Assembly: GCA_052327205.1 (NCBI GenBank)
Contig: CM126228.1
Coordinates: 14,322,001-14,386,000 of the forward strand
DNA length: 64,000 nt
Reading direction: 5' to 3'
Source of the DNA: Somniosus microcephalus
Lineage: Eukaryota
Numbering within the stretch: the first letter of the stretch is position 1; each line of letters starts with the position of its first letter. The translations under genes and the position numbers were made by a program. Shown one piece after another: positions 1-64,000 of this stretch. Under the pieces are notes generated by a model. It was not told the DNA's origin, did no database searches, and saw only the letters and a program-made list of their open reading frames with translations.

Positions 1-471
1 AAACTTCAAGTCACTCAAATCCATTCAAAATTAGCTTTATTTTATTTATAAAATTATAAATACTTCAAATAAATAGATGATTTATCATGACTTGCAATAG
101 TTAGACGGGGGGTCTGCATACATACTAATTAAATGACTCAGACAGAAATGGACTTCAGTACACCTCACAACCACACAGCTTTATCAAGTCACCCTGCTCC
201 AGAGAATTATCCTATTTAGCCCACTTACAGCATGGTTTTGTATAAAAGTAACTCATTTTATTCCATCTTATGGCTTGATCGGTAAATGTGCAAACATCAT
301 ATACAGCATGAATGATCCAGTTCAATCTGTCAGTTAGTTGATGTCAGATTCAGTAGTACTTGGCTGCTAACATTGGCGTCAGTGTCCCTGGGCTAGAGAG
401 ATATATATAAAAAACACAATCAGCCAGGTTCCTGCTCTACTATTCAGTGACTCCTACTATTATTCAACAGT

Positions 472-955
472 CAGCTTGGCTCAGTCAGCATCACTCAGAT
501 CTTTTAGTCAGAAGGTTATGGGTTAAGCCCCACTCTAAGACCTGAGCACATAATCTACACTGATACTACAGTGCTCTATTGAGGGAGTACTGAATATTCG
601 GACATCGTCCTTCAGATAAGATATTAAACTGAGGCCCTGCCTGCCTGCTCCAGTGGTTGAAGGAGGTGCAAGAGATCTCATGATACAATTGGAAGAAGAG
701 TAGGGAATTCTCTTGAAGTCTTGGTCAATATTCCTACCTCAAACACTACCACCAACAAAAAAGATCATAATAACTGGTCACTGATCATATTTGCTGCTTG
801 TGTGACTTTGCTGTACACAAGTTGACTGCTGCACTTACCCACATAACCTAGGAAGATTAGTTGCACTTCAAAGTAATTGACTGCATGTAAAGTGCTTTAG
901 GAAGTCCTGAGAGATTGATAAGTCTCTATATAAATGGAGATCTTTCTTTCTTTCT
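472..955 (+). mobile_element. Deu-domain tRNA-derived SINE (SacSINE1-like), diverged
   Basis: tRNA-like head GGCTCAG..GGTT.AAG.CCC, central Deu-type region, (TTTC)n tail; aligns by eye with the other copies. Confidence 0.8.
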
Positions 956-1559
956 GTGTGTGTGTGTGTATGCACGCATGCGCATGTCAATGTCGAATAG
1001 ACTTAGTTCTGATGCCCCTTCAATCAAAATAGTCTGCCGACACTTGCTATGTAGGCGCACACATGAAGAATATCCATTGGATTTGGTGCTGAAGAGCTGC
1101 TGGGGCCTGTGCAGCTAAACCCCAGAGAAAATCAGCACCTTCAGGAAAGGGAGGGAGAAAAATGAGAAGGAAAAACAAATCATTGTTTTCATGTCCTTCA
1201 GCTAACATTCTCCAATATGGGGTTAAAGAAAAAGACAATTAAAAAAAATTCTGCCCTCCTTTTCTTTGTAAAGTTTGCACCGATTGGAAAGATTGTTGGC
1301 CAACATTATGGGATGATGTTGATTCACAGAGACACATGTCAGTCACTGTGGTTAGAAGTATCCAGGCTTTTTTTTAAGAAGGTGTGCGCTTTTGGAGATT
1401 CACCAACGAGAGTCAGAGACAGCGAGTGAAGAGAAATCAAAACTGGATTCCACTGTTCTCAAGAGTTATCCTGTTAAATTTGAGGCAATGCTGCTGTATC
1501 ATGTTCCCCCTTGTCCTAAAAATACAAGGAAAATGCAGGAGAGAATCCAGCCATATAGT

Positions 1560-1770
1560 CAGCGATTACACTAAGCTTGCACAGATCCCTGGTGAGGCCA
1601 CAATTGGAGTGCTGCATCTAGTTTTGAACATCCTACCTTCGGAAGGAAATTGATATATTGGAGAGGGTTGAGAGAAGAGAGACACGGATGATTCCAGGAC
1701 TCAGGGCTCTAAGTTATGAGGAATGACTCACAAAACAAAACTGGTTTTCATTGCAGAAAAAAAGATTGGG
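1560..1770 (+). mobile_element. Degraded CR1 fragment
   Basis: Remnant of the LVRP.LEY...LERVQRR..RMIPGL..LSYEE motif at the DNA level. Confidence 0.55.
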
Positions 1771-2010
1771 TTGGAGAGAGGGGAGGGCATGACCCAATGT
1801 GTCAAAATTTATCAGGGGTCCTGAGCTAGGGATGGAAAAACTCAACCAGAATTCCCACTACTGATCACGATCCTTTGAATTCTGTTGGATAATCAACACG
1901 TGTGACCATTAGGTGAGCACACATTTGGGCTCAGTTACATTGCCCACCAAGTTGAATGGTCTTCATTTAGGATCATACATGCAGAATGGCCATTTGGTTG
2001 AGCTATCAAT

Positions 2011-2172
2011 ACATAGAAACATAGAAGATAGGAGCAGGAGTAGGCCATTTGGCCCCTCGAGCCTGCTCCACCATTTAATGAGATCATGGCTGATCATCCA
2101 AATTCAGTACCCTGTCCCTGCTTTCTCCCCATATCCCTTGATCCCTTTAGCCTTAAGAAATATATCTAACTC
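2011..2172 (-). mobile_element. CR1 3' end
   Basis: ACATAGAAACATAGAAGATAGGAGCAGGAGTAGGCC; nearly identical to the copy at 38442. Confidence 0.9.
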
Positions 2173-3517
2173 TGATTGTAGGCTGATACGCACAGCTAAA
2201 AATAGAAACAAAATTAATTTTGCATCGCATCTTTAGTAAAAATTAAAATTCTGCTATATACACTACAAAGTTGCCTGTAAGCAAGCGGCAAAAGCAAAAC
2301 GTATTTATATTCGGCAAGTTTTTTTTAATAAACTGAGTTGAGGGAAGAGGCAGCAGCTGAAGATGGGAGCATTTTAAAACTATTTAGATTGTTTTGCCTC
2401 GGTGAAAGAAAAAAGACTCACTAGACATGCTGATGTTGAAAAATGCTTTTCAGTTTGTAAAGAGACTGCCAGTAAACAATACAACTGTTTTCAAAAGGAG
2501 CTTCTGTTTGTTTAAGATCTCTCCCACTTCCCTTCAGTTCTCACTACATTTTCTTCCCTTGCAAGCCACTCACCAGCACGCCTCCCTCTCCAACAAACTG
2601 CTGTTCTCAACTGACACCGACCCTGCTCCAACTTCTAGTTGGTATTGATTGAAACCAGTACAAGAGCCCAACCCATCTGAACAAATTCCAACTGGAATTT
2701 AGAGGAGGAAGAGCAACTCGTAATTGGCTTGGCTGAATCACGGCATCTGCTCAGCAAGGAATGGTAGCTTATCCTCTACCATGATTCCTGCTTCACCCTC
2801 CCCCACTGTCCAAAGATATAATCATAAGATGCAGCATCTCAGTTTCATGTGACAGCCCCTGCAACAGTCCAATTGGGAAACTGGAAAATTTATTTTAGAT
2901 TTCGAAATCCAGGCAAAGGACCAAGGATAGTGCAAGGTGGCTTCAAGGTAGGAAAGAATAGGGGTAAATATGAGGCAAATCAAAAAATAGCGATTAGATG
3001 GCACTTTTTTTAGGTTTTGAAAGCCTTTAGATTTTAGAACGAAGGGAAGACTGAGAGAGTCCAGGCATTCCACAGTTCTCAGGTCCTAGGAAAGAATAAG
3101 TTAGAGCATGATGGTGCTGCAAGTCTTCATTTCAATGCAGAGAGGAATTAGAGTGTGTAGGGTGCGTTATTCTGAATTTGAAAGGAATGAGAGAGAACAT
3201 TTCAGAGTAGCAATGGCCATAGTGGTTTTGATAAAAAGGTGTAAGAGACAGAGAGAGAGAGAGAGAGAGACGGACAGAGACATAGAGAAAGAGACAGCGA
3301 AAGACAGAGACAGTGAGACAGAGGGATTAATTTCAAATTAAACCCATCTGGCCGGAATCTGACGCAATTGGATCAGCCGCCTGTTTTACACCCCATCTGA
3401 TTTTACACTCCATTGAAGGCAATCCAATCCCATCAGCTTCCCATCAAATAGATTAGGTTAAAATTATCCCCCAAAAATTAGAGGTGCTGGGGATTTTAAG
3501 ATGAAAAAGAAGGTAAA

Positions 3518-3968
3518 GAATTTGCAATAGCGCTTTTTATGTCAAAGCATCCCAAAGCACTTCTTAATCAGTGTATTATTTTTGAAGTGCAGTCACTGTT
3601 GCCAGGTCAGAAAATTCTGCATCCAAATTGTGCACAACCAGGTCCCACAAACAGCAACGAGTTAAATGACCAATTAATCCAATTTTGGTGGTGTTGGCTG
3701 AGGGATAACCATTGTACCAGGGCACTGAGAGAACTCACTGCTCTTTTTTTAAATAGGGAAATGGGATCTTTTACATCCATTTGAACACGTACATGTGGCC
3801 TCAGTTTAACATCTAATTCAAAAGACAGAACCACCAACAATACAGCACACTCTCAGTACTGCACTGGAGTATCATCTTAGATTATCTGCTCAAATCCTGG
3901 AGTCGAACTTGAACCCACAATCTTCTGACTCAGACGCATGAGTACTACCACTACTGAGCCAAGCTGAC
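3518..3968 (-). mobile_element. SacSINE1-like SINE
   Basis: Reverse-complement match to the family, from tail to head. Confidence 0.8.
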
Positions 3969-4050
3969 AATTGACCAGCTGAAACTCAACTCAACTGAGG
4001 CTATCTAAAACACAGCCCACCCAAAAGTGATGAATCGTTAAACATATTGA

Positions 4051-4244
4051 TGTAAGTAAACTACTAGGCACTTGGTCTAAGCGTTAAACAAAGCTTTAAT
4101 CAATAGTTTTACAACATGGATGCCTAGTTGTGTCCTTCACTAGTTCCTGTTAAGAATGTCCTGCGCAAGCTGGACCCATGCCCGAGTATTTATACTCTCC
4201 CTGGTCAGCGCCACCCGCAGGCCGCTCAGTTGATTCATGTCACA
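4051..4244 (-). mobile_element. Solo-LTR-like repeat with CTCF motif (copy 1)
   Basis: Homologous to 48246-48477. TG..CA ends; on the minus strand TATAAATA is followed ~90 nt later by ATTAAA. No clear TSD. Confidence 0.5.
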
Positions 4245-4871
4245 TATCAGTTGAAAATAACTGAGCACCATACAGGTTTCAGGACTCTTTCTCACTCAGA
4301 AGCATCCAGAAACTGCTGTTGGAGGTCAAGGATCATAAGTGGTCCTTCCCAACAGTTCCAATTCTATTCCCAACCAGGAATCTCAGAAATTTCTATCATT
4401 TTCAATAGAAATGCGAGCATTTTTTTGGAACAATTGATGTATTTATACTGATCTTTTGGCATTGGTACGGTGCTAACCCAATGCTAACAGTTAGACTAGG
4501 TGGCATATACCACCTATCACAGGTGGTCTCATACTGGGGAAGGAAGACATTAACTGCTAGTGTGAAACTCTGCCAAAAAGGTATTTATTGAAAAACTAAA
4601 AACAAACTGTGATAGCCTGCTGTACAACGTTCACATTTAAATGTGAGTAAAGTCTTTCCAATAATTAAAAACTATATCGGTCAATCAGAGGTTGGCCAGC
4701 AATGGTTCATAGTTGTGTTGGGAAGGTATTCATTGAGATCCACCTTCCTCAATTTCACACAACGGAATGGATACACAGTTCTGGTGTCTGCTGTTTATGG
4801 CTCTCATTTATAATAGACACCCTCTCTAGCCCATGGCTCACAAACATATCATTATACATAGGCTCGTGTGA

Positions 4872-5285
4872 AAGAAGACTACCATTTATATGGCACCTTA
4901 CCACATCTGTTAGAAACATCTCAAAGCACTTCACATACAATAAATGACTTGTTGGGGAACAATTGTTGTTTAAGTAAATTCAGCAGCCATTTTGCAAACA
5001 GTATTTTCTTTTAAATGGTGTTGCTTGTGAGACAAATGTTAGTCATGAAACTGGGAGAACTCCCAACTCTTTTTCCAAGATTGCATAGAATCATTAACAA
5101 CTGGAAGAGTCAAACAGGGTCTTTGATTCATTTTTTGTCCAAGGAAAGGCACCTCTCACAGTGCAGCACACCCTTAGTACTGGACTAGAGTATCAGCCTG
5201 GATTACATGCTCATGTCCGAGAGTGGGGCTTGAACACACAACCCTCTGATTCAGAGGCAAGAGCACCACCAGAGTCAGGTTGACA
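4872..5285 (-). mobile_element. SacSINE1-like SINE, old
   Basis: Diverged reverse-complement match to the family. Confidence 0.7.
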
Positions 5286-6094
5286 CTAGTGTGAGGCTAG
5301 CATCATACTTCAACAATTCTAAGTGTACACAGGATTCTCAAGCCCCATTTTCTCACAATGTTCATTGTTGGGCAATTTACATCAGTTGGGAGAACAGTAA
5401 AATTGGGGCTGCAGACATCTCCACAGTTGCCCTGTCTTTCCTCCGTATATCAGATGGAAAATTAATTAATCTAATCGCAGCAAGCCAAGTGAATCCAGGA
5501 CATGTTCAGGCCTGGTATTTGAATTTACACCTTCCCAGCTGGATTTGGAGTGCTCAAATTCCCCAACTCCCAGGACACTCTCCACCCTCCCCTTAGCCAA
5601 ATAGTATTCTCTGTATCACAAAGCAAGGAGGTTTACATGAAACCCATAAAGGGTGGATATTTTGCTCATTTTCTCTGTTTCACTGGCATTCATTGAAAGG
5701 CTTGCCCCTCCCCCACCCATTTCTGATCATGTTTTAAGTCTGAGCTGAAATTAAGTCTCATTATTTTATTTTTGTTACATTTTTAAAAACTTTTTTATTG
5801 CCTTGGATTAACTTCCAACATCAAATTTATTCTATCCTGGAGGCACTGGCAAAATAATTAATTCAGCTCACCTGAACCTCAACGAGGAACAGTATATTTT
5901 GAGAAAGTGAACAACATGTCCTTAGAGGTGAGGATGACTCAGTAATTTGAACATGATATTTCCCTGGGAGGGGGCAGCAGAGGGATGGAATATTCCAAAG
6001 CACAAAATTGCATTAAGAAAGCCCATTCACAGCTCCTGACCCACTCATGTATGTTTTAGTTCGTAAGTTAAGAACTGGTAGAAATTTGGTTAAA

Positions 6095-6435
6095 GGGGTT
6101 GGCGGTTTAATGGTGTGTTACTGAGTCACGCAGAACAGAAGTGCCAGACTCCGTCCTGATCTGTGCTGAGGTAGCTCATCTCAGCTGGGCAGAAACTTGG
6201 GCACTACAATTGGTTTCCGCCCCTGTGTGGAGAGGGCAAAAACCAAAAGAAAAATCAGAGTAGGATTCCTGCTCTTAATGGCTGTGTGGTGACACCTCCC
6301 CCTTCTGAAAAGGGCATGTGTGTGGGCACTGGATGTGGGCAGGAGCAAGTTTGGCTGTGGCATGCCTACATTCACTAGGCACCCGAAGAATGGCCAATTG
6401 CTCGTGGAACTGTAACGCAGCAAGTGTTAGCAGTA
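6095..6435 (+). mobile_element. Second, older SINE-like family (other copies at ~330-460, 1820-2010, 7620-7745, 35270-35400, 52010-52200, 56290-56620, 57100-57205, 57690-57870, 59120-59400)
   Basis: Shared blocks TTGGCCTCAG..GGGCTAG..AAAATCAGCC.GG.TTCCTGCTC..CAGTGACCCCTG..GGCTGTGATGCC..GAAGAATGGCCA..GTGGAAC.GTACC. Family not named. Confidence 0.65.
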
Positions 6436-6603
6436 ACAAACGAGGGCAGAAAAAAACCTGACGGTTAAAAGGAAAAGATTTGAGGGTGCAAGCAACAACA
6501 AAAAATCAGGCTTTAAAATGCATTTTAAGAACATTTCAATTTAAATTCGCACTGTAAACCTCTTCAACACTGATCATTCCAGCCAAGACAAAAAGAGTAC
6601 TGC

Positions 6604-6703
6604 GCTCTGATGAAAGTTCATCGGCCTGGAACGTTAACTCTGTTTCTCTCTCCACAGATGCTGCCTGACCTGCTGAGGGTTTTCCAGCATTTTCTGTTTT
6701 ATT
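6604..6703 (+). mobile_element. Short Penelope-like unit with degenerate hammerhead core
   Basis: CTGATGAAAGTTCATCGGCCTGGAACGTTAACTCTG..GATGCTGCCTGACCTGCTGAG; 16-bp TSD with 2 mismatches (6588-6603 and 6704-6719). Confidence 0.75.
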
Positions 6704-7314
6704 ACAAAAAGAGCAGTGCTATCCTGTGGTTACACATCACATCTGTTTAAATCTGAACTACTTGTGGTGTGTTCTGTCCAAAACCATTTCAGGAGTAACC
6801 AGCTGAACCCTTGCATGGATTTTTTATATCGTCACAGTAAACAGAATAAATCCCATTATTAAAAATGAAATAAGGTTGGAATTGAGAGGGATAGGAAAAT
6901 TAAACAAATCAAAGCAGAGACTGAATATGATAAAGCAAAATTAAAAAATAAAACCCTCCATGCAGTGAGACAGGGAGTATACCCATTTATACCAGTCCTA
7001 CAGGGACACATGCACAGGGCAACCACATTTAATTTAATTTAATTAAATAAATATTTTTTCATTCAGCTCCATTTTGGAGGCACTATGCTCAACGTCAAGA
7101 CCCTCTGTCCTCACAATAATCCAACCACCATCGATCAGCAAATCTGCTTTTGTTCCAACATTTCATCAAAAAAATAGGTCACATTTAGACAGAAAATAAG
7201 CTACTCACTGTGAAAAACTGTTTCTAGGATTTTCAGATTTGACTATTAATAAAGAAATCATAAATACGTCTTAAAAAAACGTTCATAAGCCCAACATTTG
7301 TCAAAAAATATTCA

Positions 7315-7480
7315 AGTAAAAAGAAAAACTGAGTACTGAAAATACACAGAAAGTCTGTCAGCATCTGAAAGAGAAAGAGAAGAGTAGCTATCATTTTGGG
7401 TGGGTCTCCTCATCAGATCTCCATCTTAACATTAACTTTGTTTTTCTCTTTCAGAAGCTAATTAATCTGCTGTGCATATT
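7315..7480. mobile_element. Two degenerate, oppositely oriented copies of the Penelope-like unit
   Basis: Diverged matches to the unit on the minus strand (~7315-7415) and plus strand (~7425-7480). Confidence 0.4.
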
Positions 7481-10400
7481 ATATTTTAAAAGCTATTTAG
7501 ACCCAGCTGTACATGTTCTATCAGTGTTTTTCAGTAAGCTCATTTTCCTCCTCCTTTCTTTAAGGTGCTGAGTTTTGCTGGGAAAGATTCCTAGCCTGAG
7601 CCAACTTTAGCACTGTCCAACCGGGATCAGGGGATAGTGATCAGAGGTGAGAACCCTTCCATGTAAAGCCAATTGTAGCACCCAACCTGAGATTAGTCAG
7701 TTCAGCACAGACTTTCCTGATCTGTGTGCTTCAATGTCACACAGTTATCACAAGTTGCATTATTTTCCCAAATTAAATCTTAATTGTTAATTATAGAGTA
7801 AACTCTGCCCAGATCTAAAGACACTGAAAATGTTTGTCAATGGATCAAGTGTTTAATGAAATAGCTTTCTCAACATTTGACACATTCAACGTCCAGGTTT
7901 CACCGAGCCAAACATTCTCTTTCATAGTGTCATCTTGGTCATTATGAAACGGGTGGTGGGGGGAGTTATTATAAGAGAACAGGGGCTGATAATAAATTTA
8001 CAATGAAAGCAAAAAACGTCAAGAATCTGCAGCTCAACACAAAACCAGGCTGTGCGAAAACACACATTGCCCTGCTAAAACCTCACCTTTACCCCCATTT
8101 AAATGGAGACCCCATTCAGTCCAGACCAGAAGGGTCCTTGGTGAATAAGCACTCTGCCCTAATCCAGTTCATTGGGCAGCCAGTATTCAACTTAACATCC
8201 AGCTCCGTATATACACTCCATTTCTACTCAGGTCCAAACATAATTGGAGAGGGAGGCATTTGCACCAGTCACACAGGCCTTTGCCCATATACCAACCCAA
8301 ACCCACCATTAAATTGTGAACAATTTGTGCTCTAGAAGGTATTCTACTCCCGATCTACTACCAATGTCAATTATAAGTTAGAGTAACATTTGACCAGCAC
8401 AGACCAAGGGGTCAAACCTTATTCGACTCTGTGGCTCAGTAACAGGGCAAGCCCATGTTGTGGTCATTTTAATACATCAATGTACAACCTCTCCGAATAA
8501 ACAAGGTGATCATAACAGCAACACATTTCTATTTAAAGACTTCAATTAAAAACATATTTCAGTTAAATCCCTGGCTAAAAATGAAAATGTTGCCCTTTCA
8601 ACAGCAACTTATAAAAGCACATCTAATTCCACCAAAGGCACACGAGTCGCAGGCGGATTATCAAACCCAGTGTCAAACAACGGGATATTGAACTTCAGGA
8701 AAGTGTTTCCGGGCAGTGCCTGTGGGTATGTGTGAGGCAAGGCTACCATTACAACCAACTTCCCTGGCTCACAGGGTACTACATGCCTTTCCTTGATCAT
8801 CAAGAAAGTTTATGTGCCAGTTCTACAACATTGGGATAAATAGATGGGATGGCCGATAGATGATTAGAGTTGAGTTTCCAATAGTTTGGAATTGTCTTTC
8901 AGGTTGACTAATTGAGAGGTATAGTCGAGTGCTGGTTGGGATACGATTCTACGTGAACATTTTTTTGTGGTTCCCCGCCCCTCCCCATAGAGTGACTTAA
9001 ACAGGCTCCCTGACCGCACAGTGGGGAAGGCCTGCCTGGGTTACTTGCAGATCTGCAGCCGTGTAAATGGGGACATTTATCCGGCCCCAGCTCTTGCTAT
9101 TGAACCCGCATATTGGTCTGTTTATTCCAGTGTTAGTTTACATATACAAAGAAAATTAATCTTAAATTGGAAGTATTCCAAAGCCCCTCTTAAATGGGCC
9201 CCTCGTAATCAGTCAGTATTCCCCGGGCAAAGAAAAAGTGTGGGCAATAGAAAAAAGATTGAGTGATGAGTGAGCAGAAAGAGAGGCATTTGAACCCTTA
9301 TCAAAATTCAAAATCAAGTTTTGGATCAAGCTGAGTGGAGTGACTCACTGTGTGACCGAGTGACCGGATCAGTGGAAGAAATACTGCCCTCTCACCAGTC
9401 TGAAGACAGACTGACCCATACACTTGTGTTGTCTGGTGATTTACGGGTCCCAGCCCCGGAGCAAAACGCCCTATTTAAGACATTCCCCACCGCCCTACCA
9501 CCCTGAGAATAACTAGTCCAAATTTCACAAAAAGTCTATGGAAGATGTAAAACCGGTGCCAAATTTATATTTCAAACCAACATTGTATTAATCCACTAGT
9601 ACAAATACTGTGAAATTATATTATATATATAGTATATACTTCCATCACACAAATTCCATATCGGTATTTGACCTTTGAAAAAAGTGTTTTAGAATCTCGC
9701 CTAATGACTCGCTTATGTTAATGTCTATATTTATTTTATTTTTATTTGTGATATTATTTTTATTTAAAATATATTTAGCATTGTAAAATCGTCTAAAGAC
9801 TGTTTATAATTTAAGAAGGAGGTTTTGTATTCCATTTAAATTTTAAATAATTGTAAAATTAATCTTAAAGTTTAGAAAGAGCATTTGCTATAGCCATGCA
9901 GTGTGTTTCCTCGAAAGTGCTGAATTCCGACATTGACTGTGATGGAGCGGGCTTATTATAGCCCTCACAGGATTAGGTCAGATATTAGGTGGCATTTTGG
10001 AGGACCGGGAAAAAAAAAGAGCGAAAATGAGACAGACGGAACGAGGACTGCTCGTCGCAAAGTGGACATCTCATTAGAATTCAGCACCATGTCACTGGCG
10101 GATTTGAATGGACAGCTCCCAATGTGGTCTGTCTGTGATGGAGATGGGACTGAGGGTCCCTGACAGCCCCCGCCTCCTTCCAAATGAAAATAAAGAAAAG
10201 TTGGCGTTATTTCTGCTCCACTTCACCGTTCCTGGATACCCAGAGGCCGGCAGCAAACAGCTGCCACCGTTGCCTGAAAAGTGACCAAATTATCGAGAAC
10301 TTGACCTCTTAAAGGGGCCAACCTTAAACCCAATCAAAAAGTCTGGAATGCTAATCTGACTGCACATTCCGCGCCGGTTGGGTTTTGAGCGTAATCTAAT

Positions 10401-10854
10401 AAAGGAATGTTTAATCTATTTAAACCAGAGAGCTGTCTTTGGTGAGCCCCTCGCATTAAACAATTACTATGAACCCTGAGATATGCACAGCGGATTTTAA
10501 GACGCCCAGCGAATGTGCTCTCTTGATATGATAAATCGTAAGGGGGGGGAAACAATTTAAGATTTCATTGCTGCTTCGAGTCGGCTGTGGTGCTTCACAA
10601 TGTGCTCGGTTTCAAATAACATCACAGTTAGCGTTGCAAAACCAGCAATAGGTCTCTGCAATCGAGAGACTTTAGAAAATCAAGAGTTGTTAATCGTATG
10701 TAAAGGGAGATCATACTCACGTTGCTTCGCGGCCCATGCTCCTTTTTGGTATTGTCTCTAGTCGATCTAATAACTGTGGCTATGAGTTTTCTTTTCTGAC
10801 TCTTTCTTTGCATTTTCGTCATCGTTTATTCGATCTCTCTCTCCTCGAAGCTGT

Positions 10855-10943
10855 GGAAGTGGTTTCTACTTTCGGTTATCTAGCTTTATGATGGATCAGC
10901 AATACTCATACAGCTAGATAACCAAAGACAGCAGCCAACTTCC
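10855..10943 (-). ncRNA. mir-9: miR-9 precursor hairpin (paralog not assignable)
   Basis: Minus strand has exact mature miR-9-5p TCTTTGGTTATCTAGCTGTATGA (10906-10928) and miR-9-3p ATAAAGCTAGATAACCGAAAGT (10868-10889), a 16-nt loop GTATTGCTGATCCATC, a lower stem GGAAGTTGG/CCACTTCC and a CNNC motif 15-21 nt 3' of the hairpin. Confidence 0.99.
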
Positions 10944-11169
10944 GCTCCACATCTCAGGCGGTGGAAGAGGGGGTTGAAGGAGATTTCCCATCTGTCATCA
11001 AAGAAGGGAGAGAGACTATCAGCAACAAGCAACTGGCGTCTCCTCGCAGCCCTCCCTTTGCGAGCTCGGTTCTCCCTGGGCTTTGGGCAGCTTCAGGAGG
11101 GAGACGCTTAGCCCGAACGGAGCTTAGCATGTTTGCATTCAAGCCATGATCTGATCTGAGTCTCCCACA

Positions 11170-11530
11170 GCCTGAGAGAGCGCTCTCTCTCTCTCTCTCT
11201 CTCGCACTCACACACAAGATCCACTGCTATTCACATGCTAATTGGTCTTTCGGTGGTGACGGAACTGCAACGCCAGCCAATCCCAGTCTTCCACCAGCCT
11301 TATTCAAATCACAAAGATTTCCCGCCCTTTTTGCTTTCGGAAATTACCTCCAATTCAAATTGAGTCTGTCACAATTCAGTAACTGAACCTTTGGAGCTTA
11401 AAGGGTATCAGATTAAAACGATCTCCCATAGATGAGAATGCAGGAAGTGGGATTGCCGTAAGAAATGCCACAATTCAAATATTAAGAATGAATATTTTTA
11501 ACCAATCAGGAGCCAAGGGCCAGTGGTGGG
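11170..11530 (-). promoter_or_regulatory. Candidate proximal promoter of the miR-9 primary transcript
   Basis: Immediately upstream of the hairpin: (GA)n tract, three CCAAT/ATTGG boxes (~11241, ~11277, ~11502), E2F-like TTTCCCGC (~11318), ETS-like CAGGAAGT (~11441). Motifs only; TSS not visible. Confidence 0.45.
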
Positions 11531-13139
11531 AGATTTCAAATTAAATTCAAACCTCAATTCACTTTAAGCATTAAATAATTTCCTGTGTCTAAATCCAGCC
11601 ATAGGCAGAGACAAAAACTAAGGAACCACACAGGCTGCAAACTGAATCACCATTTACTGGCTAATCCGGCAAAAAAATATTTAGCACGAATCTCATTCTT
11701 AATTATAGTTACGTGCCGTTATGAAAAAACAAAGTTGATTGATTATTTCGTGTTCATGATTGCATGGAACTAGTCAGATTCCAAGCACTACCGAATTCTA
11801 ACAACATTACAGTCACCGTTCTTTTAATTTTAAAATATATGTTTTATTTTATTGCTGCAATTACAAATTATTCGCATATGTTATAACCCATACAATAAAC
11901 GATCCTCGCGAATCTGTACCGTTCACCTAATTCCTTTTCGCCACTTCGCCCTATGGCAGTAAAAGGTTCCAGAATGGGATTTGAAAATGGACTTTACTGG
12001 CAAATGAACAGGCTCATTATACACGGTCTGCAATTAGAGTACTAGGCTTGGATTCCCTGAAGAATCCCCAGAGCTCGGCTACAAAAGAGCTTACTCAAAA
12101 ATAAAAATCGTGGAACTACAGTGTAAGCCACAAGTCGTGTACCCGCTATCCATTTTCAGCCTGGGCAATTAGCGTATATTTCTTTCGCAAAGTAAACCAG
12201 ATCCAGTAAGTAACCAGGAACAACATCGACTGCAATTGAAGTGGGAACCCGAAAAGTACACGGAAATTGAAAATTCGAACGCCTTCTCGTTCTCTTATCT
12301 GCATATTTCTGGGCTGCATCTTCCAACCCACTGAATGCTTCACATTGTGGTTAAAATAATCAAGCACGCTCTGGTTCTGATTGCTCTCCTGTATTTTGCT
12401 GCTATTGCAAATATTCTCCAGTTTCCATAGAAATATGGAAAGTAAAATTAAAATAGGAACAAGGTAGGGATATTAAATACACAATAAATCTTTGTGATTT
12501 TTTGCAAAGAATATTAGACATCTATAGCCTGCGTGCGCCTAGAGATGTGGAATTATTGTTTCAAAATTAATTAATGTTAGAATTGAATAATTCTGTGTTA
12601 CAAACAGCAATGAACTGTACTTGAACTTGATATGACCTATAAAGAGAAAAGCTGGATTTTTTTGCTATTTAAATAATAATAATTCATAAAATAATGTAAC
12701 AAATGTACTGCATTTGGATTTACAGAGGATTTTTCACCGGCTCGTTAATGAGCGGTTCCTGTGTATCTGCTGGCTGGAGTTAACCCAGGATTAGTGGTTA
12801 GTCGTGGGAGTCACTTAATTTTATTTTATTTCAAGTCCTGACGACCCATAGAGCGTCAAATCTTCTAAATATAGGTTGGAGATGAGCAGAAAATAATATG
12901 TTTACCTGCGTCATAACCTTTATACACTAAATTTCCCGTCCTGGTCTTAACCTGGTTGAAAGCGTGCATCTGAGCAGTTTAGGATCCGAATTAAATGCAA
13001 AATTAGAAAAGTGAAGGGGGGTTTCTGAAATTCGTTTGGAGTTTATGCAGAATTATAATTGTGTAGATAGTATTTTTGAATCAAATAGATCTCTGGGTGT
13101 TAGCTTTTGGGATACGTATACACAAATTTGGATTTAGTA

Positions 13140-13274
13140 NNNNNNNNNNNNNNNNNNNNNNNNNNNNNNNNNNNNNNNNNNNNNNNNNNNNNNNNNNNNN
13201 NNNNNNNNNNNNNNNNNNNNNNNNNNNNNNNNNNNNNNNNNNNNNNNNNNNNNNNNNNNNNNNNNNNNNNNNNN
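13140..13274. other. Assembly gap (135 N)
   Basis: Run of N. Confidence 1.
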
Positions 13275-16108
13275 TGTCCATATTTTCAAATGGCGTTTTC
13301 CACGAGAAATGTATATAAAAATTGCATTTATATAAAATCATCTAGTTAAAACGCCAAGACCTTACTTATCTTTTGATGTGTGGGGGTAACACAGACATCT
13401 TCTGTTCTCTTTGCCAGCATTGTCCTCACTCGCTTTTTAACTCATCTGTCTTAACCTGATACAACGCCTCAGTTTAGTTTGGCGGTTGGGAATGTGGAGG
13501 GGCTGTTACTCCTTTATTATAGAAAGTCTGACACCAAAACAGAAAAATACACCCAGGTGTAATTGTAAAACTATTTTCAGAGGATACTGTAGAGCAGTTC
13601 TATTGCACCGCCAATGTTTAAGTTGTTGTTGCCTCTCCTCATTTTAAACTTACATAATGGAAACGTGGCATTTTATTACCAGATTTACACAGGAAATTAA
13701 AGTATTTCTAAAGTTTAACAACAAGTTGCCCCTTTTTATTGGAAGGGGAGAGATAGCAAACTGGAACCGTTTTTCGGCCCGTCGTCAGGCCCAGTTTAAT
13801 CTCTCTTTAAATGTTTCCTCTGATTCTTCAATTAATCAGCTCAGAAACATTGCTATTTTAAATTTGAGCTTTTCCTAAAAACTTTTCCAATCTCGCTTCA
13901 AACCAGCATTTTTATCATTATTGCAAAGACGAGATTTCTGTTTCGATTTTAAGGAAATCAAAAGCAATTCATTACATTAAAAAAATGACATGCACAGGAA
14001 AAGCACCGAGTAAACTGATCTGATCTACAGCTCTTCTGACATTCCAGTATTATTATCATTGATTTATTTCACAGAAATAAACATGTATTATCATCTTGAT
14101 AAAAAAAATGTACTTTTCATAATTAGCTTGATCATTTTATTTGAAAGAAAAAGAATCCTAACAAAATGATCCTAGCCTTTTTTATATAAAAAAAAACCCG
14201 TCTGCTTGCCAGCATTTACTAAAGATTTTTTATATATATATATTGCGGATTGAGCCCACGGTTCAAATCCGATTACATTGCTTTGTCCCATCGATGTCTA
14301 AATCCGAAATCGTTTGCCTCGGATGGTTTGAGACCTGCTTTTTGGGGAGGGGTGGTTTGACAAACCAGATCGGTTCGATTCATTCATTTTTATGATACAG
14401 GCAGGTGGAAATGATTCGATCCAAATCGTCTGGAACTTTTTGATGCAGTTGCCTTGTGACGAGGCAACAGTTCCTCTGACTCTTACAGAATATTCCAGTC
14501 AAGTTTCCCATAGAAATCTCTCAATCCAATGGATCTAGAAAACGTTTCTATTGTACCACAAATACACATTCATCTTTTTTATTTCAATATATAGCTGGAA
14601 CCATTGATTTTCTTCTTCAAATTATTCCTGCAGTCTAATAAAACGATTTCCTTTTTTTCCAATTCTGAAAAATCGTCAAGCCTGGTTCTGTATTTAAACT
14701 GCCTTTCTATATAACCCCAATTCTTGACCAAGTCACATAGGGGTAATTTAATAGACGACAGAGTAATCAATAATTCTCTCTTTCCTCCCCCCCCCCCATT
14801 AAATGTATAAATCTCCCAACTGCTGAAAACAACTTTGTTTCGTTAAAAAATATATTCAAAAGTACATCATTGAACAATCAGTGAGATATGGGCCAACACC
14901 GTGAGGTTAATTGATTCAAAAAACAGTGTTCGCCTATGCAACATCAACACCTCATTGGTGATCCTTAAAGTAAGACAAATCCACTCGTAACTAAATCCGA
15001 CATCACTTGCAACAAATCGTGCATCCCAACACATCCAAGGTGCCGAGGCCGGACACCGCATGGAACACCATTTATTTTCGGTTATTTAAAGTTTCCATAA
15101 AAGTAAAAAAGCTAAACAATGTCTTATTTTCGCGTTTTAAAATCAGACACTGCAGCGCGCTGCCAGGATTAATACTCGCAAGATTGACAACTGCAGGTTA
15201 CAATGCACCTTTATCAAGAGAACCAGTGGTCAGCGCAGCCGTTCCAAACCCAAATTCAAGCCTGCATCTTAAAAAGAATCTCTAAGCTGCACAATTGAAA
15301 TCCAATCACTTTCGCCCAAATGAGAAGGTTCTGCTGTGATTTTAAGCAGGTATCAATTGAGAATTGTTTATTAGATTAAAAACTATTTGATTATTTGGCG
15401 TTTTTATAATCTCTGAGAGCCACATTGAGGTGTTGAATACTCTTGGTTGCAATCAATTAGATACAAAATGGCTGCTTCAAATAACTAGTTGTAATTGTCT
15501 AGGTATTTCTAAAACCATTCAGTGCAATGTTTTAGCAGGAGCAGGGAGTTATTAGAATTCTCGGGATCATTATCATACTTCTCACAACAGCTTCACTGTC
15601 TCTGGTGGTTTTTGTGAGTTTGTGATTCAACAGACTTATTCATTATTAGAGATCAACTGGGAATGATGTTTTTTTGAATTGCACGAAGAAAACTGTCAAC
15701 ATTATTGTGTGTCACGATGCAAGTGTAACATGGATTTTGGTCATAACAGGCACCATTTCCAGTTGGAGGCAGGAAATAATTTAGAGCTATAAAAGTATTG
15801 CGTTCATGTAGAAAATAAATGCACGGAGCAAAGAAAATAAATAAGAGAAAACTATACTGGGATTTTGCAGTTTTGTAATTTCCATATACAACTGAGTCCC
15901 ATCAAGCAACGATTAATTACATTGGATGAACTGCTTTAGACCAAATTCAAATCACATAAAATCTGGAGGCTGTAACGTTATGCAACTCAGATCTGCTATG
16001 CCAATTACCCAATAATGTCTAACAGAAATCTACTCATTATTCGACACTCTTCGCTTCCAATTCAAGGGGCACTTCTTGTTCAGATGAACTGATATTGTGT
16101 TAAATTAA

Positions 16109-16220
16109 TATTTCCTACATTACAACAGTGACTACACTTCAAAACGACTTCATTGGCTGTAAAGCGCTTTGGGACGTCCTGAGGTCGTGAAAGGCGCTAC
16201 AGAAATGCAAGTCTTTCTTT
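16109..16220 (+). mobile_element. SINE 3' fragment
   Basis: TTTCCTACATTACAACAGTGACTACACTTCAAAA..GAAAGGCGCTA..AATGCAAGTCTTTCTTT. Confidence 0.9.
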
Positions 16221-18699
16221 TAAAACAGGTAGTAAGTGCTTTTTTAAAAATTAAACTGAATATCGCACAACTAGATACTCTACATCTGGATTTTTTTTTA
16301 AATCAGTTATTGCATGGAGTTAATAGATTGTAATTCCTTTCCTTATAAATGGAATCAGTTTTGAAGGAAAATATTGCTTGATCCGTTTTCTGAACACTTA
16401 AGTTCATATTTAGGATGTAAAATTTACCAAGCAAAGTGGGTGTTTGAGGAAAATCTGGATACATTGTACAGTGTGCATTATGTGTGGGGGGTGTATATAG
16501 GTGTGTGTATAATATATATAATATATAGGTGCATGTAAGTGTGCATATAAGGATGCGTATGTAGGTGTATATGTATGATTTTATATGTATGTATTATATA
16601 GATGGTATGTACATATGGAGACAAAGAGACAGCGAGAACGTTTATTGTAGGGCATGTGTGTGTGTATATATATAGGGATGTGTGTAGGTGTGTATATAGG
16701 GTGTCTATAGGTGTATACATATATATAGGTTTATATCTGGTTATAGTATTAGGAATGTTCTTCTGTTATTGGAATCATTTGCAACAGTGACATGTTACAC
16801 AAAGCATTCTAACAGACCTACAACTGCTCTGCTGAAGCAGTCTTTACAAAACAGAGGGCCGTCATGCTATCGACGTTTAAAGGGAAATTATATTTTTTTC
16901 AAAAAAAGGAAGTATTTGATGAAAAATACTAGTGTCACATTTCACAGCGTCAGGTGTTAAACGGATTAGCGTTCTACTGGGTTAAATGTCATGGCGATTG
17001 ACATCTTCTTAGGATTGATACCAACTACCTACAGCAATAGCGCAGGGTGGGTCTGGCCAGTTAATCTTTTTTAAAAATATATATACGACGTTAATTATTT
17101 ACAAATGTAGAAACAGATTTTGACTGTGAACATGACCCAAACTCTTAATCATAGGGAGAGAAAAATACAGACACTGACTCTCACACACACACAGTCTGAA
17201 CCAACGGGTACTGGCCGGGGCGCTGCAATTGCCCTGTCCTCGTGAGTGTGAACCTATTCCTATTTAGCCTCAGCACGGATACAACGGTCCATCTTAACTG
17301 GAAATCTACATTTCTTTACCGTTACATATAAATTGTAATATTAGGCGCTCTCTGGTGCGGCTAACCAAGACATGGCCAATATCTCCCAAGTGATTTCATG
17401 CACGTTACACATTTCCTGTAATAGTCAAGGCGGTGGGTGGACAAATAGTTTAAAAGAGTGACATTGCACTTAGGAGATTCTGTCACAATTTAATACGGGT
17501 GTTTGAAACAATAATCCCTCACACCTCGTGTTGTATATTCATTTATTTACAGCAACTCTTGCAAACCGTTAGGATTCGCCCCCCCCCCCCCCCAAAAAGG
17601 CTTGCATGAAACCCTGCTATTTTCAAAACACACGTGTTATATAATTGAGCCTAAGCCAGTGATTCAGCTTTACAAACACAACAAACGTCGGATAATCAGT
17701 CTCCTGTTCACATCAGGAAAAAAAAATTAATCACGTTGGGAAATAGGCACGGTCCCCATTGTACGTGCATTACGTCTGACGCACATTCTTTATAATTATT
17801 ACAAGTTATTTTTAGTAAAACCTCGAGTAACCTCCGCTATTTAAATTCCCACAGTGATTCTTCTTTTAATTAAAGCAATATGTGCTTGCCAAAGATCTAG
17901 CAGCAACTAAATCAAAAGAAGGCTTATCAAAAAATGGCACAAAATGGTCAGTAACGATTGTGATAATAAGTGGCACTCACCCCCCCCCCCCCCCCATTAT
18001 TAACACCTCTTATTAGCAGGGTCAATGTAGTCCTAACCATCTTGTTCATGTATTCATCTGAATTCGGCCCTCCTCTGGCTGAACTGCAAGCAGTGTATAG
18101 CCTCTGAATGCCCATTGGCCTGTTGCAATTAACTTCCAATGACTATTTTGGTGTGTCTTGCTATGTGTCCAATCACACTATTTTCCAAAAAATTTTTGCA
18201 AAAGAATCCTGCAAGTTCCTGGTATTGGTGTAAGGTGTAATAGCTGATAGCAGTTACAATACGAAAAAGGATATTGGTTTAAGAAATGCAAAATCGTGAC
18301 TGCGCGTATAAAGGGTCAAACCACTTCGAACAATTCAACTGAAATTAACAAATAACAAACTGAAATGAACACCGAACACCGAACAAACTGAAATTAACAC
18401 CCAGCCAAGTAGTGTCTCAGGCAATATAAAAACAAGGCACACGTTATACAATATTCCAACTCTAATTGCTTCCAAACACCGACTTTAACTCCCCCCCCCC
18501 CCCAACACAGAGACACTTTTACAGAATTATACATCCGTTTCTGAGGCTCCAGGCAAATTCCAACCAGGAATAAACTAACCTTGTCTACATGGATTCCCTT
18601 TTAAGAATCTCCTAAGGTGGGACCAGCTCCAAAGAGGCGAGTTGGATAAGTCGGAACAATGCGGTCTGTCCTAGGTTTGTCCGCTTCTTATAATTACCG

Positions 18700-21600
18700 T
18701 AAGATTTTTTTATGGGTGAGGGAGGGGAGGGAGGGGGGTGATTGCCGTCCTTTCTTGTGCACAGACTTGACAGTGAACTGCGGCGTCAGCGAGGAGAAGA
18801 ATAGGGAGCCGCCGGTGACCGTGGCCTTGTCCTCATCCCCCTCCCTCCTCCGCCCCCCAGGTCAGTTGGCCAGAGCTGTTTTTTTACAGGGGGAGGAAGG
18901 GGGAATTGAAACAATGAAAACGTGGGTCACCCTGATCACCAGCCTAGTTACCAAAAATAACGACCACAGCAGGGGCTAACTAAAAAAATCCACCAAGTTT
19001 AACGCCGCTTCCTCGGCCTATCGCACTAACACATGTCCAATCACAGCTCCAACTTTAAACAGACCTTTCTTTGCGATGCCTCTTCCCCCTCTTGACGCAG
19101 GTTCGCCCCCACCCCCCAAACTTTGGGTACAAAGCACATCGAGATTTGCACCGGCGGCTCGGCGTAATGGAAGCAGCTTGAGCGCCAGCTTAGCACGGCG
19201 AGGCATCGTGGATTTCCGCGCAAAGCTACCGATGCACCAGCAAATGGACGCTCAAAAAAAATATATAGGGAAATTGTTCCTTAAGGACATTGGTGGCTAG
19301 ATCTCAAATGACAAGGGTCGGAGGGGGAGTGTGGGGCTGGGGGGGCTTTTCTTCGTCGCTCTTGACCTGTACCTACCCGCCGATCTGAAATCTGTCTCTT
19401 TCTCTGCGTCTGAAGGCTGGGGCTGCGTCTTTCCAAATCTCTCCAATCTCCAGCACAAGCTTCCTCCTGCGCAGCCCCGTGCTGACGTCAGCCCCGGCAC
19501 TAACCTCCAGACTGCAACCATCCAGCACCGGGGGAGGGGGGTGGGGGGGTTCTGGCATCCCAACACAACACCGAATGACTTCCCTCCAAATTCTTCGCCT
19601 TAATGCACACCTTTCATTAAAGCCACTGTGAAATCAGACCGTATCTCCCAGCTCCTTCTGTCTGCCTCCCGGAATCCATCTCCCATTGAGTTCAACTAAC
19701 ATTCAACCGATCCAGGCACCGACAGACTCGTCACAGAATGTAACGCTCGGTCTAGATTCACCTACCTGCATCCGATTTTATATATGGCACCAAGATACAT
19801 TGATTCCCTGCTTGTTACTCCATCCCCATTTTCCCTCGCTCTCTACCGTACATAAAATTTTGCAATGCAGAAAATATATCCACAATTTAAGGACACGTTC
19901 TTTCTATAACAAGATATTGCCGCTCGTATCTAAATGATTTGTTTCGATATAAACTCAATCGTCCGATGCTTGAGCTGATTGTGTTTACTGACTATAACTT
20001 GCCTGGTTGGTGTGAGATGCCTCCGCCCTTACTTGCTAGATCCTTTAACCCAATCAGATATAAAATACCTACAAACCGCAGGGGGTGGGGGGAATCAGGC
20101 TGCCAGGTAAAGTTTTTAGTGTTTAATTGTACTTTGTAATCTAATGAGGGGTCTGGGTATTGGGTGAGTTCAGCTCGTTCTGAATGGCAAGACAAAAGTC
20201 TCTCGCCCTCATCTGGGGTGTGTTGCCAGGGCGGAAGGTTGATGCATCCCGCGGGCCACAAACGGGCAGAAGCAGCGGGGCAGGGACCGCCGCATGAACT
20301 TGACAGCGGGAGAGGCTATCAATCTGATAGTAGACAGCTCAAGTTCATTATCACCCGCCACCCCACCGTCCCTGCTCATTTCACATTCAGCTTCAGTCTC
20401 TCTCTCTCTCTCTCTCTCTCTCGCAATCTTTGCTCGCGGACAGGAGCTTACATTACTAAACACCACCACTGATTTAAATCACTTTTCCCTTTCCAAAAAA
20501 TTATAAATTCACTTGTTATTCACACATTCAAAAAATACATAAATAAAAATCTACTTTATAATTAATATACAGACAGCGAGTACTCTAACTCAGGCATAAA
20601 ATATATTAAAATATTGGCTTTAAAAAACTAATATAATACACCCATTACCTGTTATAAATCAGAATTAAAAACCTCCATACCTCAATCCTAAAGTATTTGT
20701 ATTCATTCTCAGTCCAACCAAATGATTTGCCCCGGGTTTTTTTTTACATTTTAGTTCCAAACAATTCCTAAGACAATAAGTTTTCTGAGAGTTGGTTTTC
20801 CCTAATTAATTTCACAGTCTCCAACTTGTGCAGTTCCCTTGTCACCAATCCCGCGTTTCCTATTGAATTACATTTGCTCCATTGCCCCTCAAATAACCAC
20901 GCCAAGCCAACTTTAGCCCCCAACATTTTCTCACAGGCCAGCTTGGGGGAGGAGACCCGGTGCTCAATCGCATTTTTCCCCTTCCCCTCGCCACCGAAGA
21001 GAGCGAACGTGTCCTGAAACTCAACAACATCCAAATTCTTTGTTCCTGTCACATCGGGGCATCCATTGTCCGCCCTCTAAACCAAAGACTTCATTTTTAG
21101 CAGCTTTTCAATAAACTCGACATCAATGCGTTCTGCACACTCCGCCGAACAAAATGATTTATGTGCCAGCCAGTCTGGGAGTGTGGAGGGAGGGAGGGGA
21201 GGGGGGAGATATTTATATAATTCCACAATATTGCAATAATCGCGATTAAATTGGATTCGCATACACCAGGAGCGCTGCTTCTTCAGTTCCCAAGAAGTTT
21301 AGTAATTACAGCAAAAAATTAAAAAGCTTTAAAAAAAAAAAATCTTAGTTCTACGGATTGTAATCACAAATTGCAGTGAGAGTGCGGCGCACAGTCCAGG
21401 ATCTGAGCATTTTAATCCTTCCATTCCCCTCCCCAATTAACAAAGTATTTTTTGGGGGGTGGGGGGTGGGGTTCAATCAAAAGGTTCTTGGAGAGCAAGA
21501 CTGGACTCTGTTACCTTGGGCTGCCGCCTCCTATATTGCAATCCCAGCCAGCGATATGTACGAGTTGCTTGCACTCACAGTCTCCTTCTCCAGGCGGGGG

Positions 21601-21850
21601 GTGGGGGGAGGTGTGCTAGTTCTGAGGGAGCCTTTTTTCTCCCCCCTCTCTCTCTCTCTCTCTCTCGGTCTCTCCACGGGCTCCTGTTCGGAAACAGGGC
21701 TGGCGAGAGAATGAAGAGCGATGAGGAAGAACAGGAGATGTCACACAGGCATTTCTGGATATGTCACCAGGGCAAAGCCTGCTCACGTCGCCCATACGTC
21801 ACCTGCAAAGTGCACCAACCCCTTGATTCCCCCCTTAATTCTGCGCAATT
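18700..21850. promoter_or_regulatory. CpG-rich regulatory region, candidate distal promoter(s) of the miR-9 host lncRNA
   Basis: Clearly elevated CpG/GC and no interspersed repeats. Full CRE TGACGTCA at 19483-19490, CRE half sites (~18784, ~19093, ~21796), CCAAT at ~19037, (TC)n tracts at ~20398 and ~21646. Confidence 0.5.
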
Positions 21851-24800
21851 ATTCCGAAGGATCTTGTGCACCGATTGCTACAACAACTAAAAAGAAAAAT
21901 ATATTTTTATATATTTTAAAATGCAATTGAATTGTAATGATTTAAACATTTACCGGGGAGCCCAACACTTCAAATGGGACGTAGAGTCAACGTGAAACGT
22001 ACGTACGCTGCGAAACGTTATAGAGCAAAGGATTCTCATTGAAAAAAGAACTAGAATTTTCTCACTTTTATTTTTTCTACAAAGTCGAAATATGCATCAC
22101 TTTACAAATGGACCTGGTCTTAATTCCTACTCGCAAGAACACGGTGGGTCTGCCTCGTGTCGCGGTGCTCCGTCTGGACTGCATATTATTGTCATTAATA
22201 AATGCATTTAACATTCGCACAAAAATAACATTCAGTCCAATAACATTTCTTCAAATCCGCACTGCTTCCCAATGCTTCTCACGAAAAGTACGCTTCAAGG
22301 GAACACCTCTCCCCCCGAGTTCAGATATCAAGGCTTCAATTTAACCTCACAGATACTTTGGAACACCAGAAAGCTATCTGCATACGCTTCACGTGCGAAT
22401 ATTCCAAGCGTTTCTTGTTTGCAATAAGGAATATTCATATTTTTAGAGATTAGACAGATCGCTATATACTGGACTAATGGCTACATTGACAGACAAACCT
22501 GGCGAATGAGTCCAGTCTTGTTCAATGTGTGCACTTGGGTTATTGTCGCTCCCTGTGATTGTCACATCCTTGGTCAGATCGCTTCCAGATCTGAAGGTTA
22601 TCTGCCAGAAAGCAAACTTCACATTTAACACTTTGCAAAGACTAGTCTTGGCTCTGTGTGTGTGTGTGGTTGGGGGGGGGGGGGGGGGGCTGCTGAGGTG
22701 CGTGTCCGAGAGCCAAACAAGTTCCAAATACAAGGAACCTCGTAACATTTAAGAGAAGCTCTTCATAATAAAAGTACAATCCCCCAAAAACAGGAATTCC
22801 GCATATTATAATCTTCCCACCTCAGAGAGCGGACAAAGGTAAATTAATGTCACATTTCCAGCAAGTCAGACAGAGCCAACACAAAATAAAACCAAGGTGC
22901 AATGTTATTGAATATTTAACATCTCGGAAGCTGGACACTGGGATTTAAGCCGTTAAACAATTCTCCTTTCTCCGAACATGTGTTGCATGTAAGTGGATTG
23001 CTGCGTTCTCTGTCAGGTTGTCCGCACTGCTAATCCTTCCGATTCGAATATTTTCAGCAAGGTGGGATTCCTTATCGGCCCCCCTCTCCCCCAGTGTGTT
23101 GTGATTTTCGGCGATTGTGGAGTTTAAGATTACAAGTTGTGTGAGCGGCGAGAGGTTTACAGTCACCGTGCACTGAACGGCGTTGAAAGCATATTCCGAG
23201 CAGAGTACAGACACTTTAGACAGATCTGATGTCCAGAACCCTAGATACTTGAGATTTGAAACATTTAAGAATTTTAACATTATATATCCATCGATTTATA
23301 ATCAAGAATTAGGAGATGTTTGTAATCCATATGTTAATTAAATTTCATTTTATTGAAAATAACCTCCATAAGGCGTTTAATGTTATTTTTAACCAGTGTT
23401 TATTAAAAATAATTGGATTTCCAACAGGGGTTTGAGTTAATAATAAGACTTTATTTTTACTATTTAAAAATATGTTCTGTGACTCTTTTGTAAAGGGGCA
23501 GGTTATGTAATGCAAAATCTGAATCGTATTTTTGAACACATATTTATCAAGCTAGTTCAGTTGTATTAGATTTATGTTCGAAGTCCACACGTGTCTGCGA
23601 GATTTACTTTACTGTAATGAGAATCCCGCTGAAATAAAGCGGCCACGTTAAAATCTAGGTGCAATTTCCGTTCCTCCTTATATCCTATCGGTTGTGTTTA
23701 ATATATAATTTATATTTTAGTGTGAACATGCACACTAAACTCACCTCCAAGATTCAACAAGGGCCTAGGATGAAATCTTTACATTTATATATGTTTGTAG
23801 GAGCAGCACTCAAATTATTCTATGATGATTAAGACAGCGACTCCGAAATGGTGTTCCTGTGCTTATTGCTTTTAGGAGGGATTTCAGAAACAGAAATATT
23901 TCCAAATGACCGCTTGCGCTGAGAATAGTTTCTGTTGCGAGAGAGTTACACAGAAACCGTCTTTGCCTTTTTTGCCAAATGATTTTTGCACATCACAATT
24001 TGACAGCGAATTCATGTTACATTTTTTAATTTTATTTTTGCATTGAAAGTCTCCTACCCCTCGCTCCCCTCCCGCACGCACACACACAGATAAACCACTT
24101 CCTCAGAGCCCTTCTGCCAAAGGGCGACCCCAATTCGCTGTGGAAGGGGCAGCGGTTAAGTTGTTATAATAAGGTCCTTGACCTCGGCCTCTGTTTTGTG
24201 CCTCTACTAGTGTGGAATGTTTAAAGATGAATGGGAATCCACTCGTTTTGTTTACATTGTGTTATTTAAGGTCCTATAAACAGTCTCTGTTACCATTGTT
24301 GTGGCTCTTAATTACAAACTTGTTAAGTTAAAATGATGGAGTGCTTTATCCCCAGTTTCTGTCGCGGGCTCTTCACCTTATTCCACGAGATATTATCCCC
24401 ACAATCCACACTTTGACATTTGAGTCTTTGCAGGATGTCTTTTTTCTCCAAAATAGTAAACGGTTTTACTTGTTTGGGAAAATTGTAATTTTTACAACAA
24501 AATCTATTTATTTATGAATTATTTCCCTTCTTCCGAAGGTTTGTGGAAATATGGCCTAATTGTTTTTCTAATTATAAAGTGTCAAACTATGCATCAAATT
24601 CTAATTCCCGAATAAGGGAAAATGCTTGTGTCAAAAGTATCTGGTGTACATAAACACGAATTGCAGATGCTTGTCGGTTTCGTTCACAACAAATACTGTC
24701 AAAGATACAAGGCGGGAGAAAGAATATTCAACTCTTCTGACTCCAGGTGAAAAGGTCATTTTATGATGAAGAAATAAATAAGAAAACGAAAGTTCTCATC

Positions 24801-25519
24801 GACGAAAAACAGGAAATACGCTCAATTATAACCACATTATTTTGGGGGAAATATTTTTGGCTTCCATTGAATAAATCAGTTGGATTATTTTATATTTTAA
24901 TGTGTGATGTTATTGCAGTAAAATACTAAATTGTTTAAATCAGTGGCAGTAAAACTTGCAGCAATTTACGAAAACCTCACTAAACCATCTAATCAAATAT
25001 GAGAACAGCTGGTCGAGGGGAGTGATAGATTTGATAAATATATTTATAAATCTCTTTTAATAAATTACATTTGATTTAAATTTTTAAACTTCTCTTCGTT
25101 ATAATATAGACTTTTCCTCAGCTGTCATCTTACAGATATTTCAATATATGTGACAAACTTTTTAATACAGCCCACAGTTTTGAGGATTCTTATTTCTCCT
25201 TGGCCTTTTTTTTAATAAATGTGTTTTACAGTGTTCGACAAATGCAGCACAGTAAATGCGCAGGATTATTTCTAATCTTGCAGTTAATTGGCAAAAAAAA
25301 TTCAAATCTGGAAAAACAGAGGTTTACAAATCATTCCCTTGCGCTGGTTTTGTTTATTCTATTGCATGTTAAAAATTTCAGTTAACATGTGATGGTGAGT
25401 GGGGCGGGGTGGGGGAGATGCATTAATATAAAATGGAGACAGAATTTGCCAGTTTCTAGATCAGAGTTAACAGGAACTGTGATGGGTTTTGGGGTTTGAG
25501 GCCCAAAATGATGGAGACG

Positions 25520-25536
25520 AGCGACCCCTAGTGGAG
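25520..25536 (-). promoter_or_regulatory. CTCF-like site
   Basis: Reverse complement reads TCCACTAGGGGTCGCT, one mismatch from the core CCACTAGGGGGCGC. Confidence 0.5.
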
Positions 25537-28500
25537 AGAAAAGTCACTCTAACAGATCGATTCAACTCGGCTATTCAGAACAAACCACAAATATAGGGTG
25601 TCTATTTAAAAAAACAAAAGTTGCATCTAATTGTGGAATATTTCGAACCTAAACTACATTATGGGGCATTATATTAACGATACACATTACATAAAACGGG
25701 GATTGGTCACAATGAATAATCACATTAGTTCCCCTTTGTAGTGAAACCTCTGCCACTGAAATAATTGGGAAATATTCGCGAATCCAAGATGGTTGGACAC
25801 CAGAAATCTGCAACAAAATTAAGACCAATAGTTCCCTTATACTAAAATGCACTGTTGTCTTATTTGAGCTGAAACTATATTTAAAAATTGTAAAACTGGA
25901 GCATGGCGTGTGGGGAGTGGTTACACAAGGTGACTGGAGATGATCTGTCACCGTAAGCCATGCAAGGGATGCAAATATATGTTGTTTAAAATCAAATGCA
26001 AACAGTTGGTCCTATTTGGATCTGCCTTTGTGTTTTTAATTAGACCTGTCACTAGACCGGTGAATTTAAATGTTGTCGTACAATACGACTAAAACGATCC
26101 GAACTGGTTTAAATATCATTGTTATTTTCTTTTTTATATATATTTAAAAATAGTTGATATGTTTGGCTCCAAAAAACGATGTTAAAATATAAATCGTAAA
26201 TCACTTGCTGGTTCTGCGAGATCATTCAAGCGATGGGAAATGACTGTGGAACACATTTAGCCAGAGAAACACACTGTATACACCTGAAACTAAATTAAAA
26301 ATGAACTCTGTTCCGCCTCACAGGGGTTGTTATATAATATGACTGTGTGGCATTACAGGTGGTGATTCATACTCTGACGGAACAAGTGATACGGGGGAGA
26401 CGAATGTATTTTTAGACGTGTATATAAAAATCTGTTTAAAGCCTCGGTTAGTTTGGGGCAGAAGTGTGTGTGTTTGCAGAGGAGTCGTTTGAAATAAAGC
26501 CAGTGATTCCTGCATCAATTTGACAAAATGATCAATAATACAGAAGGTTCCTGTTTTAGAAATTTACCCTTTCTGCTCAGATAGAAGACTGGAGATTTAT
26601 AAACAAATTTAGAATCAGTAAAATCTATGCAACAAGAACAGATGCTTGCTCCAGTTAACCTGGCTCTATAAATGAGTGCGTTGTGCTAATATTATAAGGA
26701 TTTATTGCATAGTGTGTGTGTGTGTGTGTAGATACATAAGATACATACATCTGATCTATGATTTAAAGTATAGAGTCACAACGCTAATTAATTTATCTAT
26801 TAATTGAATAGTGACGCTTTGAAATTTGGAGGGACGCGACATTTATTTGCTGTATTTTAATGAGAATCTAGCCGTCACAAAAATCCAGTAATCTCTCTCA
26901 CACATACACACACACATATCTATATCTAATACATACTGCACACACACATATACAATATATCTTATATATACTGTATATACGTACAGACACACACTTAACA
27001 CACACATATGTATAATAATGACAGACATTTGCATCTTTTCTTTAATAGTTTCTTGCCTTCATTCAGATTAAAGGCCTCTTGTTTTTTAAGTTCTGTTTTG
27101 CAAAAATCGCAGATATGATTTTTAATACACGAATACATTTTACTGAAGCCGAGCTGTTTCGAGCCCAGTTTTACTCTTGAGATAGCGATAAAAGCGCAAG
27201 TTCCCCATAAACTCCAAAGGGAATGAATCAGCCCGGATCAACTCCATACATCAAAATACTCAATTCCTCGCACAATAACCGCCAGAGATTTGGGTTCCTC
27301 TCTGAGTTCGACCTGTTTTTAATATTTCTGAATTTACTAATACTCCAGAGATGAGAAATATCTTCAGGTCAATTGAACGGATATTCAGCGCAATAACTTT
27401 TCAAGTTCTTTTTTGAAAGTTCCAATCATTTTGTTGAAATAGTTGGATCGACTCGAACACAATAGCTGGCCGCAACGTTTCCTGTTAAATTGAATCGAAT
27501 TACTGAAAGCCATTTAATGTTTGTATCGATTCACTCATGTCTGGTCCCTTACCAATGCCAATCGCTAATTTCAACATAGAATATTGATCCAAATACACGT
27601 TTCTTTCGGAATTAATACATTCGATTCCGCATCAATGGGATACTGCGTCAGTAAATAGTTTGATGACGGATTAAATGTGAAATTGGTGTTTTTAAAGAGT
27701 TAAAACGGCTCTGAGAGAGCATGCAGATATTGCTCTGAATCTAAATGCATCTCTGAGAAATTAATTATTAAATAATTACTTCCTACAGATTTTGCATTGC
27801 GGTTTTTTTATTTATTATCCTTGATATTATTGGCTAGTTAATATTATGTACTAGTTAATATGTGCTAGTTTATTTTTAGGCTCCAAAATGAATCATTTAC
27901 AAACTAGTTTTGTTTTTACGTCAGGCTCAGAATGTCCATTGTGATATTTGATTTGTAGAAGTTAATTTTTTATTGTTCAATGTCTTAATATTTCGGAAAA
28001 TTAAACGGTTCGAAAAGTTTATTTTTACATGGAACAAACCCAGGGGGGTTCCCATTGAGAAAATGTCAATTCCTGGTAATTAATCGAACAGTAATAGGGT
28101 CTTGTATCGACTTAATTTAAACAATCTTTGATTGTTGAGAATAAAACTGTGCGGCGCATAAAATACCTTCTTCAGTTATTTATGCATTTCTTCCACAGGT
28201 TCACCAAAAATGTATTTAGGTGATGTTTTAATTTGAGATGTGAAACTAATTGTGTTTAATTTACGTTTAAAGTTTTAGCAGTGTTATAAATTCTGGAAGA
28301 ACAGGCGAGAGATTCCATTTGCCCCATCACAAGGAATTCGAGTTGACCCTGTTCCTCACTCATATTTCGTTATATTGGACATTCCTTTCGAGCTGTCGAT
28401 GTGTTTGAGATCAGAAACTGTTACTAAATAGAAAAAAAAGTCTTACAATGGAAAGATCAGTGTTGTAACACTGAGATGGAACGTAACTGTTGACCGGGGT

Positions 28501-28850
28501 TACACTGGAATTGAGAGCAAGTGTATCTAGTTCTGGTTGAATTATGCAGAAATATGAAGCCTATCCCCTTTTAACAATACAATTGCTATCAGATACAGTA
28601 AAGTGCTGGTGGAATTAAATATGATCCAGATGCAGAACTAAAATACTCTTCCCAAAAAAATCTAAGTTTATATCGTGTTCATATTCTTTGGTCGGCATAT
28701 CAAACGGTAGTATTACATCGACCGTCATTGTAAAATTTCATTTCATTAATTAATATGCTTTACTTTGAAATGGTTAAACGTGTCCCTCTGAAAAGATTTC
28801 AAATGGTTTCCTCTTAAATTTATTTGATAGGAATTCTGGTCTCTGTTGTG

Positions 28851-29785
28851 CATTCCTGTGATATTCCCAGCCAAGCTCGCCACCCCTGTGATATTTCCAG
28901 CCACGCTCCCCATCCCTGCGATATTCCCAGCCAAGCTCCCCATCACTGTGATATTCCCAGCCAAGCTCGCCACCCCTGCGATATTTCCAGCCACGCTCCC
29001 CATCCCTGCTATATTCCCAGCCAAGATCCCCATCCCTGTGATGTTTCCAGCCAAGCTCCCCATCCCTGTGATATTCCCAGCCACGCTCCCCATCCCTGCG
29101 ATATTCCCAGCCAAGATCCCCATCCCTGTGATATTCCCAGCCAAGCTCCCCATCCCTGCGATATTCCCAGCCAAGCTCCCCATCCCTGCTATATTCCCAG
29201 CCAAGCTCCCCATCCCTGTGATATTCCCAGCCAAGATCCCCATCCCTGTGGTATTTCCAGCCAAGCTCCCCATCCCTGTGATATTCCCAGCCAAGCTCCC
29301 CATCCCTGCGATAATGCCAGTCAAGGTCCCCATCACTGTGATATTCCCAGCCAAGCTCCCCATCACTGTGATATTCCCAGCCAAGCTCCCCATCCCTGCG
29401 ATAATGCCAGTCAAGGTCCCCATCACTGTAATATTCCCAGTCAAGATTCCCATCCATGTGATATTGCCAGCCAAGATCCCCATCCCTGTGATATTCCCAT
29501 CCAAGATCCCCACCACTGTGATATTCCCAGCCAAGCTCCCCATCACTGTGATATTCCCAGCCAAGCTCCCCATTCCTGTGATAGTCCCAGCCAAGCTCCC
29601 CATCCCTGTGATAGTCCCAGCCAAGCTCCCCATCCCTGTGATATTCCCAGCCAAGCTCCCTGTCCCTGTGATATTCCCATTCAAGCGCCTCATCCCTGTG
29701 ATATTCCCACCCAGGCTCCCTATTGTTGAGATGCACAAATCCCAACCAAGCTCCCATCCCTGTGATATTCCCATGCAAGCTCCCT
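28851..29785. repeat. 30-bp minisatellite, ~31 units (ATATTCCCAGCCAAGCTCCCCATCCCTGTG)
   Basis: Exact 30-bp periodicity is visible in the 60-column layout. Confidence 0.98.
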
Positions 29786-31499
29786 GACACACATAGTTCC
29801 AGCCTGAAGAATCTATCTGAAAACGGCCTCATAAGTTTCAAATCAGACAACCAACGACTGACTTCACGGCGGGTCCTTTGCCAAACAAATCATCGAAACG
29901 GAACATTTATTTGTTTTCAAAGTGATCCTGTCAGTAGAAAGAATACTGACATTTAGATAGTGGGTAAAGTGTTTTGTATTTTATTAGGCATTTAATGCAA
30001 AAAGAGCCGCTGCATTAAGATGTGATATTTTCCATTTCCTATTAACTTCTAAAGTATTAAAAGTGGAATCCAATGGAACCCACTGGCATCTCCCGAGTTT
30101 TGGTGAGGCATTTGACAGTCCTCAGGCTATTGACACTGACTGGACTGTGTTCTGATTTACATTTATTGTGTTGTAGGTAAAATTACACATTCATTTGACA
30201 AAACCCATCACATCGAGTTTGTCACTGTCTTGTGTGGCCAGTACATTACCAGCCCAACCCCTGCTACCGGTGTAACTACCTTTACCTGTGGGTTTTAGAT
30301 CAGAAATCTAGTTCGTTTTTGAATCCCGTGATATGTAGTGAAGCAGTTTTGAAAGAAAAAAAATGATTGCAAAAAGATATCAGTTTGCAGGAAGTGTCAC
30401 CAGAGGGTGGCTAAAGGATTCGGGGCTAAGCTGGCAGATTCAAAACCAATAACCTGTTTTTTTGTGTGTTTGATGTGATCGACTGGCACTCCGCAAACCT
30501 TTGGAACCGCACTCCGCCCGTCCAACACAATGAAATGGTCTTGGCGGAATGTGGGCGGAAATTCACTACTATACTTGATTCTGTAAACATTAAAACGCCC
30601 ACATTCTGTCTTATAAATGCATGATACATAATATCTGTGCAGCGATAGAGTGAAAGAATGAGAGGGAGAGAACGTGAAAGGGACAGTGAAAGGGAGAAGG
30701 TTAAACATCTGGATTAATAGAAAGACAGATGACAAGAATCAGACACAGCCGATTACTGATTGATGCAGGAAGAATCGGTCTGTCTTTTGCATTTAAAAAA
30801 AATAGTTTGTGTGTAATCTAAATGTTGTTAAGTGGATATTTAGGGCCGTGTCGCCGTTTACCACACAGACCACACCCTGTACACCGACACCACTCCCTGC
30901 CCCCCAACCACACCCCACCTCGCTCTCCATTCAAAGGTGCTGATCTGCACCCGATGTGACCCAGGAGTGGGGAGTGTTAGTTAAAGGGTGCCTCACACAG
31001 TGGGTCAGTTGAGTAGCTAATGATTGGTGTCAAACAGGGAACTGCCCGAAACCAAAATTACATCCCCGAATTCCCTCAGAATGCCCCCCTGTACTGAACT
31101 TTTAGCATAACGGGATAGTTTTTATGTATTGTATGTCAGAGTCTAAGCTGACACAAAAATTGAGGTACAATTTTGTAAAGTTGGATGTGTCCACACTATT
31201 ATTTGCACCTTTCAAACTAAGCTGCATCCCCGGCCATCTTACCGACACTACTAGAGGCTGAAGCGCCGCCCACTTGTACTTGGCGCTCAGCTATTGCCCT
31301 TCGCCAGGTATTTGGCAACATGCACACCTTGTTAGGAAGGGTCAGAGCCTGCAGGAGGCTGCTGGAGTTCATTCTGGTGCTGGTGGGCCGCTGTTCCTTC
31401 GTTTTAAAGTCGCTGTATTAAAGCCAACCATAAAGCGAACTTATAATCGCAAGTATGTCACGGCTCTGGAAATGGGCAGACCGATCACACTGTCTGATC

Positions 31500-32545
31500 A
31501 CAGAATCATAGAGATTTACGGTACAGAAGGAGGCCATTCGGCCCATCGTGTCTGTGCCGGCCGAAAAAGAACCCTCCAGCCTAATCCCACTTTCCAGCTC
31601 TTGGTCCATAGCCCTGTAGGTTAAGACAGTTCAAAGTGCATATCCAAGTACTTTTAAATGTGATGAGGGTTTCTGCCTCGACCACCCTTTCAGGCAGTGA
31701 GTTCCAGACCCCCACCACCCTCTGGGTGAAAGAAGTTCTCCTCAACCCCCCTCTAATCCTTCTACCAATTACTTTAAATCTCTGCCCCCTGGTTATCGAC
31801 CTCTCTGTTCAGGGAAATAGGTCCTTCCTATCCACTCTATCTAGGCCCCTCATAATTTTATACACCTCAATCAAGTCTCCCCTCAGCCTCCTCTGTTCCA
31901 AAGAAAACAACCCCAGCCGATCCAATCTTTCCTCAGAGCTAAAATTCTCCAGTCCTGGCAACATCCTCGTAAATCTCCTCTGTACCCTCTCTAATGCAAT
32001 CACATCTTTCCTGTAATGTGGTGACCAGAACTGTACACAGTACTCCAGCTGTGGCCTAACTAGAGTTTTAAACAGTTCTAGCATAACCTCCCTGTCCTTG
32101 TATTCTATGCCTCGGCTAATAAAGGAAAGTAAGTATGCCTTCGTCACCACCTTTCCTGCTACATTCAAGGATCTGTGGACATGCACTCCAAGGTTCCTCT
32201 GCTCCTCTACATTTCTCAGTATCCTACTATTTATAGTTTTGAAAAAGGGTTAGACCCAAAACGTCAACTCTAATTTCTCTCCACGGATGTTGCCTGGCCT
32301 GCTGAGTTTTTTCCAGCATTTTCTGTTGTTATTTCGGATTTCCAGCATCTGCAGTATTTTGCTATCGTGCTACTTATAGTGTATTCCCTTGCCTTGTTAG
32401 CCCTCCCCAAATGCATTACCTCACACTTCTCTGGATTGAATACCACTTTTCTGCCCACCTGACCAGTCCATTGATATTTTCCTGCAGTCTACAGCTTTCT
32501 TCCTCACTATCAACCACACGGCCAATTTTCATATCATCTGCAAAC
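31500..32545 (-). mobile_element. CR1 LINE 3' fragment
   Basis: Translated ..NPEKCEVMHLG..LVRPQLEYCVQFWSPHYRKD..LERVQRRFTRM..RLRGDLIEVYKIM. Confidence 0.95.
32238..32365 (+). mobile_element. Penelope-like unit inserted in a CR1
   Basis: ..GACCCAAAACGTCAACTCT..GGATGTTGCCTGGCCTGCTGAG..GCAGTATTTTGCTAT interrupts the CR1 sequence; TTATAGT is repeated on both sides. Confidence 0.75.
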
Positions 32546-34256
32546 CACACCGCCGGTTGTGGTATCACACTGATTGATCACACTGACTGATCTGGGTGCG
32601 ATTCACAACAGAATGACCGAAAATCTCCACACCAGAAACAAAGTGGCAACTTCATTTTTAGTTATAAATAGGTCGGTTGATTTTCCGAAACAATTAAAAT
32701 AATTTGAAAAGTTCACAGAAATACATTCACCCCTTTCCGCAACAAAATCTCTCACACAGACGTTCACTAATAGGAACATACAATCAGAGACACACTAACC
32801 AACTAGAGAAAGAGGCACAGAAATAAAACTATACTCATAAACTAGGCAGACACACTAATACACTAAACAATCAGACACAGAAACGGACACATTCTAATAA
32901 AATAGGCATACAGACACGAATGAACTAGACATGGAAACACAGGCAGACACACACACGCATACACTAATACTGAGAAACAGACCCACAGACATAGGCAGAC
33001 ACATACACACACACACATACTAGCCAGGGACATGGTTACAGAGATACACCACTACAACCAGACACAGAGATGCGCCTATCATAAACTAGATACAGGTATT
33101 AATAAACTGGACACACGAGCACTCACACGAATACTACTAGCCACAGAGACCCAGACATGATAATAAGAGTTTCTGATTTGGATTCTGTCAGTCCTAACTG
33201 TTTTACAATCTATTTTTAGACAGAAATGTTGCCAATATGGTATACGCAAACTGCGGTAGCTCTGACCATTCTACTGGGCTGGTCGGAGCAGAGAACCTGT
33301 CCGTGTACTGGGCTGTATCAGTTATTACTCTGAACTGGCCTATCTACTGGACCGGTCACTCTAGTGGACTGGTTCCAGTTGGGGAGTGGTTGGGGTTTCA
33401 GCAGCCAGTTGCAATGCCCAGTACCGAAGCCGATGAATGTGTCTGTAGGCGGGTTATTGGCGATTGTGGCAGGGATTCGGACTCGAGCGATCCCTCAGGT
33501 CTGGGACCATTTCTGACTTTGCCCAAATCAGCCTTTGATTTTCCTCAGTGTCTCACAATGTACATTATTGTCACGGGTTTCTGTCGTTTAAAATTCAATT
33601 TTAGTATAAAATACATTTCTTTAAAATTACAAGGATCCCGAATTCCCCAATAAAGGAGGATGCGGGAAACTTTCTCACCTTGACTAGCAGAAAACAGAAT
33701 TTACCGTGTATATATATTGACAATCGCAAACTTCAGCCACCAGGACACCCTAATGCAATCTTTTACGAACGTTATATTTTTCATTTAAATGATCTGTAGC
33801 AGAGATTTTTTTTTGCATTAACTTTTTAAAAACATGTAAATTCTATTCCGAGTCTCCTCCTCCACAGACTTGAAACTATAAACCTAGAAGGGTTACAAGT
33901 GTGGGTACAAATCAGTCAGTGAGCTTGCAGTGCACAACTTGCAAAATACACAAATGTTTCTTGAACTTTCAAACTTACTGTGTGCCACTTGTTTGCTCTG
34001 TTCCCTCCCGCTGCCGCTGTGACTGGACTCCACTTGGTGACTGCGCGGCGCTGAGCCGCGGCTCGTGTCCGCCATCTGCCGGGCGCGCTGGGGAACTGCA
34101 GCGGGGACGGGTGCTGACTGAACACTGGGAGGGACAGAGATGAGGCCCATAAAGATGACCAAAAACAGCAGACAGATAGTTTGGGGTGCAGTCGCTTTGC
34201 TGCTATCACAGTTTCGGCAAGCCACAAAAAAAAAGGGATTTCACAAAGCAAAAGAA

Positions 34257-34735
34257 CAGCTGTGGCTCAATGGGTAGCACTCTCACCTCTGAGTCACAAG
34301 GTTGTGGGCTCATAGTCCTACTCCAGGGCTTGAGCTCAAAAATCTAGGCTGACACTCCAGGGGAGTGCTGAGGGAGTGCTGCACTGTCGGAGGTGCCGTC
34401 TTTCGGATAAGACATTAAACCGAGGCCCCGTCTGCTCTCTCAGGTGGACGTAAAAGATCCCATGGCACTATTTCGAAGAAGAGCAGGGGAGTTATCCCCA
34501 GTGTCCTGGCCAATATTTATCCCTCAATCAACGTAACAATCAACATAACAAAAACAGATTATCAGTTCATTATCACATTGCTGTTTGTGGGAGCTTGCTG
34601 TGTGCAAATTGGCTGCTGCGTTTGCTACATTACAACAGTGATCACACTCCAAAAGTACTTCATTGGCTGTAAAGCACTTTGAGACATCTGGTGGTCATGA
34701 AAGGCGCTATACAAATGCAAGTCTTTCTTTCTTTT
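34257..34735 (+). mobile_element. SacSINE1-like SINE, full length
   Basis: Head CAGCTGTGGCTCAATGGGTAGCAC, Deu core GGACGTAAAAGATCCCATGGCACTATTTCGAAGAAGAGCAGGGG, tail. Confidence 0.92.
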
Positions 34736-35461
34736 TGACTCACACTAAATTCCACTTTTAATTGTATTATTATTAACAAAATTAACAATAATAAACACTT
34801 CTGCTTTCTCCATCCCATTCATCCTGATGACATTCTGTTGAATCGAAAGATCTTTTTATGGGGAAATTGTTTTGATTCCCAGTGTGAATGGGTATTGTTG
34901 AGGACACTCTGAATCTAATAAATGGAACAGCTGTTTACAGTAGAGAGTCCCAATTAACAAGAGTTTAAGTGTACTATACACATCAATGTTAAAGTATTTA
35001 AAAATTGTTTTTGTTTCAGAACTCCCAAGAGATTTGCAGATTTGTAATCATGTGCTTTCCTATCAAAAAATCTCAAACAAAAGGCAGTTGGGTTTTTTTC
35101 TCTCCAGAGGGGCTGTTTTTGTTCGGGTACAGTTCCACAATCCAGCCGCCTTCCAATACCAAGTGGCTCAAGCAGCCATTCTGTGTCATCCACGACAGCA
35201 CAGCTATATTCAGTGCCCTCATCACCAACGTTCACCTCCATGTTCTTTCCAGCAGGGATTACTGGGTAGAGGATAGGAGCAGGAAGCCTGCCTGATTTCC
35301 CCCCTTGCTAGCCCAGTGGGACTGAGGTTAATCGTAGTGTCCTGGTCCTGTCACCCCAGCCTGTGGAGCCAGCGCAGACCATGGAGGAAACATGGGATTT
35401 TTCATCTTCCCATTGTGTACATTTTATTTCCACACTGACTAGTACTCCTACTGACTGAGAC

Positions 35462-35668
35462 AAGAAAAAAAAGACTTGCAGTTATTTGCGCCTTTCACAA
35501 CCACCGGACGTCCCAATGCGCTTTACAGCCAATGAAGTACTTTTTGAAGTGTAGTGACTGTTATAATATAGGAAACGCGGCAGCCAATTTGCGCACAGCA
35601 AGCCCCCACAAGCAGCAATGTGATAATGACCAGATAATCTGTTTTAGTGATGTTGGTTCAGGGATAAA
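35462..35668 (-). mobile_element. SINE 3' fragment
   Basis: Reverse complement of the 3' half of the family. Confidence 0.85.
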
Positions 35669-35894
35669 TAAAGGATTACATAAAACAAGATGCAAGTTCT
35701 TGAGGTTAGAAACCATTAGTGATGACAAAAGAGAGAATATTACACCATCACACTGAAGTTGTGACTGTTATTTCACAAAGACAGTTCTACCAGCACATGA
35801 CAAGAATCAAGGTCTTTCTCATAATTGAAACATACTTCAATAAAACACTATCACGTGTGTGACATTTCAAGAGTTATTTAGATAAGTTTCTAAA

Positions 35895-36058
35895 CAATGT
35901 TCCCTATAATCTGCATGGCTGCGCAGTGCTCCAGGGAACCCATGCAGCCAACTTGCTGGCTTTTCAATATGAAAACCGCGCATTCGCAGTATTTTGAATG
36001 GCCCACGCGGTCCCTTAAAGGGGCCATGCAGGGCCAAACAAAATTAGAGGGAACATTG
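35895..36058. mobile_element. hAT-type MITE (164 bp)
   Basis: TIR CAATGTTCCCT(A/C)TAAT at both ends and a perfect 8-bp TSD TTTCTAAA (35887-35894 and 36059-36066). Confidence 0.92.
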
Positions 36059-36199
36059 TTTCTAAAGTAATTCCGGAAAGTGAAGTGTGATAATGCATTG
36101 CACTGAGCTATTGCTTTTAATGACCACACACTGAGGGATCACATCAATGGCCAGTGAAATTACCAACAGAGTAAAAGTACCTCTACCCTCCCAGTCCTC

Positions 36200-36850
36200 T
36201 CTGAAGTCCTTGAAGTGTTGCTCCTCAACTTCATGCTGATCTCTCCAGTTTGAATCCTTTCAGTCTAGTTTCCACCCTGCCTACAGCGCGAACACCATCC
36301 TGGCCCAAATCCCCAACATTCTTTACAACGTTGTCAGTCCACGTTCTGCTTTACTTTTCCATGGCATTTGATATGATCCACAATGCCATCCTCCTCCACT
36401 GTCTCTCCTCTGTGATTCGCCTCTTGTGGAAGTGCCCTTGTAAAGTTCCAATCTTCACTGTACCAATGCAGCCAATATATCTCCAACAATGGATTCTCCT
36501 CCCGCCCCCACATGCTCACCTCTGGAGTCCCCCCTAGAGGGATCTAACCTTGGCCTGACCCACTTTCCCATCTACATCATGGCCCTCAGTGGCATCATTT
36601 GCAGGCAAGAAGGTCAGCTTCCATATGTATGATGATGACTTCCAACTATACTTCTCCACCACTTCCCTGGACTCAGAACTGCCTGTGTGCTGCCAAACTG
36701 CCTGACTTAAGATGTGGATCAGTCAGAATTTCCTCCAACTGAACGTCCATTTTTGCTGGCTCAAATCATCCAAAATTCTGCCATCCACATCCTGTCCCAC
36801 ACACCTGATGAACCGATCACCCTCTTACTGCCAAAGCCAATCTAGGCCCA
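36200..36850 (+). mobile_element. Degraded L2-type LINE RT fragment
   Basis: Eroded S.AFD.(V/I)H, GVP.GS.LGP and FHMY(A>D)DD.QLY motifs. Confidence 0.7.
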
Positions 36851-36961
36851 AATGGAGGAATATTGCTACTAAGTGAATAGTGATTGGAAAATATATTCAG
36901 TGTAGATATTTCCTTTCCATTCCTCTCATCGGCATACGTCTAGCCACATAGCCCAGGTTGG

Positions 36962-37272
36962 AGAGCCTAGAACTAGGGGGCAGAGTTTCAGGATAAGGGG
37001 TCGACCATTTAAGACTGAGATGAGGAGGAATTCCTTCACTCAGAGGGTTGTGAATCTTTGGAGTTCTCTGCCCCAAAGTGCTGTGGATGCTCAGTCGTTG
37101 AGTATATTCAAGGCTGAGATCGATAGATTTTTGGACTCATGGGGAATTAAGGGATATGGGGATAGGGGAGGAAAGTGGAGTTGAGGTCGAAGATCAGCCA
37201 TGATTTTATTGAATGGCGGATCAGGCTCGAGGGGTCGTATGGCCTACTCCTGTTTCTACTTCTTATGTTCTT
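36962..37272 (+). mobile_element. CR1 3' end
   Basis: RTRG..EMRRN.FTQRVVNLW region and the 3' tail TTCTTATGTTCTTA. Confidence 0.9.
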
Positions 37273-38099
37273 AATTTCTAAAAGGAATATGTTTCTATCC
37301 AGGACCATTACATGGACTGTTCTTTGAGAGTGCTGAAGAGTATTAAAATAATTGTATGTGGGGGAGTGAGCTCTTCCAGCTCATCAGATTAAGAGGCGAT
37401 AACATAGGAATGCAACACTTCTGATACCCAATGGTAGCATCAGGTACTCCCATGTTAGGCATAGCGTGGTTAGGTGTGGAGTACGGCTCCCACACAGGCA
37501 GCAGGGTGCTGAAAGGGACTGATCATTTATAGCCCATTACAGTCTAGGCTCACACATGACACATCAGCGGGGTGCTGGGAGACTGTTGGTACCCAACAAG
37601 TATCAGTGCCTTTAGAGGAGGAGAAAATAAGGACAAAAAAATATCAGTTGCTGTTGACTTACATTAAAGTCAGAGGGGTCTAAATTTAACATCGCTGTCC
37701 CCGTTTTATGGGCCTAAAGCAGGCACAACAATAACCAGCAAAGGCCGGGATTTCGGGCCACTGCAAAACTGGTCGGGGCCTTTTATTGGGCAGCCCCGAC
37801 AGCCGCCTGAAATGAGTGCAGGCCTCATTTCAATATAGAAATGAGGCTCATGCTCATTTCAGACTCGGACTTCTAAATTTGTTTGCGAAGCTCAAACTTC
37901 GACTGGCATTTCTGGGATTTGACCAGCCTAACTCGCGGTCCTTAAAGGGACAGCTAGTTGCCGGCTGCTCGAAAAAGGCTAAAAAACTTGGAAAATGTTC
38001 AGTATTTTGTGGAGTGAGAAGGTGCAGTAATGCTCCTCCTGGCTCCACAAAACAACTGTGGGTCACTACCGGCTCACCTTTGCTCTCCCCCCCCCCGCT

Positions 38100-38365
38100 C
38101 CCTATGTCACTATTTCGAAGAAGAGCAGGGGAGGTCTCCCCAATGTCCTGGCCCAATATTTATCCCTGAATCAACATCACTAAAACAGATTATCTGGCCA
38201 TTATCATATTGCTGTTTGTTGGAGCTTGCTGTGTGCAAATTGGCTGCCGTGTTTCCTACATTACAACAGTGACTATACAGGTATTTCAAAAAAAGTACTT
38301 CATTGACTGTAATTCACTTTGGGACGTGTTGAGGTCATGACAGGCACTATATAAGTCTTTCTTTT
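38100..38365 (+). mobile_element. SINE 3' half inserted in a GC-rich MITE-like element
   Basis: Matches the family from the Deu core to the tail. Confidence 0.85.
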
Positions 38366-38441
38366 TCCCGAGTGTCTCTAGCTTCTGGACTTAGCTCTGG
38401 ACATCGGCGCGGGCTAAAATTTGTACGGCCTCGAAATTTGT

Positions 38442-38850
38442 ACATAGAAACATAGAAGATAGGAGCAGGAGTAGGCCATTCGGCCCCTCGAGCCTGCTCT
38501 GCCATTCAATGCGATCATGGCTGATCATCCAAATTCAGTACCCGGTCCCTGCTTTCTCCCCATATCCCTTGATCCCTTTAGCCTTAAGAAATATATCCAA
38601 ATCCTTCTTGAATATATTTAATGAATTGGTCTCTACTGCCTTCTGTGGTAGAGAATTCCACAGGTTCACCACTCCCTGGGTGAAGAAATTCCTCCTCATT
38701 TCTGTCCTAAATGGCTTACCCCTTATCCTTAGACTGTAACCCCTGGTTCTGGACTCCCCAACCATCGGAAACATCCTTCCTGCATCTAGTCTGTCCAGTC
38801 CTGTCAGAATTTTATAAGTTTCAATGAGATCCCTTCTCATTCTTCTAAAC
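38442..38850 (-). mobile_element. CR1 3' fragment
   Basis: RMRRDLIETYKILTGLDR..EMRRNFFTQGVVNLWNSLP. Confidence 0.93.
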
Positions 38851-39908
38851 GCCCCCAAAATTCATAAGGCCCTGACAGGCGAGCTGCATCGGGGCATCTG
38901 ATTTATTCTAAGGAGACATGAGGATGAATTCACTTCGGTCCCCAGGCCTCACCATTCCATGCGCTGCTGGAATCACACCCAGTTTGGGTCTTTAGGTTAA
39001 GGAATCTAGGCCCCCCAGAGTTTTAAGGAAAACGGCAGAGTTCAGAGAGAGAGAGAGAGAATTTGCAGTATCTTGATGCCTCTTTTCTGATGATTCCGAA
39101 TTTGAGGGCTTTGAATTAGAGTGGAGGTAGACCAGTGAAAAGGGCCTTTGTTGTCAGGAACGTCAGGCTGTCTGCTGCCTAGAGGGTGGCTCGTGCAGCT
39201 TTATCAAAGATGGAAAAGATGTGCGATCCCATTGTGACTTTTCTCACAGTACAGATGTTTCAGAGCAGTTTCAAAAGGCATCTTATTCATCTAAAATGTT
39301 TTACACAGTGACCACACTTAAAAAAAACCTCTATTGTATATCTTTATTGAAGGAACACGATCGCCCTTTGGTTCCACTGCAAGCTCAGTATTTGACACTC
39401 AACATGGTAAAACATGTTCATCATCGCTATTGTGACAGTTCATGTCATTCTCACGTGTTGCCACAATTACACATCTCCTCCTTAAGACTGCAGCAATGCA
39501 TTAACACACGCAGAAGCTTGTTATCGCTCTCTCACCTCTTGCCTCCAATGTCTTTCTCACTCAGTCATAACCTTTCCTACAGACTGTTTAAAGATTGATT
39601 CTCAGCTAAGCTGTGTTTAATTTCTCTGCACCCTCGCTCACCTCAGCTGAGGTGAATTCCAACAGCTCATCTTTGAATTTTTGTACCAACTCCAAATTCT
39701 CTCTCTGTTATAACCTCTCTTGTCTCTCTCTCTCTCTCTGTTATAACCTCTCTTGTCTCTCTCTCTCTCGGTTATAACCTCTCTTGTCTCTCTCTCTCTC
39801 TGTTATAACCTCTCTTGTCTCTCTCTCTGTTATAACCTCTCTTGTCTCTCTCTCTCTCTAATATAACCTCTCTTGTCTCTCTCTCTCTCTGTTATAACCT
39901 CTCTTGTC

Positions 39909-41180
39909 CAATTCCAATTCCAATTCCAATTAAAATGCTTTATTGGCATGAAAGTTTACAGAGAACCATATTGCCAAAGCTTACATAGCAAAAAGGTACA
40001 GTTTTCCAACATTCTGTAGGTGTCAATCGATTTGACATTTGTTGGGTACATACAATATTACTTTTAAACAATATTAATTTTAAACAGTCTTTGTACTTCA
40101 TTTGGTACGTTCAATATTAATTTTAAACAGTCTTAATTTTAAACAGTCCTCAGGTTGTGACATGTTGTTACATATTTGGCCCCAAGGTATGGTCTGTCTC
40201 CTTCTCCTAGGACTAATCTCAATTTTGACAGATCATCCAATTCCTTGAAATCTGGGGTTATTTGGCTTAGCTTGTTGAATAATATGTTTCTTGATGTGTT
40301 GAATTTTTCGCATTTTAGGAGGAAATGCATTTCTGTTTCAACCTCGCCAGCCAGACATTGATCGCATATTCTATTCTCTCTAGGCTGCCAGGATTTCTTG
40401 TATCTGCCTTTTTCAATTTCCAGTTGGTGGTCGCTTAGTCTGTACCTGGTGAGGGTCTGTCTCTGTTTTGTGTCTCTGATGGTCGTGAGGTAGTCTGCCA
40501 GTTTATATTCTCTTTTTAGGGCCCGGTAACATTCTAATCTGCTTTGGCTTTCGGTTATTTTGTTCCAATGTTCCAGGTAGGTTTCTTTGCATTTTTTAAT
40601 GATTTGGTTCACTCGGATTGGTGTTTGGACGGCTGTGTTGGTCTGGGGCTGGTCAGGGTCCGGCTGAGTACTTAGTTTCCGTAGCAGCTGACTCAGGGGA
40701 CTCTTTTCTGGGTTTAGCTCTTGGGTCTGAAAGGCTTTGAAATGAAGGGTGTCTGGGGAGCTAGATTTGAGGTGATTTAGGAAGTTTAGTGCTCGTTTTT
40801 GGATGTTTATTATCAGTGGGTATCTGCCTAGTTCGGCTCTGCATGCATTTGTTGGCGTTTTTCTTTGGGTGCGAAGGATGCTTCGGCAGAATTCTGCATG
40901 TAGGGCTTCTATTGTATGTTTTTCCCATTTAGTGTAGCTTTGGTGATTTAGCGGGCCCCATACTTCACTACCGTACAGTGCAATGGGCAGGATTATGCTG
41001 TCAAATATTTTGAGCCAGATTTTGATTGGGATTTGGATGTTGTAGAATTTTCTTTTTATTGCATATAGGGCTCTTCGGGCTTTTTCTTTTAGTGCATTCA
41101 CTGCTATGCTGAAGCTCCCTGATGCTGTAATAGTTAGACCAAGGTAGGTGTAGCTCATAGTGTGTCCTATAGTGATAGTC
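39909..41180 (-). mobile_element. 5'-truncated RTE-X-like LINE, copy A
   Basis: 339-aa open C-terminal ORF (YTYLG..KARRA.YAI..LYGSEVWG..CRAELGRYPL..RLSDHQLEIEKGRY..C-x2-C..ETEMHFLLKC), then CATGCCAATAAAGC and a (GGAATT)n tail. Confidence 0.85.
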
Positions 41181-41303
41181 CTATTGTCTCTCTCTCTCTC
41201 TCTGTTATAACCTCTCTTGTCTCTCTCTCTCTCTCTGTTATAACCTCTCTTGTCTCTCTCTCTCTCTATTATAACCTCACTTGTCTCTCTCTCTCTCTGT
41301 TAT

Positions 41304-42828
41304 ATTCAATTCAATTCAATTCAATTCAAATCGCTTTATTGGCATGATGACAAGGTACATCTTATGTTGCCAAAGCATCAAAAAACATTCATGGTTGTAC
41401 ACAAAAATACAGATCTACCCATACAGTGTATAAACAGATATATCCCTGAGAGTATAAATATACATTCATATAATTTGTATATACTCTTTTCTTATATTTA
41501 GTGGTTGTCCCTCTGTTTATGGCAAGCTGTAACATAGTGTGCCGCTAATGTTACACAATTTCTCTCTTCCCCTAGTAGGTATGGGAGTTTTTGGTCGTCA
41601 TTCAGATTTCTGAATTCCGGGCATATTTTTGTGAATTTTGGGTAGAAATTCTCCCTTATGCCCTGATATTTTCTACAAGCTGTGAGGAAGTGCATCTCTG
41701 TCTCCACCACTCCCTGACTGCAGTGAGAGCATATCCTGTCCTCTCTTGGTAGCCGGGTCTGCCTGTGTCTACCTTTTTCGATCGCCAGGCTATGTTCACT
41801 AAGTCTGTACATTGTCAAGGTTTTTCTCAGTTTGCTATCCTTTACCATGGTCAGGTAATCAGCCATGTTGTATTGTCTGTTTAGGGCCAAGTAGCAATTG
41901 AGTTTGCTTTGGGTTTTTGTTGTTTCTGCCCAATATGACAGATATTTTTCCTTTTGCTTAGCGACGATTGTGTTGGGTCGAATTCTTTGTGTTACCCTGT
42001 CACTGTCCTGGGGCTGGTTATTGTTAGTAGTGTTAGTAGATACTTCACTGAGTCCCAGGACTAGTTGACTGAGGGTATTCTTCTTTATGGTCCTCTCTTG
42101 GCATTTCAGGGCTTCGTAATGATAGCATTGGGGGTTGCTCATTTCTAGGTGTTTCCAAAATTTGGTGGCTCTTTTTTGGATAGTGATTATTAATGGATAT
42201 TGGCCCAGTTCTGCCCTGCATGCATTGTTTATGGTTTTCCTTTGAGTCCGGAGGATACTTTTACAGAATTCTGCATGTAGGATCTCAATTGGGTGTTTGT
42301 CCCATTTTGCAAATTCTTGTTGTGTTAGCGGTCCCCACACTTCACTGCCATAGAGTGCAATTGGTTCAATTACTGATTTGAAAATTTTGAGTCAAATGCT
42401 AATTGGGATTTCTATTTGGATTGATTTTTTAATGGCATAGAAAGCCCTTCTTGCTTTCCCTTTCAGTTCATTCACAGCCAGATGGAAATTTCCCGTAGAA
42501 CTGATTTTTAAGCCCAAGTATGTGTAGTTAGTGGTTTGTTCAATTTTGGTTGTTCCTAGTGTGAAATTTATTTTGGGTCCCTGATGTCTGGATCTTTGCT
42601 GGAACACAAGGACTTTGGTTTTTGGGGGATTTATTGTCAGGGCCCAGGTCTGGCAGAACGACTCCAGCAGATCCAGGTTCTGCTGTAGACCCTCCTTAGT
42701 TGGTGACAGCAGAACCAGGTCATCTGCATAGAGGAGGAATTTAACCTTGGATTCATATAGGGTGAGGCCGGGTGCTGTAGATTGTTCAAGTAGTTTTGCC
42801 AATTCATTTATGTAAATATTAAAGAGTG
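41304..42828 (-). mobile_element. 5'-truncated RTE-X-like LINE, copy B (different family from A)
   Basis: RT motifs LFNIYIN..LLYADDLVLL through the C-terminal CCHC finger in one frame, with a single TGG>TGA stop at 42392-42394; (TTGAA)n tail. Confidence 0.85.
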
Positions 42829-43867
42829 TCTCTCTCTCTCTGTTATAACCTCTCTTGTCTCTCTCTCTCTCTGTTATAACCTCTCTTGTCTCTCTCTCTC
42901 TCTGTTATAACCTCTCTTCTCTCTCTCTCTCTCTGTTATAACCTCTCTTCTCTCTCTCTCTCTCTATTATAACCTCTCTTGTCTCTCTCTCTCTCTGTTA
43001 TAACCTCTCTTCTCTCTCTCTCTCTGTTATAACCTCTCTTGTCTCTCTCTCTCTCTATTATAACCTCTCTTGTCTCTCTCTCTCTCTGTTATAACCTCTC
43101 TTGTCTCTCTCTCTCTGTTATAACCTCTCTTGTCTCTCTCTCTCTCTCTCTGTTATAACCTCTCTTGTCTCTCTCTCTCTCTATTATAACCTCTCTTCTC
43201 TCTCTCTCTCTCTATTATAACCTCTCTTGTGTCTCTCTCTCTCTGTTATAACCTCTCTTGTCTCTCTCTCTCTCTCTGTTATAACCTCTCTTGTCTCTCT
43301 CTCTCTCTCTGTTATAACCTCTCTTCTCTCTCTCTCTCTCTATTATAACCTCTCTTGTGTCTCTCTCTCTCTGTTATAACCTCTCTTGTCTCTCTCTCTC
43401 TGTTATAACCTCTCTTGTCTCTCTCTCTCTCTGTTATAACCTCTCTTGTCTCTCCCTCTCTCTGTTATAACCTCTCTTGTCTCTCTCTCTCTCTGTTATA
43501 ACTTCTCTTCTCTCTCTCTCTCTGTTATAACTTCTCTTCTCTCTCTCTCTCTGTTATAACCTCTCTTGTTTCTCTCTCTCTCTATTTGATTGAAACCACA
43601 AGAAAACATCCCTTGGAAATGGTCACGGTGAGTGAGAGGATGCACTGTTTAAGGCTGCAAAGTCTAATGGCTGTTAAGTTAAAAACTAGGTGAGTTCATA
43701 TAGGGGTCAATTAAGAGACCACAGATATTCTGGCTTCAGTATTTTGTGTTCCGGGATTGTTTCTTTACACTTTCCTTTGTAGTATGACTCAGAAATGTAA
43801 GTGTGACACTTGAAGGGTGGCAGAGAAGTGTGACGAATAGGAAATGCATATTAGACATACTGTTGAA

Positions 43868-44541
43868 TCTGGCAGGGCAGGTTGAGAAAGCGGTTAAAAA
43901 AGCATACGGGAATCCTGGGCTTCATAAATAGAGGCATAGAGTACAAAAGCAAGGAAGTTATGATGAACCGTTATAAAACACCGGTTTGGCCTCAACTGGA
44001 GTATTGTCTCCAATTCTGGGCACCGCACCTTAGGAAGGATGTGAAGGTCTTGGAAAAGATGCAGAAAAGATTTACAAGAATGGTTCCAGGGATGAGGGAC
44101 TTCAGTTACGTGGATAGACTAGAGAAGTTGGGGTTGTTCTCCTTAGAGCAGAGAAGGTTGAGAGGAGATTTGATAGAGGTTTTCAAAATCATGAAGGATC
44201 TAGACAGAGTAAATAGTGAGAAACTGTTCCCATTGGCGAAAGGGTCGAGAACCAGAGGACACAGATTTAAGGTGATTGGCAGAAGAACCAAAGGCGACAT
44301 GAGGAAAAGCTTTTATAAGCAGTGAGTCGTTAGGACCTGGAATGCACTGCCTGAAAGGGTGGTGGAGGCAGATTCATTCACGGCTTTCAAAAGGGAATTG
44401 GATAAGCACCTGAGGAAAAAAATTTGCAGGGCTACGGGGAAAGGGCGGTGGAGTGGGACTAGCTGAAGTGCTCTTGCAGAGAGCCGGCATGGGCTCAATG
44501 GGCCAAATGGCCTCCTTCTGTGCTGTAACCATTCTATGATT
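43868..44541 (+). mobile_element. CR1 3' fragment
   Basis: GILGFINRGIEYKSKEVM..QLEYC.QFWAP..RLRGDLIEVFKIM; tail ATTCTATGATT. Confidence 0.95.
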
Positions 44542-45003
44542 TTTTTATATTGTAGATAGATAGAGGGTCATTATTCCTATGAACACTCCTATCTTGTACC
44601 TCCCAATCTCCAAATACAGCATCCTACTCTCTGCATCTTCACTGTGCTGAAATCAAAACTTCTCCTGCACTAACTCACTTTTCCCCAAGGACTTCAAGCT
44701 ACAAATTCCCTCTTGCAATCTGCAGACTTTTAAACCCAAAATTGGCATCACCTAATCATTACTTCTTCATTTGCCTTGTCTCCTCTCCTGTTCTTATCAA
44801 CTCTGGCAGTCTCCTGCATATTGGGTATTTTTAATGGCAACAGTGGAACTGGACAACCAGCGCTTTAACTCATTGATGTCTGACATTGCATTTATGCAAC
44901 ATTTTTATTTTTTGTTAAAACAAAGAGCAAAAATTACTTCCATCCCCACAATGAGGACTGACAATGACAGGGGCGTCAACAGTGACATGAATCGCCATCT
45001 ACG

Positions 45004-47760
45004 ACAGGAAGCACTGAGTGTGACAGGGAGCTCCGAGTGTGACAGGGAATTCCGAGTGTGACAGGGAGCTCCGAGTGTGACAGGGAGCTCCAAGAGTGAC
45101 GGGGAATTCCGAGTGTGACAGGGAGCTCCGAGCGTGACAGGGAGCTCCGAGTGTGACGGGGAATTCCGAGTGTGACAGGGAGCTCCGAGTGTGACGGGGA
45201 ACACCGAGTGTGACAGGGAATTCCGAGTGTGACAGGGAGCACCGAGTGTGACAGAGAGCTCCGAGTGTGACAGGGAATTCCGAGTGTGACAGGGAGCTCC
45301 GAGTATGACAGGGAATTCCGAGTGTGACAGGGAGCTTCGAGTGTGACAGGCAGCTCCGAGTGTGACAGGAAATTCTGAGTGTGACAGGGAGCTCCGAGTG
45401 TGACGGGGAATTCCGAGTGTGACAGGGAGATCCGAGTGTGACAGGGAATTCCGAGTGTGACAGGGAGCACCGAGTGTGACAGAGAGCTCCGAGTGTGACA
45501 GGGAATTCCGAGTGTGACAAGGAGCACCAAGTGTGACAGAGAGCACCGAGTGTGACAGGGAGCTCCGAGTGTGACAGGGAATTCCGAGTGTGACAGGGAA
45601 TTCCAAGTGTGACAGGGAGCTCCGAGTGTGACAGGGAGCACTGAGTGTGACAGAGAGCTCCGAGTGTGACAGGGAGCTCCGAGTGTGACAGGGAATTCCG
45701 AGTGTGACAGGAAGCAGCGAATGTGACAGGAAATGGTGAGTGTGACAGGGAGCACCAAGTTTGACAGGGAATTCCAAGTGTGACAGGGAATTCTGAGTGT
45801 GATCGGGAGCTCCAAGTGTAACAGGGAGCTCCGAGTGTGACAGGGAGCACCGAGTGTGACAGAGAGCTCTGAGTGTGACAGGGAATTCCAAGTGTGACAG
45901 GGAATTCCGAGTGTGACAGGGAGCTCCGAGTATGAAAGGGAATTCCAAGTGTGACAGGGAGCTCCGAGCATGACAGGGAATTCCAAGTGTGACAGGGAGC
46001 TCCGAGTGTGACAGGGAGCTCTGAGTGTGACAGGGAATTCCGAGTGTGACAGGGAGCTCCGAGTGTGACAGGGAGCTCCGAGTGTGACCGGGAATTCCGA
46101 GTATGACAGGGAGCACCGAGTGTGACAGAGAGCTCCGAGTGTGACAGGGAACACCGAGTGTGACAGGGAATTCCGAGTGTGACAGGGAGCTCCGAGTGTG
46201 ACAGGGAGCTCCGAGTGTGACAGGGAGCTCCGAGTGTGACAGGGAATTCCGAGTGTGACAGGGAGCACCGAGTGTGACAGAGAGCTCCGAGTGTGACAGG
46301 GAGCTCCGAGTGTGACAGGGAATTCCGAGTGTGACAGGGAGCACCGAGTGTGACAGAGAGCTCCGAGTGTGACAGGGAGCTCCGAGTGTGACAGGGAATT
46401 CTGAGTGTGACAGGGAGCTCCGAGTGTGACAGGGAACACCGAGTGTGACAGGGAATTCCGAGTGTGACAGGGAGCTCCGAGTGTGACAGGGAGCTCCGAG
46501 TGTGACAGGGAGCTCCGAGTGTGACAGGGAATTCCGAGTGTGACAGGGAGCACCGAGTGTGACAGAGAGCTCCGAGTGTGACAGGGAGCTCCGAGTGTGA
46601 CAGGGAATTCTGAGTGTGACAGGGAGCTCCGAGTGTGACAGAGAGCTCCGAGTGTGACAGGGAGCTCCGAGTGTGACAGGGAATTCCAAGTGTGACAGGG
46701 AGCTCCGAGTGCGACAGGGAGCACTGAGTGTGACAGGGAGCACCGAGTGTGACAGAGAGCTCCGAGTGTGACAGGGAACACTGAGTGTGACAGGCAATTC
46801 CGAGTGTGACAGGGAGCTCCGAGTGTGACAGGGAGCTCCGAGTGTGACAGGGAGCACCGAGTGTGACAGGGAACTCCAAGTGTGACAGGGAGCTCCGAGT
46901 GTGACAGGAAACACCGAGTGTGACAGGGAATTCCGAGTGTGACAGGGAGCACCGAGTGTGACAGGGAATTCCGAGTGTGACAGGGAGCACCGAGTGTGAC
47001 AGGGAATTCCGAGTGTGACAGGAAGCAGCAAATGTGACAGGAAATGGTGAGTGTGACAGGGAGCACCAAGTGTGACAGGGAATTCCAAGTGTGACAGGGA
47101 ATTCTGAGTGTGACAGGGAGCTCCGAGTGTAACAGGGAGCTCCGAGTGTGACAGGGAGCACAGAGTGTGACAGAGAGCTCTGAGTGTGACAGGGAGCACT
47201 GAGTGTGACAGGGAATTCCAATTGTGACAGGAAGCAGCGAGTGTGACAGGAAATGGTGAGTGTGACAGTGAGCACCAAGTGTGACAGGGAGCACCGAGTG
47301 TGACAGGAAATGGTGAGTGTGACAGGGAACTCAGAGTGTGACAGCAAGCTCTGAGTGTGACAGGAAGCTCTGAGTGTGACAGGAAATTCCAAGTGTGACA
47401 GGGAATTCTGAGTGTGACAGGGAGCTCTAAGTGTGAAAGGGAATTCTGTGTGTGACAGGGAATCCGAGTGTGACTGCGAATTCTGAGTGTGATAAGATGC
47501 GGCTATGGTGATAGAGGATTCCGAGTGTGACAGGGAATTGAGTGTGACAGGGAGCTCCAAGTGTGACAGGAAGCTCTGAGTGTGACAGGGAGCTCCGAGT
47601 GTGACAGGGAGGAAATTCTGTGTGTGACAGGGAATTCCAAGTGTGACAGGGAGGAAATTCTGAGTGCGACAGGGAATTCTGAGAGTGACAGGGTGGGAAC
47701 TCCAAGTGTGACAGGGAATTCCGAGTGTGACAGGGTGGGAATTCCGAGTATGACAGGAAG
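45004..47760. repeat. 19-bp minisatellite, ~140 units (GAGTGTGACAGGGAGCTCC / GAGTGTGACAGGGAATTCC variants)
   Basis: Direct tandem periodicity; 19-aa repeats in all three minus frames. Confidence 0.98.
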
Positions 47761-47969
47761 CACTGTTGCTGTATATTTCCCTAATGGAACTTTCCTCATT
47801 CAAAATACACAGAAATTTATTTCATACACGTTAAATGACAAGAAACAGAATCAGAATTTGAAATCATTCAGTGTTGAAACAGTTAATTTGAGTTTGAACT
47901 TTATTTTTTATTAATTTTATGTGCAAGGTGAGAAACATCATTGCTAGAGAATGAAAATCTATCAATTTT

Positions 47970-48237
47970 TGGGGCGATTTTAACCCAAGTTGCTCAACAG
48001 AAACCTGGCGAGTGGGCAGTTAAAATCACCCTGGGCTCTTACCTGTCTGAAAGCCGCCCTGATCGCAACATCTGAAATTTTAACCTGCTCTCCTGAGCAG
48101 GCAGCAAGGACACACGCCCGGAGCCAAAAGGGTCCTTCTTTATATATGCATGTTGCAGCCCGATGACAAAGTTGAGACCCGACTGTAATTTTAACTCAGG
48201 CTAAGTGAGGAATCCACCTGGAGTTAAAATCGGGACC
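47970..48237. mobile_element. Related short MITE
   Basis: GGGGCGATTTTAAC ... GTTAAAATCGGGACC. Confidence 0.55.
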
Positions 48238-48245
48238 TATATATA

Positions 48246-48477
48246 TGTGTAGCATTTGTGGGACAGATACAGCATGGGTTAAGATATAAAAAGACCACTG
48301 AGCACTCGGCTTTAATCAACTGTTTCACAACCATGAGATTCTAGTTACATCACTAGTTCCTGGTTACAGAAACATCCTGAGCAAGCTGGGCCCACGCCCA
48401 AGTATTTATACTCCTTGGATGGCGCCACCAGCTGGCCGTCCAGTGTTATTTCATGAGTCATGATAAGATTCATGACA
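48246..48477 (-). mobile_element. Solo-LTR-like repeat with CTCF motif (copy 2)
   Basis: Shares GCTTTAATCAA..CACTAGTTCCTG..GCAAGCTGG.CCCA.GCCC.AGTATTTATACTC..GCGCCACC with copy 1. Confidence 0.5.
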
Positions 48478-48580
48478 GGTTAGATGCAGAGTTATGCTCC
48501 CTCTCCAGTATCAGTAAATTACTTCAAGCCTTAATGACATAGTATTACATAGAATTTCCAAGGGATGCCCCTTGCATTAT

Positions 48581-48711
48581 ATGAACATACGAACATACAA
48601 ATTAGGAGCAGTAGTCGGCCACTTGGCCCCTCGAGCCTGCTCCGCCATTCAATAAGATCATGGCTGATCTGATTACTCCGCATTCCCGCCTACCCCCGAT
48701 AACATTTCACA
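48581..48711 (-). mobile_element. CR1 3' tip
   Basis: GAACATACGAACATACAAATTAGGAGCAG..GGCCCCTCGAGCCTGCTCCGCCATTCAA. Confidence 0.85.
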
Positions 48712-48893
48712 CTATCACTGTGGCACTTCTTTTCCTCATACAGGCTATGCATGTGGGAGGGTGAGTGAGATTACTAAATTAGTACGCCCAATCTCAGTTT
48801 TACACAGGGCCCTTACAGCATTCAATAGAGGCAACTTTCAGCCCAATCACTCTGGCCTGGATTTCAACCCAGGTCACAGATAGAAAAATATAC

Positions 48894-49796
48894 GGCCTGG
48901 TTTTAACCCCCCCCCCCCACCCCTCCCACCGCACCCGAAGCGAAGTGATTAAAATATCGGCAGCGCGGCACTCACCGGAGCCATTTTAACAGCGTTCCAA
49001 GGTAGCGTGTGAGGCCTTCGCCCCAGCTAGGTGAGGGCTTCATTGTCGTTCAAAAGTCGGGGTCTGATGACGCCAATCTAGGGTTGCCAACCCTCCAGGG
49101 TCGTCCTGGGGTCTCCAGGAATTGAAGATTAATCTGCTGGACCCTGCTGCGAGAAACACCTGGGAGAAAAATCATTGGGGCATGAAAAAAAAAGTGGGGT
49201 TTTTGTTCATTTTTTTTTCAACACTTAGCTTTATTAGTGATTAAAATATTGGAGACGGGGAAAAGGAGTCTGTTTGACCGAGCAAGGCATTTGGAGGCGG
49301 GAAGTCATGTGATGAAACCTCCCGGAACACGTCCAATCAGAGTTGGCGACCCTACATCAAACAGGCCCCAACACTAATTCAACCGGCAGCAGCGAGTTTG
49401 GCGCCTGGTGCCAGCCTCGCCAGGAAAACTCGGCACAGAGGATCAGCAGGCCTAGAAGACAGCTGATAAGGTAAAAATATTTGACCTTTAAAAGCTTTCT
49501 CTGGGGGCCAGGAGTACGTCTCCGGGTCCCACAAAGGATCCTTGGCCTCCTCTGCCACTAGCTTCCCACGATCGCCTGGAACCCTCCCTTCGTCTATTTT
49601 GAACGTTGCGGCTGGTCCTCAGCTGTGGCCTCCTGCCACACTCAACAGACTCCCGCCGGCCGGCCCGATGTCATTGATGCCAGGTTTGGGCGGGAGTCGG
49701 GCCTGGTCTATTTAAATGAGGCCCGGGAGTTAAAATGGCCCAGGCCTCATGTCAAGAGGCCCACACTTACCGCTTGCCCTGAGTTAAAATTGGGCC
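48894..49796. mobile_element. GC-rich MITE (PIF/Harbinger-like, inferred)
   Basis: Ends GGCCTGGTTTTAAC / GTTAAAATTGGGCC, with internal repeats of the TTTTAAC/GTTAAAA motif and TA-rich flanks. Confidence 0.6.
49079..49354. mobile_element. hAT (Blackjack-like) MITE nested in a larger MITE
   Basis: TIR TAGGGTTGCCAAC / GTTGGCGACCCTA; degenerate 8-bp TSD CGCCAATC / CATCAAAC. Confidence 0.8.
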
Positions 49797-50054
49797 TATA
49801 GTGTGTAAATCACTAATCCAACCAGTTTAGGCTTAATTTTAACAGTATTAATTTTTACCCCATATCATATGCTGGTACTTAATGATTCTCTATTATGCCT
49901 AAACCATTATTGCTGCTAATCTGAGGCATTTGATGTATGATTGTGGATTCATAGGTGGACGTCAAATATGGATGCCCACTAGACAAAGATATTTGTTCCG
50001 GGGGCTCGGTAGCTTTCCATCGCACAATTTTGCCCCTCCTCCACCGACACACAT

Positions 50055-50300
50055 AAGGAGATATTAGGACAGGTGATCAAGAGCTTGGTCAAAGACGTAA
50101 GCTTTAAGGAGCGTCTTAAACAAGAGAGAGTTAGAGAGGTGGAGAGGTTTAGGGAGGAATTTCATAGTTTGGGGCCTAAACAACTGAAGGCACGGCCGCC
50201 AATGGTGTGGCGATGGAAATCGGGGATGCACAAGAGGCCAGAATTGGAGGAACACAGAGTTACGGAGAGTTGTAGGGCTGGAGGAGGTTACAGAGATAGG
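50055..50300 (-). mobile_element. L2-type LINE 3' fragment
   Basis: Translated ..LPK.L.LS.SL.FKTLLKAY.FDQA. is a typical L2 C-terminus. Confidence 0.65.
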
Positions 50301-50971
50301 GAGCCAAATTTAGAACTCATGTCAGGAAGATTTTTTTACACAAATAGTGATCGGCAGGTGGGATGGATGTTTGGGTAGGGTAGCGGAGACTAAAACCCCT
50401 GGAATCATTAAAAAAAGCATTTGGATGCTGTGATGGCAGAACTGTAGGCGCTGGTTGAATGATGAGCTAGGATGGGCTGAATTTACTTCCTCGTCTGTAC
50501 CCACCCTGTGTGAGACAATCTTCTGGAGATGGTTTCACAAATCTTGCCTAAGTGCACCTCTGCTGACATCCCACTTGAATCACACAAAATATTCAAAATC
50601 ACTTCAGATCTATATAGGCTGTGCATTGTAAGTGAGCAAGTAAATACCAGCAAAGCTGGAACACTTATTCTGCCTGGGCAAGGTTCTTACCCAGCCTGGT
50701 GAATTCAGCAGCACTATGTGCAGTCACCTAGCAACCAGCAATGTAAACACAGCCCATTCCATGGCTCAGAACACACCTTGATCACAGGCTCCTGGGGTTT
50801 TCACAGACCAGAGTGAGTAATTCATCTCATTTTTAAAACATTGAAAACAATTTTGTTTCACTAGAAAATGTGTTCAAGCTGGTTCAGGCTGTGAGTAGCT
50901 GAGCCATGCTAACCCATATTTAATCCCTAGTCTGTGCTATTAGCAAGATAACGGTAGGGAGGATATTCAGT

Positions 50972-51425
50972 GTCAGCTGTGGCTCAGTTGCTACCACTCT
51001 CGCCTCAGAGTCGGAGGTTTGTGGGTTTAGAGACCCACTCCTGAGACTAGAGCGCAAAATCTAGGCTGGCACTCCAGTGCAGTACCGAGGGAGTGCTGCA
51101 CTGTTGGAGGTGTCGTTTTTCAGATGAGACGTTAAATCAAGGTCTCATCTTCCCTCTAGGTGGATGTAAAAGATCCCACGGCACTATTCGTAGAAGAGCA
51201 GGGGAGTTCTTCCCAGTGTTCTGACCAACATTTATCCCTCAACCAACATCATTAAAACAGATTACCTGGCCATTATCTCCTTGCTGTTTGTGGGGCCTTG
51301 TTGCGTGAAAATTGCGTTTCCTACATTACAGCAGTGTTCAAAAGAACTTCACTGGCTGTACAGCACTTTGAGATGTTCTGAGGTCCTGAAAGGCATTATA
51401 AAAATCCAAGTTCTTTCATTCTTTA
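50972..51425 (+). mobile_element. SacSINE1-like SINE, full length
   Basis: Head-to-tail match to the family. Confidence 0.9.
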
Positions 51426-51574
51426 TAACTGGTCTCAGTGACATTGGGATAGGGAAGGGCAAATCGTCCAGGGTTCCTTTTTCTGAGTGAGAAAGATAGA
51501 AAGATAGAAAGAAAAAAAGAAAGAAAGGAAGAAAGAAATAGAGAGAGAAAGAAAGAAAAAAGAAAGACAGACAG

Positions 51575-51999
51575 ACCGACTTGCATTTCTATAGCGCCTT
51601 TCACGATCACCGGACATCCCAAAGCGCTTTACAGCCAATGAAGTACTTTTGAAGTGTAATCACTGTTGTAATGTAGGAAACGCGGCAGCCAATTTGCGCA
51701 CAGTAAGCTCCCACAAACAGCAATGTGATAATGACCAGATAATCTGTTTTTGGTTATGTTGATTGAGGGATAAATATTGGCCAGGACACCGAACTCCCCT
51801 GCTCTTCTTCGAAATAGTGCCATGGGATCTTTTACGTCCACCTGAGAGGGCAGACGGGACCTCGGTTTAACATCTCATCTGAAAGACGGCACCTCCGACA
51901 GTGCAGCACTCCCTCAGCACTGCACTGGGAGTGTCAGCCTAGATTTTGTGTGCTCAAGTCTCTGGAGTGGGACTCGAACCCACAACCTTCTGAGTCAGA
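51575..51999 (-). mobile_element. SacSINE1-like SINE with a GAAA-rich tail expansion (51490-51575)
   Basis: Near-consensus copy that ends in a fold-back within the head. Confidence 0.92.
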
Positions 52000-54007
52000 A
52001 GGTTGTGGGTATCCAGTTACCCCTACGAAAAAGTGCGTGTGGGTGTGTGTGTGTGTGTGGCATGAAGACAGTCAAGCTCGACTGCGATACTCGTGACTGT
52101 TGAATAACCTGCTGACACTCACAATCCAGGCTCATGCATGAAGAATAGTATCATGGCTCAGCTACCAGAGGACAGCCAGGATCTGTACAACTGTATCCCA
52201 GCAGAGAGTCATCTCCTTCTGCAGAAGGAGGGGGAGTAATTGTAAAACAAAACTCAAGGCATTGCACTGTGCATAAATGAGGTGCTCATACTGGTGGCTA
52301 TTGATTTCTATTGGCTCGTTTAATTCTGTATCGCCCAGATTTGCAATATGCAAAACTTACTGTGATGTCCCTATAAATTCTCGTGAGAAAGAAAGTCTGG
52401 AAATAAAGATCCCATCTGGCACCTTCATGGGACTTTGAGCCGGAGCTGAAACAATGCCAAATGGGTCTGTTCAGCAGAGAATGAGTTCATGCAAATGAGG
52501 CTGAGTAGACGCATAGAATGCTGTTGATTGGCCGACAAGTACTGTAAAACCCACAATAGAGGCCCAGTTTCACACAGTCGCCAGAACCCCTCATTGTTCT
52601 GTCCTGAAACTGCTGCTGTGACAGGAGGGAATCACACAGTGCCAGCAGCGAAACTCAAAAAGTTTGCCATAAAAATATTAAATGAACGCGTTGTTTAACA
52701 GTAACGCCGAACTCAAAGGCAGGAATGTATCTCTCCCTTCAGCCCATTATTATCCACTTTCGTATTTTGTTTCACATTTTGTGAGCACACAGACCCTGGT
52801 TTGATGAAATCCATGATACACATGGGTCTTTCAGTTCATTAATGCCTAATTGAATTGATTTGGTTGAGTACGAGACTCCCTTGTTTGCATTTTATGACTG
52901 GCAGGCCTGCTGAATGAATTGTTTCCATGTGTGGTATGGGAGTACGATGCCACCAGCGGGCACACTGGGTGCCATGGTTACGATGCAGCAAGCGTGCCAG
53001 CATGGTGACATCATTTTCAGTACTGGCGCCTATCGTTGCTGGGAGACTAAGAGCTGGGCTGTGAAATCATTTTTTTCTTTAAAAAAAATCTAAATACATA
53101 GCTTAGAGTAGGCACAGAATGTCACATCGATGCCAGGCAAATTCAACTGATAGACAGACCTGGGCTTAGTCTGTCTCCATCCGCTTAATAAAACAGCACT
53201 GTTACTGCTCTGCTACCATTGAGGGTCCAATGCTCTCCAACTGAAATCCATTTACATGGACTGAATATGAATTTGAAACAAAACACATTCTCCATACCAC
53301 CCCCTCCCCTTCTTAGTAGTAAAAAAGAAAAAATGTCTTGCATGTATATAGCGCCTTTCACGACTACCGGACGTCCAAAAGCACTTTACAGCCAATGAAG
53401 TACTATTGAAGTGCAGTCACTGTTGTAATGTAGGAAACACGGCAGCCAATTTGCACACAGCAAGCTCCCACAAACAGCAATGTGATAATGACCAGATAAT
53501 CTGTTTTCAGTGAAGTTGATTGAGGGATAAATATTGGCCAGGACACCGGGGATAGCTCCCCTAACTCCCCTGCTCTTCTTCGAAATAGTGGCATGGGATC
53601 TTTTACGTCCACCTGAGAAGGCAGAGGGGGTCTCAGTTTAACGTCTCATCCAAAAGATGGCACCTCTGACAGTGCAGCACTACACTCAGTACTGCACTTA
53701 TGTGGCAGCTCAAGTCTCTGGAGGGGACTTGAAACCACAACCTTCTAGACTCAGAGGCGAGAGTGCTACCCACTTTTTTTAATATATATTATTTATTGAA
53801 CATTAAAAACATTTACAACATTGTGATCATTCCATTGTATCATACCAATCCATTCCGCCGCTCTGCACAGCCATTCCTCCACCACATATTAACATCAAAA
53901 CCTGAAGTTTAATTTGTTTCCCATAACATATACTAATCTATTGTACTTTAAAAATTGATCAATAATCATAGCTCTGAATAAGGGAAGTGTGCCTGATAAC
54001 CCCCCCA

Positions 54008-55730
54008 TCATTTAATCGCCGGCCCTTCCCTCCTCTCCTGCTCCTTCCCAACTTTTCGGGCAGCTGTTGCTTTCTCCTGCAGCCTCCGGCTCTTTTTCAC
54101 CTCCTGTTTGAACCTTCCCTGCAGTTTCAGCCTCTTCCTTACATTAGGTTTGAGCTGAGGAGCTGCCCTTTCTCCCTCCTTCTGCCCCTCACTAACCTTT
54201 CCCTTTCCACATGATGCCACCCCACCCCCCACTGCCATGTCTCTGTCCCCCTCTGACTTCTCACTCTCGAGCTCTTCTGTAACCTCCCATCCCTGCTCCC
54301 CGTCAGATACATAATCTCCCTTAGAGAGTCTTCCTGCCATCACGGTTTCTCCAACAGTGTCACTCCCTTCAGCCTCATCTCCACTGCTGATCCTTGCTCC
54401 CTGTTTCTTCTCTCTCTGGGTCAATGGCGCATTTGCACCTATCTTGCTCCTTTCTGGCCTCTGTCTCCCGCTCCCATCCTGCTGCCCCTTTAAGGCTCCT
54501 GCCTCTTGCACCCTCTCCTTGTCTTTCCCCCTCCTGCTCCCCGAGATGTCTGACTCCCCGTCTTTCTTTGGAGCAGTTACACTTACCCCGCACCCCGCTC
54601 CCGCCTCCTCTCCCCCCGTGGACACCAGATACTTTAGGGAGAGGCGAGCCGTATTATGGCTCATCTCTACCCTCAACCCGCTGCTGTCTTTGTCCTTTTC
54701 CACTGTACTTGGTGTGTTTTCCACCATCTCCATCCTGTTCTCTGCTCCGCAATTTTCAGCCTCTTCCTGCGCTCTTTTCTCCTTCCATTTACCAGTTGTG
54801 TCCTCCGCCTGCTCCGCTCCTCCAGCTGTTCCACACACACCTCCTGCTCCTTCTCCTTCTCCCATCTCCTCGTCACTCAAGGGGCTTCCTTCTGCTACAC
54901 ACTCACAGTGGGTGGGGCCTTTGTGACACGCCCCACAACTCTCTACCTTGCAGCTCCAAGCGATGTGTCCAGACTCGCCGCAGTTATAACAGTACAAGTC
55001 TGGACAGTTTCTTACAAGATGGCTGTGTCCAAGACAATAATAACAAACCTTCATACAAAAGCAAAATACTGCGGATGCTGGAAATCTGAAATAAAAACAG
55101 AAAATGCTGGAAATACTCAGCAGGTCAGGCAGCATCTGTGGAGAGAGAAACAGAATTAACGTTTCAGGTCGATGATGAAATAACAAACCTTCACCTGGTT
55201 ATCCTTCAGTACCTGGAGGTCTGCATGCCTTCCATTGTCTCAAATTTCATGCTATACGGCAATGACTTCACCCCTTCTGGGAACCACACCTTTAAATAAC
55301 AGGTTCCATCTGCTACCGGCATTCCTGGATAGTATCTCCTCTTCATTGCTGAGCAAATTTTAATGTCCCACGACTCCAACGTTTTTATTTGCACATCGTC
55401 CTCAATATAAACCGGCAGGTTTAAGAATGAGACCACTGCCTCTTCAGAATATAGCAGAGATACCTCCAAGAACTTATCTCCAAACTTGAAACTCAGTAAA
55501 AGTCTTTCCACCTCCTCTCGGCCACTGACCGTCACCTCGAACCCAACATTCGGCTTTGGTCGGCAGGCAAAGCAGCTTCCCTCATTGCAGTGCTCATGTA
55601 CCGCCTGTATAATATCCCAAGCTCGTACAGGAAACTTTCTGGTATCCGGCACGGACGGGACCGACCTGGTGCCGGTTCATCAACAATTCCGGATAACCGA
55701 ACACTATAGTAAAAGATACGGAGTTCAGAG
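54008..55730 (-). pseudogene. Disrupted Tx1-type ORF1 (gag-like zinc-knuckle protein)
   Basis: VSFLNLPVYIED..KRRYYPG..VADGT.YLKV.F..VKSLPYS.KF followed by NQVKV-CYYCLGHSHLVRNC and CYNCGESGHIAWSC (CX2CX4HX4C), then a long charged low-complexity tail. Frameshifts at ~55210 and probably ~55655, plus a 125-bp insertion at 55054-55178. Confidence 0.85.
55054..55178 (-). mobile_element. Short Penelope-like terminal-repeat unit inserted in the Tx1 ORF1
   Basis: Perfect 15-bp TSD AATAACAAACCTTCA (55039-55053 and 55179-55193). Same sequence as the copies at 6.6, 32.3, 58.2, 58.5 and 61.6 kb. Confidence 0.85.
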
Positions 55731-56765
55731 CTCTGTATAAAGCAACAAATCCTGTTGCTCAGCTTCAAAACAATCGGCACAAGTTGCAAGCATCTCTGTA
55801 GCTTAGCAACAGCTTCAGCTACACCCTTGCACAGCAACAAATGGAGTTTAAAAAGGTAATAAAAGTAATAAAAGTTAACGGAACCAACTCCTGAATTTTG
55901 CCAGTGGATAGAGTGTTCCAGTTATTTAGGGGCCGGTTAATCAAAAGTTTCCTGTATCTCCTTATCCTCGCACTGAACCACCACCAAGTTTTCTTTTCCA
56001 AACCTCCTGGGGTCCCGGCCCAAATCTTTGGGCCTTTTTTCTCCCTTCCCCTGACATTTTCTCCCCTGATTAAATTTATCCTGGGAACATTGTCCTCTGA
56101 GGAGCCCGGCACTCCTCAGCTGTTGTTTAAGGTCCAAAAAGGCCCTAAAACCTGAAAAAAAAAGCTACCAACTTTTTACAAACTCACTCCAACTCCCTGC
56201 AGTAATCAAGCAACCAGCAGCGCCTGCTCACTCCTAGCCCCTCCCACCTCGAGAGTGCTACCCACTGAGCCACCGATGATACCTAGCAGTGTGGTTATGA
56301 CATAGACCCCAGGTTTGATCCCTAGGCTGTGTCAATCTGAACTGAGGAGGCAGTAGGAGATCTATAAATGGCCTCAGCATCCTTGAACTAGGAAGCAAAA
56401 CAACCGCTGAAAGTTCCAGCTCCTTATCACTGCTCCATCACCCCTGTTGAAAAATACACATGTGTGGATATCGGGTGAGATGAGGACAGGATTGGGATCA
56501 TGTATGATGCCTCCTCAACAGCTTGTTCATGCTTACACGTGAAGAATAGCCACTTGACGGAGGTGCCTGGGGAACCGTACCCCAGGGCAGGTTAATATCT
56601 TCGGAAGAGGAGGGGAGAAACCTGAAGGTGGAAAATAAAGAAAGCTGAACTTAGTTAAATTGACACTGTGATGACACAGAGGGGATTTTCACCCCCACAC
56701 AATGTTCTGGGACCCCAGGGGTTAACTGTTTGGTGTAAGATGTTTCATTGTATTCCCATGGCCTT

Positions 56766-56893
56766 GTTGCTATGACAGCCGAATAGTAACGGATCTCTCT
56801 CACTACAACATAGCTTGCTCATCCTATCCTCCCCGAGAACAGGCAGGGAGCAAGCGCTCAGTTCTGTTCTACGGGGAGGTTCAGAGCGTGAGT
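56766..56893 (+). promoter_or_regulatory. Candidate promoter and non-coding first exon of the CARD gene
   Basis: RFX X-box-like GTTGCTATGACAGC (56766-56779), followed ~110 nt later by a splice donor C|GTGAGT (56888-56893), ~1 kb upstream of the putative ATG exon. Confidence 0.35.
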
Positions 56894-57211
56894 TAATCTC
56901 TCAGGCCTTGCCTGCAAAAGCCAAGATGGCACAATTCAAAACAACTTTATATATTTGTCAAAAAAAAATCATTTTCCGCTTCCGTTGTCCTTTAGCTCCC
57001 CTCCTTTTCTGCAGACTTTTGTTGAGTGATGGTTCTAGAGGTGCTGGTCACACACTGGCAGTTCACTCAAGTGTGAATCTTCACACTTCACCTGTGAGCC
57101 TGGGCAGTAAGTGTCACTGAGCGGGGGGTGGGGTCCTCAGAAGCCAAGCCTGATCCTGGTCATCACCCAATGTCCACACATGCACTTTCTAGCAGGGGTC
57201 TGTTGATAGTG

Positions 57212-57687
57212 CCAGCCGTGGTTCAGTGGGTAGCACCCTTGTCTCAGAGTCATGAAGGTCATGGGTTCGAGTCACCCTCCAGAGACCTGAGCACTAAGAT
57301 CTAGGCTGACACCCCAGTGCAGTGCTGAGGGAGTGCTGCACTGTCAGAGGTGCCCTCTTTCAGATGAGACATTAAACTGAGGCCCCGTCTGTTCTCTGAG
57401 GTGGATATAAAAGATCCCATGGCACAATTTCAAAGAAGAGCAGGAGAGTTATCCCCGGTGTCCTGGCCAATATTTATCCCTCAATCAACATCACTAAAAA
57501 AACAGGTTATCTGGTCATTATCACATTGCTGTTTGTGGGAGCTTGCTGTGTGCAAATTGGCTGCCGTGTTTCTTACATTACAACAGTGACTATACAATAC
57601 TTCAAAAAGTACTTCATAGGCTGTAAAGCGTTTTGGGACGTCCGGGGGTCATGAGAGGTGCTGTAAAAATACAAGTCTTTCTTTTTA
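57212..57687 (+). mobile_element. SacSINE1-like SINE, full length
   Basis: Head-to-tail match to the family. Confidence 0.92.
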
Positions 57688-57959
57688 GGAGCAGGAACCC
57701 TGGTTGCTATTCCCCTCCCGAGCCCAGAGGTGCCGAGGCCAGTTGTAGTCCCTCCTGCAGCCACTCTGCCTGAGATCAGCTAACACAGCACAGACCAGGG
57801 ATGCAACCCGGGACCCGCCTAGTCTGTGTGGCGCAGTCACATATTAAACTGACCAATCTGACCGTTGGGAGAACTGCCTGTGCAACCTGCCGACTGTTAT
57901 TTCAGCAGAAGGAGCTGTAGCAAAATCACTTTTCCCATTTTTTTTTTCTTTTTACAGCA

Positions 57960-58017
57960 ATGATCAAACCAGCAACTAAGATGAAGAAGTCATTTCTCAG
58001 TGGCTCTGTTTACACAG
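57960..58017 (+). CDS. Putative first coding exon of CARD-domain gene (MIKPATKMKKSFLSGSVYT)
   Basis: Strong polypyrimidine acceptor TTTTTTTCTTTTTACAG| (exon starts 57958), ATG at 57960, donor AG|GTCAAT. Ends in phase 1, which matches the next exon. Confidence 0.55.
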
Positions 58018-58196
58018 GTCAATAAATTTGGAGTAATTCTCGCATTTGTATACACTGTTAAGTTGATATTTCATTGTGGCATTGAACAGGGAGGAGGGCA
58101 AGGTCAGTCAAGGTGAGAAAATGGAATTCAAGTTACACTATGGAACATGGTCACAGAACCTCTAAACATGTCAGTCATCTTCAAGGTGATACTTGT

Positions 58197-58316
58197 CTGA
58201 CGAAAGGTCATCGACCTGAAGCGTTAACGCTGCTTCTCTCCCTACAGATGCTGCCTGACTTGCTGAGTATTCCCAGCATTATTTCAGATTTCCAGCATCC
58301 GCAGTACTTTGCTTTT
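58197..58316 (+). mobile_element. Penelope-like unit with near-intact hammerhead core
   Basis: CTGACGA-A-AGGTC-ATC-GACCT-GAAGC-GTT-AAC; 13-bp TSD GTGATACTTGTCT (58186-58198 and 58317-58329). Confidence 0.8.
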
Positions 58317-58451
58317 GTGATACTTGTCTTGATGGTCACCTGGGTAAAGACAACATCAGAGTCTCGTGGCCAGTTACCCATGGCCCAAAATCTGTCTGCC
58401 CTTTCAATCCTTTTCTCCGCCAATTTTTCTTCCCTGCACCTCCTCTCCTGA

Positions 58452-58808
58452 AACGAAAGCAAAATATTGCTGGAAATCTGAAATAAAAAACAGAAAGTGC
58501 TGGAAAACACTCAGCAGGTCAGGCAGCATCTGTGGAGGGAGACACAGAGGTAATGTTTCCTGTTGATGACCTTTCATCGGAACTGGAAGATGTTAGAGAC
58601 GAACAGCTTTTAAGCAATGGCAGAGCCAGGGAAAAGCGGGCAGGGAAAGAACAAAAGGGAAAGGTCTGGAATAGGGTGTGGGGCATTAAGGAGTGATTAA
58701 ATGACAAAAGGGATGATGGTGCAAGGCAAAAGTGTGGGGGGGGGGGGGTTCTGGACCCATCTTTTGTTTCTTTACTTGTCCCACTATCACCCCCTTTTGC
58801 CTTGCATC
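58452..58808 (-). mobile_element. Longer Penelope-like 3' fragment with an inverted segment
   Basis: Same unit extended ~150 bp upstream of the hammerhead region, then an inverted piece (CTTTTGCCTTGCA at ~58795 is the reverse complement of TGCAAGGCAAAAG at ~58720). Confidence 0.7.
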
Positions 58809-58894
58809 TGGATTGTGGTTAAGGAGCAAATCAAAATATTGAATTGCTGACTATAAAGCTACCTACAAATTAAATAGAAGTGTTTAAATCCCAG

Positions 58895-59058
58895 ATTTCA
58901 GAGCTAACCGTGAAAATGAACGGAGTGAAGATTTTCATAAAGATGTGATTCGGGCGAATCTTTCCCCAATTGTCGCACAGCTCCAGATGTCACCAGTGTT
59001 CTACAGACTTCTACGGGAAAAAGGGATTCTGTCTGACCAGCAGATCCAAGTAATCCAG
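58895..59058 (+). CDS. CARD-domain exon, N-terminal half (DFRANRENERSEDFHKDVIRANLSPIVAQLQMSPVFYRLLREKGILSDQQIQVIQ)
   Basis: CCCAG| acceptor and CAG|GTAAAG donor (phase 1 to 0). Pattern IRxN..(L/I)V..L....LL..KGILS....I is typical of CARD helices 1-3. Confidence 0.75.
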
Positions 59059-59511
59059 GTAAAGGAGGAAAAAAATGTGCGTTTTAAATTTAAAAAAGTG
59101 GAAATGCCTAATGACAGTGATGCAGGTGCTAAAATTGGCCTCAGTATCTCTGGACTAGAAAGGGCAAAATCAGCTAGACTTTCTACCCTTGCATGCTACT
59201 CAGTGACTTGGGCTGATGTCGGCAGAGAATGGGATCAGGCTTGGCTGTGATGCCACTCATTGTTAAAGATGCTGCCAACGCTCACTGTCTAGACTCACAG
59301 ATAAAGACTGACAACGAGGTTGAGGTGCTGGATAGCTGCCGGCACCTGTGGAATTGTACCCAAGCAATAGTCAGCAGGTTCACGAAAGAAGGGGAGAAAA
59401 TGGGGGGAGGAATCAGAGAAAATTAACTAAACTAAACTAAACAAGAGGTTACTTTGGAGGGGCAGTAAATAAAGGGTGATTTTTTTTTTGTTGCACTTGC
59501 TCCGTTGTTAA

Positions 59512-60757
59512 AGAAAAGAAAGACTTGCATTTATATAGCGCCTTTCATGACCTCAGGACATCCCAAAGCAATGAAGTACTTTTTGAAGTAGTCACTGTTG
59601 AAATGTAGGAAACTCGGCAGCCAATTTGCACACAGCAAGCTCCCACAAACAGCAGTGTGATAATGACCAGATAATCTGTTTTTGTTATGTAGATTGAGGG
59701 ATAAATATTGGCCAGGACACTGGGGAGAACTCCCCTGCTCTGCTTCGAAATAGTGCCACGGGATCTTTCTCGTCCACCTGAGAGTGCAGACAGGGCCTTG
59801 GTTTAACGGCTCATCCGAAAGACAGTGGGGGAGAAATTCGGTATCGCCCCGTTTGGGGTGCAATTATTGGCTGGGCGCAAAGTTTAGCACCTAGCGCTAA
59901 TTATCGCCTCCGACTGCAAACTTGGCTTCTATCGCGCCTGGAGGTGGTTGGAGCGCTAAATCAGGTGCTACACACCTGTCTTAAGGTGCAAAGGCCAAGG
60001 AGCGAGGCGCTACCTCAGAGCGCGGGCGAAGCTCATGTGATATCAGTCAGCAATGGAACACAGACACACTGGCGCCGGCCAGTTCTTAAAGGGAAGGGTC
60101 GATCTTGCTCTCCATCCACACCCTGCTCATTGCAGCCTCGAATCTCGGCCTGGAGAGACCTGTACATCAAATCTGCTGGAAAGAACAATGGAGAGGCCCA
60201 GGGAAAGAGCTCAGAGTGCAGCCCCCATAGTCTCTTCTAAATCGATGCAAGGAAGGTCAAATCAAAATGAACCTGCAAAGTGCTGCTCAGTACCCAAAAC
60301 TCCTTCACACAGTGTTGAATCTCTCCAGAAGTCTCTCTCTCTCTCTCAGAATGCGTGGTGCAAAAATGTCAACAACAAAAAAAGGCAGGAAGCGGTCACC
60401 TTTAAATAGCACTCCCCCAGTCCCTTCCTGACTGCAAAACGTTCCCCTCAACCTGTCATTGCTAGTGGCAGGCAGTAAGGCGGGGAGCGCCACTCAATAT
60501 CCAGTCCGGGGCGCTACCAGGGTGTTGCACGCTCGACTGACGTCACGATCTGCTGGTGTAGGAGATCATGGCGGTAGTGTTTAGTGCCGCCGCAAAATGT
60601 CTGCGCCCCATTGGCAACCAAATTTTCCCCCCAGTAACTCCTACAGTGCAGCACTCCCTCAGCCTAGATTTTTGTGCTCAAGTCTCTGGAGCGGGACTTG
60701 AACCCACAACCTTCTGACCCAGAGGCAAGAGTGCTAACACTGAGCCATGGCTGACAC
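59512..60757 (-). mobile_element. SacSINE1-like SINE split by a MITE (59512-59826 and 60633-60757)
   Basis: SINE sequence resumes in register after the insert. Confidence 0.88.
59827..60632. mobile_element. GC-rich MITE (PIF/Harbinger-like, inferred) inserted in a SINE
   Basis: TIR GGGGGAGAAATTCGGT / ACCAAATTTTCCCCC; 3-4 bp TSD (AGT or CAGT). Confidence 0.75.
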
Positions 60758-60829
60758 TGTTGAAATGTAATTTTAGTTTCTGAATTTTAAAAAAAAATTT
60801 ACGTTGTGTTCTATCCCTTTTTCCTGCAG

Positions 60830-60986
60830 AGGGAAAGCAGCCAAGAGTTTAAAATTGCAAAACTGCTCTCACTGTTGGAGGGGGAAGGATGTTGGGTCTT
60901 GAAGCCATTCTCTGATCTGCTGAATGAGACAGGCTACATTCAGTTGGCCAAAGTCTTACGCAACACAGCATTAACAAGGAGCCTAG
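60830..60986 (+). CDS. CARD-domain exon, C-terminal half (RESSQEFKIAKLLSLLEGEGCWVLKPFSDLLNETGYIQLAKVLRNTALTRSL)
   Basis: Acceptor CCCTTTTTCCTGCAG| in phase 0, matching the previous exon, and donor TAG|GTAAAG (phase 1). Pattern K..LL.LL...G......F...L.ETG...LA..L is typical of CARD helices 4-6. Confidence 0.78.
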
Positions 60987-61639
60987 GTAAAGAAAGCTGA
61001 TGTAAACTAGGAATGGTTATCTTTATTTGCATGGGAAGCACGTCCCAACCGGGAGGCTCGAGGATGGCCCGAAATTGGGCTTCCGGGCCTCCTTTCAATA
61101 ATTTGGCCAGTTAATTCCAAGTGTTGACCACTGTTTGTTTGAAGAAGATCTTCCTGACGCCAGTGCTAAATGTCAGGAATGTCAGTGTCAGCACTGACGT
61201 CAGGAAGTTCTTCTTCAAACAAACTTGGAATTATATTCTGCCAGTGCCTCTTGCACCTCCGTAGGCAGCTCACCCATCTCCGAAAATGAGACAAGCGGCC
61301 CTCAAGTAAGTGCCGGGAAGTGGGGGTAGGACAGCAGGGGTGGGGGGCGGTGGGGGGGCAATCGCAGCTGGCAGCAACCATCGGGAGTGCCGTGGAGCTG
61401 GGAGGAGCACTCGCTGGCTCCATATGAATTTCAAAAAGGCAATTAACTTACTTACCTTCTCGGTGGGAGTCACTGGCTAGGCCGCATCCTCGCCTGGAAA
61501 ATCAGAGCATGATGGCCAGCCTTTTCCAGGGCAGCCCAATCTCCCTGAGAAGTACTAAAAGAGGCTTTAGGCCCCCTCATTAGCATATGCAAGCGGCCTA
61601 ACGCCTGGTTTAGGTGGCCACTCATCAATCATGGATGAT

Positions 61640-61760
61640 TGGTCACCGACCTGAAACGTTAACTCTGTTTCTCTCTCCACGGATGCTGCCTGGCCTGCTG
61701 AGTATTTCCAGCATTTTCTGTTGTTATTTCAGATTTCCGGCATCCGCAGTATTTTGCTAT
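61640..61760 (+). mobile_element. Penelope-like unit
   Basis: GGTCACCGACCTGAAACGTTAACTCTG..GGATGCTGCCTGGCCTGCTGAG..GCAGTATTTTGCT. Confidence 0.8.
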
Positions 61761-61877
61761 TATATTCGCTTTTGCCCATTTTGAGCGTTCGCTGAAGACC
61801 AATTTCACCCCCAAAATCTAACATTATTCATTCTTGAATGATGCCCGTTTTTGACACAACATTTTTAATGTTCCCAG

Positions 61878-61951
61878 CAGCTCAGGAAACATCATATTCA
61901 AAAATGCATTTGATCCGAATGAGACGGGACCTAAAGAAGTATAGAAAATAG
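61878..61951 (+). CDS. Possible downstream or terminal coding exon of the CARD gene ((A)AQETSYSKMHLIRMRRDLKKYRK*)
   Basis: NAGNAG acceptor TTCCCAGCAG; the phase-1 frame is open to TAG. No recognised homology. Confidence 0.3.
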
Positions 61952-62119
61952 TTAAAGGTACAGAAACTGTAAATTTGGAACATTACTTCAAATTAACCCA
62001 TAACATTCAGACACTCACAACTTGCAAAAATCAAATTTAGCACTGACGTCAGGAAATCATTCTTCAAACCAACAATGGTCAACACTTGGAATTAACTTCT
62101 GGGTAGGATAGTAGGTAAG

Positions 62120-62550
62120 AGGCTTGCATTTATATAGCACCTTATCACATCTCTCAGAATCATCTCAAAGTACTTCACATACAATAAAGTTCAGTGACTG
62201 TTAAGCAAGCACACACTACAGCCATTTTGTACACAGCAACATATCACAAGTAGCAATGAGATAAATGACCACTTAATCTGATTTTTAGGTGTTGGTTGAG
62301 GGAAAAATCTTGGCCAGGACCTCGGGAGGACTCCCTTCTCTTTTTTGAATAGTGCTATGGGATCTTTAACACCCACCTGAACCATCTGACGAGGCCTTGG
62401 TTTAATGTCTCACGTGAAAAACAGGACCACAGCAGTCCCTCAGTACCACTTTACAGTGTCAGCCTAGATTATACACTCAAATCCTAGAGTGTGGATTGAA
62501 CCCACAACCTTCCAACTTGGAAGCAACGATGCCATCAGCTGAGCCAAGCG
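62120..62550 (-). mobile_element. SacSINE1-like SINE, diverged
   Basis: Reverse-complement match to the family. Confidence 0.8.
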
Positions 62551-62869
62551 AATACAAAAATCTTGAAGTCATTTTAAGATAGCTGGATGTTGTGATGGGG
62601 TGAGCTAAGGTGGACTGAACAACCTTGCTCATCTGTGTCTGTGGTGTGATCTCTATCTGTATTTATCCTCATCAGCCTCAATTAAATTCAAGCTTATTTT
62701 TCACTGATGTGGAATCAAGATGTGCAGACACGGAGATGCCAATGTTTTAATCGCTGGAGGACTTCAGTAGCACTTCTGTATTAAAATGTAAAAACAAATC
62801 TAATCCTACTTTTAGATTATGTAAAGATTAGTTAGAATTCAAATTCAGATGTTTCTGGCTTTTTGTTCA

Positions 62870-63261
62870 AAAGAAAGACTTGCATTTATATAGCACCTTT
62901 CACAACCTCAGGACATCCCGAAGAATTTACAGCCAATGAAGTACTTAGAAATGTAGTCACTGTTGTAATGTAGGAAACACAGCAGCCAATTTGCACACAG
63001 CCAGCTCCCACAAACAGCAATGTGACAGTGACCAGATAACCTGTATTTTTTTAGTGATGTTGGTTGAGGGATAAACGTTTGCCAGGACGCCGAGGAGAAC
63101 TCCCCATTCTTCTTTGAAATAGTGCCATGAGATCAGTTAAGTCCAGCTGAGAGGGTGGATGAGGCCTTGGTTTAATATCTCATCCGAAAGACAGTACCTC
63201 CAACAGTGCAGCACTCTCTCAGTACTGCACTGGGAGTTTCAGCCTAGATTTTGTGCTCAAG
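62870..63261 (-). mobile_element. SacSINE1-like SINE interrupted by a GC-rich element
   Basis: The match stops abruptly at GGGGGTGATTTT. Confidence 0.85.
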
Positions 63262-64000
63262 GGGGTGATTTTCTCAATGGGAAGCTTTTGGAGGCGGGAC
63301 TCCCACTTGTCGGGTTTCAGTCCCGCCTCCATCAGCTTCTGGCCAACCAGCGGGATTTTCCCGATTGACCTTGTTAAGCCCGCCCGGCGGGCTTAGCAGG
63401 CCAATTAGGGCGAAACCGGTTGTAGAGCACGTCAACGTATGACATGCCATCTGTCAAGAATTTTTGAAAGAAGAAATGTCATCGTATGACAGCTCTGTGA
63501 AGCTGTCAAACACTGACATTCTGTGTAGTTTGATGAGGTCCTGCATACAAGGCCTCATCAACCTTCTTTCTTTTACAGAAATGAGATGTTTGTTGCATAT
63601 GAGAATGCAACGGACATCTCTCATCTGCAACACAGAGGTGCGAGACTCTCCGCATACAAACCGACTGAAGCCTGCAGGAAGAAACAAAGGTAAGTATACT
63701 TTTAATAACACTTAGGACTTACCTCAAATACTCACCACTACACTCTTGCACCCATCACTTACCTTCACACCGCACTTTTGCAGCCCCCCCCGACCCCCGC
63801 AGACTCTCTAATCGCCTCGGTGACCCTGACGGGTTTCGGAGTATTCGGGAAGCCTGCACCTGTGAGGGCAAAAACGGGATAATCCTATTTTCTGCCTGTT
63901 AACAGGCAGTTAATAGGCTTTAATCCTTTCCCGCCTCCAAGGAGACGGGACCCGGTGCGGGACGGCAACCTGCCTCTTGGGAAGGAGGGTGCCTCCATAC
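63261..64000. mobile_element. GC-rich MITE-like element (runs off the window)
   Basis: Starts GGGGGTGATTTT like the other GC-rich elements and interrupts a SINE. Confidence 0.5.
63579..63689 (+). CDS. Possible 111-nt symmetric exon
   Basis: Consensus acceptor CTTCTTTCTTTTACAG| and donor AAG|GTAAGT, with two frames open. It lies within a GC-rich repeat-like element, so it may belong to the transposon. Confidence 0.25.

What the first reader, a model, noticed from the sequence alone, without database searches (positions are those of the whole stretch)
53758..56266. ORF1-only Tx1-clade retroelement inserted in the A-box region of a tRNA-derived SINE head
Seen: a ~2.35 kb element (excluding the nested insert) with a 17-bp TSD, a long 5' leader, a zinc-knuckle ORF1, a ~230-nt 3' UTR, AATAAA and poly(A), and no ORF2. 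The TSD is the SINE tRNA-like sequence AGTGGGTAGCACTCTCG. Known: ORF1-only 'half-L1' (HAL1) elements exist in mammals, and many Tx1-clade LINEs are sequence-specific for RNA-gene arrays or microsatellites. Inference: this may be an undescribed non-autonomous Tx1 family that transposed in this compact form and targets tRNA-like or SINE heads, i.e. a parasite of a parasite.
Basis: partly seen in the sequence, partly recalled or inferred. Interest (0 to 1): 0.75.

Follow-up and report, generated by a model that had tools for sequence, protein, structure and literature searches.

The report
Half-LINE family landing in SINE promoters
This is a damaged copy of an abundant 2-kb jumping gene that keeps only the RNA-binding first gene of a LINE and must borrow its copying enzyme, and it probably inserts by preference into the promoter of another jumping gene; both habits are known separately, but not together in this LINE group as far as could be checked.

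Summary
The insertion is real: minus strand 53775-56249, perfect 17-bp TSD, Tx1-type ORF1 (RRM-like core plus CCHC knuckles), 233-nt 3' UTR, AATAAA, 6-A tail, no ORF2 trace. It splits the A box region of a tRNA-headed SINE. One correction: the 'long 5' leader' is mostly a second nested insert (327-bp MITE) plus the ORF1 N-terminus, so the element is about 2.0 kb. Sequencing runs show a multi-copy family: 20 of 24 listed runs, from 7 organisms and 8 studies, hold part of it. Depth is flat from 5' to 3', and diverged contigs from two organisms bridge ORF1 stop to 3' UTR without a gap. A one-off deletion is therefore unlikely. Target preference is likely but not counted: the 3 end-reaching records I could resolve, from 3 runs, all continue into the same target motif. 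No genome was available, so ORF2-bearing copies and off-target copies could not be counted, and no autonomous partner was found. The ORF1 relatives I could fetch with flanks are mostly two-ORF LINEs, 7 of 11 in 5S rRNA genes (Mutsu-like). Verdict: a HAL1/HeT-A-like ORF1-only derivative of the Tx1 group, probably SINE-head targeting; new variant of a known kind.

The parts
53758..53774 (-). Target-site duplication, copy at the element's 3' end (17 bp)
   Evidence: Exact repeat
56250..56266 (-). Target-site duplication, copy at the element's 5' end (17 bp); begins 6 nt into the SINE A box
53775..54007 (-). 3' UTR, 233 nt, 68% AT, AATAAA at 53797-53792, 6-A tail at 53780-53775; no detectable ORF2 remnant
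   Evidence: negative ORF2 tests
54008..55053 (-). ORF1 3' part: CCHC knuckles, then a long charged low-complexity tail; open for 347 codons; stop at 54010-54008
55054..55178 (.). Nested insert 1: 125-bp piece of a very high-copy repeat, probably a Penelope-like terminus (label inferred/recalled); 15-bp TSD at 55039-55053 and 55179-55193
   Evidence: summed depth 3-6 million
55194..55625 (-). ORF1 middle: conserved RRM-like core of Tx1-type ORF1; frameshift near 55,220 that is private to this copy
   Evidence: table 4
55626..55956 (.). Nested insert 2: 327-bp MITE (55628-55954) with TA duplication and terminal inverted repeats (13 identical letters counting the TA; 22 of 30 match), Tc1/mariner type by its ends
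   Evidence: skipped by contigs of X1, X8, X17 table 5
55957..56120 (-). ORF1 N-terminal part; aligns with the N-terminal block of relatives; start position approximate, no in-frame ATG in this copy
56121..56249 (-). 5' UTR, about 130 nt (inner boundary approximate)
   Evidence: inferred
56250..56279 (-). Host SINE, 5' piece with the A box (starts at 56272)
53322..53774 (-). Host SINE, remainder with B box, body and tail; 8.8% from the column majority of the window's other SINE copies; resembles SacSINE1 (recalled, not aligned)

Best explanation
A roughly 2.0-kb non-autonomous retroelement family of the Tx1 group that encodes ORF1p only and has spread in this compact form to many copies (order of thousands, rough) in several related, probably shark, genomes. 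Shown: structure, TSD, multi-copy state, shared ORF1-to-3'UTR continuity. Inferred mechanism: a Pol II transcript from the short 5' UTR is polyadenylated at the AATAAA. Its own ORF1p coats the RNA and helps it capture ORF2p (APE endonuclease plus RT) of an autonomous Tx1-type partner in trans. The partner's endonuclease nicks the SINE head inside the A box, reverse transcription is primed there on the A tail, and a second nick 17 nt away gives the TSD. The insertion is in the SINE's sense direction and moves the A box 2 kb from the B box, which should silence that SINE copy. This copy is now dead (two later inserts, one frameshift).
For: Family: 20 of 24 listed runs, 7 organisms, 8 studies hold sampled words. 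Summed contig depth has medians of about 49,500 (X1) and 30,800 (X8) along the element against 7.5-26 for single listed contigs, with up to 100 distinct contigs per variant site. Compact form: depth of 3' UTR, ORF1 and 5' end is similar (X1 73k/46k/43k/61k; X8 25k/30k/36k/31k), with no 5'-truncation slope. Gap-free contigs span the stop/UTR region in two organisms: X1 record 1 (53861-54030, 8.8% diverged) and X17 record 10 (53903-54050, 5.4%); X17 record 9 covers the rest to the tail. ORF1 frame: the frameshift is private (table 4), and 7 of 11 non-zero gap totals of listed ORF1 pieces are multiples of three (p 0.04, pieces overlap, weak). Target: both listed contigs that reach an element end run into the same target (X17 record 9, 20 nt at the 3' end; X1 record 8, 11 nt at the 5' end, 10.6% diverged), and 2 X22 reads, possibly one molecule, cross the 5' junction into at least 8 nt of it. 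Chance of a random insertion hitting this exact site in this orientation is about 7e-5. Lineage: 7 of 11 fetched ORF1 relatives sit in sense direction in 5S rRNA genes.
Against: No genome was held, so copies were not counted. The loose-end and joint tables were swamped by the nested high-copy repeat (1908 and 329 rows hidden), so ORF2-bearing copies and off-target flanks could be present unseen. Only 24 of 219,919 pieces were listed, chosen by length, which favours pieces that extend into the flank. X17 record 9 stops matching 3 nt past the TSD with 40 letters unaligned, so its flank may not be this SINE. Orthology of the three junction records with this locus is not excluded. Summed depth is not a copy number. 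No autonomous partner was found. The window ORF1 lies on a long branch outside the 5S-targeting cluster. 8 of 9 SINE heads in the window are empty.
Confidence: 0.58

Rival explanations
1. A real ORF1-only family, but without sequence preference; this copy fell into a SINE head by chance because SINEs are abundant.
For: SINE copies cover about 7.7% of the window. Only three junction records were resolved, and the listing favours long pieces. The site was noticed after the fact.
Against: The same nucleotide is joined in records from three runs and three organisms; exact-site chance is about 7e-5 per insertion. A rough depth budget leaves 70% (X1) and 34% (X8) of 5'-end depth continuing into the target beyond what SINE-only contigs explain, if the SINE-only left/right ratio of X17 holds for the other runs.
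Confidence: 0.2
2. The true target is a tRNA gene family (or another tRNA-derived repeat) with the same A-box/D-arm sequence, and SINE heads are hit as look-alikes.
For: X17 record 9 matches 20 nt of target and then leaves the SINE sequence. Related elements target Pol III genes (5S). The host's 17-mer is shared within 2 mismatches by only 2 other SINE heads in the window. The head resembles tRNA-Gln (recalled).
Against: The one fully visible locus is a SINE, not a tRNA gene (ARAGORN 0 genes). The family's apparent copy number would be large for tRNA genes alone (inference).
Confidence: 0.12
3. The copies are passive retrocopies, not a self-propagating family: prematurely polyadenylated transcripts of an autonomous LINE, or processed pseudogenes of a domesticated ORF1 gene.
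For: No ORF2 remnant marks a deletion junction. An ATG overlaps the ORF1 stop, as ORF2 starts do in some relatives (L006, L008).
Against: The 38-codon frame after the stop does not match ORF2 N-termini. Copies diverge 3-16% from this one with shared indel variants, as in subfamilies.
Confidence: 0.06
4. A one-off internal deletion of ORF2 in this single copy of an ordinary autonomous Tx1 LINE.
For: ORF2-bearing copies could not be excluded because the relevant loose-end rows were hidden. 8 of 11 fetched relatives have a long ORF2 right after ORF1.
Against: Diverged contigs from two other organisms carry the same ORF1-to-UTR continuity without gaps; 50 and 56 contigs cover position 54000; depth is flat across the element.
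Confidence: 0.04

Closest known systems
HAL1 (half-L1) of mammals
   Same: Non-autonomous LINE derivative that encodes only ORF1p and has arisen repeatedly (PMC5753468, passages; PMC5786205, passages).
   Different: HAL1 derives from the L1 clade with a mammalian-type ORF1p; this ORF1p is of the RRM-plus-CCHC type. The passage on ORF1-present non-autonomous LINEs names HeT-A (Jockey), HAL1 (L1) and Ag-Sponge (CR1), none from Tx1. HAL1 is not known to be site-specific (recalled).
HeT-A and other ORF1-only telomeric elements of Drosophila
   Same: ORF1-only and target-restricted; about 40% of telomeric families have lost ORF2, repeatedly (PMC13534243, passages).
   Different: Jockey clade, added to chromosome ends; here a Tx1-type element inserted internally with a 17-bp TSD.
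Tx1L (Xenopus, in Tx1D) and Tx1-Mar and related crocodilian Tx1 families
   Same: Tx1-clade elements that prefer a site inside another transposable element (PMC4494074, part 2 of 5, section 15 and passages).
   Different: The targets named there are piggyBac, Mariner, Harbinger and LTR elements, satellites, microsatellites and U2/U5/5S genes; no SINE or tRNA head appears in the parts read. Those families were placed by their RT domains, so they have ORF2.
Mutsu (5S rRNA gene-specific LINE) and the Mutsu-like loci L001-L009
   Same: Homologous ORF1 (35-38% identity over about 235 residues); same-sense insertion into the 5' part of a Pol III-type gene, with poly(A) and TSD (PMC5340908, passages).
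   Different: Two ORFs, 5S target, TSD of about 8 bp; the window ORF1 falls outside their cluster on a long branch.
Dada DNA transposons and Dewa
   Same: Dada families insert at tRNA nucleotides 8-13 in the A box, next to the nick seen here; Dewa targets the spacer of tRNA-Leu arrays (PMC3706591, PMC8869645, passages).
   Different: Dada is a DDE DNA transposon with 6-7 bp TSD; Dewa hits the spacer, not the gene body; neither is reported in a SINE in the passages read.

Membership tests
Tx1 clade of non-LTR retrotransposons | RT-domain phylogeny places ORF2 in the Tx1 clade | not testable with these tools
   The element has no ORF2, no partner was found, and no named Tx1 reference sequences were on hand
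Tx1 clade of non-LTR retrotransposons | ORF1 with RRM-like core and CCHC zinc knuckles, homologous to ORF1 of Tx1-group LINEs | tested here: met
   18 homologues among 204 candidates, best E 7e-23; zf-CCHC; Atlas hit to an RRM-bearing cluster at 0.93, family on 18% of members; homologues in loci are followed by APE-RT ORF2
Tx1 clade of non-LTR retrotransposons | Poly(A) tail and TSD | tested here: met
   6-A tail after AATAAA, 17-bp TSD
Tx1 clade of non-LTR retrotransposons | Target preference by Kojima's criterion (more than 20% of flanks of one type) | tested here: inconclusive
   3 of 3 resolvable end-reaching records carry the target; no genome-wide count
ORF1-present non-autonomous LINEs (HAL1/HeT-A/Ag-Sponge type) | ORF1 kept, ORF2 absent | tested here: met
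   No hit of 13 ORF2 sequences or their HMM in six frames
ORF1-present non-autonomous LINEs (HAL1/HeT-A/Ag-Sponge type) | Multi-copy family sharing the compact structure | tested here: met
   Gap-free diverged contigs across the stop/UTR region in two organisms, flat depth; shown on contigs, not on whole copies
ORF1-present non-autonomous LINEs (HAL1/HeT-A/Ag-Sponge type) | Autonomous partner with matching 5' and 3' ends | tested here: inconclusive
   None found; none of these covers a shark assembly
ORF1-present non-autonomous LINEs (HAL1/HeT-A/Ag-Sponge type) | ORF1 under purifying selection in the family | tested here: inconclusive
   Frameshift private to this copy; 7 of 11 gap totals are multiples of three; no dN/dS possible
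HAL1 in the strict sense | Derived from L1 with a Transposase_22-type ORF1p | tested here: not met
   Pfam finds zf-CCHC only, no Transposase_22
Mutsu | Inserted in a 5S rRNA gene | tested here: not met
   No 5S match at 53200-57800; the flank is a SINE head
Host as SacSINE1 (tRNA-headed DeuSINE of sharks) | tRNA-type A and B boxes at tRNA spacing | tested here: met
   Spacing 45 nt in the host, 43-45 in two other copies; Rfam tRNA match only 12 bits, E 5.4
Host as SacSINE1 (tRNA-headed DeuSINE of sharks) | Deu domain and L2-type tail matching the SacSINE1 consensus | not testable with these tools
   No consensus on hand; label recalled; description seen in PMC5499810 passages

The most novel reading that the evidence does not exclude
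A high-copy ORF1-only Tx1 family, shared by several shark species, that inserts almost only at one nucleotide of the A box of the dominant tRNA-headed SINE. It would be a protein-coding half-LINE that lives inside a SINE, disables the SINE's Pol III promoter on each jump, and has a fast-evolving ORF1p used to capture a partner's ORF2p. It would be the first ORF1-only Tx1 family and the first LINE-type element with a SINE promoter as its standing target in the literature I could search.
Probability: 0.4. Interest if true: 0.65.

Novelty: new variant of a known kind. Interest (0 to 1): 0.47.

Why it matters
It would add the Tx1 clade to the short list of LINE groups that give rise to ORF1-only families, and add a SINE promoter to the list of Tx1 targets. 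With HeT-A it suggests that target-specific LINEs are prone to lose ORF2. The partner's endonuclease would recognise a Pol III A-box sequence, which is testable in vitro. Thousands of same-site insertions would also be clean presence/absence markers for shark phylogeny. It does not show a new kind of mechanism.

Tried and rejected
1) Idea that the 3' UTR is an ORF2 start or C-terminal remnant: tblastn and HMMs from 5 and then 13 ORF2 sequences gave no significant hit; phmmer against 1.84 billion proteins gave 2 hits, a tandem-repeat protein and a rhodanese-like protein, both judged spurious. Not supported. 2) Other copies in the window: none beyond the nested repeat. 3) Exact 24-nt UTR pattern in metagenome contigs: 0; ORF1 relatives in viral contigs: 0 of 41 candidates. 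4) Homologue search with the ORF1 3' half: 0 of 2934 candidates. 5) Own genome not held. 6) Expression: no RNA holder is on record; X17 is only guessed to be RNA, so it is not used as evidence of transcription. Runs X20 (share 0.07) and X21 (0.00) are not counted as evidence. 7) Hammerhead core near the window's copies of the nested repeat: none found; the Penelope label rests on the loose-end consensus and on recall. 8) Rfam on the locus: nothing meaningful. 9) First tree run used wrong frames for two ORF1 pieces and failed; one search replaces it; L010 was left out because no ORF1 core was picked up. 10) Resemblance between the 5S target of the relatives and this target (8 of 10 letters, read by eye): the nick positions are not in register, so I set it aside. 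11) Earlier findings by sequence and by place: none.
Full report
Observation. The element lies on the minus strand at 53775-56249 between two exact 17-bp repeats, the only exact matches to that 17-mer in the window. It splits a SINE of about 480 bp, of which 13 other copies or pieces in the window were aligned. The SINE has A and B boxes 45 nt apart, and the TSD starts 6 nt into the A box; element and SINE point the same way. The 3' end has AATAAA and only 6 A.

Correction to the anatomy. There are two. The 125-bp piece with a 15-bp TSD is confirmed. In addition, contigs of three runs skip 329-330 bp at 55624-55957, and the middle of that stretch has summed depth of 5e5 in X1 but 4-300 in X8. 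Its ends are inverted repeats flanked by TA: a MITE. ORF1 continues on the far side of it and aligns with the N-terminal block of relatives. The element is therefore about 2.0 kb: a 5' UTR of about 130 nt, an ORF1 of about 550 codons and a 233-nt 3' UTR. In this copy ORF1 is dead. Contigs of three runs lack the frameshift near 55,220, so it is private.

What ORF1 is. The middle part finds 18 homologues among 204 candidates, best E 7e-23, 13 of them with precomputed zf-CCHC. Eleven loci with relatives were fetched (10, 1). Eight have an ORF of over 800 codons right after ORF1, two have several shorter ORFs there, and one ends inside ORF1. The two tested carry APE and RT domains. Seven of 11, about five distinct elements, start inside a 5S rRNA gene, and three show the rest of the gene after the poly(A). 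That is the Mutsu habit (PMC5340908 and PMC3706591, passages). The search patterns came from an alignment of the first hits, so this sample leans to that group. The window ORF1 is 32-38% identical to full-length relatives and sits on a long branch (2.09) outside the 5S cluster; the tool marks that placement as unsure. So it is Tx1-type, not Mutsu, and clade membership by RT cannot be tested.

No ORF2. Thirteen ORF2 sequences and their HMMs give no significant match in six frames. I suspected that the short frame after the ORF1 stop was an ORF2 remnant; these tests and a full phmmer search did not support it.

Family or accident. No genome was held. Of 24 listed runs, 20 hold words of the 3' half, from 7 organisms and 8 studies; the best share is 0.50. 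I laid 4 of the 24. Median summed depth along the element is about 49,500 in X1 and 30,800 in X8, against 7.5-26 for single listed contigs. The tool warns that this is no copy number; I read it only as 'many, order of thousands'. Depth is similar over 3' UTR, ORF1 and 5' end, unlike a long LINE with 5' truncation. Three listed contigs, 4-9% diverged from this copy, tile the region from inside ORF1 to the tail: X1 record 1 and X17 record 10 without gaps, X17 record 9 with 3 gap letters. Fifty contigs in X1 and 56 in X8 show one variant at 54000, eight letters past the stop. The compact form is thus shared. Against: loose ends and joints were dominated by the nested repeat (1908 and 329 rows hidden), so a minority, or even a sizeable class, of ORF2-bearing copies would not have been seen, and no listed piece spans the whole element.

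Target. Of the 24 listed pieces, 2 reach an element end, and both continue into the target. X17 record 9 matches 20 nt at the 3' end, then leaves 40 letters unaligned. X1 record 8 matches 11 nt at the 5' end and is 10.6% diverged. In X22 (raw reads, 31 laid) two reads, possibly the mates of one molecule, cover 56171-56257 fully and add 18 bases beyond, so they also cross the 5' junction into the target. A depth budget, which assumes that SINE-only contigs fall on the two flanks in the ratio seen in X17, leaves 70% (X1) and 34% (X8) of 5'-end depth running into the target; this is rough. A random insertion would hit this nucleotide in this orientation about 7 times in 100,000. Against: the pieces were chosen by length, orthology is not excluded, and record 9 may lie in a tRNA gene or another repeat. 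I put site preference for this motif, whether in SINEs or tRNA genes, at about 0.7.

Mechanism. Shown: structure, TSD, shared compact form. From established knowledge of target-primed reverse transcription and the passages: the site is set by the endonuclease of ORF2p, and ORF1p of ORF1-only elements is thought to assemble with partner proteins. Inferred: a Tx1-type partner nicks the SINE head in the A box, copies this RNA in trans, and the insertion parts the A box from the B box and silences that SINE copy. The partner was not found.

Comparison and novelty. ORF1-only LINE derivatives are known from the L1, Jockey and CR1 clades (PMC5786205, passages; PMC5753468, passages; PMC13534243, passages). 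Tx1 families that target other transposons are known (PMC4494074, part 2 of 5, section 15 and passages). The tRNA A box is a known target of Dada DNA transposons. Ten literature searches (listings and abstract starts, with passages of ten papers) showed no ORF1-only Tx1 family and no Tx1 family in a SINE head. Bao and Jurka 2010 was not held, Kojima and Fujiwara 2004 was seen only as cited, Repbase Reports cannot be searched, and I read no supplements; the family may be filed in one of these. Earlier notes of this scan report SINE-targeting Tx1-like elements and ORF1-only elements in other genomes; I did not test them, and they suggest that each habit is more common than print shows.

Verdict. 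Real, a family, probably site-preferring; a new variant of a known kind. Interest 0.47.

Noticed in passing
window 55626-55956: 327-bp TA-flanked MITE whose middle is very abundant in run X1 (summed depth 5e5) and nearly absent in X8 (4-300): a lineage-restricted burst, useful for dating this locus.
   Followed up: partly
window 55054-55178; other copies at 61643-61765, 58208-58318, 58453-58569, 32253-32363, 6618-6700: Very high-copy short repeat, probably a Penelope-like terminus. The loose-end consensus past 55175 reads on the other strand like a hammerhead core (motif recalled); no intact core was found near the window copies. This copy has a 15-bp TSD.
   Followed up: partly
table 5c, joints 56268 to 53750 and 53753 in X1: Contigs with depth 110-290 join two SINE-head pieces at a period of about 34 bp: possibly a minisatellite made of the SINE head, which would be a tandem array of this element's target.
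   Followed up: no
window about 51985-52015: A SINE copy lacks its A box and begins, just past the position of the target site, with an inverted duplication of its own next 15 letters.
   Followed up: no
L011 (contig WFXA01000126.1, 1-4972): A contig of a Flavobacteriaceae MAG in GTDB encodes a Tx1-type ORF1 followed by long ORFs: probable eukaryotic contamination.
   Followed up: no
L001, L002, L004, L006-L009: Mutsu-like LINEs in 5S rRNA genes in metagenome contigs; in L008 the 5S sequence resumes right after the A tail without the short duplication seen in L004 and L006.
   Followed up: partly
window 28851-29784, 42829-43583, 45003-47735, 39698-39908: Long minisatellites with periods 30, 31 and 19; the 31-bp unit occurs at three places.
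   Followed up: no
run X22: A more distant organism has reads on ORF1 and the 5' end at 80-99% identity but none on the 3' UTR or the ORF1 end: either a diverged UTR or a relative with another 3' part, possibly the autonomous form. Coverage is low (31 reads).
   Followed up: no
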